A model generated the notes under the pieces. That model had not been told where the DNA came from, made no database searches, and saw only the letters and a program-made list of their open reading frames with translations. Below, one piece after another: positions 1-50,465 of a stretch of 50,465 nt of DNA. Numbering within the stretch: the stretch's first letter is position 1; each line of letters begins with the position of its first letter. This DNA is from a virus. Its lineage: Duplodnaviria > Caudoviricetes. Where the stretch lies: the IMG/VR virus record IMGVR_UViG_3300020045_004315, positions 1 to 50,465 of that record; one strand, written 5' to 3'. The position numbers and the translations under genes are program-made.

Positions 1-1
1 T

Positions 2-406
2 CAGTATGAAAACCGAAAAGACAGGCACCCTGAATTTACAAAGGTAAGACACTTTTGTTTTTTGTTCCTTCGCTCACATACATTTTTAAGCCGCCGCCAA
101 ATCGGTCAATACTTCGAAAACGGTCACTCAAATGTTTATACGTGCCTTCAAAAAATGTACGATTGGATTGAAACGGATAAAGAACTGTATAAACAATACA
201 TCGAAATAAAGCACTTATTGCAAAATGTTGAGTTTAAATCTAAAATCACAACCACTTACCAACTATCAACACTTTGGACAAATAGAATCAGGAAGTTAGT
301 TCAAATGGATACCGATATGGCTAATTATGCAATAACCGAAATGAAAGCTAGAATGATTAATTTGGACATTTGGGCGAAGCGGTTTAAATTATCAGATGCT
401 TTATAA
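2..406 (+). CDS. DnaA domain IV-like HTH protein, 5'-truncated by the window edge
   Basis: Frame is open back to base 2 (QYENRKDRHPEFTKVRHFCFLFLRSHTFLSRRQIGQYF..HSNV), matching the R..R/LS...IG..F..H..V pattern of the DnaA C-terminal HTH. Confidence 0.6.
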   Translation, partial: QYENRKDRHPEFTKVRHFCFLFLRSHTFLSRRQIGQYFENGHSNVYTCLQKMYDWIETDKELYKQYIEIKHLLQNVEFKSKITTTYQLSTLWTNRIRKLVQMDTDMANYAITEMKARMINLDIWAKRFKLSDAL

Positions 407-443
407 CATATTTGCCGTATTGATTTAATTTGTAAATTTGAAT

Positions 444-629
444 ATGAAAAAATCAGATTTAAAGATAAAAGAAGTAATCAGGCATACAAAAGCCTCAACT
501 TTAAAGAATGTTTTGGATAAGAGCAAAGAAAGCGGGGTTAATATACATGATTTGCGGGATTATATTTATACCGAATTGGATAAACTGGATTTTGATATTA
601 AGGATAAAGAGGTTTGTTCTTTGAGGTAA
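444..629 (+). CDS. hypothetical protein
   Basis: ORF with ATG at 444; its stop TAA lies within the GGTAAC box that starts the cassette array. Confidence 0.6.
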   Translation: MKKSDLKIKEVIRHTKASTLKNVLDKSKESGVNIHDLRDYIYTELDKLDFDIKDKEVCSLR

Positions 630-747
630 CGTTTGACGGTATCAGCAGTATTTGCATCACAAAAATTAAATTGAAAAACAAATGACGAAATTAGCAGAAA
701 ATAATCCACAAGGCACGGCAAATATTGCTGATGACCGTGTGTTAGCC
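624..747 (-). repeat. attC-like site 1
   Basis: GGTAAC 625-630; arm ACGGTATCAGCAGTATTTGC 636-655 pairs with GCAAATATTGCTGATGACCGT 718-738 (one G.T, one bulged G); GTTAGCC 741-747. Confidence 0.8.
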
Positions 748-981
748 ACCGTTTTTGATTTTAACGAGCGTGTGGTTTGGGATTCAGGATTTGGATATGA
801 AATAGGACACTTTTTAGGTGAAGGTAATTCGTATGATACTTGGTTGATTGATGTGCGAACTGGTTTAATTGTAGAACCTTGTTCGCATTCAAAAAGCGAA
901 GTATTCAAATATACGAACGAGCTTATCAATAAATTAACCGCCAAATATGGTTATGAGAAACGATTCTCGGAGCTGTTTTAA
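682..981 (+). CDS. cassette A hypothetical protein (starts inside the attC-like loop)
   Basis: 99 aa ORF; ATG follows an A-rich stretch at 661-681. Confidence 0.7.
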   Translation: MTKLAENNPQGTANIADDRVLATVFDFNERVVWDSGFGYEIGHFLGEGNSYDTWLIDVRTGLIVEPCSHSKSEVFKYTNELINKLTAKYGYEKRFSELF

Positions 982-987
982 AATGGT

Positions 988-1112
988 GGCTAACGATTTG
1001 CATAAGAGCAGAAAGGAATGCAGTGGATGTATTAGGTACTGTAAATTCAATCCGAAGCCACTAAACAAAAGGTTATATAGTAACGCCTTTTTGCTTTTAT
1101 GCTTGGTTATGC
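988..1112 (-). repeat. attC-like site 2
   Basis: GGCTAAC 988-994; GCATAAGAGCAGAAAGG 1000-1016 pairs with CCTTTTTGCTTTTATGC 1086-1102 (two G.T); GTTATGC 1106-1112. Confidence 0.8.
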
Positions 1113-1152
1113 TTTCGTGCTTTAATTAAATTTTAAACCTAAAACTGATATT

Positions 1153-1395
1153 ATGATACAAAAAGTAGAAATGTTTACAGTAAAATGCGATAACTGCGGT
1201 AAGTTATACGAAGATGAACACCAAGGATTTTGTGCTTGGAATTACGAAGGAGCGGCATGGGAATATGCAAGCGAAGAAAATTGGATTAGAGAAGATGATA
1301 AACATTATTGCCCTGATTGCTATGAATATGATGAAGATGATATTTTAACTATAAAACCAGTTAAAAGCAATGCCGCTTCACAGCATGAAGCATAA
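1153..1395 (+). CDS. cassette B small zinc-binding protein
   Basis: CDNC ... HYCPDC pairs; acidic, 80 aa. Confidence 0.75.
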   Translation: MIQKVEMFTVKCDNCGKLYEDEHQGFCAWNYEGAAWEYASEENWIREDDKHYCPDCYEYDEDDILTIKPVKSNAASQHEA

Positions 1396-1519
1396 CGTTA
1401 AATGTTTGAAACGTAGGCGAGATTGAAAACGCTTACCTATCCACCAATACAGGACTTAAATAGAATTACAAATATTAATAACCGCACTAACCGCCTATGT
1501 TTTAAACACTTTGTTAGGC
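1390..1519 (-). repeat. attC-like site 3
   Basis: GCATAAC 1390-1396; TGTTTGAAACGTAGGCG 1403-1419 pairs with CGCCTATGTTTTAAACA 1492-1508 (two G.T); GTTAGGC 1513-1519. Confidence 0.85.
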
Positions 1520-1544
1520 GTATGTGCTTTTAAATCTAAAATTT

Positions 1545-1751
1545 ATGACACAAGAACAAAAGACACAATTGATTCAGGATTTCGCAACAGCAATTAATAA
1601 AGTTAGTGCTGAAAATAACAGTAATACTCCTGATTTTATTTTAGCAAATTATTTAGTAATGTGCCTAGAAAATTTCGACCATATTACAAATATGCGTAAT
1701 GATTGGTATAAACCAAACATAGGTTATGAACCATGCACGAATGTCTGTTAG
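1545..1751 (+). CDS. cassette C small phage protein (ENNSNTPDFILANYL motif)
   Basis: ATG at 1545 after an A/T-rich leader; the motif resembles a recurring small phage protein family of unknown function. Confidence 0.7.
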   Translation: MTQEQKTQLIQDFATAINKVSAENNSNTPDFILANYLVMCLENFDHITNMRNDWYKPNIGYEPCTNVC

Positions 1752-1757
1752 CATTAC

Positions 1758-1836
1758 GCCTAACGATACGTATAAACTCAAGTTACTTTGGCGGTGTGTG
1801 AGCCTGTGGGGTAATTTGGTTTATACGAGGTTACCG
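1758..1836 (-). repeat. attC-like site 4
   Basis: GCCTAAC 1758-1764; CGTATAAACTCAAGTTAC 1769-1786 pairs with GTAATTTGGTTTATACG 1811-1827 (one G.T, one bulge); GTTACCG 1830-1836. Confidence 0.8.
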
Positions 1837-1870
1837 CCAGTATTTTGTTAAACATTTTAAAATTAAAATT

Positions 1871-2167
1871 ATGTCAAAAATTAAAAAAGTAGAATACAAG
1901 CATGATGGTAAAGTTTTTAAAACTCAATACCTATATTGGTGTAATGGATGTGGTTATGAACATGCTTTTGCATTAAGAAGCGAACAGGGACATCATGATT
2001 TTAATATGGATTTGGATAATCCAACAGTATCGCCCTCATTATTACAAAACTTTACTCCGGGTAAATTGTGTCACTCATTTATCAAAGAAGGTAAAATTCA
2101 ATATTTATCAGATTGTCAACATCACTTAGCAGGACAAGCAATCGAGTTACCTGAGTATCCGTCTTAA
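1871..2167 (+). CDS. cassette D Cys/His metal-binding protein (DUF6527-like)
   Basis: WCNGCGYEH, PTVSPSLL, CHSF..G.IQYL.DC.H.LAGQ motifs. Confidence 0.7.
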   Translation: MSKIKKVEYKHDGKVFKTQYLYWCNGCGYEHAFALRSEQGHHDFNMDLDNPTVSPSLLQNFTPGKLCHSFIKEGKIQYLSDCQHHLAGQAIELPEYPS

Positions 2168-2231
2168 TATTGGCGGTAACACTTGTATATACCCAACTCA
2201 TGTATAACAAATCGACATTAACTAATTGATT

Positions 2232-2333
2232 ATGAAACTAAAACTAATCCTCAACTACATCTTTGTTTACGGAATTATTATTATTTTAGCTGTAATAATG
2301 GTAAAGGCGTTTTTATTTGCAATGAACAATTGA
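2232..2333 (+). CDS. small single-TM protein (33 aa)
   Basis: Read manually: MKLKLILNYIFVYGIIIILAVIMVKAFLFAMNN; stop overlaps the next start. Confidence 0.4.
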   Translation: MKLKLILNYIFVYGIIIILAVIMVKAFLFAMNN

Positions 2334-2575
2334 AACTGCTAATAATCATATTAACCCTAATACCGTTAAAAACGATTGATAATAGCAAAATAACGGTTAT
2401 AATATCAAAAATGAATGCTTATACCGATTTAATAGAAAAGTATCAAAAAACAGCCTTATATAGAGGCGAGAATAGAAACTCAAAAGCTAAAAGAATCCGA
2501 TTGATGAAAAGAAAGGTATTTGTAATCGAATACAATATGCTTAGTAGAAATATTGATATAGATAGTATGAAATAA
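2330..2575 (+). CDS. hypothetical protein with hydrophobic N-terminus
   Basis: ORF track. Confidence 0.45.
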   Translation: MKLLIIILTLIPLKTIDNSKITVIISKMNAYTDLIEKYQKTALYRGENRNSKAKRIRLMKRKVFVIEYNMLSRNIDIDSMK

Positions 2576-2587
2576 CAAAAAATTCAT

Positions 2588-2595
2588 TATATTTG
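2588..2595 (+). promoter_or_regulatory. Bacteroidota -7 promoter element (TAnnTTTG)
   Basis: TATATTTG upstream of the structured leader and HNH gene. Confidence 0.5.
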
Positions 2596-2705
2596 TAATG
2601 CTTATTCAACTATATGAAAACATTAAAAAATCCCGTCACTTACACTGTCAAAATAGCTAAACAGCTAAGTTGAATAAGCCTTTGTATTTGACGGGTGTTT
2701 TTATT

Positions 2706-3227
2706 ATGGAAAATCAAGAAGAAATTTGGAGGGATGTAAAAGGATTTGAAGGTTCATACCAAGTTAGTAGTTTAGGTAGAATTAAATCATTAAAAAGAAA
2801 AGTTAAGAAATTGGATGGTGAGCGAACGGTAAATGAAAAGATATTTACAGAAAGATTGAATACGGGGAAATATTATACAGTTGGTTTATATAAGAATAAA
2901 AAATATTATACATTTCAAGTTCATCAATTGGTAGCTATTGCATTTTTGAATCACACCCCAAATGGATATGATATGGTGGTAAATCATAAAAATTTTATAA
3001 GGACTGATAATAGAATTGATAACTTGGAAATAATAACAAATAGAGAAAATACAAATAATAAACACATACCTCATTCATCACAATATACAGGTGTTTGGTG
3101 GTGTAAATGTGCTAAAAAATGGACAGCTAAAATATGGATAAATAAAAAACAAAAACACTTAGGGTATTTTAAAAATGAAGACGATGCACACTTAGCATAC
3201 GAAAATGAATTAAACAAAATGCAATAA
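2706..3227 (+). CDS. NUMOD4-HNH-AP2 homing endonuclease-like protein
   Basis: EIWRDVKGFEGSYQVSSLGRIKS (NUMOD4); VHQLVA..F..VNHKNFIRTDNRIDNLE (HNH); YTGV..KWTAKI..HLGYF..E.DA..AY (AP2). Confidence 0.9.
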   Translation: MENQEEIWRDVKGFEGSYQVSSLGRIKSLKRKVKKLDGERTVNEKIFTERLNTGKYYTVGLYKNKKYYTFQVHQLVAIAFLNHTPNGYDMVVNHKNFIRTDNRIDNLEIITNRENTNNKHIPHSSQYTGVWWCKCAKKWTAKIWINKKQKHLGYFKNEDDAHLAYENELNKMQ

Positions 3228-3451
3228 TGAAAGCCATAATAATAAGCCACCTGGTAATCCTTAAATCAAACCCTACTTTTAAGCAACTCAAAGAACTTGA
3301 ACAGCTTGTTAAGTCCGATGACATCAAAAACAACGGAAAAATAATCGTTAAATGTGATTTTCAAGGCATTTACAAAGAAGTAAAAAAAGATGTTGCAAAA
3401 ATATTCGATATAAAAACAAGTTTAATTTACTTAACAACTACGGAAATATGA
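3227..3451 (+). CDS. hypothetical protein
   Basis: Translationally coupled ORF. Confidence 0.6.
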   Translation: MKAIIISHLVILKSNPTFKQLKELEQLVKSDDIKNNGKIIVKCDFQGIYKEVKKDVAKIFDIKTSLIYLTTTEI

Positions 3452-3852
3452 AAGCAAATGAATTAAGGATTGGAAACATTGCTTCTGATGCTATGTTCAG
3501 ATATGGGATTTCTGAAATATCCCATAGAATTATTAAAGGATTTTCAACTATGGATGGAAAAGAGGTTTACCCTGATACTTTATATAGTATAAGTATTGAA
3601 AATTTACAGGGTATTCCATTAACCGAAGAATGGCTTTTAAAGTTAGGATTTAAGTTAACAATAGGTTGTACCACTATTTATGAGTTGCGGTTTGGGCAAT
3701 GTCATTTTATTCAAATACAAACAAAAGATCTAAAATTTAGGATTATTGTAGATGCTCAATTTGCTTTTCCTTTTCCAGGCCCCATTGAGTTTGCCCACCA
3801 ACTCCAAAACTTATATTTTGCACTCACCGGCGAGGAACTAACCATCAAATAA
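3448..3852 (+). CDS. conserved Bacteroidota phage hypothetical protein
   Basis: MKANELRIGN...IPLTEEWLLKLGF...HQLQNLYFALTGEEL signature. Confidence 0.8.
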   Translation: MKANELRIGNIASDAMFRYGISEISHRIIKGFSTMDGKEVYPDTLYSISIENLQGIPLTEEWLLKLGFKLTIGCTTIYELRFGQCHFIQIQTKDLKFRIIVDAQFAFPFPGPIEFAHQLQNLYFALTGEELTIK

Positions 3853-3853
3853 A

Positions 3854-4411
3854 ATGGCATCCGACACAATAAGCTTTCGTGAATTTGCCAGACGTTTGGA
3901 AGTCGGAGAAAAAACAATTCGAGACGGTATCAGAACGGGCAAAATTTCAAAGGGTGTTACCTATGAATCAGGAAAGCCGAAAATCATTTATGAGATTGCA
4001 AAATTAGAAGCTGCGGAGGCTGGACTAGGAAACAAGATTCTCGCAACAAAAGCGATTTCAACTCCACCACCAAAAGACAAAGAACACCATCAGGATAATT
4101 CGTTTATCGATGCTTCAGGAATGACAGACTATCAATCTGCATTACGGAAAAAGATAAACTACGAAGCCAAAATAAAGGAACTCGAATTCAAAGAAAAGGA
4201 AGGGACTTTAGTAAACAAGAAAGAAGTCTATTCTCAATTGTTCGACTTTGGAAAAGAAATCAGGACCGAACTTGAATCAATGCAAAGTAAACTTTCTCCA
4301 AAACTCATCGGATTAAGTGACATTACAAAGATCAATGAAATCATTGCTATTGAAGTTCGGAACTCATTGAATAAGCTTTTTAATGATTTGGGAGGTAAGA
4401 AAATATGCTAG
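3854..4411 (+). CDS. terminase small subunit (Nu1-like)
   Basis: N-terminal HTH, KELEFKEKEGTLV coiled segment, overlaps the large terminase start. Confidence 0.75.
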   Translation: MASDTISFREFARRLEVGEKTIRDGIRTGKISKGVTYESGKPKIIYEIAKLEAAEAGLGNKILATKAISTPPPKDKEHHQDNSFIDASGMTDYQSALRKKINYEAKIKELEFKEKEGTLVNKKEVYSQLFDFGKEIRTELESMQSKLSPKLIGLSDITKINEIIAIEVRNSLNKLFNDLGGKKIC

Positions 4412-6234
4412 ACTTACTCGAAGGTTTATTCGATGGCATGAAGCCCACAGAGATAATCACAGTCTCTCAATGGGCTGAAAAATATCGTTTCCTTTCACCT
4501 GAAGCATCCTTTTTGGGCGGTTCGCTTTATTCATGTTCTGTCACTCCTTATGCAAAAAAGATCATGGATTGCCTTTCGGTTTATTCACCTTACAAAGAAG
4601 TTGTTTTCTGCAAATCATCTCAAACCGGCGGCACTGAAATCGGAAATAATTGGCTGGGTTATATCATGCATATTTGCCCGGGGCCAACGTTAATGCTAAT
4701 GCCAACAGATTCCACGGTTGAGAGAAATTCTAAAATAAGAATCGATCCAATGATTGCGCACTCCAAAGAACTATCTGAACGGGTAGCTCCAAAGAAATCA
4801 AGGGACGGCGACAACACCATAAATCAAAAACGATTTCCCGGTGGTGTGCTTTACATGGGAGGCGCAAACTCCCCCGCAGTATTAAAATCAATTCCCGTTC
4901 GGTTTGTGATGCTCGATGAGGTTGACGAATATCCATCTGACTTAGGAGGTCAGGGCTCAGCCGATGGACTGGCAAAAGTAAGAACCAGAATGTTTCCGAA
5001 TAGGAAAATCTACTATGTTTCGACTCCGACCATTGAAGGTGTTTCCCTTATTCAAAGAAAGTTTTTAGAGACTGACCAGAATTATTATGAGGTGCCATGT
5101 CCGTATTGCGGAGTATTTCAAAAGCTAAAATTCGAGCAATTGAAATGGGAAGACGGTAATGAAGATGATGTAAAATATCAATGCATTCACTGTAAAGAAC
5201 TCATCGAAGAAAGACACAAAACGGAAATGCTGGCACTCGGCGACTGGGTACCTGAAATAAAAAACAAAGTCAGTAACAAAAGAATAGGCTTTCATATCAA
5301 TTCCCTTTACGCACCCACGGCATTTTTCAGATGGTCAGAAATAGTCGAGGAATATCAAAAGGCGAAGGATGATCCGAATGAAATGAAAGTTTTTGTTAAT
5401 ACTATCCTTGGGGAAACCTGGGCCGAAACTTCAGAAGCTCCCAAATTTGAAAACCTTTACAACCGTAGAGAGGAATATAAAGTCAACAAAGATATTCCAA
5501 ATGAAGTATGTTTTTTAACTGCCGGCGTAGATATTCAGAAAGACCGAATCGAACTTGAAATAGTTGGATGGTGTAAAGACAAACAGAGCTATTCAATAGA
5601 TTACCGGGTATTGGTTGGAAAGACGGCGCTCCCTGAAGTATGGGCCGAACTTGACAAAGTTGCTTTAGAAACATGGACACGAAAGGATAATCTCGAAATG
5701 TCAATTAAGCTTATGGCTGTGGATAGTGGAGCTTACACAAGTGAGGTTTATGCATGGTGTCGAACGCATCCGGTAACAAAAGTAATACCTATCAAAGGTC
5801 GGGACAATCTCGGTATGGCATACGCACCACCAAAACAGATAGATTTCAGGATGAACGGCAAAAAAGTAGGAAAAGTTAAGATCTGGAATGTCGGTTCAAC
5901 CTATCTAAAACATGAGCTTTATTCATGGCTAGGAATTGAAAAGACAGAAATCTCACAACCTTGCTATTGTCATTTTCCCCAATATGATCAGCATTTCTTT
6001 CAGTCCATAACCGCAGAAGATTGGATTCCCGCAAAAAAGCAATGGAAAAAACGGTATGAACGAAACGAAGCTTTAGACTGCCGTGTCTATGCCCGTGCCG
6101 CCTCTGTTATCGTTGGACTTGACAGAATGAAGCCGGAACAAATCGAAGCCTTATCCGGAAACACCTATTCACAGGCCAGTAAAATCAAACATGAAGAGGT
6201 AAAAAAGAAAAGAAGTTCGGAAAGCATTTGGTAA
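4405..6234 (+). CDS. terminase large subunit, GpA family
   Basis: KSSQTGGTE Walker A variant, LDEVD Walker B, STPT, CPYC..CIHC, TAGVDIQ, RNEALDC. Confidence 0.95.
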   Translation: MLDLLEGLFDGMKPTEIITVSQWAEKYRFLSPEASFLGGSLYSCSVTPYAKKIMDCLSVYSPYKEVVFCKSSQTGGTEIGNNWLGYIMHICPGPTLMLMPTDSTVERNSKIRIDPMIAHSKELSERVAPKKSRDGDNTINQKRFPGGVLYMGGANSPAVLKSIPVRFVMLDEVDEYPSDLGGQGSADGLAKVRTRMFPNRKIYYVSTPTIEGVSLIQRKFLETDQNYYEVPCPYCGVFQKLKFEQLKWEDGNEDDVKYQCIHCKELIEERHKTEMLALGDWVPEIKNKVSNKRIGFHINSLYAPTAFFRWSEIVEEYQKAKDDPNEMKVFVNTILGETWAETSEAPKFENLYNRREEYKVNKDIPNEVCFLTAGVDIQKDRIELEIVGWCKDKQSYSIDYRVLVGKTALPEVWAELDKVALETWTRKDNLEMSIKLMAVDSGAYTSEVYAWCRTHPVTKVIPIKGRDNLGMAYAPPKQIDFRMNGKKVGKVKIWNVGSTYLKHELYSWLGIEKTEISQPCYCHFPQYDQHFFQSITAEDWIPAKKQWKKRYERNEALDCRVYARAASVIVGLDRMKPEQIEALSGNTYSQASKIKHEEVKKKRSSESIW

Positions 6235-6298
6235 GAAAATATATTTTTTCTCATATTTTAAGTAAAAAAGTACCGAAATACTTTAAATGTTAAAAATA

Positions 6299-6312
6299 TT
6301 TGTATTATTGAA
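6299..6312 (+). promoter_or_regulatory. putative late promoter motif TTTGTATTATTGAA, copy 1
   Basis: Identical 14-mer also at 17777 and 48234, each about 15 nt upstream of a structural gene start. Confidence 0.65.
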
Positions 6313-6327
6313 TAAATTCTTTTTACG

Positions 6328-6558
6328 GTGGCATATACAATAGATCAGCTTAACACTCTTCAGGCGGCAATTGCTTCAGGTGCAAACACGGTAAAATACG
6401 GTGACAAAACAGTCATCTACAATTCATTAACCGAAATGTTAAGGGCCGAAAGTATCATGAAAGCTGAATTATTTCCATCTCAGGCACCATCCCGGCGCAA
6501 ATTTGCAGAATTTACAAAAGGAACAATACCTCAATCAGATACGAATGAAATTTATTGA
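6328..6558 (+). CDS. gpW-like head-tail joining protein
   Basis: L.AAIASG...V.YGDKTV.Y.SL.EM; lies between terminase and portal. Confidence 0.85.
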   Translation: MAYTIDQLNTLQAAIASGANTVKYGDKTVIYNSLTEMLRAESIMKAELFPSQAPSRRKFAEFTKGTIPQSDTNEIY

Positions 6559-7987
6559 TAAAACAATAGAATGGATCAGTCCTGAATGGGGATTAAAAAG
6601 GGCAATAGCCCGTGAAAGGTTTCGTTCTTTTGATGCTGCAACGTTAGGCCGCCGTGGAAAATCAATGGAACAATCACGAAACACCGGGCCAAATCTTGAA
6701 ATCTCACAAGCTTTAACGATCTTAAGATCCCGTTCCCGTGGATTTGTACGAAATAACGGATGGGCAAAAAGAGCAATTCAGGCAATTTCAAATAATACCG
6801 TTGGCGAAGGAATAAGACCGGCGCCCATCGGAACCAAAAACCAAGTAAGGAAAGTTAAAACCATTTGGAAAGCCTGGGCCGAATCTACCCAGTGCGATTG
6901 GTACGAAAAGAATACTTTTTACGGTTTGCAAAAACTTGCAATGAAAGAAATTGCAGAAGGCGGCGAGGTACTCATCATTAAGCGCCGTGTTCAACCAACA
7001 AAGGCCAATCCAATCCCTATAAAATTACAACTTTTGGAAGGTGATCAGCTTGACCATACCAGAGATACAACTTCTGACGAACAAGGCGGTTATTGTAGGC
7101 TTGGCGTGAAGTATGACAAAGAAGGTCGGCTACTTGGTTATTATGTTTTCGACAATCATCCTACGGACGGAGGAGGTTTCTTTACAAAACTTCAAAGCAC
7201 TTTCATAGAAAAATCAGAATGCTTACACGCTTTTGAAATATTAAGGATTGGTCAGGTCAGAGGTATTCCGATGGGTATTGCTGCATTCTTGAAGATGTCC
7301 GATTTCTCAGATTACGAAGATGCTCAGTTAATACGTCAAAAGGTAGCTGCCTGTTTTACTGCATTCGTAACAGGTGACGAAATAGCCAATCCATCCGATC
7401 CTTTGGAACGTGTTGAACCCGGAATAATTCAATATTTAAAATCAGGGGAAACGGTTTCTTTCGGCAATCCTCCCCCGGCTGATGGTTATGACCCTTATAC
7501 TACCCGAATACTTCAGGGAATTGCAGTTGCCTACGGTATCACTTATGAAATGATTTCAGGCGACTATTCGAAGGTAAATTTCTCATCCGGTAGAATGGCT
7601 CAATTGAACGTGATTGACAATTTCAAGGAATGGCAATACAACATGTTAGTCCCTCAGATTTGCGTTCCTGCATGGTCTTGGTTTATGGATGCCGCTGTTA
7701 TGGCTGGTTTGATTTCGGGAAAACTCGAATGTTCCTGCACTGACTGGACAGCTCCAAGAATTAAACAGCTTGATCCAGTTAAAGAAACAACCGCAAGGAT
7801 ATTACAAATTCAATCAGGATTAAATACCATTTCGGAATGCTTACGCGAAGATGGCCGGGATCCTGAGGAGTTCTTTGAAGAATATAAATCCGATATGGAC
7901 AGGCTTAAAGAGCTTGGAATTACAGTTTCATCAATCATTTTACCTCAAATAATCGAACCAAATAATAATAACAATGCCAGCAACTAA
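6545..7987 (+). CDS. lambda-family portal protein
   Basis: LRSRSR..VRNN, GQVRGIP, GITYEMISGDYSKVNFSSGR, DPVKE; ATG at 6545 preferred. Confidence 0.95.
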   Translation: MKFIDKTIEWISPEWGLKRAIARERFRSFDAATLGRRGKSMEQSRNTGPNLEISQALTILRSRSRGFVRNNGWAKRAIQAISNNTVGEGIRPAPIGTKNQVRKVKTIWKAWAESTQCDWYEKNTFYGLQKLAMKEIAEGGEVLIIKRRVQPTKANPIPIKLQLLEGDQLDHTRDTTSDEQGGYCRLGVKYDKEGRLLGYYVFDNHPTDGGGFFTKLQSTFIEKSECLHAFEILRIGQVRGIPMGIAAFLKMSDFSDYEDAQLIRQKVAACFTAFVTGDEIANPSDPLERVEPGIIQYLKSGETVSFGNPPPADGYDPYTTRILQGIAVAYGITYEMISGDYSKVNFSSGRMAQLNVIDNFKEWQYNMLVPQICVPAWSWFMDAAVMAGLISGKLECSCTDWTAPRIKQLDPVKETTARILQIQSGLNTISECLREDGRDPEEFFEEYKSDMDRLKELGITVSSIILPQIIEPNNNNNASN

Positions 7988-10046
7988 AGAAATTACCGGC
8001 ACGATGCAGCATATAAGGGCTGAAATTCAAAAGAATACTTTTAACAAAGCTGCACGCTCTTTTGAAGTTGTTTTTGCCACGGAAACGCCGGTCAGGCAAT
8101 ATAATTGGGATATTGGTGAGTTTAATGAAGTTCTTTCATGCGATCCTTTACATGTAAGAATGATAAGGGCAAACGGTGGTTTACCTGTTTTCGATTCTCA
8201 TTATCCACGCCGGGCCATGGAGCAACTTGGAAGGGCTGATAACATTTCCTTTTCAAACAAAGAAGGGAAGGCGGTTATTACACTGGGCGCCCGTGCTGAT
8301 GACGCTCTGATTGCTGACATTGAAAATGGAATTGTAAAAGGCATATCTGTAGGATATAGTGTTTATCGCTACATGCCCGAAAGTGTTATACCTGGACAAA
8401 CGCCAACTTATCGCGCTGTAGATTGGGAGCCGGGGGAAATCTCTTTTGCACCTGTTCAGGCCGATCCTAATTCTGGAATACGAACCAAAGAAACTGATGG
8501 CAACCATACCATCATTATTGATAATTCACTTTTAAAAACAAATCACAAAATGACAATTGCAGAAATTCGAGCTAAAGCATCGGACGAGCAGAAAGCTCGG
8601 CTGGATGCAATTATCTTGATTGCCAGAAGCGCCAAATTAGGTGACGAAAAAGCAGTTGAGTTATTCGAAAGCGAAAAGACTGTCGAAGCCATTCGCTCTG
8701 AAAATCCTGAATTCCAGGCGGCCCCTCCAAAACCTGAAAACGTGGACTTAGCAAAGATCCGCGAAGAAGGCAGTAAGGAACAAAAAGCTCGCATGGATGC
8801 GATTCTTTTATCAACCCGGGCCGCTAAATTAAGCGATACTGAAGCTATTGATTATTTCAACAGTGACAAACCGATTGACGAAATCCGTCAGGCTATTATA
8901 GCCAAGTTTGTCGCAACCGATCCGAAAATTAACGGAACCAACGGTCTTCAAATTGGAAAAGAAGCCATCGACAAAAAGCGCGAAGCGGCCGAACATGTTA
9001 TTTTGCACCGTATCTCACCGGCCGCTTTCGATCTTGCAAAAGTAGACGGCGCCAGGGAATTAAGAGGTTACTCTATTTCCGAACTTGCAAACGTTCTGCA
9101 TGCTGAAAGAACCGGCAAATCTATAATCATATCAAGGCATGAAATGGCTGATATGATTTTTGGCAGTAAACGTGATATTTCAACCTCGGATTTCCCAATC
9201 CTGATGGAAAATGTCATGAACAAAGCTCTCCGTGGTGATTACAACTTCGCACCCGAATACTGGCAGATGATTGCCCGTCAAACTTCAGTGAATGATTTCC
9301 GTGCTAAAGGCATGTATCAGGTAGAATCTGAAAACGGAATGAAAGAAATCGTTGAAGGTGGTGAAATCAAATACGGTAAATTGGTAGAAGGTAAGGAAAC
9401 CATCAAGGTGAAAAAATATGCCGAAGGTATAAAATTCACTCGCGAGGCTTTCATTAATGATGACCTTGGAGCTTTCAATTTGATTCCTTCCCGTTTTGTT
9501 CTTGATTGGGAAACCATCAAAGGCGATGTAGTTTGGGGATTGATTACCGATAACGGTAATATGGGCGATGGTAAAGCATTATTTCAAGCCGCCGACCATA
9601 AAAACCTTGCAACCGGGGCCGGATCTGCTTTGGCAGAAGCTGGTTTGATTGCCGCCGATCTTCTGTTCGCAGGCCAAACCGCTTTAGGTGGAAAAAGAAA
9701 AATCAGAGTATTACCTAAATACCTGGTCGTGCCGAACGCTCTGAAATTCACAGCCAAAAAGCTGATGACAAGTATCACAGCTACCAAATCAGGCGATGTA
9801 AACGTTTTCAATGGCGCCTATGAGGTTATCACTGAGGCCCGTTTGACTGATGCCGATGCATGGTATTTGTTTGCAGACCCTAGCGCAATTGAAGGTATAT
9901 TCTACGCCTACCTTAATGGTGAGGCCGGTTTGAGATCTTCACGTACTGATGATTTCGATAGTGATTCCATCAAGTTTGCCGTTCGCGGTGAGTTTGGTGC
10001 AGCCGCTATTGATTTCCGTGGTTTGCAAAAGAATGCAGGAAAGTAA
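7974..10046 (+). CDS. prohead protease-scaffold-major capsid fusion protein
   Basis: HK97-type protease (DSH, GISVGY, WEPGEISFAPVQAD), helical linker, capsid domain (STSDFP, TREAFINDDLGAF). Confidence 0.9.
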   Translation: MPATKEITGTMQHIRAEIQKNTFNKAARSFEVVFATETPVRQYNWDIGEFNEVLSCDPLHVRMIRANGGLPVFDSHYPRRAMEQLGRADNISFSNKEGKAVITLGARADDALIADIENGIVKGISVGYSVYRYMPESVIPGQTPTYRAVDWEPGEISFAPVQADPNSGIRTKETDGNHTIIIDNSLLKTNHKMTIAEIRAKASDEQKARLDAIILIARSAKLGDEKAVELFESEKTVEAIRSENPEFQAAPPKPENVDLAKIREEGSKEQKARMDAILLSTRAAKLSDTEAIDYFNSDKPIDEIRQAIIAKFVATDPKINGTNGLQIGKEAIDKKREAAEHVILHRISPAAFDLAKVDGARELRGYSISELANVLHAERTGKSIIISRHEMADMIFGSKRDISTSDFPILMENVMNKALRGDYNFAPEYWQMIARQTSVNDFRAKGMYQVESENGMKEIVEGGEIKYGKLVEGKETIKVKKYAEGIKFTREAFINDDLGAFNLIPSRFVLDWETIKGDVVWGLITDNGNMGDGKALFQAADHKNLATGAGSALAEAGLIAADLLFAGQTALGGKRKIRVLPKYLVVPNALKFTAKKLMTSITATKSGDVNVFNGAYEVITEARLTDADAWYLFADPSAIEGIFYAYLNGEAGLRSSRTDDFDSDSIKFAVRGEFGAAAIDFRGLQKNAGK

Positions 10047-10096
10047 TTGTTTAACCGGAGGGCAGCGATCCTGACCCTCCACAACATAAAAAATAA

Positions 10097-10576
10097 ATGA
10101 AAAATTATATTGCAAAAGGTGAGGTTTTAACCGTAACAGCTCCCGCCGGTGGTATCGAATCCGGGGCGCCTGTTGTTGTTGGCCCTCTTGTCGGTATTGC
10201 TATAATTAGCGCAGCCGAAGGATTAAAAGCTTCCGTAGCCCTGGAAGGGGTTTATGAAGTTGAAAAGGCAAATGTAGCCGCAACTCAGGGAGCAAAACTC
10301 TATTGGGATGCAACCGCTGAAAAATTCACAACCGTAGCCGCCGGAAATACATTTGCCGGTTATGCTTATGAGGCAGCTATTCAGGCAGACACCACAGTTG
10401 AGATAAAACTTGATTGTTGCGTTCCAACCGGTCAAATCGGTAACGTAGCCGCTGAAGCTACTGTAAACGGGTCGGACGCCGGAACTACTCAGGCACTCGC
10501 AAACGCTTTAAAAGTAAAGCTAAACGCGGTTATCTCAGCTCTGAAAGCATCTGGTTTAATGGTAGCTGACGTATAA
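10097..10576 (+). CDS. capsid cement/decoration protein (DUF2190-like) with C-terminal extension
   Basis: MKNYIAKGEVLTVTAP..GV..GA.LYWD; directly follows the capsid gene. Confidence 0.8.
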   Translation: MKNYIAKGEVLTVTAPAGGIESGAPVVVGPLVGIAIISAAEGLKASVALEGVYEVEKANVAATQGAKLYWDATAEKFTTVAAGNTFAGYAYEAAIQADTTVEIKLDCCVPTGQIGNVAAEATVNGSDAGTTQALANALKVKLNAVISALKASGLMVADV

Positions 10577-10924
10577 ATGAGCATATTTGATGGCATAGCA
10601 AAGGCAACGTTTTCCACGGTCCAGTCGATCATGGGAGATGTTGCTATTTGGATTCCATCAACAGGAGGTCAGGCTCAGTCAGTAAAAGTGCTATACCAAA
10701 ATCCGGACCAGCAAAAACAACTCGGTGATAATGATAAATTCGATTACAATCCCTACATGTATTCATTCGAATACTACGAAGGGCAGTTTCCGACATTAAA
10801 ACCGCTTGTTGATTCTGGCACATTGGAAATAATAACCGTATCAGGGACCATTTTGGACGTCAGGAAAGTAGTCACAAAGGTAGATGGTAAAACTTACGTA
10901 GCTTATTGCGACCTGCATGAATAA
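10577..10924 (+). CDS. head-tail joining protein
   Basis: Position and size. Confidence 0.55.
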   Translation: MSIFDGIAKATFSTVQSIMGDVAIWIPSTGGQAQSVKVLYQNPDQQKQLGDNDKFDYNPYMYSFEYYEGQFPTLKPLVDSGTLEIITVSGTILDVRKVVTKVDGKTYVAYCDLHE

Positions 10925-11471
10925 TAGATATGAACAGTTAGAAGATGAGTTAGTTGATTTATTCTTTGTAACAGATGAAGAAGGTATCAAAACACCAAAA
11001 GCCGGTGTATTTTTTGACGTTATGCCTTTGCCTGAAACACAAGTCGCAGCTCTTTCAACTTCAAAACCGAAAGTCTATGTCATGTACAACAATTCAGATT
11101 ATCCGGAAACCGATCATTTGAATGCTGTTCGGCAACCTGATAAAATGAGGATAGGCCTTGAAATTCATGCCAGAAATCGCAGGGGCGCAAACGGGATATT
11201 TGCAATTCAAAAGAAAATCTTTGAAATCATCCTTGGATATAAACCCAAAACTTGCGATAAGTTTCTAGCTGTCTCATTTTCACCTCTGGAAGGATCGGGC
11301 CCTAATGAATGGATTTATTATATACAATTTTCAACTGAGTCAACCATTGCAGAAGTCGAAAGGCTGACATTAACAGAAGACATTTTCTATACTGAAAGCG
11401 ATGGATCTTATTCGAAGCTTACTATTGAAAATGCTAATCTCAACGAAGTATCATTTGAAATAAATTCTTAA
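10917..11471 (+). CDS. tail terminator/completion protein (Gp37-like)
   Basis: Position before the sheath gene; LGYKP..C motif. Confidence 0.55.
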   Translation: MNNRYEQLEDELVDLFFVTDEEGIKTPKAGVFFDVMPLPETQVAALSTSKPKVYVMYNNSDYPETDHLNAVRQPDKMRIGLEIHARNRRGANGIFAIQKKIFEIILGYKPKTCDKFLAVSFSPLEGSGPNEWIYYIQFSTESTIAEVERLTLTEDIFYTESDGSYSKLTIENANLNEVSFEINS

Positions 11472-11472
11472 A

Positions 11473-11643
11473 ATGAAAAACTATACGAACAAATTCGGGT
11501 TACTTGCTTTCACTATTGACGGCAAAGATTACATTTCCGATAAGGGAATTGCAATTGACCTTCCTTCTGACAGTGATCATGTAAAAAGGCTCATTGTCTT
11601 AAGGTATTTTGAAGAAACAAAACCCTCTAAAACTCAGAAATAA
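11473..11643 (+). CDS. small hypothetical protein (56 aa, absent from the ORF track)
   Basis: MKNYTNKFGLLAF...KPSKTQK; stop overlaps the sheath ATG (TAATG). Confidence 0.65.
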   Translation: MKNYTNKFGLLAFTIDGKDYISDKGIAIDLPSDSDHVKRLIVLRYFEETKPSKTQK

Positions 11644-12791
11644 TGAGCTTTTTTCATGGAGTCGAAACTATTGAACTACCTGGCGATGTTTCTCAGGTAA
11701 ATAACGTAAAGACCGCTGTCATTGGGTTGATTGGAACTGCCGCTTCAGGTGACGTGAACGTCATGAAGCTTTGCCTTTCCGATGTCGATGATGAGCAGTT
11801 CGGAGCCACTGGCACAATTCCGAAAGCCTTAAAAGCAATCAGGAAACAAGGCGCCGCAACCGTTTTAGTTGTCAGTGTTGGAACCGGAACACCCACGCCC
11901 GTAGCTGCTGATTTTGTTGGCGCTTTAACCCTTGGAGTTAGAACAGGTTTGAAGCAATTCGAACTTGCTTTTGCAAACTACGGGTTTAAACCGAAAATCT
12001 TCATAGCTCCCGGCTTTTCTTCGGTTGCCGGTATTCAGGCTGGCTTAATTGCCGCCGCAGAACTTCACAAAGGCATTACTTATTTAGACAGCGCAACCGG
12101 AATAACAGTTGCTGCCGCTTTAACATCCAGGGGTGTATCGGGAATTTGGAATACAAGCGAAAAACGGGCAAAACTTCTATATCCTGGTATTTTAGATGTC
12201 GATGGCAATGTTGATAACTATTCAGCATACGCCGCCGGTCTTCGTGCCCGTATCGATCAGGAAGAAAACTTCTGGACATCCTCGTCAAACCATGTCATCA
12301 AAGGTATAACCGGACTTGAAACCCCGATAACCTTTGCGATAAATGATATAAACAGCGAAGCTAATGTCTTGAATGCTGCCGGTATCGTTACGATTGCAAA
12401 CTCATACGGAACTGGTTTTCGTGAGTGGGGAAATCGGAACGCTTCTTTTCCGGTGAATTCTGACGAAAGAACATTCGAATCAGTTCAAAGGTTGGATGAT
12501 ATCACATCCGAAAGCATTGAACTTGCAATGTTTCCCTTCATCGACAGGCCAATAAATCAGGCTTTGATCGATTCCATCTTAAACACTGTCAATGGGTATT
12601 TTAATGTACTTATTGGTAAGGGCGCTCTCATCGAAGGTTCAAAATGCTATTTCGAAAAGTCAAAGAATCCGACTTCAGAAATCGCAGCCGGACATCTCAC
12701 ATTTACGAAAGTATTTGTCGGTGCAATTCCTGGTGAACGGATTACCTTTTACTCGAAAATAGATAAAAACCTCCTTAATAACTTACAATAA
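11643..12791 (+). CDS. contractile tail sheath protein
   Basis: FFHGVETIE, TAVIGLIGTA, PKIFIAPGFS, SSSNH.I.GI, GFREWGNR. Confidence 0.95.
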   Translation: MSFFHGVETIELPGDVSQVNNVKTAVIGLIGTAASGDVNVMKLCLSDVDDEQFGATGTIPKALKAIRKQGAATVLVVSVGTGTPTPVAADFVGALTLGVRTGLKQFELAFANYGFKPKIFIAPGFSSVAGIQAGLIAAAELHKGITYLDSATGITVAAALTSRGVSGIWNTSEKRAKLLYPGILDVDGNVDNYSAYAAGLRARIDQEENFWTSSSNHVIKGITGLETPITFAINDINSEANVLNAAGIVTIANSYGTGFREWGNRNASFPVNSDERTFESVQRLDDITSESIELAMFPFIDRPINQALIDSILNTVNGYFNVLIGKGALIEGSKCYFEKSKNPTSEIAAGHLTFTKVFVGAIPGERITFYSKIDKNLLNNLQ

Positions 12792-13312
12792 TGGCAGGAT
12801 TAACAATGGCAAAGGTAAGGGATGCTAATGTCTATGTGAATGGTAACAGCACTTATGGACAGGCAACCGAAATAACACTTCCAAACATTCAGGCTTCGAA
12901 ATCTGAAGACAAGAAACTTGGCGTAATGGGTGTTATGAAATACTTCGATGGATTTGATGCAATGGAAGCAACCATCAAATGGGGATCAGCAAACAACGAT
13001 ATCAAAATCGCATGTGCAGACCCTCGAAAGGTGGTTGATTTCATGATCAGATCCACGCGTGAGGTTTACGTTGATGGTGGGTTGACTGAAGAACAGCCGG
13101 TCGCTTATTACATCAAAGGAACCTGTAACAACTACGGATTAGGCACTTTGAAACCCAAAGACAATGCCGAATCTGAGACTAAAATCGATGTCTCATACAT
13201 CAAAGAAGTCGTAAATGGTCAGGAATTAATTGAACTAGATATCGCAAACAATATCTTCAGAATCAATGGTCAAGATATGCTTGCTAAATATCGCCAAAAC
13301 CTTGGATTATAA
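12791..13312 (+). CDS. major tail tube protein (P2 FII-like)
   Basis: ANVYVNG...EITLP...IELDIANNIFRING.D.L..YR.NLG. Confidence 0.9.
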   Translation: MAGLTMAKVRDANVYVNGNSTYGQATEITLPNIQASKSEDKKLGVMGVMKYFDGFDAMEATIKWGSANNDIKIACADPRKVVDFMIRSTREVYVDGGLTEEQPVAYYIKGTCNNYGLGTLKPKDNAESETKIDVSYIKEVVNGQELIELDIANNIFRINGQDMLAKYRQNLGL

Positions 13313-13719
13313 TGGAAACAACCTACTTTAAAAGGTCGATTACGGAGGGTAGCGTTAAAGCTACCCACGTATGTTCTTTCGACAAAACTATCGTACTAAC
13401 GAAACTCGTTCAAAAAGGAACTAAAGTTATTGATTCGGTAATCACAAATTCATCACTTGCCGACAGAACAGTAAACGGCACTGTGAATGAAGAAAATCAA
13501 AAGTCAAAGGAATTAAATGTCAGAAACGAACTAAGAAACAGAATTAAGGCGGTACGTATTAACGGAATGCCTACTCTTTTGGAAGATCTTGGAGAATGCT
13601 TTGATGATGATGAGGTTATTGAAGTTGTGGCATTTATTAATGATGCCGACATGTCAAAATTTGGAGGTTCGAAGCCTACTCAACAAGAAGCTGAAGAAGA
13701 AAACTCAAAAAACGTCTAA
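13312..13719 (+). CDS. tail assembly chaperone
   Basis: Lies between tube and tape measure; ends in a slippery heptamer. Confidence 0.7.
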   Translation: METTYFKRSITEGSVKATHVCSFDKTIVLTKLVQKGTKVIDSVITNSSLADRTVNGTVNEENQKSKELNVRNELRNRIKAVRINGMPTLLEDLGECFDDDEVIEVVAFINDADMSKFGGSKPTQQEAEEENSKNV

Positions 13720-13892
13720 TCCCGTTGGATGATGTGGTTTTTGTAGCTCACTTCACTCATACGGGACTTGATACTCTTTTTCAATACAATGTTGTTGACT
13801 TCTGGCATATATACGATTCGTGCGAACGTCTTTTTAAACAATTTCACGAAATCCCCAAAGGTGTAGTTTTAATTGATCCTGAAAAACTCTAA
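13707..13892 (+). CDS. -1 frameshift extension of the tail chaperone (E'/gpT-like)
   Basis: In-frame A AAA AAC at 13707-13713; the -1 frame is open (RLIPLDDVVFVAHF...DPEKL) to TAA at 13890-13892. Confidence 0.75.
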   Translation, partial: KKRLIPLDDVVFVAHFTHTGLDTLFQYNVVDFWHIYDSCERLFKQFHEIPKGVVLIDPEKL

Positions 13893-13895
13893 ACG

Positions 13896-15641
13896 ATGGC
13901 AACCGATATTATGAGACTTGGTTTGATTATTTCCGCAACGGACAAAACCGGGAAAGGAATTAATTCAGCCGTTGGAAATCTTGGCAAACTGGCAGGGGCT
14001 TTGGGCCTTGCTTCGGTTGCTTACATGGGTTTTGATGCGATTAAAAGATATGATGATGCGATCCAATCTTTAAGTGCTGTCACCGGTGTAACCGGTAAGG
14101 GTTTGGAGGATATGAAAAGCCAGGTCATGAGCCTTGCCAAAGAATCTAAAAAATCAGGTGACGAAATAGCCAAAGCCTTTGAAAATGTTGGTTCGAATAT
14201 GTCAGAGTATTTGAGCGATCCCAAAGGCTTAAGGATGATTACCGCCGCCGGTGTGACACTTTCCAAAGCTGCCAGGATGGAAGTTGCACCAGCTCTCGAC
14301 AATCTCACAACTATTATGAATCAGTTTGATTTAAAGGCCAAAGATGCTGCAAAATCTGTAAACATCTTAACGGCTGGTGAAATTGTGGGCAATGTTCGAA
14401 CGGCTGACATTTCAACCGCTTTGCAGGAATTTGGAGCCAGCGCCTCAAGTGCCAATGTCAATTTAGGTGAATCGGTTGCTCTCATTGAAGTTTTGGGAAA
14501 GAAGTTAAAGAAAGAACAAATCGGGGTTGCTGGTAGAAACATCTTGGTAGCCATGGCAGCCGCAAAAGGATTACCAAAAGAAGGCCGGCGCTACCTGGAA
14601 GCCTACGGGGTGAGCACGGCAAAATTAATGAATTCACAAACACCCCTCATCGAAAGGTTAACCGAACTTAAGAAAATAAGCGGTGACGCAACTGCCATGG
14701 TCAAGGTTTTCGGAAAAGAAAACATAACCGCCGCAACCATTTTGCTTAAAAACCTGCCAATGTACAAAGATTGGGAGGGACAAATTCAGAATACCAATAA
14801 AGCACAGGATCAAGCGAATATAAATAGTAAATCATTTATTAATAGACTGGCTCAAATGAAATCAGCCTTTGACAATATCCTGATTGCTCAAAACGAAAAT
14901 ACAGGCGGTTTGTCTTTACTTGGTAATGTTATTGGATTTGCAGCCGATCACATGAAAGCTTTAGTAAACATTGTCACTTTAGCTATCGGCGCCTATGCTT
15001 CATTTTGGACATATACCAAACTCGCGACCGCTGCAACCTGGATAAATAATCAGGCGACATTATTCTCAGCAATCGCACAAGGTAAAAATGTCATGGCTTT
15101 TGCCGCCGGAACTTTTGCAATGAAAGCCTTTACGGTTTGGCAATATGCAGTTACCGCCGCTCAATGGCTTTGGAATGCTGCAATGACCGCAAACCCTATC
15201 GGTTTAATTATTGTTGGAATTGGGGCGCTTGTGGCTGGCATTATTTGGATGGTGAAACATTGGGACACTGCCATTGCTGCATTAAAACGGTTCGGAGGCA
15301 ATATTCTCAAATGGATACTCGCCCCCGTCTCCATGGCTTTAAAAGTCATTGGTAAATTAACAGGCGCGAAGTGGGCTATTGATATGGGTGCAAAAGTTGA
15401 AGCCTTCAGAACAAGTCTCGGAGTTGACGCTTCAAAATCTTTGGCTTCAAAAGCATTGCCCGGTAATTCAATTGGAGGTACAAGTTTAAATTACAGTCCA
15501 AACGTCATCATCAATGGCCCTGTAAAAGAAGGCGACAAAGCGGCCTTTGCGGACATGCTGAAAGCAAATAAGCGCGAGGTAGTGACTATCATGAAAGAGC
15601 ACCAAAACAATAACGCACGGTTAGCTTTTGCAAATAAATAA
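13896..15641 (+). CDS. tail tape measure protein
   Basis: TP901-like core; AAQWLWNAAMTANPIGLII; Ala-rich. Confidence 0.95.
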   Translation: MATDIMRLGLIISATDKTGKGINSAVGNLGKLAGALGLASVAYMGFDAIKRYDDAIQSLSAVTGVTGKGLEDMKSQVMSLAKESKKSGDEIAKAFENVGSNMSEYLSDPKGLRMITAAGVTLSKAARMEVAPALDNLTTIMNQFDLKAKDAAKSVNILTAGEIVGNVRTADISTALQEFGASASSANVNLGESVALIEVLGKKLKKEQIGVAGRNILVAMAAAKGLPKEGRRYLEAYGVSTAKLMNSQTPLIERLTELKKISGDATAMVKVFGKENITAATILLKNLPMYKDWEGQIQNTNKAQDQANINSKSFINRLAQMKSAFDNILIAQNENTGGLSLLGNVIGFAADHMKALVNIVTLAIGAYASFWTYTKLATAATWINNQATLFSAIAQGKNVMAFAAGTFAMKAFTVWQYAVTAAQWLWNAAMTANPIGLIIVGIGALVAGIIWMVKHWDTAIAALKRFGGNILKWILAPVSMALKVIGKLTGAKWAIDMGAKVEAFRTSLGVDASKSLASKALPGNSIGGTSLNYSPNVIINGPVKEGDKAAFADMLKANKREVVTIMKEHQNNNARLAFANK

Positions 15642-15644
15642 ACT

Positions 15645-16469
15645 ATGTTTTTACAACTTGGAGACTACATATTTGAGGGTATTAAATTACCTCAATCCTG
15701 GTCAGGATCATTTGAGACAAATTACTCTCAACTTCCAATCATCGGAGGGAAACCGGTTATTCAAAAGACAGGCGAAAAACTTATTGAATACGATCTTTCA
15801 ATTGAATTTAGGGATGAATTTTGCAATCCTGAAAGCGAGATTGAAGCCTTGCAATTATACCGGAAAAATGGAAATGTTTTACAATTAACCGGTGGAGACG
15901 GGACCAATTATGGACGGTTTGTAATTACCAGCCTATCCCGGACAAATGTTAGGGCCTCTGATAATGGTTATATCTCAGCCATTGCAGCGAGCATTAAACT
16001 ACTCGAATACAATACGACCGCAACAACTATAAAAGAAGAAGGCGCCGCTTTAAAAAGCCAAACACCCGTTGAAGAAGTTCCGGTTGCTCCCATGAAGTCA
16101 ATTGCAGCAAGTCTGCAAAATGATATTAACACCGGAATTATAAAATCCAAAGAAGTATCAGCAAGGTCAAAGGCGACAACTGTAAATTATAACAGAATTA
16201 CGGAGCTGGCAAATGAAGCCGTTGCCGCTTATGATGCTGCGAATGCAAAAGTAGTATCAACCGAAAAAGTCATTTACCGGGCAATCTATCTTCAAAGCTC
16301 ATTAACATCATGCAAAAATGCAGCCATTGCCGTGAAGGACGCTTCAGATATTCATGATTTTGTTTCCTTAATGAGTGCAAATGATGATCTGACATTGGCA
16401 GTTAATCATTTAAAAGGCGCTTCTGTCCCAGTCGCTACATTCATAGGATCAAGAGAGGGAGGTAAATAA
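15645..16469 (+). CDS. P2 GpU-like tail tube initiator with C-terminal extension
   Basis: MFLQLGDYIF, GKPVIQ.TG..L, G..YGRFVITS, LLEY. Confidence 0.8.
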   Translation: MFLQLGDYIFEGIKLPQSWSGSFETNYSQLPIIGGKPVIQKTGEKLIEYDLSIEFRDEFCNPESEIEALQLYRKNGNVLQLTGGDGTNYGRFVITSLSRTNVRASDNGYISAIAASIKLLEYNTTATTIKEEGAALKSQTPVEEVPVAPMKSIAASLQNDINTGIIKSKEVSARSKATTVNYNRITELANEAVAAYDAANAKVVSTEKVIYRAIYLQSSLTSCKNAAIAVKDASDIHDFVSLMSANDDLTLAVNHLKGASVPVATFIGSREGGK

Positions 16470-16684
16470 TGGCAAGCTTTAACTATCGAACAAAACAAGG
16501 CGAACGATGGGACTTGATATCATTCAAAATGTATGGTAATATGTCCGGCATTAATACCCTTGTTGAAGCAAATCCAAATGTTCCTTTAGATGGCATTTTA
16601 CCTGATGGAACTATCCTGATAATTCCAATCATCGACAATACTGATTCAACCATAATTTCAAAGAATTTACCACCGTGGAAATAG
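16469..16684 (+). CDS. tail protein X (LysM-like)
   Basis: YRTKQGERWDLI....YG...L.EANP...LPPWK. Confidence 0.9.
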   Translation: MASFNYRTKQGERWDLISFKMYGNMSGINTLVEANPNVPLDGILPDGTILIIPIIDNTDSTIISKNLPPWK

Positions 16685-17772
16685 CCAGGCAAGCAAAGAT
16701 TATAGTAAACTGGAACGGTAAAAACATTACTGATGAAATTTCACGTTTTATAAATTCAGTTACCTATACCGATCACGAAGAAGAATCTTCTGACGAAATC
16801 AATCTGTTATTAGATGACGGCGAAGGATTATGGTCTGGTGATTGGTATCCTGAAGAAGGTGATACAGTTGAATTGTTACTTGGTTATACCGATAAGCTTG
16901 TAAACTGTGGACTTTTCCAGGTTGATGAAATAACCTTCACAGGCGCACCCGATCAGATCGAAATTAAAGCCATTGCCGCCGGAATTACCCAGCAATTACG
17001 AACACGAAATAGTAAGGCATTCGAAGAACAAACACTTCGCCAGGTTGCACTTTATTTCTGCAAAAAACATGGTTTTAGTTTGGTTGATGATACCAGTTCA
17101 ATGTTATCACAAATCAACATGCCACGTAAAACCCAAGAGGAAAAAACCGACCTCGAGTTTCTTTCAGAGCTTGCAAAAGAATACGGTTTTATCTTTTCAG
17201 TCCGTGGAAATAAAATGGTTTTCACTTCCATTTATAATCTCGACAACGCACCTTCTGTAAAGGAAATTGATAAAAGTATTGTTTCGAGTTTCTCGCTTAA
17301 AGAAAAAACATACGACACATACCAATCAGCCAAGATGTCTGTCAGGAATTCCAAAACCTCAGCCGTTGTTGAATGGTCCGATATTTCCGATAACAAGACA
17401 GCCAAAAAAGATCAGTTAATTGTTTCAGGTAGTGCCTTTTCAAGTAGGATGGCAGAAGCTAAAGTAAAGGCCGGATTATGGCAAAAGAATAGGTATAAAC
17501 AATCAGGTACAATCAATGATTTCCCGGGTGATCCTGAACTTGTGTCAGGAGTGAATTTTGATTTAACAGGTTTCAGAAACCTTTCAGGAAAATATCATAT
17601 CACAACCTCGTCTCACAGGGTTACGGGTGACAGCGCCTATACAACTTCTATCGATGTAAGGAAAACAGGAACCATACTAAAACCAAAGCAGGTACCAAAA
17701 TCAAAATCAGCCTCCACAGTTTCGGTTGATCCTAATGTTACAGATTATGAAGAAAACTTACGAACTGATTAA
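16675..17772 (+). CDS. baseplate hub / late control D family protein
   Basis: YTD..E.ESD, LGY....CG.F.VDE, TDLEFL.ELA.EYG. Confidence 0.9.
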   Translation: MEIARQAKIIVNWNGKNITDEISRFINSVTYTDHEEESSDEINLLLDDGEGLWSGDWYPEEGDTVELLLGYTDKLVNCGLFQVDEITFTGAPDQIEIKAIAAGITQQLRTRNSKAFEEQTLRQVALYFCKKHGFSLVDDTSSMLSQINMPRKTQEEKTDLEFLSELAKEYGFIFSVRGNKMVFTSIYNLDNAPSVKEIDKSIVSSFSLKEKTYDTYQSAKMSVRNSKTSAVVEWSDISDNKTAKKDQLIVSGSAFSSRMAEAKVKAGLWQKNRYKQSGTINDFPGDPELVSGVNFDLTGFRNLSGKYHITTSSHRVTGDSAYTTSIDVRKTGTILKPKQVPKSKSASTVSVDPNVTDYEENLRTD

Positions 17773-17776
17773 TTTT

Positions 17777-17790
17777 TTTGTATTATTGAA
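17777..17790 (+). promoter_or_regulatory. putative late promoter motif, copy 2
   Basis: TTTGTATTATTGAA upstream of the baseplate V gene. Confidence 0.65.
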
Positions 17791-17806
17791 GTAAATACGT
17801 ACTTAA

Positions 17807-18307
17807 ATGCTAAAATACGGAATTATATGTGAGGTTGATAATGCAAAGGGTTTGGCCCGTGTGCATTTTGACGAAATAGATATAGTTTCTGGCTGGCTAT
17901 CATTACCCACACAATCCACAAAAGGAAATAAACATTTTGTACCTATTGCGGTCACAACACAGGTAGCCGTTTTGATGCATCCTGACGGCGAACAAGGGGA
18001 AATTATTAAAGCTATTTGGTCAGATCAAGACACGCCTCCATCATGGGCTGATGAAAATACTCAGGGAATCGAATTCGAAGACGGAACAATAATTCAGTAC
18101 ATAGTTTCAACTCATAAGCTTAATGTCCAGTTGTGCTCGGGCGGTTCGATTGAGACAAATGGAGAAAACGAAGTCATTAAAGCAATTCTTTCAATCATAA
18201 ACGGCGCTCCAATTCCCGAACCTGGAAACGGTGCAAATTCAGTATTTCAGACAATGTTAAAAACGGCGGTCACTGGTAAAGATCAAGGTAAATGGACTAA
18301 ATCATGA
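17807..18307 (+). CDS. baseplate assembly protein V (spike)
   Basis: G.I.EVD...ARV.F....SGWL OB-fold; FEDGT.I.Y. Confidence 0.85.
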   Translation: MLKYGIICEVDNAKGLARVHFDEIDIVSGWLSLPTQSTKGNKHFVPIAVTTQVAVLMHPDGEQGEIIKAIWSDQDTPPSWADENTQGIEFEDGTIIQYIVSTHKLNVQLCSGGSIETNGENEVIKAILSIINGAPIPEPGNGANSVFQTMLKTAVTGKDQGKWTKS

Positions 18308-18696
18308 GCGACTACAGTATCGACATAGCAGATAAAACGAAATATGTTCAAGGTGTTGAAGACGTAAAACAATGCTGGGCCATTGTTTTAACAACCGTTC
18401 CCGGATCTATTCCACTCATGCCAACCTTTGGAAGTAATCTTTTTCAATATTTGGATCAGCCAATCAATAAAGCCTTTTCTGCATTGGCAAACACCATCAT
18501 CAAAGATCTGGAATTCTGGGAAAAAAGGGCCACAATCTCAAAGGTCACAAGAATACTGGACGGCGCAACAATCAAAATAATGATTCAGGGGATTTATACA
18601 GCCGCTAAAACCGAAATCATTCAGGACATAACAGTCTATGAGGTTAATGGCGGTATAGGATATATGACAATAGGATCAACATTTATACTAAGGTAA
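18304..18696 (+). CDS. baseplate wedge protein, GpW/gp25 family
   Basis: DVKQC..IVLTT.PGS.PL.P.FGS.L..YLD.P, WEKR. Confidence 0.85.
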   Translation: MSDYSIDIADKTKYVQGVEDVKQCWAIVLTTVPGSIPLMPTFGSNLFQYLDQPINKAFSALANTIIKDLEFWEKRATISKVTRILDGATIKIMIQGIYTAAKTEIIQDITVYEVNGGIGYMTIGSTFILR

Positions 18697-18697
18697 A

Positions 18698-19093
18698 ATG
18701 GCACAAAAAGGCAGGAATATTTTAAAAGGGACTTTTGTCACAGGCTACAAACCAACCGAAAGCGATTTCAGCGATGTGTTTGATTCAGCCGCAAGTTTGA
18801 TAGATGACAATCTTTTATTGACACTAAAAGAAGGGACAAAAAACACAACATTCAATCGGACATTTCAGGCCGGATCGCAGATTGTAGCTGTAGAAGGCGT
18901 AAAGGTTTCAGGAACTCCTGTAATTAAAATCGGCTTTGGTTCGGGAGGATCTGACATCCTCGAAGAAACTGAAATTGATTCAGATTTCTATCAAAACTAT
19001 GTCATAAACTGCATTGAAGCGACTACAATATTTGTAACAATCTCAGGCGGATCATTAAAAATAAACTTCAAATATCATGCGAACAATTTTTAA
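18698..19093 (+). CDS. hypothetical protein
   Basis: F.TG.KPT..DF..VFDS N-terminal motif seen in phage structural proteins. Confidence 0.7.
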   Translation: MAQKGRNILKGTFVTGYKPTESDFSDVFDSAASLIDDNLLLTLKEGTKNTTFNRTFQAGSQIVAVEGVKVSGTPVIKIGFGSGGSDILEETEIDSDFYQNYVINCIEATTIFVTISGGSLKINFKYHANNF

Positions 19094-22000
19094 ACTCATA
19101 CTGCCATTTCTTTTGGTTTCTTCAATTGCCAATGGCCAACAAATAAAGACATACACCACAAGCGATATGATAAAAGCTAATGTGGTAACAAAATCGCCTT
19201 TATATCTTCAGGGCCCTGACAGTTTAATCACAAAGGCACAGGTCAGAGCTTTAATAAATGCGATTCCAGAAGGCGGCGGTTCGGGCACGGTGACATCATT
19301 CGGTTTTACCAACACATACGGGATAACCGGGACAGTTACTAATTCAACCAGTACGCCCAATTTGCATCTGGCATGGGACAGCGCAAGGTATTTTTATACT
19401 CAGTATCAATCGCGTTTAAAACTTCAATACCTTCCCGACTCAACCGGAAGTGGAATAAATCATTTTCCGTATTACGGAACGCAAAACCCGACAAAAACTA
19501 CTCGGATTAATTGGAATTCAAGAGCTACATTTACGGGAGTAACAGGGGGAGAAAATACTAATTTCTCGTCAACATATGGAATTTTAGGATACGGAAGTAC
19601 GTGGGGAGTGCATGGAGAAACAACAACAGGGATTGGAGTGCATGGATATTCATCAACAAGTGGAACAGCTGTTCGCGGGACGTCTTCTAGCGGAATAGGG
19701 GGTGATTTTCAATCCAGCAGCGGAAATGCATTATACGCGCTAGCTGCGAATGGAGGAGTGCCGTTTATTGCTCAGTTAACTACCGGAAACACAGCTGATA
19801 TAGCGCAGTTTAAAAATGGAAGTAATGTTGTAAAGGCGCGAATTGATAAAGATGGCGAGATTTACGCAAACGGAGTTCATTTAGGTGCCGGTGGTGGCAC
19901 ATCATCCGGCCTAAAATACGTTTACAAAGCCTTACCTGCAAATACGTTTTTAATTGACTCGCTTTACATCTACACAGAACAAAACCTAACCACAGCTAGA
20001 ACATTTACCTTTGATTTTACAAGTGCTGTAATTGGCTATACAGGACAATTCGTGATGATTGCTGATGGAGTTGAAGGTCACGCACCTTCATTTAGTCAAA
20101 GCTCACCAATTGCGGAATTAATCGGAGGCACTTATAACAATACTCTGAATTATAAAAACGTTTTAAGTTGGATGTATGTAAGTGAAAACACGGTTCGGTA
20201 TTGGTGGGGAAATGCTGATTTGAATACCTACATCACCGACAAGGCTCTTAAATCTTCAACTAAAAAAACATTCGCAGGAAATATATCATTTGCTGATTAT
20301 AACACTGAGTATCTGCCTTATCAAATGACAGGGAACCTTTATATAGGACTTGACACAGCCGGGGCGGTTCCTGGATTTGCACCTCATTATTCAATTATTG
20401 GTAAAAATAATTATCATATTTGGCATACCTCCCAATGGTCACCGATGGACACTGCAAACACTTATCGGGACATTGGAACCACTGACGGGACGCTATACAC
20501 GTTCCTAGGAGGTAAATTTAATTCGGGAATTTATTCACGGTTCAAATTTAATCTTATTGATTCGTTTGTTTTGCCGGGGATAGCTCCTACTTTACTTTCC
20601 GCAGTACTCAGGAATAACTATCCTTATGTAATAAATTTAATATATAACCAGTCGCTTTATTCGGGTTCAGTTCCAGCTACAACCGATTTCACAACTTCGC
20701 CAAGTAGAACTATTTCAAGCGTTGCAATTTCAGGAGATACGTTAAAAATTACTGTTTCAAGCAGACTTAATTATAACGATGTAATATCTATTAATTATAC
20801 GGTAGGATCAAACGGTATAAAACATAGTTCTACGGGAGCAAGCGCAACCAGTTTTAGCGGCGTAAATGTGATAAATGGAATAGTTCAAATCATATTATCA
20901 ACTCCATCACCTTCAGGATCATCGTTAAGTACGTCTAGTTTGCGGTTTGCCTGGGCAAATGTCACATACAATTCAGGATACACGTGCCAAGTTTCTACAG
21001 ATAATGGGGATACATGGGGCACATCTTTTAATCTTGCAAATAATACAACGCAATATGATATAACAGGCTTAGGAACAGGGGAAAGGCGAGATTTTAGAAT
21101 ATACGCTAGAGGATCGACAGACGGAAATTACGGCAATTCCGCTACGGTAACCTCATACGCAGTTACCTCTGCATTAACTCAACTTTCAACCCCAACAAAC
21201 GGTGCAATTACCGAACTTTCCTCGACAGGATTAACCGCAAATGTTTCGGGAGTTGATGCAAACGCAAGTTATTTATCCCTTGATTATAAATTAACCAGTT
21301 CAGGCACATGGACTAACTTCAGTTCAACTTTAGCTAGAACCGTAACAAGTCAGGCAATAACAGGATTAACCGCAGGGAGTGGATACGACACTAGATGGAC
21401 GGCGATTGGAAACGGAACTACTTACAGTAATTCGAATGCAAGTTCTACCGTATCAGCAACAACATACGGTACAAGCATGACCTTTACTTCAGCCGCAACC
21501 AGCACGGACGGAACCTACCTCGACATTACCTGTAGTAAAAATGTTGCTTCGTGTACTTCTGGTATCACTCTTTACGTGGGAGGAGTTTCAAAAACTTTTG
21601 CTTATTCGATTGTAAGCAATAAAATTAGAATTACTCCGACTGTGGCCTTTATTTCGAGTGATGTAATCACATTGAGCGCAAGTTCTTCAAATGCTTTGGC
21701 TACGGATAATGGGGCGTTGACTGATTTTACTAGTCAGAGTGTTACTAATAATGTGGCGGCTTCAATAACATATACTTTCATGGATTGGCAAAACATCCAA
21801 TCCGGATTAACAATGAACACCACAACCCACGATCTGGTATTAACAACAGGATCAAATAAATTAGCTTACGATAATTTTTCGTTAACAAGTAATTTCGAAG
21901 TTGTAATCCCTAAACCTACAGTATCAGCAGACGGAATGACAGCATGCGGGGTTTCGTTGACTAGTGGATATGTGTTTTATAGTGACGCATCGTACAATGG

Positions 22001-22247
22001 ATATAGATTTACAAACACGTATTATATAACAGTAATAAACGGAGCGCCAGTTGACTATATCACATTAGATCATAATTTTTATAAAATAAAACACGCAGGA
22101 AGTACTATGACCTGGGAAGAATCTAACGATGGCATAAGTTGGACTGTAAAACATACAGAAACTATTACATCTGCGGCGTATCTTATAAAAGGTCAAATTT
22201 ATTATCAAGGTGAGCATTTGATTGGAGTAAAGGCTGCAAATTTATGA
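19077..22247 (+). CDS. large Ser/Thr-rich beta-rich protein with FN3-like and Ig-like repeats and a signal-peptide-like N-terminus
   Basis: MRTIFKLILPFLLVSSIANG; GGGSGTVTS; GVHG repeats; two FN3-like units (YDITGLGTG..., ITGLTAGSGYD). Confidence 0.7.
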   Translation: MRTIFKLILPFLLVSSIANGQQIKTYTTSDMIKANVVTKSPLYLQGPDSLITKAQVRALINAIPEGGGSGTVTSFGFTNTYGITGTVTNSTSTPNLHLAWDSARYFYTQYQSRLKLQYLPDSTGSGINHFPYYGTQNPTKTTRINWNSRATFTGVTGGENTNFSSTYGILGYGSTWGVHGETTTGIGVHGYSSTSGTAVRGTSSSGIGGDFQSSSGNALYALAANGGVPFIAQLTTGNTADIAQFKNGSNVVKARIDKDGEIYANGVHLGAGGGTSSGLKYVYKALPANTFLIDSLYIYTEQNLTTARTFTFDFTSAVIGYTGQFVMIADGVEGHAPSFSQSSPIAELIGGTYNNTLNYKNVLSWMYVSENTVRYWWGNADLNTYITDKALKSSTKKTFAGNISFADYNTEYLPYQMTGNLYIGLDTAGAVPGFAPHYSIIGKNNYHIWHTSQWSPMDTANTYRDIGTTDGTLYTFLGGKFNSGIYSRFKFNLIDSFVLPGIAPTLLSAVLRNNYPYVINLIYNQSLYSGSVPATTDFTTSPSRTISSVAISGDTLKITVSSRLNYNDVISINYTVGSNGIKHSSTGASATSFSGVNVINGIVQIILSTPSPSGSSLSTSSLRFAWANVTYNSGYTCQVSTDNGDTWGTSFNLANNTTQYDITGLGTGERRDFRIYARGSTDGNYGNSATVTSYAVTSALTQLSTPTNGAITELSSTGLTANVSGVDANASYLSLDYKLTSSGTWTNFSSTLARTVTSQAITGLTAGSGYDTRWTAIGNGTTYSNSNASSTVSATTYGTSMTFTSAATSTDGTYLDITCSKNVASCTSGITLYVGGVSKTFAYSIVSNKIRITPTVAFISSDVITLSASSSNALATDNGALTDFTSQSVTNNVAASITYTFMDWQNIQSGLTMNTTTHDLVLTTGSNKLAYDNFSLTSNFEVVIPKPTVSADGMTACGVSLTSGYVFYSDASYNGYRFTNTYYITVINGAPVDYITLDHNFYKIKHAGSTMTWEESNDGISWTVKHTETITSAAYLIKGQIYYQGEHLIGVKAANL

Positions 22248-23128
22248 AAAAAATAATAGTTTTTATTTTGATTAGTTGCTCCCAAATAGGAGCAACATCT
22301 CAAGGTTTAGTTCTTTTCGATCTTTGTAAAAAAAATAGTAAGATTATTATAAGCAAACCTATTTTTATTTCAGGTCGTGGACAGTCGAATATGGTAGGAG
22401 GGTCAAGCTTGGATTACACGCAATCCAACAACCCCAGTTATTCAGGCTCTTATGCTAATATAAAAACATTTACCTTTTACAATGCTGATGGTAGTCCAAA
22501 TTTCACCCCTAAAAATGAATTTGAGACATTAAACACTACGCCAAGCTACGCCAACAGTGGAGGTAATACTTATGCAAAACTTAATCCTGTATGTATTACA
22601 GCAATAGCACTTCAGTCATATTATAATGTCCCTGTGTACTATTTAAACTATAGCGTCGGCGGAACCTCGTTAACATTAGGGGACGCAAACGGTTGGAATA
22701 TCCATGTATCAGGAGGGCTAAATGATCAATCACATACATATATATCAAAATGTATCTTAATGATGGATTCAATTTATGGGTCTGGAAATTGGATTTACTT
22801 AGCTGATTTATGGATGCAGGGGGAGGCTGGCCCAACTACTACCGCCGCGTATGAACTTGCGGAAAGTGATTTTATTAATTCGTTAAGATCAGCCTTTGGT
22901 AACAACATTTTGTTTGTGGATGGCCTTTTAACTTATTCCAGCACCTTAAATAGTTATTACCCATATGTAAATCAAGCAAAAACAAACAATTCGGTTAAAA
23001 ATACGCATAACATATTGGTAAATAATGATAATTGCGAAAAGGTAGATGCTTATCATTACACGGATGCAGGATATTTTCAGTTAGGACAAAACTTTGCAAA
23101 TGCAATTAAATTAAAATTACCAAAATGA
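22244..23128 (+). CDS. SGNH acetylesterase (SASA/CE6-like)
   Basis: GQSNMVG, VGGTSL, WMQGE, DAYH catalytic blocks. Confidence 0.85.
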   Translation: MKKIIVFILISCSQIGATSQGLVLFDLCKKNSKIIISKPIFISGRGQSNMVGGSSLDYTQSNNPSYSGSYANIKTFTFYNADGSPNFTPKNEFETLNTTPSYANSGGNTYAKLNPVCITAIALQSYYNVPVYYLNYSVGGTSLTLGDANGWNIHVSGGLNDQSHTYISKCILMMDSIYGSGNWIYLADLWMQGEAGPTTTAAYELAESDFINSLRSAFGNNILFVDGLLTYSSTLNSYYPYVNQAKTNNSVKNTHNILVNNDNCEKVDAYHYTDAGYFQLGQNFANAIKLKLPK

Positions 23129-26100
23129 AAAACCTACTCATACTTTTACTATTCATAACATCCCCTCTTCCCGCTCAGATCATTAAATCCGGTGGTAAGG
23201 CGCATAAAACAACGACCCAAAACTCGTTAACAGTTGATTGGCTTAAAACCTATTCGTCAACCGCAGGGGATAATGATTATTTTAAATTAAAATCAAATAC
23301 TGGGTGGCTGATAACTGATTATCCCGATTGGGTTACAATTTCAAATATGTCAGGATACGGTAATTTAAATGTGACCGTAACCGTTCTGGCTAATTCAGGC
23401 GCGCAAAGAATTGATAGTTTAGGAATAGTTGGGACACGAACTAAAAAAGTTTGGATTAAAGTAGCCCAGTCCGCAGGATCAGCCCCAACTCCTTATTTGC
23501 GAACAGGCAATTTATCTCAATTCAGTTCCGCCAACGGTTCATCTGATACTGTTCACATCAAATCAAACGGACCGTGGAGCGTAACAGATTTATCTTTTAC
23601 AAACTCATCCCCAAAGTCAGGAACCGGCAATGGAATTGTAACCGTAACCGTAACAGGAAATACAGGAGCCTTCAGAAGTGGGAACATTGTCGTATCAGGA
23701 ACGGGCGTAACGAGTCAAAATGTGGCTGTTAGTCAGGCAGACGGGATACCGGCTCAAACAATCGACATTGATTATCTTGATCCTTTTGCACCCACAGCAT
23801 CGCAAACCGATTGGTTTAACGTATTTACGGAAACAAATACACCTTGGCATATTACTAAAGTTCCGGTATGGGTAACACCTTCCAAAAATTCAGGCATCGG
23901 ATCGGCCATAGACGCAACGGGTGTTCACGTTTCAATCGCTGCCAACAATACAGGATCGACACGAACAGGATATATAGTCGTCAAAAATCTTAACAATACC
24001 GTTGCTGATTCTTTACTTGTAACTCAATACGGATCGTCATTCACGGCATCACTTACTTTTACTCAAATCGGAACCCTATCAAATGCCAACGGAGCATCCG
24101 GAACTTTCGATATTACTTCCAACGTTTCATTTGCTATATCATATCCTTCGTGGTGCAGTGGTACAACAACTGGAAGCGGCAATTCTACAATAACGGTCAC
24201 AGCAACACAGAACACAGGATCACAAAGAACCGGAACGGTTACTATAACAGGAACCGGAATGTCAGCGCAAACAATGACGGTTACACAGGGAAGCGGTCAA
24301 AATTCAAGTGTAGCCGATTACTATGTCGCCCCCAATGGAAGTGATTCAAACGCCGGTACAATATCATCCCCTTTCTACTCTTTAAATAAGGTCATATCTG
24401 TAATTCAACCAGGCCAAACAGCATACTTTCGGGGAGGTACTTATTCATATACAACCCAGCAAAATATAATGGATATTACAGGTAGTGAAGGAAATTTAAT
24501 AAAAATTTGGGCTTACCCTGGCGAAAAGCCAATTTTTCAGAGGGCAGGATCGGCAGCAAATGGAATATCTATGAAAAATGCTCATTATATACATATTAAA
24601 GGCATTACAATGAGAAATTACAACGGTAGTAACCTATCATCAGGCATTTACGCTCATTGGGGTGGTGGCGTGGGCAACGGCTCAGATAATAATATTTTTG
24701 AAGCTTGTGATTTTTACAACAACGGACTAGGTGCGTTATTTGATGGAAGTAATCAACAATGGATCAATTGCGACTTTCATGAAAATTACGGTCAGTCCGG
24801 TGCTGCATCATACGGTGATGCTGATGGTATAGAAATTTACCCAAGTTATAACGGCTCAACGTCCGGGACATCAACTTTGACAGCATGCAGAAGTTGGCAT
24901 AATGGTGATGATGGTTTTGATTGTAGCGACAACGACGAAAACGTTATATTTTTAAATTGCTGGTCGTATAAAAATGGATTCAGGGCAGATCATACAACGA
25001 AAGCCGGTGATGGTAACGGATTTAAATTAGGGTGGTCAAACACAACAACAACTTCGTTTATCCGAACTGTTACAAATTGCGTTTCTTCATATAATTACGC
25101 TCATGGATTTACAGATAACACGATAAGAGGAAAAATAAAAATATACAATTGTACCGCACACGGGAACGGCAATTTAAATTCATCTATTTATTCAGGATTT
25201 GGAATTGACTTTACAATAGGAGGAATAAACAATGCTCACGACATTAAAAATAATCTATTTTACTCAAACAAATATAATGGAAGCGCAAACGGGTTAAATT
25301 CTGATAGGGCAAATGTACTTTCGAACGCTGTATTATCAACAAATAGCTGGAACATAAGGACGGCAAATTCGAGCGACTTTGTTTCTTTAGATTCATCTCA
25401 ATTAAGGTCATCACGTCAATCAGACGGATCTTTGCCTGTCATTAATTATCTTCATTTAACGTCAGGCAGTGCGTTTAAGAATGCCGCAAGCGATCAGGGT
25501 TACGGCACGGACATAGGAGCGTTTTCAAGCACTTCGACAGGCGAAACAACCTATACCCAGCCATTCACAAGCTTAGGTAATTCAATTCAAAACAAAAAAC
25601 TATCAACTGACGCCTCCATATCAACCGCTCCGTTAAAGTTCACAAACACGGGTTTTGATATTCAGAATTGTCAGATCGATGGTAATTATACAAACACCTA
25701 CGATTTACTTACAGCCGAGGGTGCAACAAGCGCAAAAACATGCAAATTTAAATACAACGTTGTGACGTTTAAAAACACCGGGCCTCATGTTATTGCTGTG
25801 GGTAGCGAGGGGTCTTCAGGTTCGAATAATCACTATGACGGGGTTGAGTTTATTGGTAACAAACTTACCGGAATAGGAAATCTTTCTTCCGGAATGTCAC
25901 ATGGGTTTTACGTAGGGTTTTCGAAAAACAATATATACAAATACAACTTTTTCGATAATGCAGTTGAGCCGATTGTGTTCGAAGGGACCGACTACGATAA
26001 TTCATCCGGCATAATCTCATATAATGTTTTTAAAAACAGTCAAAAAGAATCTGTGACTATCGCAAGTCAACGCAATACACGGATTTATAATAATACATTT

Positions 26101-26574
26101 TATTGCGATGAAACTCTAGCGTTATCGTATCCGGCATTTATAACCTCAGAGGCTGGTTACAACTCAGGAACGCAAAACTCAAATACTGTAATCAAAAACA
26201 ACATCTTTTACTCGACAGGAACACGGCCCTATATGCTGCAATTTGCGGACTATAAAGCCTCGCAAGGATTAGATTGTGATTACAATGTTTACTATCGCGT
26301 AGGTGGTAACCCGTTATTCATTTACACTAATTCGAGCGGGACGGTGCAATATCTAACCTTCGCGCAATGGCAAGCATTAGGTTATGATACCCATTCTGTC
26401 GTGGTTGATCCGTATTTAAATAGTACTACATTAATCCCAACTAGCACAGTAAATCACGCCACAGCATTAACGGGCAACGAATCGGGCATTGATCCGGCTA
26501 ATGTCTGGAACCGATCTACGACAGTAACAAAAAGTCAGGGAGGGGTATGGCAGAATGGGGCCTTTATAAAGTAA
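23125..26574 (+). CDS. BACON-repeat, right-handed beta-helix protein with a PL9 (PelL)-like lyase domain
   Basis: About 4 repeats SN..W.....W......SG.GN..VTVT...N.G..R; YYVAPNGSD...RGGTY; DADG, NGDDGFD, GNGFKLG; second beta-helix at the C-terminus. Confidence 0.8.
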   Translation: MKNLLILLLFITSPLPAQIIKSGGKAHKTTTQNSLTVDWLKTYSSTAGDNDYFKLKSNTGWLITDYPDWVTISNMSGYGNLNVTVTVLANSGAQRIDSLGIVGTRTKKVWIKVAQSAGSAPTPYLRTGNLSQFSSANGSSDTVHIKSNGPWSVTDLSFTNSSPKSGTGNGIVTVTVTGNTGAFRSGNIVVSGTGVTSQNVAVSQADGIPAQTIDIDYLDPFAPTASQTDWFNVFTETNTPWHITKVPVWVTPSKNSGIGSAIDATGVHVSIAANNTGSTRTGYIVVKNLNNTVADSLLVTQYGSSFTASLTFTQIGTLSNANGASGTFDITSNVSFAISYPSWCSGTTTGSGNSTITVTATQNTGSQRTGTVTITGTGMSAQTMTVTQGSGQNSSVADYYVAPNGSDSNAGTISSPFYSLNKVISVIQPGQTAYFRGGTYSYTTQQNIMDITGSEGNLIKIWAYPGEKPIFQRAGSAANGISMKNAHYIHIKGITMRNYNGSNLSSGIYAHWGGGVGNGSDNNIFEACDFYNNGLGALFDGSNQQWINCDFHENYGQSGAASYGDADGIEIYPSYNGSTSGTSTLTACRSWHNGDDGFDCSDNDENVIFLNCWSYKNGFRADHTTKAGDGNGFKLGWSNTTTTSFIRTVTNCVSSYNYAHGFTDNTIRGKIKIYNCTAHGNGNLNSSIYSGFGIDFTIGGINNAHDIKNNLFYSNKYNGSANGLNSDRANVLSNAVLSTNSWNIRTANSSDFVSLDSSQLRSSRQSDGSLPVINYLHLTSGSAFKNAASDQGYGTDIGAFSSTSTGETTYTQPFTSLGNSIQNKKLSTDASISTAPLKFTNTGFDIQNCQIDGNYTNTYDLLTAEGATSAKTCKFKYNVVTFKNTGPHVIAVGSEGSSGSNNHYDGVEFIGNKLTGIGNLSSGMSHGFYVGFSKNNIYKYNFFDNAVEPIVFEGTDYDNSSGIISYNVFKNSQKESVTIASQRNTRIYNNTFYCDETLALSYPAFITSEAGYNSGTQNSNTVIKNNIFYSTGTRPYMLQFADYKASQGLDCDYNVYYRVGGNPLFIYTNSSGTVQYLTFAQWQALGYDTHSVVVDPYLNSTTLIPTSTVNHATALTGNESGIDPANVWNRSTTVTKSQGGVWQNGAFIK

Positions 26575-26599
26575 TTATTAACCTTTAAATATCAATTTT

Positions 26600-26878
26600 A
26601 TGAAAAAGTTTATTTTGTTTTTTGTAGCATGTATTTTTTTATCGCTTGCAACGTTCGCACAAAGCGATACTGTTGTAGTTAACCCTATTATTGCTGAGGG
26701 AATTTGGGGATTTGTGTCAAATTTGCTGGTTAAATATCAGTGGATAACCTATGTAATTACCGGCCTTTTCTTTTTGTCTGAAATTATCGGGAACATTACA
26801 AAGGTAAAAGCGAACAGCGTGTATCAGTTAATTGCATCATACTTGCTTTACTTTAAAAAGAAACAAGTCAATAAGTAA
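26600..26878 (+). CDS. putative holin / membrane protein
   Basis: Hydrophobic segments, LSE.IG....VKANSVYQLI, basic C-terminal tail. Confidence 0.55.
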   Translation: MKKFILFFVACIFLSLATFAQSDTVVVNPIIAEGIWGFVSNLLVKYQWITYVITGLFFLSEIIGNITKVKANSVYQLIASYLLYFKKKQVNK

Positions 26879-26931
26879 AAAACTAAAGGCTGGGCGTTGG
26901 TCAAGTGTCCAGCCTTTTTAACATCTCAAAA

Positions 26932-27318
26932 ATGGATAAAAAACTTACATGGATTTTTGCGACAGCAACCGTTTTAACTCCTCTAGTTTGGGGGGCTGCC
27001 GTGTTTTTTATTGACAATAATCGAGACAAAAAAGACTACTCAAAACAACTAACTGAAATTAGCGCAAGCATAAAAACACTGTCGGCAAATGTTGATTCCG
27101 TTAAAAAAACCGGCAACGAAAACACTATCGTTACAAAAAAGCTAAATAAGGCTGTAGAAACCCTTATTCCTAAAGTTTTTACAAAAGATGAACAGATTGA
27201 ATTTTACAAAAATATAAACGGGATATCTGAAATAACTAAAAAAAAAGCGCAATCGAATTTGATTTTTGGGGGCCGGAATTGTTTTTTAGACCTCAGCCAA
27301 TACCTTGTCTACAAATAA
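26932..27318 (+). CDS. single-TM coiled-coil protein
   Basis: N-terminal TM helix; lysis region. Confidence 0.6.
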   Translation: MDKKLTWIFATATVLTPLVWGAAVFFIDNNRDKKDYSKQLTEISASIKTLSANVDSVKKTGNENTIVTKKLNKAVETLIPKVFTKDEQIEFYKNINGISEITKKKAQSNLIFGGRNCFLDLSQYLVYK

Positions 27319-27355
27319 ATAACAATATAAACAACAGCATTAAGCCTTCGAGAAC

Positions 27356-27655
27356 ATGGAAAATCAAAGTGACAAAATTATAACGCACGAAATGACAGCA
27401 GAAGAAATGGACAAATTTAACAAAGAGGACAACATCCTTGAAGCTTACAGATCGTTTTTTAAGCAAGACATGACAGAAGTATTAAGGCGCGAACTTGAGA
27501 CCACAAAGGAAATGAGGGATAAGGTAGACTTGCTTTATTTTGATAATATCCCGTTAAAATTATGGGGTAAAATTTATCTTTTAGCTCCACGGGCGGGTTT
27601 TGCTGCGTTTATATTAGTATGTATTGTAATAACTTACTTATTTTTTTCAAAATGA
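27356..27655 (+). CDS. protein with C-terminal TM helix
   Basis: GFAAFILVCIVITYLFF. Confidence 0.6.
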   Translation: MENQSDKIITHEMTAEEMDKFNKEDNILEAYRSFFKQDMTEVLRRELETTKEMRDKVDLLYFDNIPLKLWGKIYLLAPRAGFAAFILVCIVITYLFFSK

Positions 27656-27822
27656 GACGGTCAATATTATTGCTCGAATTAGAGCTTATAAAAATCAAAG
27701 ATCAAATGGGACAGTGCATTCCTGATGGGTGCAAAGCTAAGTGCGGAAATGATAAATGCGAGCTACTCAGAGATTATAATCAAATATCGAAAGACATACA
27801 AACTTTATACAAAGGAAAATGA
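27652..27822 (+). CDS. small hypothetical protein
   Basis: ATGA overlaps on both sides. Confidence 0.5.
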   Translation: MRRSILLLELELIKIKDQMGQCIPDGCKAKCGNDKCELLRDYNQISKDIQTLYKGK

Positions 27823-28256
27823 AAACCTCACTGAAGGGAATTGACTTGATAGCATCATCCGAAGGTGTAAGATTGAAAGCCTACAGAGACACTGGCGGAA
27901 TTTGGACCATTGGATTTGGTCACACCAAAGATGTCAAAGAGGGCGATGTAATAACTTTGAATCAGGCAAAAATTATGCTTGCTTACGACCTGGCAGAACG
28001 TGAAAGGCAGTTAAATACGCTTGGTTTAAATCTTAATCAAAATCAGTATGACGCCTGTATTGATTTAATCTATAATTGCGGTATCGGAAATTTCATGAAG
28101 TCTGACATTTTTAAAAGGATAAAAGCGAATTCAGACGATCCAATGTTGAGAGTTATTTGGCCTGAAACATACGTTCATGATCGTGCCGGAAATGAGCCTC
28201 CCGGATTGAAGATAAGACGAAAAAAAGAACTCGCACTTTATTCGCTGCCAATATGA
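27819..28256 (+). CDS. endolysin, GH24 lysozyme
   Basis: EGVRLKAYRDTGGIWTIGFGHT (E-x8-D-x5-T), NQNQYDA...YNCG, GL..RR..E. Confidence 0.95.
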   Translation: MKTSLKGIDLIASSEGVRLKAYRDTGGIWTIGFGHTKDVKEGDVITLNQAKIMLAYDLAERERQLNTLGLNLNQNQYDACIDLIYNCGIGNFMKSDIFKRIKANSDDPMLRVIWPETYVHDRAGNEPPGLKIRRKKELALYSLPI

Positions 28257-28783
28257 AAACCGGATATGTAATTTTATTAATTGCGCTTTTGATTGTTACT
28301 TCGGGAATAGCTGGGTATTTCATTCATCAACCCAAGACTATCACCATTGTGTCAGATCCAATCATCAAGCCGGACCCGAAAATCAATAAGGAAAACGATT
28401 CCTTAAAGGTCGTGGTTGTAATCAAAGAAACTCAAAACGATTCACTGAAAAGGCTACTTTCCAAATACGGAGTAAAACCCAAAGTACACGATTCGATCCA
28501 GATCGTTACCCTTCCATGCGATTCAACCCATATTGTACAACAATTACAGGAAGATATAAGGATATGGCAAACAATAAGCGCAAATCAGGATTCAATTATC
28601 CAACCGCTAAAACGTCACGAAGTAAAGTTAATTTCAGAGGTGGTAAAAAGGGATTCCGCCATCTACATATGGCAAACAAAATACAATAACGATGTTGCAG
28701 ATTTTAGGAGGCAAAAGAAAAACATTCTTATAACGGGCGGGAGTATTATTTCAACCCTTATTCTTTCGATACTTCTTTTATAA
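28253..28783 (+). CDS. putative spanin-like membrane protein
   Basis: Follows the endolysin; TM helices at both ends with coiled coil between. Confidence 0.5.
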   Translation: MKTGYVILLIALLIVTSGIAGYFIHQPKTITIVSDPIIKPDPKINKENDSLKVVVVIKETQNDSLKRLLSKYGVKPKVHDSIQIVTLPCDSTHIVQQLQEDIRIWQTISANQDSIIQPLKRHEVKLISEVVKRDSAIYIWQTKYNNDVADFRRQKKNILITGGSIISTLILSILLL

Positions 28784-28827
28784 TTTTCATAGATAGTAGT
28801 TTAGTAGTAGTTAGTTTGTAGGTGATT

Positions 28828-28866
28828 CCCTGCCAGATGTGAAATCTCGCAGGGTTTTGCGTTTTT
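28828..28866 (+). terminator. intrinsic terminator after the lysis genes
   Basis: CCCTGC-CAGAT GTGAA ATCT-CGCAGGG followed by TTTTGCGTTTTT. Confidence 0.6.
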
Positions 28867-29002
28867 ACCCCTAAAAAATGACGTTCGTCAAAATGTACAC
28901 AAATGAGTAAATAAAATGTAAAATATGACTTTTATCATAGTATTAATATCACACAAATGTGTATATTTACATCATAATTAATAACAATAAAAGCACAAAG
29001 TC

Positions 29003-29194
29003 ATGACAACTCTAGAAAACATCGAAAAAGCGCTAAACGAAAAATTAATATCAAACAATGACATTATGATGACAGCTTTTGACTTCGGTTTATTCTCCGT
29101 TGAAAATATTAATGACGTTAAAAAACTTAACGAAGTAGGACAAAATAATATACTAAAAGGATTAAGAAATATGTTTGCTAACCCTAAATTTTAA
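29003..29194 (+). CDS. hypothetical protein
   Basis: ORF with A-rich leader after TATATTTACATC promoter-like sequence. Confidence 0.65.
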   Translation: MTTLENIEKALNEKLISNNDIMMTAFDFGLFSVENINDVKKLNEVGQNNILKGLRNMFANPKF

Positions 29195-29198
29195 TTTT

Positions 29199-29435
29199 AT
29201 GAAATTTTCAGACAACATCGAACGGACATATTTAGAAGAAGTTTACGTTTACAGAACTGAGCAAGAAATGGAGTCGAGAGATGAGTATAACTCAAATCTT
29301 TGGAATATCCAAAAAGCTAACATTGAAGGTAAAAAGGAGTTTCATCTTTATAAAACAGTTGTTAGAGACCTTAGAATAGGAGAATCTTTTTATAATAAAG
29401 CTGGAAATGTCGAAGTATCTTATAGGGTAAATTAA
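29199..29435 (+). CDS. hypothetical protein
   Basis: ATG at 29199. Confidence 0.65.
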   Translation: MKFSDNIERTYLEEVYVYRTEQEMESRDEYNSNLWNIQKANIEGKKEFHLYKTVVRDLRIGESFYNKAGNVEVSYRVN

Positions 29436-29478
29436 TATGAACCGACAAACCGTAGTAATTTTGATTAAATAATGTAAT

Positions 29479-29652
29479 ATGAAAGCCGAAGACATCATAA
29501 ACTGGGGTAAATTATCAACCCATTTAACCGGATCGCGGCAAAACATACGGCGAAAATCGATACCGAAAAAATATGAAGATGCCGTAAATGACTATATCGA
29601 AGCAATTAAAAAAGTGATGATCAGTCAAGTCGAATTTACTAAAACCTCTTAA
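29479..29652 (+). CDS. small putative DNA-binding protein (57 aa, absent from the ORF track)
   Basis: MKAEDIINWGKLSTHLTGSRQNIRRKSIPKKY..., HTH-like and basic. Confidence 0.6.
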   Translation: MKAEDIINWGKLSTHLTGSRQNIRRKSIPKKYEDAVNDYIEAIKKVMISQVEFTKTS

Positions 29653-29727
29653 TTGAGGTTTTTATATTTACATAAAACCTCGAAAATTATATACAAGTTT
29701 TATTTAAAATTATATATCTTTGAGACT

Positions 29728-29813
29728 CTTTTAAAGCCTTGCTTCATAGTAAAACGTCAGTGGATCATAGACACTGACGGACTAACCGGAAACCGTAAAT
29801 TTCCGGTTTTTTT
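29728..29813 (+). ncRNA. candidate small RNA
   Basis: TATCTTTG -7 box at 29715-29722, perfect 8-bp hairpin at 29755-29779, then a terminator. Confidence 0.4.
29784..29813 (+). terminator. intrinsic terminator
   Basis: AACCGGAAA/TTTCCGGTT stem plus T-tract, abutting the integrase stop. Confidence 0.75.
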
Positions 29814-29814
29814 A

Positions 29815-30954
29815 TTAAAACCCAAAGTCGGCATTTCTCACCTGTTCGCTAACTGTCAACCCCATTGATCTAAGGTATATCATTGTGATTTTAATATCAG
29901 AGTGTCGGCATTGACTCATGACTACGTAAGGATCTTTTGTCGCCGTAAATAAAGCGCACACTCCCGAATGCTTAAAGGCATAGAAGCCTTTCGTTTTATC
30001 AATCTTTAATTTATTGGCTATTATCCTGAATTTATAACTGAAGAAATCAGGCTTCTTTGTTTTATCCTTGCTTACCTTGCAATACCTCCCGAATACATAC
30101 CAATCAGAAGGGAAATTCTCTAAATTCATAGACTTGACAATTGATTCCATTGCCCGTGGGATTGTTACGGATTGCTGGGTTCTATTTTTGGCACTCAGGG
30201 AGCTCACAGTAACAGTCATTTTAACAAGGTCAATGTCTTTGACCTGTAATTCTATTAATTCACTCCTACGAAGGAAGCAGAAGTAAACGAACATGCATGC
30301 AGCATAATAATGAGGATCATTTTTTTCAAATTTACTTTTCAAAAGGTCTTTTTCCATTTCACTAAAAGGAAAGTTTTTCCCGTGATCCTCCTTCAATTCT
30401 TTAATCCCTACGAACGGATTTGATTTATAGCTTTCCTGATCCCGCTCAATGATCCCGTTAAAAAACGCTTTCAAAATCCCTAATTGCGTATTATGAGATT
30501 TTCCGCTGTATTTTCGATCAACAAGCAGATAGTCGAAGTATTCCCTTGCGATTTTATTTGTAAACCTTTGAGGTAAAATATTGCCGTAACCGTGCGCTTT
30601 TAACCATTTTTGAAACATGTTTGAAATGTCGGTGTAATTTCTGACCGACTTTTTTTTCATCGATGACCGCTTAGTTTCAAGAATATTATCGAATGCCTGG
30701 CATAGCGTTATTGAAAGTTCGGGATTGGTCTGTTTTCCAGTGAAGGGATTCCAACCGTTTTTTAACAGGTCGGAATAGGCAAATCGAAGATCATTTGCGG
30801 CTGACGTTCTTTCCTTTTTGGTAAGGGATTTAATGTTCAACCCTTGCTTAAATTTAAATAGCTTGGTTTCTTCAGTTTCCGGATTAACGGCACGAAAAAA
30901 CACGAACCATTCTTGGCCCGTGTTACTGATTTTTGGTTCTGTAAATTTTATCAA
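29815..30954 (-). CDS. int: tyrosine integrase
   Basis: LRRSEL..L...DIDL, SAKN, FYAFKHS, HSD...TMIY; adjacent attP. Confidence 0.9.
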   Translation of the reverse strand: MIKFTEPKISNTGQEWFVFFRAVNPETEETKLFKFKQGLNIKSLTKKERTSAANDLRFAYSDLLKNGWNPFTGKQTNPELSITLCQAFDNILETKRSSMKKKSVRNYTDISNMFQKWLKAHGYGNILPQRFTNKIAREYFDYLLVDRKYSGKSHNTQLGILKAFFNGIIERDQESYKSNPFVGIKELKEDHGKNFPFSEMEKDLLKSKFEKNDPHYYAACMFVYFCFLRRSELIELQVKDIDLVKMTVTVSSLSAKNRTQQSVTIPRAMESIVKSMNLENFPSDWYVFGRYCKVSKDKTKKPDFFSYKFRIIANKLKIDKTKGFYAFKHSGVCALFTATKDPYVVMSQCRHSDIKITMIYLRSMGLTVSEQVRNADFGF

Positions 30955-31146
30955 TTGTTCCTTTTTTTGTTCCTTTTTATCAATTTACAAACTTCAAAAC
31001 CCTGATAAATACTGTACTTACAAAACGCCGTGCCCAGGATGAGATTGGCAAAGCAATTTATAATTATACTGATATTTAGTATTTTAAGTTTGTAATTTTC
31101 ACTAATTATATGGCTTTTGAGGCCTGTTTGTTCCTTTTTTTGTTCC
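30955..31146. other. attP: tRNA-Leu 3'-end-like core (31030-31046) with TTGTTCC arm-type repeats
   Basis: Minus strand reads AATCTCATCCTGGGCAC (T-arm 3' side plus acceptor strand); paired TTGTTCC at 30955/30967 and 31128/31140. Confidence 0.7.
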
Positions 31147-31151
31147 TGTAT

Positions 31152-31493
31152 TTAAAAGCCTTCAGCCAGCTTTCTAGCGGCCTCTTTCTTCAGTTTCTTA
31201 CGTTCAATATCAAGCTTCTTTATTTGCAAGTCGATTTTATCAACCTCTGAAAATAGCTTCGAATATCTGTCAAAATCAATTTTTGAAATAGTTTCCTTCA
31301 ATGATTCAATGTCTTTTTTACTGACAAGCTTCGAATAGTCTTCATTCATTAAAGCTGCCCTATGTTTACACACTGTTCCGTTATCAGCCGCCGCACATGT
31401 GCAATTAATTGAATTCAGGCCATTATCAAATCCGAACGTAACTTGATAAATGCTGTCAGAACTATCGCTTTTAATTGAGTAGGATTTGTTCAT
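31152..31493 (-). CDS. SWIM zinc-finger protein
   Basis: YQV.......CTC.......CKH. Confidence 0.8.
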   Translation of the reverse strand: MNKSYSIKSDSSDSIYQVTFGFDNGLNSINCTCAAADNGTVCKHRAALMNEDYSKLVSKKDIESLKETISKIDFDRYSKLFSEVDKIDLQIKKLDIERKKLKKEAARKLAEGF

Positions 31494-31603
31494 AGTTTGT
31501 GTGTTAAAAAACATTTATAAAATATCCATGAGTATTATCATCAAATTGAATAATCGTGTTATCATTATAGTCAGAAATGTAACTTTCCCAAATCTGCACA
31601 TTT

Positions 31604-32011
31604 TTATTTTTGATCCTTTGGTTTAACGATTGCTTTTTTGCTCAAAGTCAATGCTTCGCTTTTCATTTGTTCCTGTAGCTCTCGAACCTCGTTTTTATAG
31701 CCTTCAACCTTATCTTCTAATTCTTTGATCATTTTCTCATAGGTCAGGATCAGCTTATCCTTCATCATTTCCACTTCAGTTTCAAAAAACCTATCCATGT
31801 TAGTTTTTGAGGTAGTTCTATTTTTGAATTCCCTAAGGTCTATAAAAAGATTTTCGGTTATCCTTTCGATAATATCCGATTCTAAAGATGCCGCTTTACA
31901 CCATGTATTTATTGTTTGTCTGCTAACGTTTAAAGATTTTGCGGCATAGTCCTGAGTTAAGTTGTGAGCTCTCAGCGCATTCTTTAAAATTTCACCGCTT
32001 ATATTTTCCAT
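31604..32011 (-). CDS. XRE-family HTH repressor (cI-like)
   Basis: LTQDYAAKSLNVSRQTINTW; ATG at 32011; no S24 peptidase domain. Confidence 0.8.
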   Translation of the reverse strand: MENISGEILKNALRAHNLTQDYAAKSLNVSRQTINTWCKAASLESDIIERITENLFIDLREFKNRTTSKTNMDRFFETEVEMMKDKLILTYEKMIKELEDKVEGYKNEVRELQEQMKSEALTLSKKAIVKPKDQK

Positions 32012-32048
32012 AATTAAAAATAAATAAAAAATAATTGCCAAAAGACTT

Positions 32049-32079
32049 GACAAATGTCTTTACATTATTTACATTTGTC
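32049..32079. promoter_or_regulatory. operator-like inverted repeat overlapping the rightward promoter
   Basis: GACAAATGT-N13-ACATTTGTC; the right half contains TACATTTG (TAnnTTTG). Confidence 0.6.
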
Positions 32080-32148
32080 GTGTCCTTATTCAATATGTAT
32101 TTATCTAATATACGTAATTTAATTAAAAAAGTTAAAAAAATAAATAAA

Positions 32149-32385
32149 ATGGAAAATGTACTAACAGACGAACAATTAACAAAGCTTAGAGAATCAATGC
32201 CTAAAGGGTTTGCAAAAACCTTGGCAAAGAAATCGAATTGCTCTATTCCTTTTGTATGGCAGGTGTTCAAAAATGAGTCTAAGAACTTCGATTTAACCAA
32301 AAAGGTAATAACCGAAGCCTTAAAGTTAAAGACATCATTTGACACAGAGAAAGAAAAGTTAAGACAAAAAGTCGCTTTGAACTAA
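32149..32385 (+). CDS. Cro-like protein
   Basis: Divergent from the repressor; LAKKSNCSIPFVWQVF HTH-like. Confidence 0.6.
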   Translation: MENVLTDEQLTKLRESMPKGFAKTLAKKSNCSIPFVWQVFKNESKNFDLTKKVITEALKLKTSFDTEKEKLRQKVALN

Positions 32386-32402
32386 CCTTTAACAACTATC
32401 CT

Positions 32403-33152
32403 ATGAACTCAATTCAGATTTTAGATGTAAGCCACGGATTTGACTTAACAATTAATACCGATGGTGAAATGTCGAGTTTAACTGACTTATGGAGAGCTAC
32501 AGGTTCAATCGAAACAAAAGCTCCTAAATTCTGGTTAGACAATGAACAAACAAAATCTTTTATTCAGGCAGTAAGCAGATTACAAAAGGTAACCCCTGAT
32601 TACCTTATAAAAGTAAAGAGGGGTAAGGGTGGCGGAACGTGGGCTCACAAGCTTATCGTTTCAGAATATGCTCAGTATTTAAATCCTGATTTAGCGGTTT
32701 TGGTCAATCGTGTATTCTTTGAAAGAGTTGCAGAAGAAAAGAACCCTGACCTTATAGTTGATCGTGCTTTTGCTACCTACAAAAAACACGGTAAATCTGA
32801 TGAGTGGATCGGAAAGAGGCTTGAAGGTAAATATTTCAGGAATACATTCACCACAACATTGGCAGCCCACGGAGTTGATAAGGACGGTTTCAGAGATTGC
32901 ACAAACGCAATTTATAAACCATTATTTGGCGGTAAGGTTTCCGAAGTTAAAACAAAACGCAACATTCCACAGAACGCAAACTTTAGAGATACGGTTTCGG
33001 TCATTGAACTTGAAAGTATTAAATTCTCTGAATCCCTCGCTTCTGAAAAGATCAAAAAGCAAAACATTTCAGGAAATTATAATTGCGAAATGGCAAGCCT
33101 TAACGCATCGCAATTAATTGCGCAGGCTGTAAAACAATATCTAAACTCATAA
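32403..33152 (+). CDS. KilA-N domain protein (antirepressor-like)
   Basis: SLTDLWRA.G.....PKFWL, KRGKGGGTWAH......YAQYLNP. Confidence 0.85.
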   Translation: MNSIQILDVSHGFDLTINTDGEMSSLTDLWRATGSIETKAPKFWLDNEQTKSFIQAVSRLQKVTPDYLIKVKRGKGGGTWAHKLIVSEYAQYLNPDLAVLVNRVFFERVAEEKNPDLIVDRAFATYKKHGKSDEWIGKRLEGKYFRNTFTTTLAAHGVDKDGFRDCTNAIYKPLFGGKVSEVKTKRNIPQNANFRDTVSVIELESIKFSESLASEKIKKQNISGNYNCEMASLNASQLIAQAVKQYLNS

Positions 33153-33156
33153 CACA

Positions 33157-33411
33157 ATGAAAACACTACTAATTCTCATTCTTTCCCTATCCCTTTTCTC
33201 ATGCTGCCCTCAAAAGCTTAGCAGCAAGTTTGCAGTCGTCACCTCAATTGATGACATGCGTAAATTCTATGTCGTAACTGCAAGGCTTCAGGATGGCCGG
33301 ACTCTAATCAATCAGCAACCACTTGTTAATTTCTCAGCTGGCGACACGGTAAAGGTTTCTACCCTTATGAAAAACGGTTGGCTCGAGGTTAAACTTCGCA
33401 AAATAGACTAA
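33157..33411 (+). CDS. putative lipoprotein
   Basis: MKTLLILILSLSLFSC lipobox-like. Confidence 0.55.
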   Translation: MKTLLILILSLSLFSCCPQKLSSKFAVVTSIDDMRKFYVVTARLQDGRTLINQQPLVNFSAGDTVKVSTLMKNGWLEVKLRKID

Positions 33412-33511
33412 TCATGGAAACTATACTTACTGTCATCGCTCTGATCATCGGGATTCCTTTAGCATTTTATCTGATCGCAAAGTTTGCTATTTACATTTTC
33501 ACTCAAAAGCT

Positions 33512-33745
33512 ATGAATACTTACGAAAAATTAACACTTCAGGACATCATTGATCAGGAATCAAAACATGAAATAATCGAAACGCCTCACAAAGACTATTC
33601 AGATTACATGGATAGTGATGATCTCGCAAATACGGAACCCGGAAGATGGTTTCTTATTTGGCCCTTAATAGCTGGATTCATTGGCAGCGTGGTAGGTTTC
33701 TTCATTGTTTACGCAATCTTTAAAGCTTTTCACTTATGGTTTTAA
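33512..33745 (+). CDS. membrane protein
   Basis: C-terminal TM helix. Confidence 0.55.
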   Translation: MNTYEKLTLQDIIDQESKHEIIETPHKDYSDYMDSDDLANTEPGRWFLIWPLIAGFIGSVVGFFIVYAIFKAFHLWF

Positions 33746-33966
33746 AATTCCTGACACCCGAAAACGTGGATTATTACGATCTGACAAAGGATCTGTTTGA
33801 ACTTAAAATAGGTGAGCTTATGAACATGGCAATCGAAAACAATGACGAATCCTTATTCCTTGCCGGTGAAGCCAAATACATGAACCCTGAAGAGTTTAAG
33901 AATATGGAAGTACATGTACTTTGTTTTAAACCTTTGATTTATATCCCTCAACTTCATACTAATTGA
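33736..33966 (+). CDS. hypothetical protein
   Basis: ORF in the early operon. Confidence 0.55.
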   Translation: MVLKFLTPENVDYYDLTKDLFELKIGELMNMAIENNDESLFLAGEAKYMNPEEFKNMEVHVLCFKPLIYIPQLHTN

Positions 33967-33969
33967 GCC

Positions 33970-34155
33970 ATGGAAGAATTATCAATAGGAGAAACCGGAG
34001 TCGTCGGAGGCAAGACAGTGAAGTGCGTGAGAGAAATATATATGTGCGAAGGCTGTTTATTTTTTGACGACATATACGATCGGTCAATATGCGAGATAGC
34101 TCACGCCTTAAATGAAGATAAAAACGTAATTTTTGAGGAGGTAAAATCATGTTAG
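33970..34155 (+). CDS. small Cys-containing hypothetical protein
   Basis: CEGC.F...NVIFEEV. Confidence 0.6.
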   Translation: MEELSIGETGVVGGKTVKCVREIYMCEGCLFFDDIYDRSICEIAHALNEDKNVIFEEVKSC

Positions 34156-34391
34156 CAAAAGCCCTCGAACAAAACGAAACGCCAGACATGGATAATATTG
34201 TCAAATCTGCGATATCCAAAAAGGCAAAGCAATTAAGACTTGTAATCATTAGCGAACAGATTTTAATTGACATGCATAAAGAAGAACTGCAAAAACTCGA
34301 AAACGGTCTTCCCAAACCTGTAAGGCGTAATCTCAGACTTGAACGAATTGAAGCCACTAAGCAAAGGATTCTAAGCAAACAAAAAAGATAA
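34149..34391 (+). CDS. hypothetical protein
   Basis: Coupled ORF. Confidence 0.55.
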   Translation: MLAKALEQNETPDMDNIVKSAISKKAKQLRLVIISEQILIDMHKEELQKLENGLPKPVRRNLRLERIEATKQRILSKQKR

Positions 34392-34573
34392 TCATGATAA
34401 ACATCAACGAATTAACCGGAGTAATATTCATTCTCCTGGCAGTCATTCTCATCTTTTTATGTTTCAGGTATCTTTTAAAGCAACGGACTAATAATAAGGC
34501 TGAAATAAAAGATTTCGGTTACTATTTCAGGCAGTTTGAAAACAGAAAGTCACGAACATTTTAAATTAAATAA

Positions 34574-35164
34574 ATGGAACATATACGCTTTACTCATCAT
34601 GAGCCATCGTGCAGAAAAACAGACCAAAGCTTATTTTATCCGCAAGAGCAATGTAAGTCGATTATATATTATTTAAATGGCGAATATATAATTATAACCG
34701 CTTGCGAATGTGTAATGTTTACGATTTCGGGACCTGATAAATTTACATTAATTGACTTGATATTCAAGGCGAGCGATTTAAGGCATGTGCGTGTTCGAAA
34801 ATCAGAACAACTAGATAATGATTTCAAAAAATTAAGAACAAGATTACTAATCGAAGGTAGTACATGTATTCAAGTGCATAGTGTCTATGGAAGCGCAACC
34901 AGATATTACGGAATAGTAAGTGAAATTCCGGTTTTAGATGCCATAAAAATATCCTTAGGCCCAAATAGGCAAAACGAATATGAAACTACTAAAAAATACT
35001 TATATGAATGCGGTTACGACGATCTGATACCCGAAGTTGAAAGCCTTAACAGCCTGAATAAGGTATATAATCTCAATGGCGAAATAGAAATTTGTCACGT
35101 TGTGGAAGATATGGTAAAACTTATTAATAGAAAAATTAAACAATCAAAATCTAAAGTATTATGA
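34574..35164 (+). CDS. hypothetical protein
   Basis: 196 aa ORF. Confidence 0.65.
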   Translation: MEHIRFTHHEPSCRKTDQSLFYPQEQCKSIIYYLNGEYIIITACECVMFTISGPDKFTLIDLIFKASDLRHVRVRKSEQLDNDFKKLRTRLLIEGSTCIQVHSVYGSATRYYGIVSEIPVLDAIKISLGPNRQNEYETTKKYLYECGYDDLIPEVESLNSLNKVYNLNGEIEICHVVEDMVKLINRKIKQSKSKVL

Positions 35165-35391
35165 TGCCAGTAAACACTAAGTCAATGTTTGCAACACTTT
35201 GCACCTACATGGACAAGCTCGACAAAAACGAAATTGACGTAAATCAGGCAAATGCAATGTCTAAATTAATCGGACAGGCTAATAACCTATTGGTTTATGA
35301 GCTTAAACGGGCAATGCTTATGAGTAACCCCGATTTCAAAAAAGAACATAGGGTTTTAGAGTTGAAAACCTTCGATTCTCTCCCTGAATAA
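35161..35391 (+). CDS. hypothetical protein
   Basis: Coupled ORF. Confidence 0.65.
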   Translation: MMPVNTKSMFATLCTYMDKLDKNEIDVNQANAMSKLIGQANNLLVYELKRAMLMSNPDFKKEHRVLELKTFDSLPE

Positions 35392-35414
35392 TTAAACATT
35401 TTAATACTATATCT

Positions 35415-36350
35415 ATGAGTAATCAATTACAAAATGCAATCGCAAAGTTTGAGGGGAAAACGCCCGCTCAAATAGTCGAAGATCCGAACACCTCAGCAAA
35501 GTTCATTGAGCTTTACAACGGAATTCACGGATCAAAGTTAGGAGCTTCCATCTATGCAAAAGAACAATGGAACTTCTGTAAAATGGTCACAGAAAACGAG
35601 CCGCTTCAAAGGGCCACCGGTATGAGTTTATACGGTTGTTTTCTTGATGCTGCGGTGAACGGTTTGTCATTGGAACAAGGCAGCAAACCTCATTGCTATC
35701 TTTTAACCAGAAACGTGAAAACCGTAAAAGACAACAAAGAAGTATGGGAGCCACGGGCGTACATGCAGATCAGCCCTTATGGTGAACTGGTAATGAGAAT
35801 GCGAGCTGGTCAAATCAAGTATGCCGATAATCCGATCGTGATTTATGAAGGTGACGTTTTTAAAGTTCGCATTGATGAAAATGGCTCAAAGAAAGTAACC
35901 TATGAACCTGCCATTCCTCGCATATCCAAAAAGATCATCGGAGGGTATATTAAAATCACTCGAAACGATGACACAATAGACTTTCAATGGATGCTTCAGG
36001 ATGATGTTGAGAGGCTGAAAAGGTACTCGAATAAGAACAATAAAGGCACGGCTACAGATAACAAAGCGAATGCCCTTTATACTTCAAATGATGGTCAAAT
36101 TGATCCCGGTTTCTTTGAGGCGAAGATTATCAAACACGCATTCAGAAGCTATCCAAAGGTAAGAACTGGCGACTTTACGACATTAGAAAGTCAGGTTGAA
36201 GAACAGACCGCAATCGACTACGGATTAAACGAAGGTAGGCAGGATTTCACCCATGTCGAAGATGTCACTCATGACGATACCTCATTTGCCGAACCTGCCA
36301 AAACAGAAGATACACCCGGAATTCAATTTAAAAACGACGATACTTTTTAA
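35415..36350 (+). CDS. recT: RecT-family ssDNA annealing protein
   Basis: SLYGCFLDAA..GLSL, CYL, ISPYGEL..R.RAGQI......IYEGD.F, K.IKHAF..YPK. Confidence 0.85.
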   Translation: MSNQLQNAIAKFEGKTPAQIVEDPNTSAKFIELYNGIHGSKLGASIYAKEQWNFCKMVTENEPLQRATGMSLYGCFLDAAVNGLSLEQGSKPHCYLLTRNVKTVKDNKEVWEPRAYMQISPYGELVMRMRAGQIKYADNPIVIYEGDVFKVRIDENGSKKVTYEPAIPRISKKIIGGYIKITRNDDTIDFQWMLQDDVERLKRYSNKNNKGTATDNKANALYTSNDGQIDPGFFEAKIIKHAFRSYPKVRTGDFTTLESQVEEQTAIDYGLNEGRQDFTHVEDVTHDDTSFAEPAKTEDTPGIQFKNDDTF

Positions 36351-36352
36351 AA

Positions 36353-37582
36353 ATGGAAAACATACAAATAGCGCTCCCAGAAACATTCAAACCCGAAGTA
36401 TTTAAAGGGTTACTTGACAAGGCTCCATTGATCTACATGAATTCTCAGCAAAGAGCTGAAAAGGCCAAAAGCGTAGGTCAAAACCTCATTGAAATTGCCA
36501 ACGAAGAAATAAAAACCAACGGCATACTTTCAGAGGCCACAGATCAGAGATTAAACGGGTATTTGGTCAATTGCCGGACTGCAAAAGGCAACTTCAACGA
36601 AGAAAGAAGTCCAATCACTTCAATGTTCACAGCGATTGCAAAGTTATTCACAACCCTCGAAAATTCTTTGGATGTTACCAATTCAGAAACCGTGCCCGGA
36701 AAGATTCAGGTTATAAGAAATGCCCGTGCCAAACAGGTAGCCGAAGAAGCCCAAAAGGCCGAAAAGGAAAGGCAAAGGAAACTTTTGATCGACAAAGAAA
36801 GGATCGAGGTTCAGACTCAAATCGAAAGTCAGTTAAGGCTTCATTTCAACAATTATTTGGCATCGCAAAAGACTGCAGTCAATAAGGGATTTGAAGAAAT
36901 GACTTTGGAAAACTCGCAGGCGTATGCTGAAAAGTTGAAAGCCTGGAATCCGGTTTATAATCAAAAGCATTTTGAAGAATTCAGGGCAAATGTCTTTACA
37001 AATTACCTGACACCCGAAGAACTTCAATCCGTCACTTTAGACGCCAAAGCCGGAAAGTTTGACCAGTTTAATGAAGAGTTTAAAACACAACTTTCGAGTT
37101 TGAAGTCCGACATCCTTGATCACATTCCTTCCAAATATCGGGAATTGCAGCAAATAGCGAACGCAAACAAGATCGATGCCGAATTGCTCATCGCACAGCA
37201 AAAACAACGTGAGGCAGATGCCGCAAAGAAACTCGAAGAAGATCAAAAAGCAGCGAACGCAAAAGCCCTGCAAGAATCCGAAACTCAAAAGCAAGTTTTG
37301 CAGGCCAATCTTCAATTTGATTCACAGGTTGCCGTAACTGAAACACCGGCGCAAATCAAAGAAGGGTATGAAATTGAGGTAACTCATGCATCCGGGTATA
37401 TGCAATTGGTGGCTTTTTACTTTGAAAAAGAAGGATTGAAAGAACCGATTGACATCCTTGGCAAAAAGACACTTACTCAAATGAAAACCTTTGCCGAAAA
37501 GTGGGCGCTAAAGAATGAAGAAAAGATCACTTCGGCATTCTTGAAATACAAGGAGACTTATAAAGCGATTGCTAAAAAGTAA
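36353..37582 (+). CDS. coiled-coil hypothetical protein of the recombination module
   Basis: Long helical ORF between RecT and the exonuclease. Confidence 0.75.
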   Translation: MENIQIALPETFKPEVFKGLLDKAPLIYMNSQQRAEKAKSVGQNLIEIANEEIKTNGILSEATDQRLNGYLVNCRTAKGNFNEERSPITSMFTAIAKLFTTLENSLDVTNSETVPGKIQVIRNARAKQVAEEAQKAEKERQRKLLIDKERIEVQTQIESQLRLHFNNYLASQKTAVNKGFEEMTLENSQAYAEKLKAWNPVYNQKHFEEFRANVFTNYLTPEELQSVTLDAKAGKFDQFNEEFKTQLSSLKSDILDHIPSKYRELQQIANANKIDAELLIAQQKQREADAAKKLEEDQKAANAKALQESETQKQVLQANLQFDSQVAVTETPAQIKEGYEIEVTHASGYMQLVAFYFEKEGLKEPIDILGKKTLTQMKTFAEKWALKNEEKITSAFLKYKETYKAIAKK

Positions 37583-37584
37583 CA

Positions 37585-37782
37585 ATGGAAAAGGTAAGTA
37601 AGAATTGCTACAAAGGAGAGGAAATCTCAAATCTCATGGATTTAATGAGGCTTGCAAATGAAGGTAAGTCTGTCTATGTGCCAAATTGGGGAGTTAAACC
37701 GGCAGCCGTAATAATTTCCATGAGGTTTAGAGATATAGCTTACCTGGTAACTACAAAACAAATATTCTATATCTACAAATGA
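37585..37782 (+). CDS. hypothetical protein
   Basis: Coupled ORF. Confidence 0.55.
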   Translation: MEKVSKNCYKGEEISNLMDLMRLANEGKSVYVPNWGVKPAAVIISMRFRDIAYLVTTKQIFYIYK

Positions 37783-38444
37783 AAGATAGTTATTACGACA
37801 GAGACGAAGTTTCAAACAGCGACCTGTCAGCGCTTAAGAAGTATTTCTATCCTGACATTCTTGACATCGATCCAACTAATGCTTATAGGTTCGGAAATCT
37901 CATAGATGCAATGCTTACAGAACCAGCAAAGCTCGACTATTACAAACGAACGGTTGATGATTATGAACAACCTTTCACGGTCGAACAATGGGAGCAAGCT
38001 ACGGCCATGAAAAAGGCATTTAGAAAAGATCCTTTTTGCTTTCAACTTCTGATGCTTGCTGAGTTTCAAAAGGTATTTGCAAAGGATGTAAATCTGAACT
38101 ACGGGAATTTACCCTTTTCACTTCGGATGAGATGCAAGTTTGATTTGTGGATGCCATCGCTAAAATGGGGAGGTGACATAAAATCAACCGCCGCAACCAA
38201 TCAAAGACAGTTCGAAGATGCTTGTTATCATTTTTCATACAACCGTCAAAGAGCTGTTTACATGACCCTGTCAGGAGCCGAAAAGGATGTCATAATAGGC
38301 ATTTCAAAAGTAAACTTCAAAATATTCAAAATCACCATTACCCGAAACGATGAGTTTTTCAAATCAGGAATGGAAGAGTTTACAGACCTCGCGTTCAAAT
38401 ATTGGAGCCTGTTCCACGAATTTAACCTAAAAACAGCATGTTAG
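37779..38444 (+). CDS. PD-(D/E)XK exonuclease (RecE/DUF3799-like)
   Basis: VSNSDLS, FG.L.DA.LTEP, RCKFD......GDIKST, Y.RQ.A.Y. Confidence 0.8.
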   Translation: MKDSYYDRDEVSNSDLSALKKYFYPDILDIDPTNAYRFGNLIDAMLTEPAKLDYYKRTVDDYEQPFTVEQWEQATAMKKAFRKDPFCFQLLMLAEFQKVFAKDVNLNYGNLPFSLRMRCKFDLWMPSLKWGGDIKSTAATNQRQFEDACYHFSYNRQRAVYMTLSGAEKDVIIGISKVNFKIFKITITRNDEFFKSGMEEFTDLAFKYWSLFHEFNLKTAC

Positions 38445-38830
38445 ACCACATTTCAACCCTCGAAGAACTGGAAGTCGAAGCCTTACAAATCGATAGCTTT
38501 TTACAAATCACAGTTGGCGAAGATGGAAACGAAGCAGCGCAAAGGGGCAATGATCTTAATGTATTTATGGCTCGAACTGGCAAAATGTTGGCAGATGCGA
38601 AATATCACCAGGATCAGAAACTATCGGCCGCTTTGGTATGGGTTGAAAAAGAATACAGAACCATGCAGCCATCTTTAAAAAAGCGATTTGCCGAAAGTTC
38701 GTGTAAGAAAGAAAATTACATGGTCACATGGATTGAAAGGCTTAACAGGACAGCAACGCACCAACAACAATTTATGATTACCCTAATATCTAAAGCAAAA
38801 GCCGAGATGCAAATGAACGGAAAGTTTTAA
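38438..38830 (+). CDS. hypothetical protein
   Basis: ARTGKMLADAKYH motif. Confidence 0.7.
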   Translation: MLDHISTLEELEVEALQIDSFLQITVGEDGNEAAQRGNDLNVFMARTGKMLADAKYHQDQKLSAALVWVEKEYRTMQPSLKKRFAESSCKKENYMVTWIERLNRTATHQQQFMITLISKAKAEMQMNGKF

Positions 38831-38999
38831 CCAAATATTTGAACAGTGAAAATGAAGTCTTTAAAACAAAAAATCTTGGAGCTACCTGATAATCTCCAGG
38901 TGACAAAAGTCCATATCGAAACCATAAACAAACATGGTGAAAATGGCACGATTGAATTCGAAATGAGTAAAAATGATTTAATAAAAACGGAGGTGAAAA

Positions 39000-39677
39000 A
39001 TGAAGTATCTAATCAAAAAAGCTAAACTAACCAAAGGTCGAACCTTGGAGGTTGAGCTTACCGAAATCAACGATGACAATACAGAGAACGAAGTCACTAA
39101 AAAGTGTTCTCAATTGGTCCATGATGATCTTATCAATGCCATGGACAAGTTAAAATTCCATCTTGCTCACATGTGCGACACGAAAGAATCGGACAGCTGC
39201 ACGGAGTATGAGGCTGATAATGTTCAGGCGCTTGACAGGATTAAAATCACATCCTTTAGCGTGTCCGGTTCAGCCGATAATGAAGGTGTTTGTCTTGTAG
39301 GCTCACGAAAGATCGGACAAAAGGTATTGAATTTGATTTCTCCATTTACGGAGTATGAAAATGAAGATGACCAATATCAGTTCGGTCAGGAGCTGGCAAT
39401 CGACATTGAAGCCTTAAAACATGAGGTTAACGAATATTTGTTTAACGGGAAATATGCCATTAAACAGCTCGAAATTCCTTTCGACAAAGAGCCTGGCGAT
39501 CCTGATGACTTCGAACACGAAAAAGAATTCGACGAAGTTGGAAAGGCTGTTCTTGGCCACATGGCCGAAATTATCAACCCGAAGAAAGGGAAAGGTAAAA
39601 AAGGTGTAACTGTTGATTTTATCCCTCATCCAAATTTTGCTGTAGGTGCCGAAATGCAACAGGCCGAACAGTTTTAA
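39000..39677 (+). CDS. hypothetical protein
   Basis: 225 aa acidic ORF. Confidence 0.75.
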   Translation: MKYLIKKAKLTKGRTLEVELTEINDDNTENEVTKKCSQLVHDDLINAMDKLKFHLAHMCDTKESDSCTEYEADNVQALDRIKITSFSVSGSADNEGVCLVGSRKIGQKVLNLISPFTEYENEDDQYQFGQELAIDIEALKHEVNEYLFNGKYAIKQLEIPFDKEPGDPDDFEHEKEFDEVGKAVLGHMAEIINPKKGKGKKGVTVDFIPHPNFAVGAEMQQAEQF

Positions 39678-39809
39678 CAAGAAAGACTATTGAATTTCAT
39701 AGTTCGTGAATCCTGTCACCATGCAGCGCGAACAAATTATTTATTCGACATAAAATCATGTTACAGACCTTCCCCTTGTGAAAGTCGGAGGTTTTTAAAG
39801 GTAGAAATT

Positions 39810-40031
39810 ATGATTATCAAAATTACATCTGACAGACTATCTCTAAAATTTGAAGGAACTGAAAAGAAGTGCATGAAACTACTAAAGAATTTCAGAAAAG
39901 CACAATTAGATCACGTCGGACCAAAACCTTTTACGTACAGCACACAATCAACATACTACACAAAATTAGACGCTGATTTTTATCAACGGTCCAAAGCTTC
40001 AAAAATGACAATCCTAATCATAAACGAATAA
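39810..40031 (+). CDS. hypothetical protein
   Basis: ATG at 39810 downstream of a hairpin; coupled to the helicase. Confidence 0.5.
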   Translation: MIIKITSDRLSLKFEGTEKKCMKLLKNFRKAQLDHVGPKPFTYSTQSTYYTKLDADFYQRSKASKMTILIINE

Positions 40032-41686
40032 TGGAAATCATTACCACTCAAAATTATTTCAAGTTCAATTTTGCCTACAATCCACGCATTGTTGAAGCTA
40101 TAAAGAACCTACCTGAAAGGAAGTTTCTTGCAAACGAAAAGACATGGATTGTACCCGTTAAATACCGAAGGGATGTTGAAATATTTTCTCACAGATACGG
40201 TTTTTCGTGGAACCTTGGAAAGCCTGAGCCTGTGGTAAATTATAATATTCCTGAAATGCCAAAACTTCAGGTTGATATTCCTTTAACCGGAAAGATGTTT
40301 CCTTATCAATGTGACGGGGTTGCTTATAACCTGATTCATAAACGGGCTATTGTTGGAGATGAGCCGGGACTTGGTAAGACTTTGCAAGCCATTGCCACCA
40401 TAGTTGCAACAAACGCTTATCCGTGTCTTGTAATATGTCCTAGCTCATTAAAGCTCAACTGGCAGCGTGAATGGGAAAGATGGACAGGACGTAAATTCAC
40501 CATGATTCTGGAAGATTCGAATAAGAAAAACTATCAGCTTTATTTTGAATCAGGAATGGTCAAAGTTTACATAACAAACTACGAAAGCTTGAAAAAATAC
40601 TTTGTCAAATCAATCGACAAAGGTGAAGCCAAAAACCTACGGTTAAATCATATCAAATTCGATGAACGGATTAACATTTTTAAGTCTGTTATCATTGATG
40701 AGCTTCATAGGTGCAAGGAAATCAAAACCCTTCAGACTAAGCTAACCAAAGGTATTTGCACCGGAAAAGAATATATTCTTGGTTTAACCGGAACGCCTGT
40801 AATTAACAAACCGAAAGATCTTATTTCTCAGCTTGGTATTATCGACAGTCTTTCATATTTCGGAGGTTACAAAAACTTCATTGAACGGTATTGCGCCGGT
40901 GATCGTGAAGCCTCAAACCTCAAAGAGCTCAATTACAACCTAAATAAATACTGTTTTTATCGCAGGGAAAAGAAAGCGGTTTTGAAAGATTTGCCGGACA
41001 AAATGCGACAGGTTGTTTCTTGTGAAATCAGCAACCGAAAAGAATACGCTGATGCTGAAGCGAGCTTAATTGACTACCTGAAACAATGGAAAGATGCTTC
41101 TGATGAAAAGATTCAATCAGCCTTAAAAGGTGAGATTATGGCCAGGATCGGAATCTTAAAAAACATCTCGGCCCGTGGCAAACTCAACGATGTGTACGAC
41201 TATATCAATGATGTTTTAGAATCAGGTGAAAAGCTGGTAATATTCGGACACCTGAAAGAAGTAATTGCAGCCATAAAACATAAATTTCCCCATGGCACGG
41301 TATCGGTGACCGGCGACGATGATATGAAACAACGTCAGGCATCAGTTGATGCTTTCCAGAATGATCCACGGTGTAAATTGATTGTATGTTCTATCAAGGC
41401 CGCCGGCGTAGGTTTAACTCTTACCGCTTCATCTCGGGTTGCATTTATTGAATTTCCATGGCATTCTGCCGACTGTGACCAATGCGAAGATAGAACACAC
41501 AGAATAGGCCAAAAAGAAAGCGTTCAGGTGACTTATTTCCTCGGACGTAACACAATCGACAATCATATCTATCAAATCATCGAGAGAAAGCGAGAAATAG
41601 CCAAAGCGGTCACAGGTTCAACCGAAGATATTCAGATCGACTTTGTAAATGAAATTGCAAACCTTTTTAATCAAGTGAAACCATGA
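40031..41686 (+). CDS. SNF2-family helicase with HARP-like N-terminus
   Basis: GDEPGLGKT, DELH, LTGTP, AAGVGLTLT, QCEDRTHRIGQ. Confidence 0.9.
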   Translation: MEIITTQNYFKFNFAYNPRIVEAIKNLPERKFLANEKTWIVPVKYRRDVEIFSHRYGFSWNLGKPEPVVNYNIPEMPKLQVDIPLTGKMFPYQCDGVAYNLIHKRAIVGDEPGLGKTLQAIATIVATNAYPCLVICPSSLKLNWQREWERWTGRKFTMILEDSNKKNYQLYFESGMVKVYITNYESLKKYFVKSIDKGEAKNLRLNHIKFDERINIFKSVIIDELHRCKEIKTLQTKLTKGICTGKEYILGLTGTPVINKPKDLISQLGIIDSLSYFGGYKNFIERYCAGDREASNLKELNYNLNKYCFYRREKKAVLKDLPDKMRQVVSCEISNRKEYADAEASLIDYLKQWKDASDEKIQSALKGEIMARIGILKNISARGKLNDVYDYINDVLESGEKLVIFGHLKEVIAAIKHKFPHGTVSVTGDDDMKQRQASVDAFQNDPRCKLIVCSIKAAGVGLTLTASSRVAFIEFPWHSADCDQCEDRTHRIGQKESVQVTYFLGRNTIDNHIYQIIERKREIAKAVTGSTEDIQIDFVNEIANLFNQVKP

Positions 41687-44373
41687 CAAAACAAGAACAA
41701 TACTTCGAATTCCTAAAATCTAAGGTTTGCGTAGCTCCGGAAACCGGACTATTGAATTTTATCTTACATGATTATCCTTTCCATGATGGCACAGTTTTAA
41801 AACCTCATCAAAAGGATGCGATTGAATGGGCTATTCGTGGAGGTAGACGGGCGCTATTTGAAAGTTTCGGACTTGGTAAGACAATTCAACAACTTATCGT
41901 CTGTAAAACAATTCTTGAAGTCGAGGGCGGGAAAGCACTTATTATTTGCCCCCTTGGAGTTCGTCAGGAATTTTTCAAAGATGCCAACCGAAAGTTAGGA
42001 ATAAACCTGACATACGTTAGAAATCAAACCGAATGTGAAAACGCACCTGAAAACAGTATTTGCATAACCAATTATGAGCGTGTCAGGGATGGAAATATAG
42101 ATCCTAAATACTTTGTTGTAACTTCATTGGATGAGGCTTCAGTATTGCGCTCCTATGGATCAAAAACCTATCAAACATTCCTCGAAAAGTTCAAAGGAAT
42201 AAAATACAAATTCGTTTGCACGGCGACACCATCACCAAACAAACACAAAGAGCTTATTCATTATGCTGGATATTTGGAGGTAATGGACACAGGTCAGGCA
42301 TTAACCAGGTTCTTTAAAAGGGATTCAACTAAGGCGAATAATTTAAAAATACACCCTCACAAGGAACGCGAGTTCTTTCTATGGCTATCAACCTGGGCAT
42401 TATTCATTACAAAACCATCTGACTTAGGTTATGATGATACCGGTTATGATCTGCCAGGAATGAAAGTTATTTACCACAAGGTAAACGTAGATCATAGCAC
42501 CGCCGGTTTTGATGATGATGGTCAGGCTAAGATGTTCAGAGATTCCGCTCTTGGCTTAAAGGATGCTGCAAGGGAAAAGCGAGATACTTGTGATATCAGG
42601 GTTGAAAAGATGATGGAAATATTAACCAATGATCCCGAAAGTCATTATATCCTTTGGCATGATCAGGAACGTGAAAGACATGCAATAAAGAAAGTTTTAC
42701 CTCATGTAAAGGCTGTTTTTGGTAACGAAGACATGGAAGTTAGGGAACAATTGGTTTTAGATTTTGCCGAAGGTAGAAGTAAATACCTACCAACAAAACC
42801 AAGCCTTTCAGGTCAAGGCTGCAACCTTCAGCACTTCTGCCATAAAGCTATTTTCCTGGGTATTGGATATGAATTCAATGATTTTATTCAGGCTATCCAC
42901 AGAATTCACAGGTTTTTGCAATCCTTCGAAGTTGAGATACATGTAATTTATGCAGAATCAGAAGAAGAGATTTTAAAAACTCTCCAAAGGAAATGGACAC
43001 AACACGATGTTTTGGTCAACCAAATGACCGGAATTATCAAAGAATACGGACTTTCAAACACAAATATAAACGACAAATTAAAGCGCTCTATTATGACAAC
43101 ACGATCAGAGATTAAGGGAAAGTTATTCACAGCCGTTCACAGTGATACCGTTCCCGAAACAATGAACATGCCTGATAATTCAGTTCATTTGGGTATTACT
43201 TCCATCCCGTTTGCAAATCACTACGAATACACGCCTGATTATAACGACTTCGGGCACACTGATACGAACGCTCATTTCTGGGAGCAAATGGACTTTTTAA
43301 CACCCGAATTGCACAGGGTATTAATGCCGGGCCGTTTATTTTGTGTTCATGTAAAGGATCGTGTTTTGTTTGGAAATACGACCGGTGACGGTTTTCCGAC
43401 ACTGGATGGAATGTTAGAAGAAACTTTATTTCATTTCAAAAAACATGGATTTAAGAAAGTTGCCATCATCACCATTGAAACCGATGTGGTTCGGGAAAAC
43501 AATCAAACGTATCGTTTAGGATGGACTGAGAAGTGTAAAGACGGTTCAAAAATGGGTGTAGGATGTCCTGAATACGTTTTAGTTTTTAGAAAACATCCTA
43601 CCGATACCTCCCGCGCTTATTCGGACGTTCCGGTTGTAAAATCAAAAGGTCATTTCAAAGGATATAAATGTATTTCATGTAGTGCTTTTTTTAAGAACCT
43701 GAACGGGGTTAAAAAGACAGATGAGGAGTTTACACCTCACAAGTGCCCAAAATGCGGCGAACATACCGAAATGGTTGAATTATGGGATCATAACACAAAG
43801 AATATTTACACCCGTGGACAATGGCAAATTGATGCCAGGGCAAAATGGAACAGCTCGGGCGACAGGTTTTTGACACCAGAGGAATTAAAACAAATACCAA
43901 TCGATAGGGTAAATAAATATTTCACCGAATGGATGAAAGACCGGATTTATAACTACGATCAGCATGTGGAAACCGCTAAAATGTTGGATGAAATTGGAAA
44001 GCTCCCAGCGACATTTCAAACCTTAAATATTCCAGCTCGAAACATGTTCGTTTGGGATGATATTAACAGGATGTTGACACTAAATGGAAGCCAGACAAAG
44101 AAGAAACTCAACATGCATATTTGCCCTTTACAATTTGATATTGTAGACAGATGCATAAACGAATATTCGAACCCTGGCGAAACAATATTTGATCCTTTTG
44201 CCGGACTATTTACAGTTCCTTTTCGTGCAATTAAAATGGGGCGTATAGGTATTGGGAATGAGTTAAATCCTGAATCATTTCGAGATGGTGTTAGTTATTT
44301 GCGGTCAGCCGAACAAAACGCATTATCACCTTCATTTTTTGATTTAATGGACATTGAAACCTTAACCGCTTAA
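41683..44373 (+). CDS. SNF2-like helicase fused to an amino (N4/N6) DNA methyltransferase
   Basis: FGLGKT, LDEAS, TATPSPN, QAIHRIHRF; then TSIPF, HICPLQ, DPFAG, ELNP. Confidence 0.85.
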   Translation: MTKQEQYFEFLKSKVCVAPETGLLNFILHDYPFHDGTVLKPHQKDAIEWAIRGGRRALFESFGLGKTIQQLIVCKTILEVEGGKALIICPLGVRQEFFKDANRKLGINLTYVRNQTECENAPENSICITNYERVRDGNIDPKYFVVTSLDEASVLRSYGSKTYQTFLEKFKGIKYKFVCTATPSPNKHKELIHYAGYLEVMDTGQALTRFFKRDSTKANNLKIHPHKEREFFLWLSTWALFITKPSDLGYDDTGYDLPGMKVIYHKVNVDHSTAGFDDDGQAKMFRDSALGLKDAAREKRDTCDIRVEKMMEILTNDPESHYILWHDQERERHAIKKVLPHVKAVFGNEDMEVREQLVLDFAEGRSKYLPTKPSLSGQGCNLQHFCHKAIFLGIGYEFNDFIQAIHRIHRFLQSFEVEIHVIYAESEEEILKTLQRKWTQHDVLVNQMTGIIKEYGLSNTNINDKLKRSIMTTRSEIKGKLFTAVHSDTVPETMNMPDNSVHLGITSIPFANHYEYTPDYNDFGHTDTNAHFWEQMDFLTPELHRVLMPGRLFCVHVKDRVLFGNTTGDGFPTLDGMLEETLFHFKKHGFKKVAIITIETDVVRENNQTYRLGWTEKCKDGSKMGVGCPEYVLVFRKHPTDTSRAYSDVPVVKSKGHFKGYKCISCSAFFKNLNGVKKTDEEFTPHKCPKCGEHTEMVELWDHNTKNIYTRGQWQIDARAKWNSSGDRFLTPEELKQIPIDRVNKYFTEWMKDRIYNYDQHVETAKMLDEIGKLPATFQTLNIPARNMFVWDDINRMLTLNGSQTKKKLNMHICPLQFDIVDRCINEYSNPGETIFDPFAGLFTVPFRAIKMGRIGIGNELNPESFRDGVSYLRSAEQNALSPSFFDLMDIETLTA

Positions 44374-44383
44374 TTATATAACC

Positions 44384-44683
44384 ATGGAACTAAAACAAAT
44401 CATTGAAGAAAACTATCAAGCCGTTGTTGCCAGAGGGTCAATTTACCCAGAAACGAGATTAACTGACTTTTTCGAAAAAGCAGATGAAGAAAAGAAAGAG
44501 ATGGTTGATGCTTATTATGAATCAGGAGAATATTCACAGGAATTCGAACGTGAATTAATCGACTGCATTTGTGTGTATATGAACCTTGCCAGACACCTGG
44601 ATATTGATATTGAACAGGGATTGATTGATAATTATAAACGAAACTACGAACGAGCTAAAACCACAACCAATGAGACAAAATAA
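44384..44683 (+). CDS. MazG-like NTP pyrophosphohydrolase
   Basis: K..EE..E ... RELIDC acidic motif; LA..L.IDIE...N..R. Confidence 0.6.
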   Translation: MELKQIIEENYQAVVARGSIYPETRLTDFFEKADEEKKEMVDAYYESGEYSQEFERELIDCICVYMNLARHLDIDIEQGLIDNYKRNYERAKTTTNETK

Positions 44684-44927
44684 AAAGGACATTCCGATTC
44701 ATTCACTTGAGGAAAAGAAGTTAAAAAAGAAACTTTCGAAAGAGTTAATTGATTCTGAAGAGGCGCAAAAACGAATGATTGCAAAGCACAAAAAACTAAC
44801 CGCTCACATTGAAACGAAGGTGGTTTGGATTCCTGATGATCAGCAAAAGACTCATTTCATTGTGCCTATTCACAGGGACGAAAATGAAGTAATTGAAAAG
44901 TATAGGAATTACTTAAAAAGTAGGTAA
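44670..44927 (+). CDS. hypothetical protein
   Basis: ATG at 44670. Confidence 0.55.
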   Translation: MRQNKKDIPIHSLEEKKLKKKLSKELIDSEEAQKRMIAKHKKLTAHIETKVVWIPDDQQKTHFIVPIHRDENEVIEKYRNYLKSR

Positions 44928-44928
44928 G

Positions 44929-45720
44929 ATGAAAGATCCTGCGTTCCTTTTTTATTCTCAAGATTTCATAGTTGGAACACTTACCATGTCATTTTCTGAT
45001 CGTGGCAAGTATATAACTATACTTTCTTTTATGCATCAAAAAGGTCGATTATCTGAAAAAAATATCAAAAATTTAGTTGGATGCATAAGCCCGATTTTAA
45101 AAGAAAAATTTGCGATTGACCATGACGGTTTTTGGTACAATATTAGGCTAGAAAAGGCAATAGAGGAAAGGGTTAAATATGTGGAAAGGTGCAAGTTAAA
45201 CGGATCAAAAGGAGGCCGGCCAAAAAACCCAGACTTAACCCAGACAAAACCCATGGGTTTGCCAAACGATAACCAAGAACCTAACCCAGAAATAACCATT
45301 TCATTTTCATCTTCAAATAATATAACTATATCTAACGATATAGTTAAGCCAAAAAAGTATTTTTTCATTGATTCTCTTATTGGAATTTTCAGAGATGAAT
45401 ATTTAGAATTTCATAAATCAGAATATACCATCACTGCAATCGGAAAAGAAAGAAAAGCAGCTTCGACAATTTTACAAGCCTATCGGAAAAAAAATAAAGA
45501 GGCTGATTCTGAAAAAACAATCAAAGAATTGAAATCATATTTTAAATCATGTATAAACATTTCAGATACATGGTTAAATCAAAATATGAGTCTTTCGATC
45601 ATTGTATCAAAATTTAACGAAATAAATCAAATCTTAAGAAATGGAAACAAACGGAAAACAAACAACGGCGCTACAGGCGAGGACATCATGGGAGCAGTCA
45701 TTGCAAACGTCCCATCCTGA
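44929..45720 (+). CDS. replication initiator-like protein (DUF1376/YdaU-like N-terminus)
   Basis: PAFLFY.QDF..GT..MS...RG.YI..L; NG.KGGRP linker. Confidence 0.75.
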   Translation: MKDPAFLFYSQDFIVGTLTMSFSDRGKYITILSFMHQKGRLSEKNIKNLVGCISPILKEKFAIDHDGFWYNIRLEKAIEERVKYVERCKLNGSKGGRPKNPDLTQTKPMGLPNDNQEPNPEITISFSSSNNITISNDIVKPKKYFFIDSLIGIFRDEYLEFHKSEYTITAIGKERKAASTILQAYRKKNKEADSEKTIKELKSYFKSCINISDTWLNQNMSLSIIVSKFNEINQILRNGNKRKTNNGATGEDIMGAVIANVPS

Positions 45721-46111
45721 TAATTTTGGAAGCGTTTCGATTTACAAAGGCGAATTGACTCTTTCCGGTGCGATGCTTCAAATGGCTAAATTAAAAAAGT
45801 CATTCCCGAATTTAACGAAAGAGTTTTACGAAATCCTGATGGAAAGGGTAAAAGAAAACCACTTCACCGATCAACGCCTCACAGATTCAATCAACAACCT
45901 GATTGATAATTTTACCTACCCGAACCCGACAATAGCCAACATAATCGGCTTTGACAAACGGGTTAAGCTACTCACCTATTCCCAGCTTTGCGATATTCAA
46001 ACCAATTCACCAGGATCATTCAAAGATTATTGCAAGGTCAAAAGAAACGGAAAGATATTCTGGATCAATAGAGCCGAAAAGGAACAATTTAACATTGGGG
46101 ATGAGATATGA
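45641..46111 (+). CDS. hypothetical protein (helicase-loader position)
   Basis: Follows the initiator; PTIANII motif. Confidence 0.65.
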   Translation: METNGKQTTALQARTSWEQSLQTSHPDNFGSVSIYKGELTLSGAMLQMAKLKKSFPNLTKEFYEILMERVKENHFTDQRLTDSINNLIDNFTYPNPTIANIIGFDKRVKLLTYSQLCDIQTNSPGSFKDYCKVKRNGKIFWINRAEKEQFNIGDEI

Positions 46112-46866
46112 GACATCTCGCATTATTCAACGGAATTGGAGGTTTTCAGTTGGCAGCTCATTGGATGGGTTGGCTGAATGTTGCACACGTTGAAATAGAT
46201 CCATTTTGCAATAAAGTAGTTAAAAAACATTTTCCAGAATCAAAATGCTATGAAGACATTAAAGAATTTGACGGTAAACCATTCAGGGGAGCAATTGACA
46301 TTATTTCAGGAGGGTTTCCATGTCAACCCTACAGTAATGCAGGAAAAAGACTTGGTAAAGAAGATGACCGCCACCTCTGGCCGGAAATGCTTAGAGTTAT
46401 ACGAGAAGTTTCCCCGTCATTCGTTGTGGGTGAAAATGTGGTTGGGTTGCTTAATTGGAATGCCGGATTGGTTTTCGAAGAAATACAAATTGACCTGGAA
46501 AATGAAGGGTACGAGATTCAACCGATTATACTTCCAGCTTGCTCTATCGGCCCCCCCCATCAAAGAAACAGAATTTGGTTTATTGCCAACTCCAAGAGCA
46601 AGCGATGGGTTAAGATGGAGCAAAATAAACCGAAACGATTGTCAGAATTCGATATCGAAAGTTGTAATGAAGCGTGGCGATATAGCTCTGACTTACTTTT
46701 ACGTATGGAACCAGATTGGAGCAGACCAAGCCTCGGAGTTGTCAGAAATGATCATGGGCTTTCCGAAGGGGTGGACAGACTTAAATCACTAGGAAATGCC
46801 ATAGTTCCCCAAGTCGCTTATCAAATATTCAAAGCAATCGAAGAATTTAACAACCTAACCCAATGA
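46108..46866 (+). CDS. C5 cytosine DNA methyltransferase, alpha polypeptide
   Basis: LFNGIGGF (I), GGFPCQ (IV), ENV (VI), HQRNRIW (VIII), LKSLGNAIVP (X); no motif IX in frame. Confidence 0.9.
   Translation: MRHLALFNGIGGFQLAAHWMGWLNVAHVEIDPFCNKVVKKHFPESKCYEDIKEFDGKPFRGAIDIISGGFPCQPYSNAGKRLGKEDDRHLWPEMLRVIREVSPSFVVGENVVGLLNWNAGLVFEEIQIDLENEGYEIQPIILPACSIGPPHQRNRIWFIANSKSKRWVKMEQNKPKRLSEFDIESCNEAWRYSSDLLLRMEPDWSRPSLGVVRNDHGLSEGVDRLKSLGNAIVPQVAYQIFKAIEEFNNLTQ
46250..46792 (+). CDS. nested alternate-frame ORF, putative beta polypeptide of the C5 methyltransferase
   Basis: LLPTPRASD ... EMIMGFPKGWT (motif IX-like); true start uncertain. Confidence 0.65.
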   Translation: MKTLKNLTVNHSGEQLTLFQEGFHVNPTVMQEKDLVKKMTATSGRKCLELYEKFPRHSLWVKMWLGCLIGMPDWFSKKYKLTWKMKGTRFNRLYFQLALSAPPIKETEFGLLPTPRASDGLRWSKINRNDCQNSISKVVMKRGDIALTYFYVWNQIGADQASELSEMIMGFPKGWTDLNH

Positions 46867-47291
46867 CACCCGAAGCAACCGAACACTCAAACGTCTGCAA
46901 ATATTTAAAAAGGGTTTATCCTGATATTATATTCCTGACTGACTTATCCGGCATTCGTTTAACAATGGGACAGGCCACAGCAATAAAACACCTTAAATCA
47001 AGCAGAGCATTACCCGACATAATAATTCTTGAACCACGGGCAGGAAAACACGGATTGTGCTTAGAGATGAAAACTAAGGATTTTGTACTTGTAACAAAAG
47101 ACGGTTTTTTAACCTCTCACAAAAAGAAAGAATATCGAATGGTTGGTGGTGCCCGGGTTTGCATAGGTGAAACCGATCACATCAAAGAACAATACGACAT
47201 GCTTTGCAGACTAACCAAATTAGGATATGCAGCGCATTTTGCACAGGGATTTGATATTGCTAAGAAAATTATTGATGAATATTTAAAATGA
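46863..47291 (+). CDS. VRR-NUC-like nuclease
   Basis: E........YL, PDIIILEP.....GL.LEMK, EQ..ML..L...GY.A.F..G. Confidence 0.7.
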   Translation: MTPEATEHSNVCKYLKRVYPDIIFLTDLSGIRLTMGQATAIKHLKSSRALPDIIILEPRAGKHGLCLEMKTKDFVLVTKDGFLTSHKKKEYRMVGGARVCIGETDHIKEQYDMLCRLTKLGYAAHFAQGFDIAKKIIDEYLK

Positions 47292-47791
47292 ACGCAACTT
47301 ACATAAATAAAATACTTTGGAGTCATTACAGCGCAAGTGAATATAAGCTTTGCAATACGTTTGTATTTGATTTCGAAAGTGATTTTATGTGTATTTCTAA
47401 AAGTGGATATGTGATTGAATGCGAAGTGAAAGTAAGTAGATCAGATTATTTCTGTGATTTTAATAAGAAAAATTATCACAATAAAAAACATGATCTTTTG
47501 CAGGATATAAATAAGAAATATAAGCCAAATAAGTTCTTTTTTGTCACACCGAAAGGATTGATAAAAAAAGAAGAAATACCACCTTATGCTGGTTTGATTG
47601 AAATTGAAAATGGTTGCATTTATTTTACAAAACAAGCTCCATTTCTCCACAAAGAAGCTCTATTGTTTAACCTCAAATTTGTCCGAAATCTTATGGATAA
47701 ATTTTATTGGCGAACAAATAATCTAAGATATCAACTTGAATTACACGAGGCTGATATTAAATATAATCAAAAACGAATTGAATTTTATTAA
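47288..47791 (+). CDS. MmcB-like PD-(D/E)XK protein
   Basis: ESDF......ECEVKVSRSDY..D..K, FFFVTP.GLI...EIP.YAGLI. Confidence 0.65.
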   Translation: MNATYINKILWSHYSASEYKLCNTFVFDFESDFMCISKSGYVIECEVKVSRSDYFCDFNKKNYHNKKHDLLQDINKKYKPNKFFFVTPKGLIKKEEIPPYAGLIEIENGCIYFTKQAPFLHKEALLFNLKFVRNLMDKFYWRTNNLRYQLELHEADIKYNQKRIEFY

Positions 47792-47803
47792 AAATAGAAA
47801 ATT

Positions 47804-48202
47804 ATGAAATACAAAACCTACGCAACACCGGAAAGTCTTAGGCATTACAGGCATGACAAATTTAAAAGCAATGTCCGTAATACAAGGCCGATTTATTTCA
47901 ATGGTCAAACTACTTATTCTCTTGGTTGGGTGCAAACTAATCTTTGCAATTATACAGGGATGACCATGGATGTGATAAAAATGTCTACACGTAAATCAGA
48001 AATAAAGGAAAATCGGCAAATTGGAATGTTTTTAACAAAAACCTTTGTAAATATGTCGCTTTCAGATATTGGCACTGCATGGGGCGGCAAAGATCACGCA
48101 ACCGTTTTACATGCTTGCAAACGAGTTAATGACCTTATATTTTCAGATAAGAATTTTAAATTAAAGATTGATAAGCTCATCGAGCTAATCAAAGCGGAAT
48201 AA
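47804..48202 (+). CDS. DnaA domain IV-like HTH protein (stand-alone)
   Basis: RKSEI...RQIGMFL......SLSDIG..WGGKDHATVLHACKRV. Confidence 0.85.
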   Translation: MKYKTYATPESLRHYRHDKFKSNVRNTRPIYFNGQTTYSLGWVQTNLCNYTGMTMDVIKMSTRKSEIKENRQIGMFLTKTFVNMSLSDIGTAWGGKDHATVLHACKRVNDLIFSDKNFKLKIDKLIELIKAE

Positions 48203-48233
48203 TTTTGTATTTCCGTACTTAAATACCCAATAT

Positions 48234-48247
48234 TTTGTATTATTGAA
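48234..48247 (+). promoter_or_regulatory. putative late promoter motif, copy 3
   Basis: TTTGTATTATTGAA upstream of baseplate J. Confidence 0.65.
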
Positions 48248-48261
48248 ACAAAATCGTATAT

Positions 48262-49398
48262 ATGAGCGCTTCATTTGTACCCACTGATTCCGATTCTATA
48301 CTTGCCGAAGTTCTTTCTGACTTCACAACCACAACAGGCCGGACACTTTTACCAGGTCAGCCGGAATATGCGTTTTGTGCTTCCATGGCTTACAGATTAG
48401 TTTTGGAACGTCAGAGAATGAACGCAGTCGGGAATAGTCAACTTCTGGCATTTTCAACCGCTCCAATTCTTGATTATTTGGTCCAGCTTGTAGGCATCGA
48501 AAGGCTCGCACCTCAATACGCTGTTTGCACTTTGCATTTTACTTTGGTTTTAGGCCATGGCGATGTAATTATTCCTTCAGGTACCAGAGTAATTTCTACA
48601 GATGGAAAGGTCGTATTTGCTACCAAGAATGATGTTTCTGTTTTGGCAGGAATTCTGGTTGCGAATGTAGATGCTGAATGTATGACATCCGGATTGATTG
48701 GTAATGATTACGCAATCGGAACCATCTCAATGATTCAGGATGTGCAAGCCTACTTATCAACCGCTTCAAATATTGATATTACTGCAGGGGGCTCAGATGA
48801 GGAAACGGACGAACAATTAAGGGCACGGGCATATAAGGCGCCGTCCGCTTTTTCGGTTGCTGGTTCACGTGAAGCATATAAGTTTTTTACTTTTTCCGCT
48901 TCGCCGCTTGTGATCGACGTATCGGTTGTATCTCATTCGGACAATCCTGTTATTCCATACGGTCAGGTGAATATTTACCCACTACTCGCAAACGGCAATG
49001 TAGCAGATGGAGCATTGACCGCCGTAATTCAGGCTGCATTATCTGACGAAAAGGTCAGGCCGCTCACTGATACTGTCGTGGTGCAAACACCTGTCAAAGT
49101 TCTGTATGAGGTAAACGTTGATATTATAAAATTCACAAAAGCGAGTAATTCAGATATTCTGGCTTTGGTCAATCCTACTTTAATCGCATTCGGAAAAGCC
49201 AAAATGAAGATCATGGGTCTTGATATTGTGAATTCAGAAATTGAAAGTATTTGCAGGGTTGCCGGTGTATATGACCTTACCGTAACGATTATCCCGACCG
49301 GAAAGTCATTAACCGGCGATAACCTTGTAATGGATTTGAACGAATTCCCTTACTTAAATAATTTCACTGTCAACATAACCGGCGCAAACAATGGATGA
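48262..49398 (+). CDS. baseplate J/gp47 protein
   Basis: GRTL.PGQPE, IPSGTRV, GGSDEETDEQLR.R...AP..FSVAGS..AY, VRPLTD.V.V. Confidence 0.95.
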   Translation: MSASFVPTDSDSILAEVLSDFTTTTGRTLLPGQPEYAFCASMAYRLVLERQRMNAVGNSQLLAFSTAPILDYLVQLVGIERLAPQYAVCTLHFTLVLGHGDVIIPSGTRVISTDGKVVFATKNDVSVLAGILVANVDAECMTSGLIGNDYAIGTISMIQDVQAYLSTASNIDITAGGSDEETDEQLRARAYKAPSAFSVAGSREAYKFFTFSASPLVIDVSVVSHSDNPVIPYGQVNIYPLLANGNVADGALTAVIQAALSDEKVRPLTDTVVVQTPVKVLYEVNVDIIKFTKASNSDILALVNPTLIAFGKAKMKIMGLDIVNSEIESICRVAGVYDLTVTIIPTGKSLTGDNLVMDLNEFPYLNNFTVNITGANNG

Positions 49399-49897
49399 GA
49401 TACTGAAAATATTTGAACCTCTGTTTAAAAAATGGATTGATGATGTTGATATGTCGCCGTTTATGGTTTACATGATTGATGCTGTCGACGCTTCAGCCCT
49501 TCCGTATTTAGCAGAACAATTCAACGTGCAAGGCTATAGAGGATGGGATTTGGCAGTCACAGAAGCCGACAAAAGAGAGCTTTTAAAAAACGCCATTGCT
49601 ATTCAAAAGAAAGTTGGAACTCCCTATTCAATCAAACAAGCTCTAAAGGCTATCGGTTTTCCAAATGTTGTAATTAACGAACATATCGGAGTAAGAAATT
49701 ACTATGATGGCACTTTTAATTATTCAGGGCTAATTTTTTATGATGGTGGCGCCGGGGCTATTTGGGTGAATTTCTCGGTTGAAATATCGGTTGCTGATGC
49801 TATTTCCGATGCAACTAAAGAACTGGTAAGATTATTAATTAACGAATATAAACCGGCTCGTTGTGTGCTGGTAGATTTAACATTTAACACTTTATAA
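49391..49897 (+). CDS. tail protein I (P2_I-like)
   Basis: LPYLAEQFNV.G..GW, KRELLK.AI...KK.GTP..IK..L, EYKPARC.L. Confidence 0.9.
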   Translation: MDEILKIFEPLFKKWIDDVDMSPFMVYMIDAVDASALPYLAEQFNVQGYRGWDLAVTEADKRELLKNAIAIQKKVGTPYSIKQALKAIGFPNVVINEHIGVRNYYDGTFNYSGLIFYDGGAGAIWVNFSVEISVADAISDATKELVRLLINEYKPARCVLVDLTFNTL

Positions 49898-49898
49898 A

Positions 49899-50414
49899 AT
49901 GGCAAATTTTGTAGAAGAAGAAGTATATCCTGTAAATGTTCATGTAATTGGCACGGACGAGCTTGTTCAGGGTGGCGACGGTGGCCCGACAAATGTCCCT
50001 ACCCAGCAACTAGTAAATAGGACAAAATGGCTTAAAAAACAAGTCACAGATATTTTGGAGGCCATTACAGGAATAACAAACAAGAATCCAGAAAACCTGA
50101 TAACTCGAAAATTCAACATTGGAGCATGGAATATGGTTTCGGGTGGACTTTACAAAGTTATTACACTCTCAAGTCTATCGATCGACAGAGCAAAGATAGT
50201 AGGTTATCAGGCTTTCATTTTGTCTGACGATATTACCACCGACGAAATCGTATCAGTTCCATTATCTGCCGATGGTCACATCGAGGTGATAAACGAGATT
50301 GAAATGATATCTACAGAACCATCGTTTAGGTTGCACCATGGGGCATTATTTGCCAATGCGAGATATTCAGGCGCCGTAAACCGTGGATACATCATTGTAA
50401 CACTCATCCCATGA
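49899..50414 (+). CDS. short tail fibre / fibre-attachment protein
   Basis: V.GG.GG..N....QL.NRT.WLK N-terminal motif; follows protein I. Confidence 0.7.
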   Translation: MANFVEEEVYPVNVHVIGTDELVQGGDGGPTNVPTQQLVNRTKWLKKQVTDILEAITGITNKNPENLITRKFNIGAWNMVSGGLYKVITLSSLSIDRAKIVGYQAFILSDDITTDEIVSVPLSADGHIEVINEIEMISTEPSFRLHHGALFANARYSGAVNRGYIIVTLIP

Positions 50415-50465
50415 TCATAAATAATTCAAAACTCGTTAAGATAATAACCTTTGGATTTGCCTTTG

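Follow-up and report, generated by a model that had tools for sequence, protein, structure and literature searches.

An integron cassette is, by convention, a gene followed by its attC site, with the gene on the top strand. The extrahelical bases of attC lie on the 3′ arm of the bottom strand (a G at about position 16, a T at about 20–24), and complementarity between the core and inverse core of one cassette is a sign of a circularisable unit. Reverse-oriented cassettes, for example those of toxin–antitoxin systems, form a minority in sedentary chromosomal integrons, where they carry their own promoters and have the ORF on the attC bottom strand. It is an old and unsettled problem how a gene comes by its attC. 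PeSLs consist of a stem-loop terminator with an early promoter behind it, are conserved in sequence and recombine by homology. Like the PeSL cassettes of T4-type phages (Arbiol et al. 2010, PMC2839356; Comeau et al. 2014, PMC4122927), the locus analysed here has repeated stem-loops interspersed with small accessory ORFs in a plastic part of a phage genome, is linked to genes being gained, lost and replaced as modules, and has each element placed upstream of the gene it serves. Unlike PeSL cassettes, however, it has an attC architecture, unique complementary boxes for each ORF, no T-run, and hairpins that are dissimilar within the window, by which we mean the whole stretch of DNA analysed (50 465 nt, IMG/VR record IMGVR_UViG_3300020045_004315).

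A literature search on this hairpin family yielded one pertinent study, Qi et al. 2023, among otherwise unrelated papers. In the sections available to us, Qi et al. (PMC9892861) describe phages without IntI that carry arrays of attC sites and small ORFs (CALINs), among them the Bacteroidota phage P12002L, a Polaribacter phage. IntI1 recombined five of the six phage sites that were put to the test, among them one from a Polaribacter phage, and bottom strands performed better than top strands (PMC9892861). Those sections treat same-direction cassettes as ‘typical’, speak of P12002L only in terms of ‘divergent directions’, and contain no account of consistent cargo inversion, of start codons in attC loops or of the metagenomic viral family described below (PMC9892861). 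We regard the four-ORF array of the window as a variant of the phage CALINs. It is probably an integrase-less, four-cassette array of integron type (624–2180) in a temperate Bacteroidota phage, with reversed cargo and a unit made up of a hairpin and the ORF downstream of it. The features are as follows.

624–2180, + strand: array of four small ORFs and four imperfect TAAC...GTTA hairpins
628, 992, 1394, 1762 and 2178, + strand: AAC boxes, read from the sequence
741, 1106, 1513 and 1830, + strand: GTT boxes, read from the sequence
624–747, + strand: attC-like site 1 (AGGTAAC, 5-nt spacer, 20/21-bp stem, 62-nt loop, 2-nt spacer, GTTAGCC)
636–655 and 718–738: stem arms of site 1, with an extra G at 733 and the mismatch G648.T725
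682–981, + strand: ORF A, 99 aa, codons 1–20 from the loop and 3′ arm of hairpin 1
988–1112, + strand: attC-like site 2 (GGCTAAC, 5-nt spacer, 17-bp stem with two G.T, 3-nt spacer, GTTATGC)
1153–1395, + strand: ORF B, 80 aa, CxxC...CxxC zinc-ribbon-like, phrog_17873, ending in a TAA stop that forms part of the ...TAAC box behind it
1390–1519, + strand: attC-like site 3 (GCATAAC, 6-nt spacer, 17-bp stem with two G.T, 4-nt spacer, GTTAGGC)
1545–1751, + strand: ORF C, 68 aa from the ATG at 1545, phrog_18819
1758–1836, + strand: attC-like site 4, short class, 71 nt between boxes (GCCTAAC, 4-nt spacer, 9 bp, extra T on the 5′ arm, 8 bp with one G.T, 2-nt spacer, GTTACCG)
1871–2167, + strand: ORF D, 98 aa, DUF6527, phrog_3362
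2174–2180, + strand: terminal lone box CGGTAAC, end of the array, no attC-like hairpin behind it
29815–30954, − strand: sole tyrosine recombinase of the window, generic (48.5 bits against a 265-bit IntI cut-off), 27 kb from the array

All four sites have AAC and GTT, and their outer bases (AGGT, GGCT, GCAT, GCCT) fit RYYYAAC/GTTRRRY only loosely. The two ends of the array differ, the left being a complete hairpin and the right a single ...TAAC box, and an upstream search for a partner of box 1 gave none above chance. The boxes that bracket an ORF, corresponding to core and inverse core of the same cassette, are complementary over 7–15 nt for all four ORFs. Around ORF A, the flanking inverted repeat 741–755/980–994 covers 15 nt with 93% complementarity; around ORF B, GTTATGC (1106–1112) is complementary to GCATAAC (1390–1396), as read from the sequence; a further repeat (1501–1522/1755–1776) surrounds ORF C. 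Complementary boxes also bracket the homologues of ORF A, and a second ORF, ‘X’, in other contigs. A simple stem scan found sites 1–4 with 15, 15, 17 and 11 Watson–Crick pairs, along with four further 11-pair matches elsewhere, which is chance level (20 shuffles gave 0–6 matches each). Rfam, searched over the whole window at gathering thresholds, gave no match.

The first-pass annotation had described the stem mismatches as G.T when read on the + strand, and this strand as the better-folding one. Both points stand. The six mismatches of the four stems (one, two, two and one in hairpins 1–4) are all G.T on the + strand, the G always lying in the 5′ arm and facing a T of the 3′ arm. True bulges are limited to the extra G in the 3′ arm of hairpin 1 and the extra T in the 5′ arm of hairpin 4; hairpins 2 and 3 have none and carry G.T pairs where extrahelical bases would be expected. 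Computed DNA folding energies for the + and − strands were −16.6/−13.8, −14.2/−10.9, −11.96/−9.9 and −11.4/−9.3 kcal/mol for hairpins 1–4, so that the + strand is the more stable in each case, by 2.1–3.3 kcal/mol. In a control of 400 coding windows, each 122 nt long and drawn at random from the same record, the mean strand difference was −0.45 (s.d. 1.85). As 19% of these control windows reach −2.0 or lower, a bias in four out of four hairpins is unlikely by chance but not overwhelming when taken alone.

The hairpins belong to a family found in viral contigs, for which 56 non-redundant members were analysed on the sense strand. Spacers are 5–6 nt and 1–2 nt, TAAC/GTTA is invariant across 50 aligned members, the boxes share an extended consensus of approximately 12 nt, and all 11 predicted pairs show compensatory changes (9–22 sequences each). 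Mismatches of the type G(5′).T(3′) number 92, compared with four T.G and 33 C.A or A.C. An extra G is present on the 3′ arm in 15 of the 56 hairpins, at position 15 in 14 of them. The T positions expected of attC also occur, but they pair with G instead of bulging out. The hairpin 1 module recurs in other viral contigs at 89–97% identity. Stem 17-mers of hairpins 2 and 3, searched in IMG/VR as exact words, returned only unrelated sequences (three and one stretches, respectively), and of eight stretches in genome contigs that matched a 19-mer of hairpin 1, seven were dismissed as chance matches in unrelated genes. An origin as MITE-like insertions was ruled out, since the flanks of a hairpin have nothing in common outside TAAC/GTTA and no target duplication is present. 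A role as RNase III-type processing sites was likewise rejected: cutting in the lower internal loop would part loop-borne start codons from their ORFs.

The start codon lies within the loop in 27 of 57 family hairpins, so start-in-loop is a trait of about half of the family. This, with a coding 3′ arm in the same 27, could be taken to mean that the hairpins are mainly mRNA elements that control stability or translation at start codons, with G.T representing tolerated G.U pairs; the G.T pairs do lie on the transcribed sense strand, and the hairpins lie between co-directional genes. We nevertheless consider this improbable. It leaves unexplained the complementary boxes around the ORFs, the module breakpoints exactly at TAAC and GTTA (see below) and the point-by-point likeness to the bottom strand of chromosomal attC sites, whose transcript is the other strand. 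Moreover, a G on the 5′ arm in 92 cases against four on the 3′ arm, at fixed positions, is unlike neutral G.U drift.

For comparison with chromosomal sites, a check that the first-pass annotation had suggested, we used 85 hairpins from 16 arrays beside intI in Bacteroidota. On the ORF-sense strand of these arrays, the spacer is short after TAAC and long before GTTA in 81 of 85 sites, and extra bases fall on the 5′ arm far more often than on the 3′ arm (199 versus 16). The phage hairpins show the mirror image of this asymmetry on their own ORF-sense strand. A covariance model built from the top strand of 43 chromosomal attC sites beside intI had its three best matches in the window at hairpins 3, 2 and 1, in each case on the − strand (1387–1521, 16.1 bits; 985–1114, 15.4 bits; 621–749, 14.4 bits), with marginal and roughly calibrated E-values of 0.08–0.21; it gave no match on hairpin 4. 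In 13 related phage loci, all 35 model matches were antisense to the genes, the best scoring 31 bits (E = 4e-5). The best match in P12002L (30003–30062, + strand) falls between two minus-strand methyltransferase genes and is again antisense. It follows that the strand with the gene sense is, in structure, the bottom strand, opposite to what chromosomal arrays show. Consistent with this, 34 of 36 phage inter-hairpin segments have their longest frame on the bottom-like strand, compared with 4 of 41 chromosomal ones, and no clear genes were found in those four.

The phage hairpins are structural relatives of the Bacteroidota chromosomal attC sites beside intI. They share with them the TAAC/GTTA boxes, spacers of 1–2 versus 5–6 nt, a size class of approximately 95–130 nt, in part of the family an extra base 5–6 bp into the stem, and complementary boxes around each ORF. 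The chromosomal integrons differ in that the ORF is on the top strand before its attC (37 of 41 segments), intI is adjacent and the bulges are true ones, whereas the phage arrays have the ORF on the bottom strand, often start in the loop, lack intI and have two of the bulges replaced by G.T pairs. The phage sites are thus inverted relative to their cargo, as the earlier reading of the four ORFs proposed when it took the − strand as the conventional top strand: the + strand bears the bottom-type features, namely a long spacer after TAAC and a short one before GTTA, better folding, an extra G approximately 15 nt from the 3′ box end in hairpin 1 and part of the family, and T's facing G at approximately 18 and 22. 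The longer 5′ spacer had been considered as an argument against inversion; this was dropped, since the bottom strand of real Bacteroidota attC sites has the same asymmetry. In comparison with the reverse-oriented toxin–antitoxin cassettes, reversal here is the rule across a family of phage arrays.

The opposite assignment, in which each ORF owns the hairpin downstream, the − strand is recombinogenic and crossover falls at G|TT on the + strand, appears very improbable. The ORFs do run towards a hairpin like textbook cassettes, box complementarity suits either polarity, and C.A mismatches on the − strand are unpaired and could mimic extrahelical bases. Every orientation test that was run, however, points the other way. 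Standard polarity would also leave ORF D without a site and assign hairpin 1 to ORF 438–629, which has no matching upstream box, and in one locus (L018) ORF A, at 88% nucleotide identity, sits beside a different downstream hairpin.

Under the inverted polarity that we favour, the + strand, once single-stranded, would be folded by an integron integrase supplied by the host, which would cut it at AA|C of the left box. Placement of the crossover at AA|C is by analogy with integron chemistry (Nivina 2016). The mobile units would then be as follows.

630–993, + strand: putative cassette 1, hairpin 1 and ORF A, crossover AA|C on the + strand; the unit is supported by recurrence of 627–989 in L067
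994–1395, + strand: putative cassette 2, hairpin 2 and ORF B, by analogy with cassette 1; boxes complementary
1396–1763, + strand: putative cassette 3, hairpin 3 and ORF C, with GTTAGGCGTA (1513) complementary to TACGCCTAAC (1755–1764)
1764–2179, + strand: putative cassette 4, hairpin 4 and ORF D, with boxes 1830–1844/2166–2180 93% complementary over 15 nt

The segment 627–989, comprising hairpin 1 and ORF A, recurs at 89% identity and with unrelated flanks on a Bacteroidetes MAG scaffold (L067), in agreement with the unit of the first-pass annotation. In metagenome-run contigs, pieces start at 625/627 and are preceded by unlike DNA. Hairpin 1 followed by ORF X lies behind three different upstream genes. 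All co-inherited blocks found consist of a hairpin and its downstream ORF, and among the comparisons made there was no case of an upstream ORF shared with a hairpin but followed by a different downstream ORF. The sequencing runs were represented by contigs only, in which neither an excision circle nor a deletion joint was seen; each listed run contained at most 11% of the sampled words, and none of those listed was an RNA run. Four ‘skip’ joints in these contigs were set aside as unreliable, with sides of 20–22 nt.

Other data fit less well with a fixed unit. Hairpin 1 adjoins at least nine different downstream and at least eight different upstream sequences, and in 29 distinct pairwise comparisons a hairpin core was common to both partners without either neighbour. 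A copy of hairpin 4 in L065 (94.5%) spans 1761–1833 only, with both flanks unrelated, and contigs from two metagenome runs unrelated to each other contain the hairpin 3 core (1403–1516), with homology stopping at the boxes. Two contigs carry module X at 100% identity over 269 nt, beginning within 8 nt of GTTA and ending exactly at TAAC, while their hairpin 1 copies are 93% identical and the downstream DNA is unrelated. A D-like module in one metagenome run has limits at 1830 and 2180. Together, the limits of module X and of the D-like module show exchange at the GTTA box too. The proposed ownership of the upstream hairpin is supported for hairpin 1 with ORF A; cores also recur without either neighbour, and module X moved without its hairpin.

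These observations raise the alternative that hairpin cores (TAAC...GTTA) and ORF bodies (GTTA...TAAC) shuffle independently with exchange at both boxes, so that a hairpin ‘belongs’ to neither neighbour. Both-strand recombination, an unknown enzyme acting on the approximately 12-nt boxes or microhomology-driven phage recombination could be the cause. The box consensus and the RecT-like protein and exonuclease of the window speak for this alternative. Near-identical attC sites beside unrelated cassettes are, however, normal in chromosomal arrays (L094 has six sites with the same arms), so core-only sharing needs no independent mobility. A strand asymmetry as strict as that of these sites points to one preferred strand, and the exclusive pairing of co-inherited hairpins with downstream ORFs also speaks against independence. 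On balance we regard two-module shuffling as unlikely, and retain the inverted cassette of hairpin plus downstream ORF.

With the hairpin ahead of the gene, it could act as that gene's 5′ leader. For ORF A, the claim that the gene starts in hairpin 1, has some 20 codons inside it and reads through the GTT box is borne out: its ATG sits within the A-rich loop, and the boundary between codon 20 (GTG) and codon 21 (TTA) is at G741|T742. From codon 21 onwards, the body of ORF A belongs to a family with a conserved core starting near ‘..WDSGFGYE’. Relatives at 13 loci align to the body only, and those at nine loci to residues 1–25 only. ORF A had no match in Pfam, NCBIfam or PHROG. In hairpin 1 and about half of the family, then, the loop would provide the ATG and the 3′ arm approximately 20 N-terminal residues, in frame with the cargo body.

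A bolder version of the favoured reading, which we offer tentatively and hold to be somewhat doubtful, is that an attC recombinogenic on the sense strand serves as a portable 5′ adaptor (leader, start codon and approximately 20 codons), fused in frame at G|TTA to ORF bodies that are promoter-less and even start-less. Since exchange is seen at both boxes, adaptors and bodies could recombine combinatorially, using the integron machinery of the host. If true, this would be a visible example of an attC becoming attached to a gene, and the reversed polarity would keep the phage and host cassette pools mutually unexpressed with one recombinase in common.

A complete integron has intI beside it, with attI and a promoter. 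The only tyrosine recombinase of the window lies well away from the array and below the IntI cut-off; with no adjacent intI, the array is classed as a CALIN instead. Nine of ten array-bearing viral records (five are 99–100% complete) yielded no IntI- or Xer-like gene. As a possible host source, 113 of 401 sampled Bacteroidota genomes have an IntI that scores higher than the curated cut-off. For phage CALINs, any call of orientation should be compared with the direction of the genes. Phage sites in the opposite arrangement, often part of coding sequence and with module boundaries exactly at the recombination boxes, offer material for studying strand choice by Bacteroidota integrases, cassette genesis, attC swapping and gene flow between phage and host.

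The cargo would consist of ordinary small phage accessory genes, transcribed with the late-region genes of the phage. None of 15 loci with related large terminases (39–75% identity) has such hairpins upstream of the terminase; the array is thus not conserved among the closest structural relatives of the phage. A tblastn search of 50 697 phage records gave no match for ORFs A and B. Relatives of ORF B at approximately 50% identity occur in seven viral contigs, without flanking hairpins of the attC-like kind. For ORF C, tblastn found relatives in 23 phage records, most of them from phages of Arthrobacter and Mycobacterium, and for ORF D in 273 phage records. Elsewhere, the window encodes a RecT-like protein and an exonuclease.

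The array lies directly upstream of the HNH endonuclease and small terminase subunit genes, opening with a complete site at its left end and closing with a lone box at its right. Its features are:

624-747: hairpin 1, left box ending TAAC, right box starting GTTA
682-981, + strand: ORF A, flanking repeat GTTAGCCACCGTTTT / AAAATGGTGGCTAAC
988-1112: hairpin 2, boxes as for hairpin 1
1153-1395, + strand: ORF B, flanking repeat GTTATGC / GCATAAC
1390-1519: hairpin 3, boxes as for hairpin 1
1545-1751, + strand: ORF C, flanking repeat GTTAGGCGTA / TACGCCTAAC
1758-1836: hairpin 4, boxes as for hairpin 1
1871-2167, + strand: ORF D, flanking repeat GTTACCGCCAGTATT / AATATTGGCGGTAAC
2174-2180: fifth box, without a hairpin

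The first-pass annotation had described G.T mismatches in the stems, better folding of the + strand and a gene starting inside hairpin 1, and these observations were confirmed. The four stems contain six substitution mismatches, every one G.T on the + strand with G on the 5′ arm, and the + strand folds better than the − strand at all four sites (+/−: −16.6/−13.8, −14.2/−10.9, −12.0/−9.9 and −11.4/−9.3 kcal/mol). Among 400 random coding windows from the same record, the mean strand difference was −0.45 (sd 1.85) and 19% reached −2.0; the folding bias is real, though modest with just four sites to judge from. ORF A starts in the A-rich loop of hairpin 1, and the G|TT of the right box is the exact boundary of its codons 20 and 21. 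As the box 3′ of each hairpin is complementary to the box 5′ of the next, every ORF is bracketed by its own inverted repeat of 7-15 nt. Integron cassettes likewise show complementary boxes around the ORF, because both boxes meet on circularisation. From the geometry, this complementarity is compatible with either polarity and alone assigns no hairpin to an ORF. A search upstream of box 1 gave no partner for it above chance. The TAA stops of ORF 438-629 and ORF B lie inside TAAC boxes (627-629 and 1393-1395), so the recombination box is also the end of the upstream gene. Right after the terminal lone box, positions 2181-2215 hold a small imperfect inverted repeat (TTGTATATAC ... GTATAACAA) without a GTTA box, perhaps a vestige of the place where the array was assembled.

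The annotation had further proposed that the cargo is inverted relative to standard integron cassettes, with a bottom-like + strand, and had suggested comparison with chromosomal attC sites of Bacteroidota. The integron-integrase model TIGR02249 matched above cut-off in 113 of 401 sampled Bacteroidota genomes, and many of these integrases adjoin clean attC arrays (L089, L092, L094, L098, L100, L102-L120 among the fetched loci); for the RefSeq complete genomes, the IntegronFinder 2.0 paper reports just one complete integron from Bacteroidetes. We fetched the array-side flanks of 28 intI genes, 16 of which carried at least two hairpins (85 hairpins in total). In these arrays the ORFs are directed away from intI, and behind each one comes a site reading ...TAAC-AA-GCGTTT-C-AAG-T-CGG-A-CGC...GCG-CCG-CTT-AAACGC-CGGGTC-GTTA... 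On the ORF-sense (top) strand, the post-TAAC spacer is shorter than the pre-GTTA spacer in 81 of the 85 sites, and extra bases number 199 on the 5′ arm against 16 on the 3′ arm. This asymmetry agrees with canonical attC, whose bottom-strand 3′ arm carries extrahelical G, A or T, and T (accessible text of Nivina et al. 2016).

For the phage family, a TAAC...GTTA hairpin finder applied to the fetched loci gave 98 sites, or 56 without redundant copies. On the gene-sense strand these 56 have 5-6 nt after TAAC and 1-2 nt before GTTA, an extra G on the 3′ arm in 15 (14 at position 15 from the 3′ box end) and an extra T on the 5′ arm in 15. Their mismatches, which peak at positions 17-19 and 22-23, comprise 92 G(5′).T(3′) against four T.G, 33 C.A or A.C and 26 others. 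The sense strand is the better folder in 25 of 27 distinct sites, and an alignment of 50 members contains compensatory double changes at 11/11 predicted pairs, in 9-22 sequences each. The phage ORF-sense strand is the mirror image of its chromosomal counterpart. The phage antisense strand (TAAC, then 2 nt, 5 bp, an extra C and onward) has exactly the layout of the chromosomal top strand.

A covariance model built from 43 chromosomal sites in top-strand orientation was run without filters on both strands of the window. Its top three matches were hairpins 3, 2 and 1, each over its full length and on the minus strand (16.1, 15.4 and 14.4 bits; E-values 0.08-0.21, roughly calibrated); the short hairpin 4 was unmatched on either strand. 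Across 13 related loci, 35/35 matches (E up to 1) were antisense to the genes, the best scoring 31 bits (E = 4e-5). The model drew on some loop likeness of the phage hairpins to chromosomal sites (GTTCG...). In the phage loci, 34 of 36 inter-hairpin segments have their longest frame on the bottom-like strand, whereas 37 of 41 chromosomal segments have it on the top-like strand. The polarity proposed at first pass is supported: spacer and arm asymmetry, covariance model strand and open-frame census bear it out, and show that inversion of the cargo relative to attC is real and general for this phage hairpin family.

Phage CALINs, clusters of attC sites without an integrase, are published: Qi et al. 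2023 (PMC9892861) report 17 among 10 705 phage genomes and recombination by IntI1 of five of six tested phage sites. In Polaribacter phage P12002L (NC_028924), one of the phages of that study, the best covariance model match is a 60-nt site (30003-30062, + strand, 17.6 bits) flanked by two DNA methyltransferase genes of the minus strand. Its top-strand orientation is on the + strand, so it is antisense to the genes, the same inversion as in the window family; it may correspond to the active attC2 of Qi et al. Weaker family-like hairpins with CAAC/GTTG boxes occur in this phage at 32798-32924, 39119-39244, 39519-39709 and 40758-40948. T4-type PeSL elements are the nearest phage analogue by role. 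Full-text literature searches turned up no account of reversed cargo polarity, of start codons within the loop or of this Bacteroidota-phage family.

Hairpin 1 (627 to about 752) is a discrete recurring DNA module of 89-97% identity. Searches with ORF A yielded 22 viral loci, 13 matching the protein body only and nine residues 1-25 only, and an exact hairpin 1 21-mer is present in 14 IMG/VR stretches. Copies of hairpin 1 adjoin at least eight different upstream sequences and at least nine different downstream bodies, each fused in frame after G|TTA. In the 50-member alignment the boxes extend to approximately 12 nt (consensus roughly ATTGCnnCTAAC left and GTTAGnnGCnGT right; window 619-630 and 741-752), and long-class loops carry a conserved ACCAC(T/A)AAACC just 5′ of the 3′ arm and a mid-loop (T/A)ATCAAA(T/A)TA(C/T). 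An identical 10-nt box, GTTAGCCACC/GGTGGCTAAC, accompanies different ORFs: A in the window and module X, a second ORF body found with hairpin 1, in two other loci.

At attC sites, the cut made by the integron integrase falls at AA|C of the folded bottom strand; such cutting here would make the unit a hairpin plus its downstream ORF, as first proposed. The following observations fit this unit. Positions 627-989 (hairpin 1 and ORF A) recur at 89% identity in a MAG scaffold with both flanks unrelated, contig matches in four metagenome runs start at 625/627 after unlike sequence, one metagenome contig carries 627-807 after 372 unrelated bases, and hairpin 1 with ORF X follows three different upstream genes. 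Pairwise comparisons of the fetched loci gave no case of a shared upstream ORF and hairpin with a differing downstream ORF. Other results count against so simple a unit. Hairpin cores were often shared with neither neighbour, as in 29 distinct pairwise comparisons; the match of hairpin 4 to one locus is confined to 1761-1833, and the hairpin 3 core (1403-1516) recurs alone in two metagenome runs. Some such sharing is to be expected, since near-identical attC sites stand beside unrelated cassettes in chromosomal arrays as well. The module X pattern demands more: two contigs share it at 100% identity across 269 nt, from within 8 nt of GTTA exactly up to TAAC, with hairpin 1 copies just 93% identical and unrelated downstream DNA. 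A D-like module in one metagenome run has comparable limits, at 1830 and 2180. Exchange therefore takes place at the GTTA box as well, and its source could be occasional other-strand recombination, gene conversion between hairpin copies or another route. The possibility that hairpin cores and ORF bodies are exchanged independently still complicates the picture. One viral contig (L052 and L058) holds two copies of a hairpin 1-type site with ORF X, differing in loops and upstream neighbours.

Of 57 distinct hairpins, 27 contain an ATG whose frame extends across the 3′ arm and GTTA and then for 30 or more codons beyond, although a few of these frames look spurious. The ATG mostly lies 54-84 nt inside a site of 117-130 nt, with xxG|TTA as the usual junction. 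The encoded leaders are alike in those stretches whose DNA is constrained ('..NP..' from the apical AAACC motif, 'VLA' or 'VLG' from GTGTTAGC), so their likeness seems a by-product of site structure. ORF A homologues that lack a hairpin of this kind begin with short N-termini of their own, immediately ahead of the conserved core, which indicates that in the window a hairpin-encoded leader stands in place of a native start. The closest ORF A homologue (88% nucleotide identity) follows a truncated hairpin, different from hairpin 1 (L018, 2910-3020), which keeps TAAC, spacer, 5′ arm and ATG-bearing loop but has neither 3′ arm nor GTTA box. Here the loop ORF runs straight into the ORF A core, an arrangement that resembles a cassette which has become fixed. 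In another locus (L057), a copy of the hairpin 1 3′ arm without the left arm has a longer upstream frame (MKEAENKNN...LLAENNPQGTANIADDRVLG), so the leader-coding half can survive as ordinary coding sequence.

The window integrase (29815-30954, minus strand) scores 48.5 bits on TIGR02249 against a cut-off of 265 bits and is a generic tyrosine recombinase. Nine of ten array-bearing viral records, five of these nine being 99-100% complete, gave no match to an integron/Xer-type model at E ≤ 0.001, and none of the ten exceeded the cut-off. A host enzyme is the obvious candidate, by inference, for the recombinase of these arrays; it would be a host integron integrase acting on the sense strand.

The window is a complete virus record from IMG/VR (50 465 bases). 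Its gene products include terminase, portal, head, sheath, tape-measure, baseplate and endolysin proteins along with the integrase, repressor-like regulators, a RecT-like protein, exonuclease, helicases and methyltransferases, a content that marks it as a temperate, myovirus-like phage. Its host is likely one of the Bacteroidota, since the sole bacterial-genome copy of the element is on a scaffold of a Bacteroidetes MAG and the HNH gene beside the array is similar to those of Polaribacter phages. The cargo genes are typical small phage genes: ORF B is phrog_17873, ORF C phrog_18819 (relatives in 23 phage records) and ORF D DUF6527/phrog_3362 (273 records). In the linear record, baseplate, tail and tail-fibre genes come after the replication module, at the right end (48262-50414), and the first ORF (2-406) runs off the left end; this looks like circular permutation, or the record ends within a second tail-gene block.
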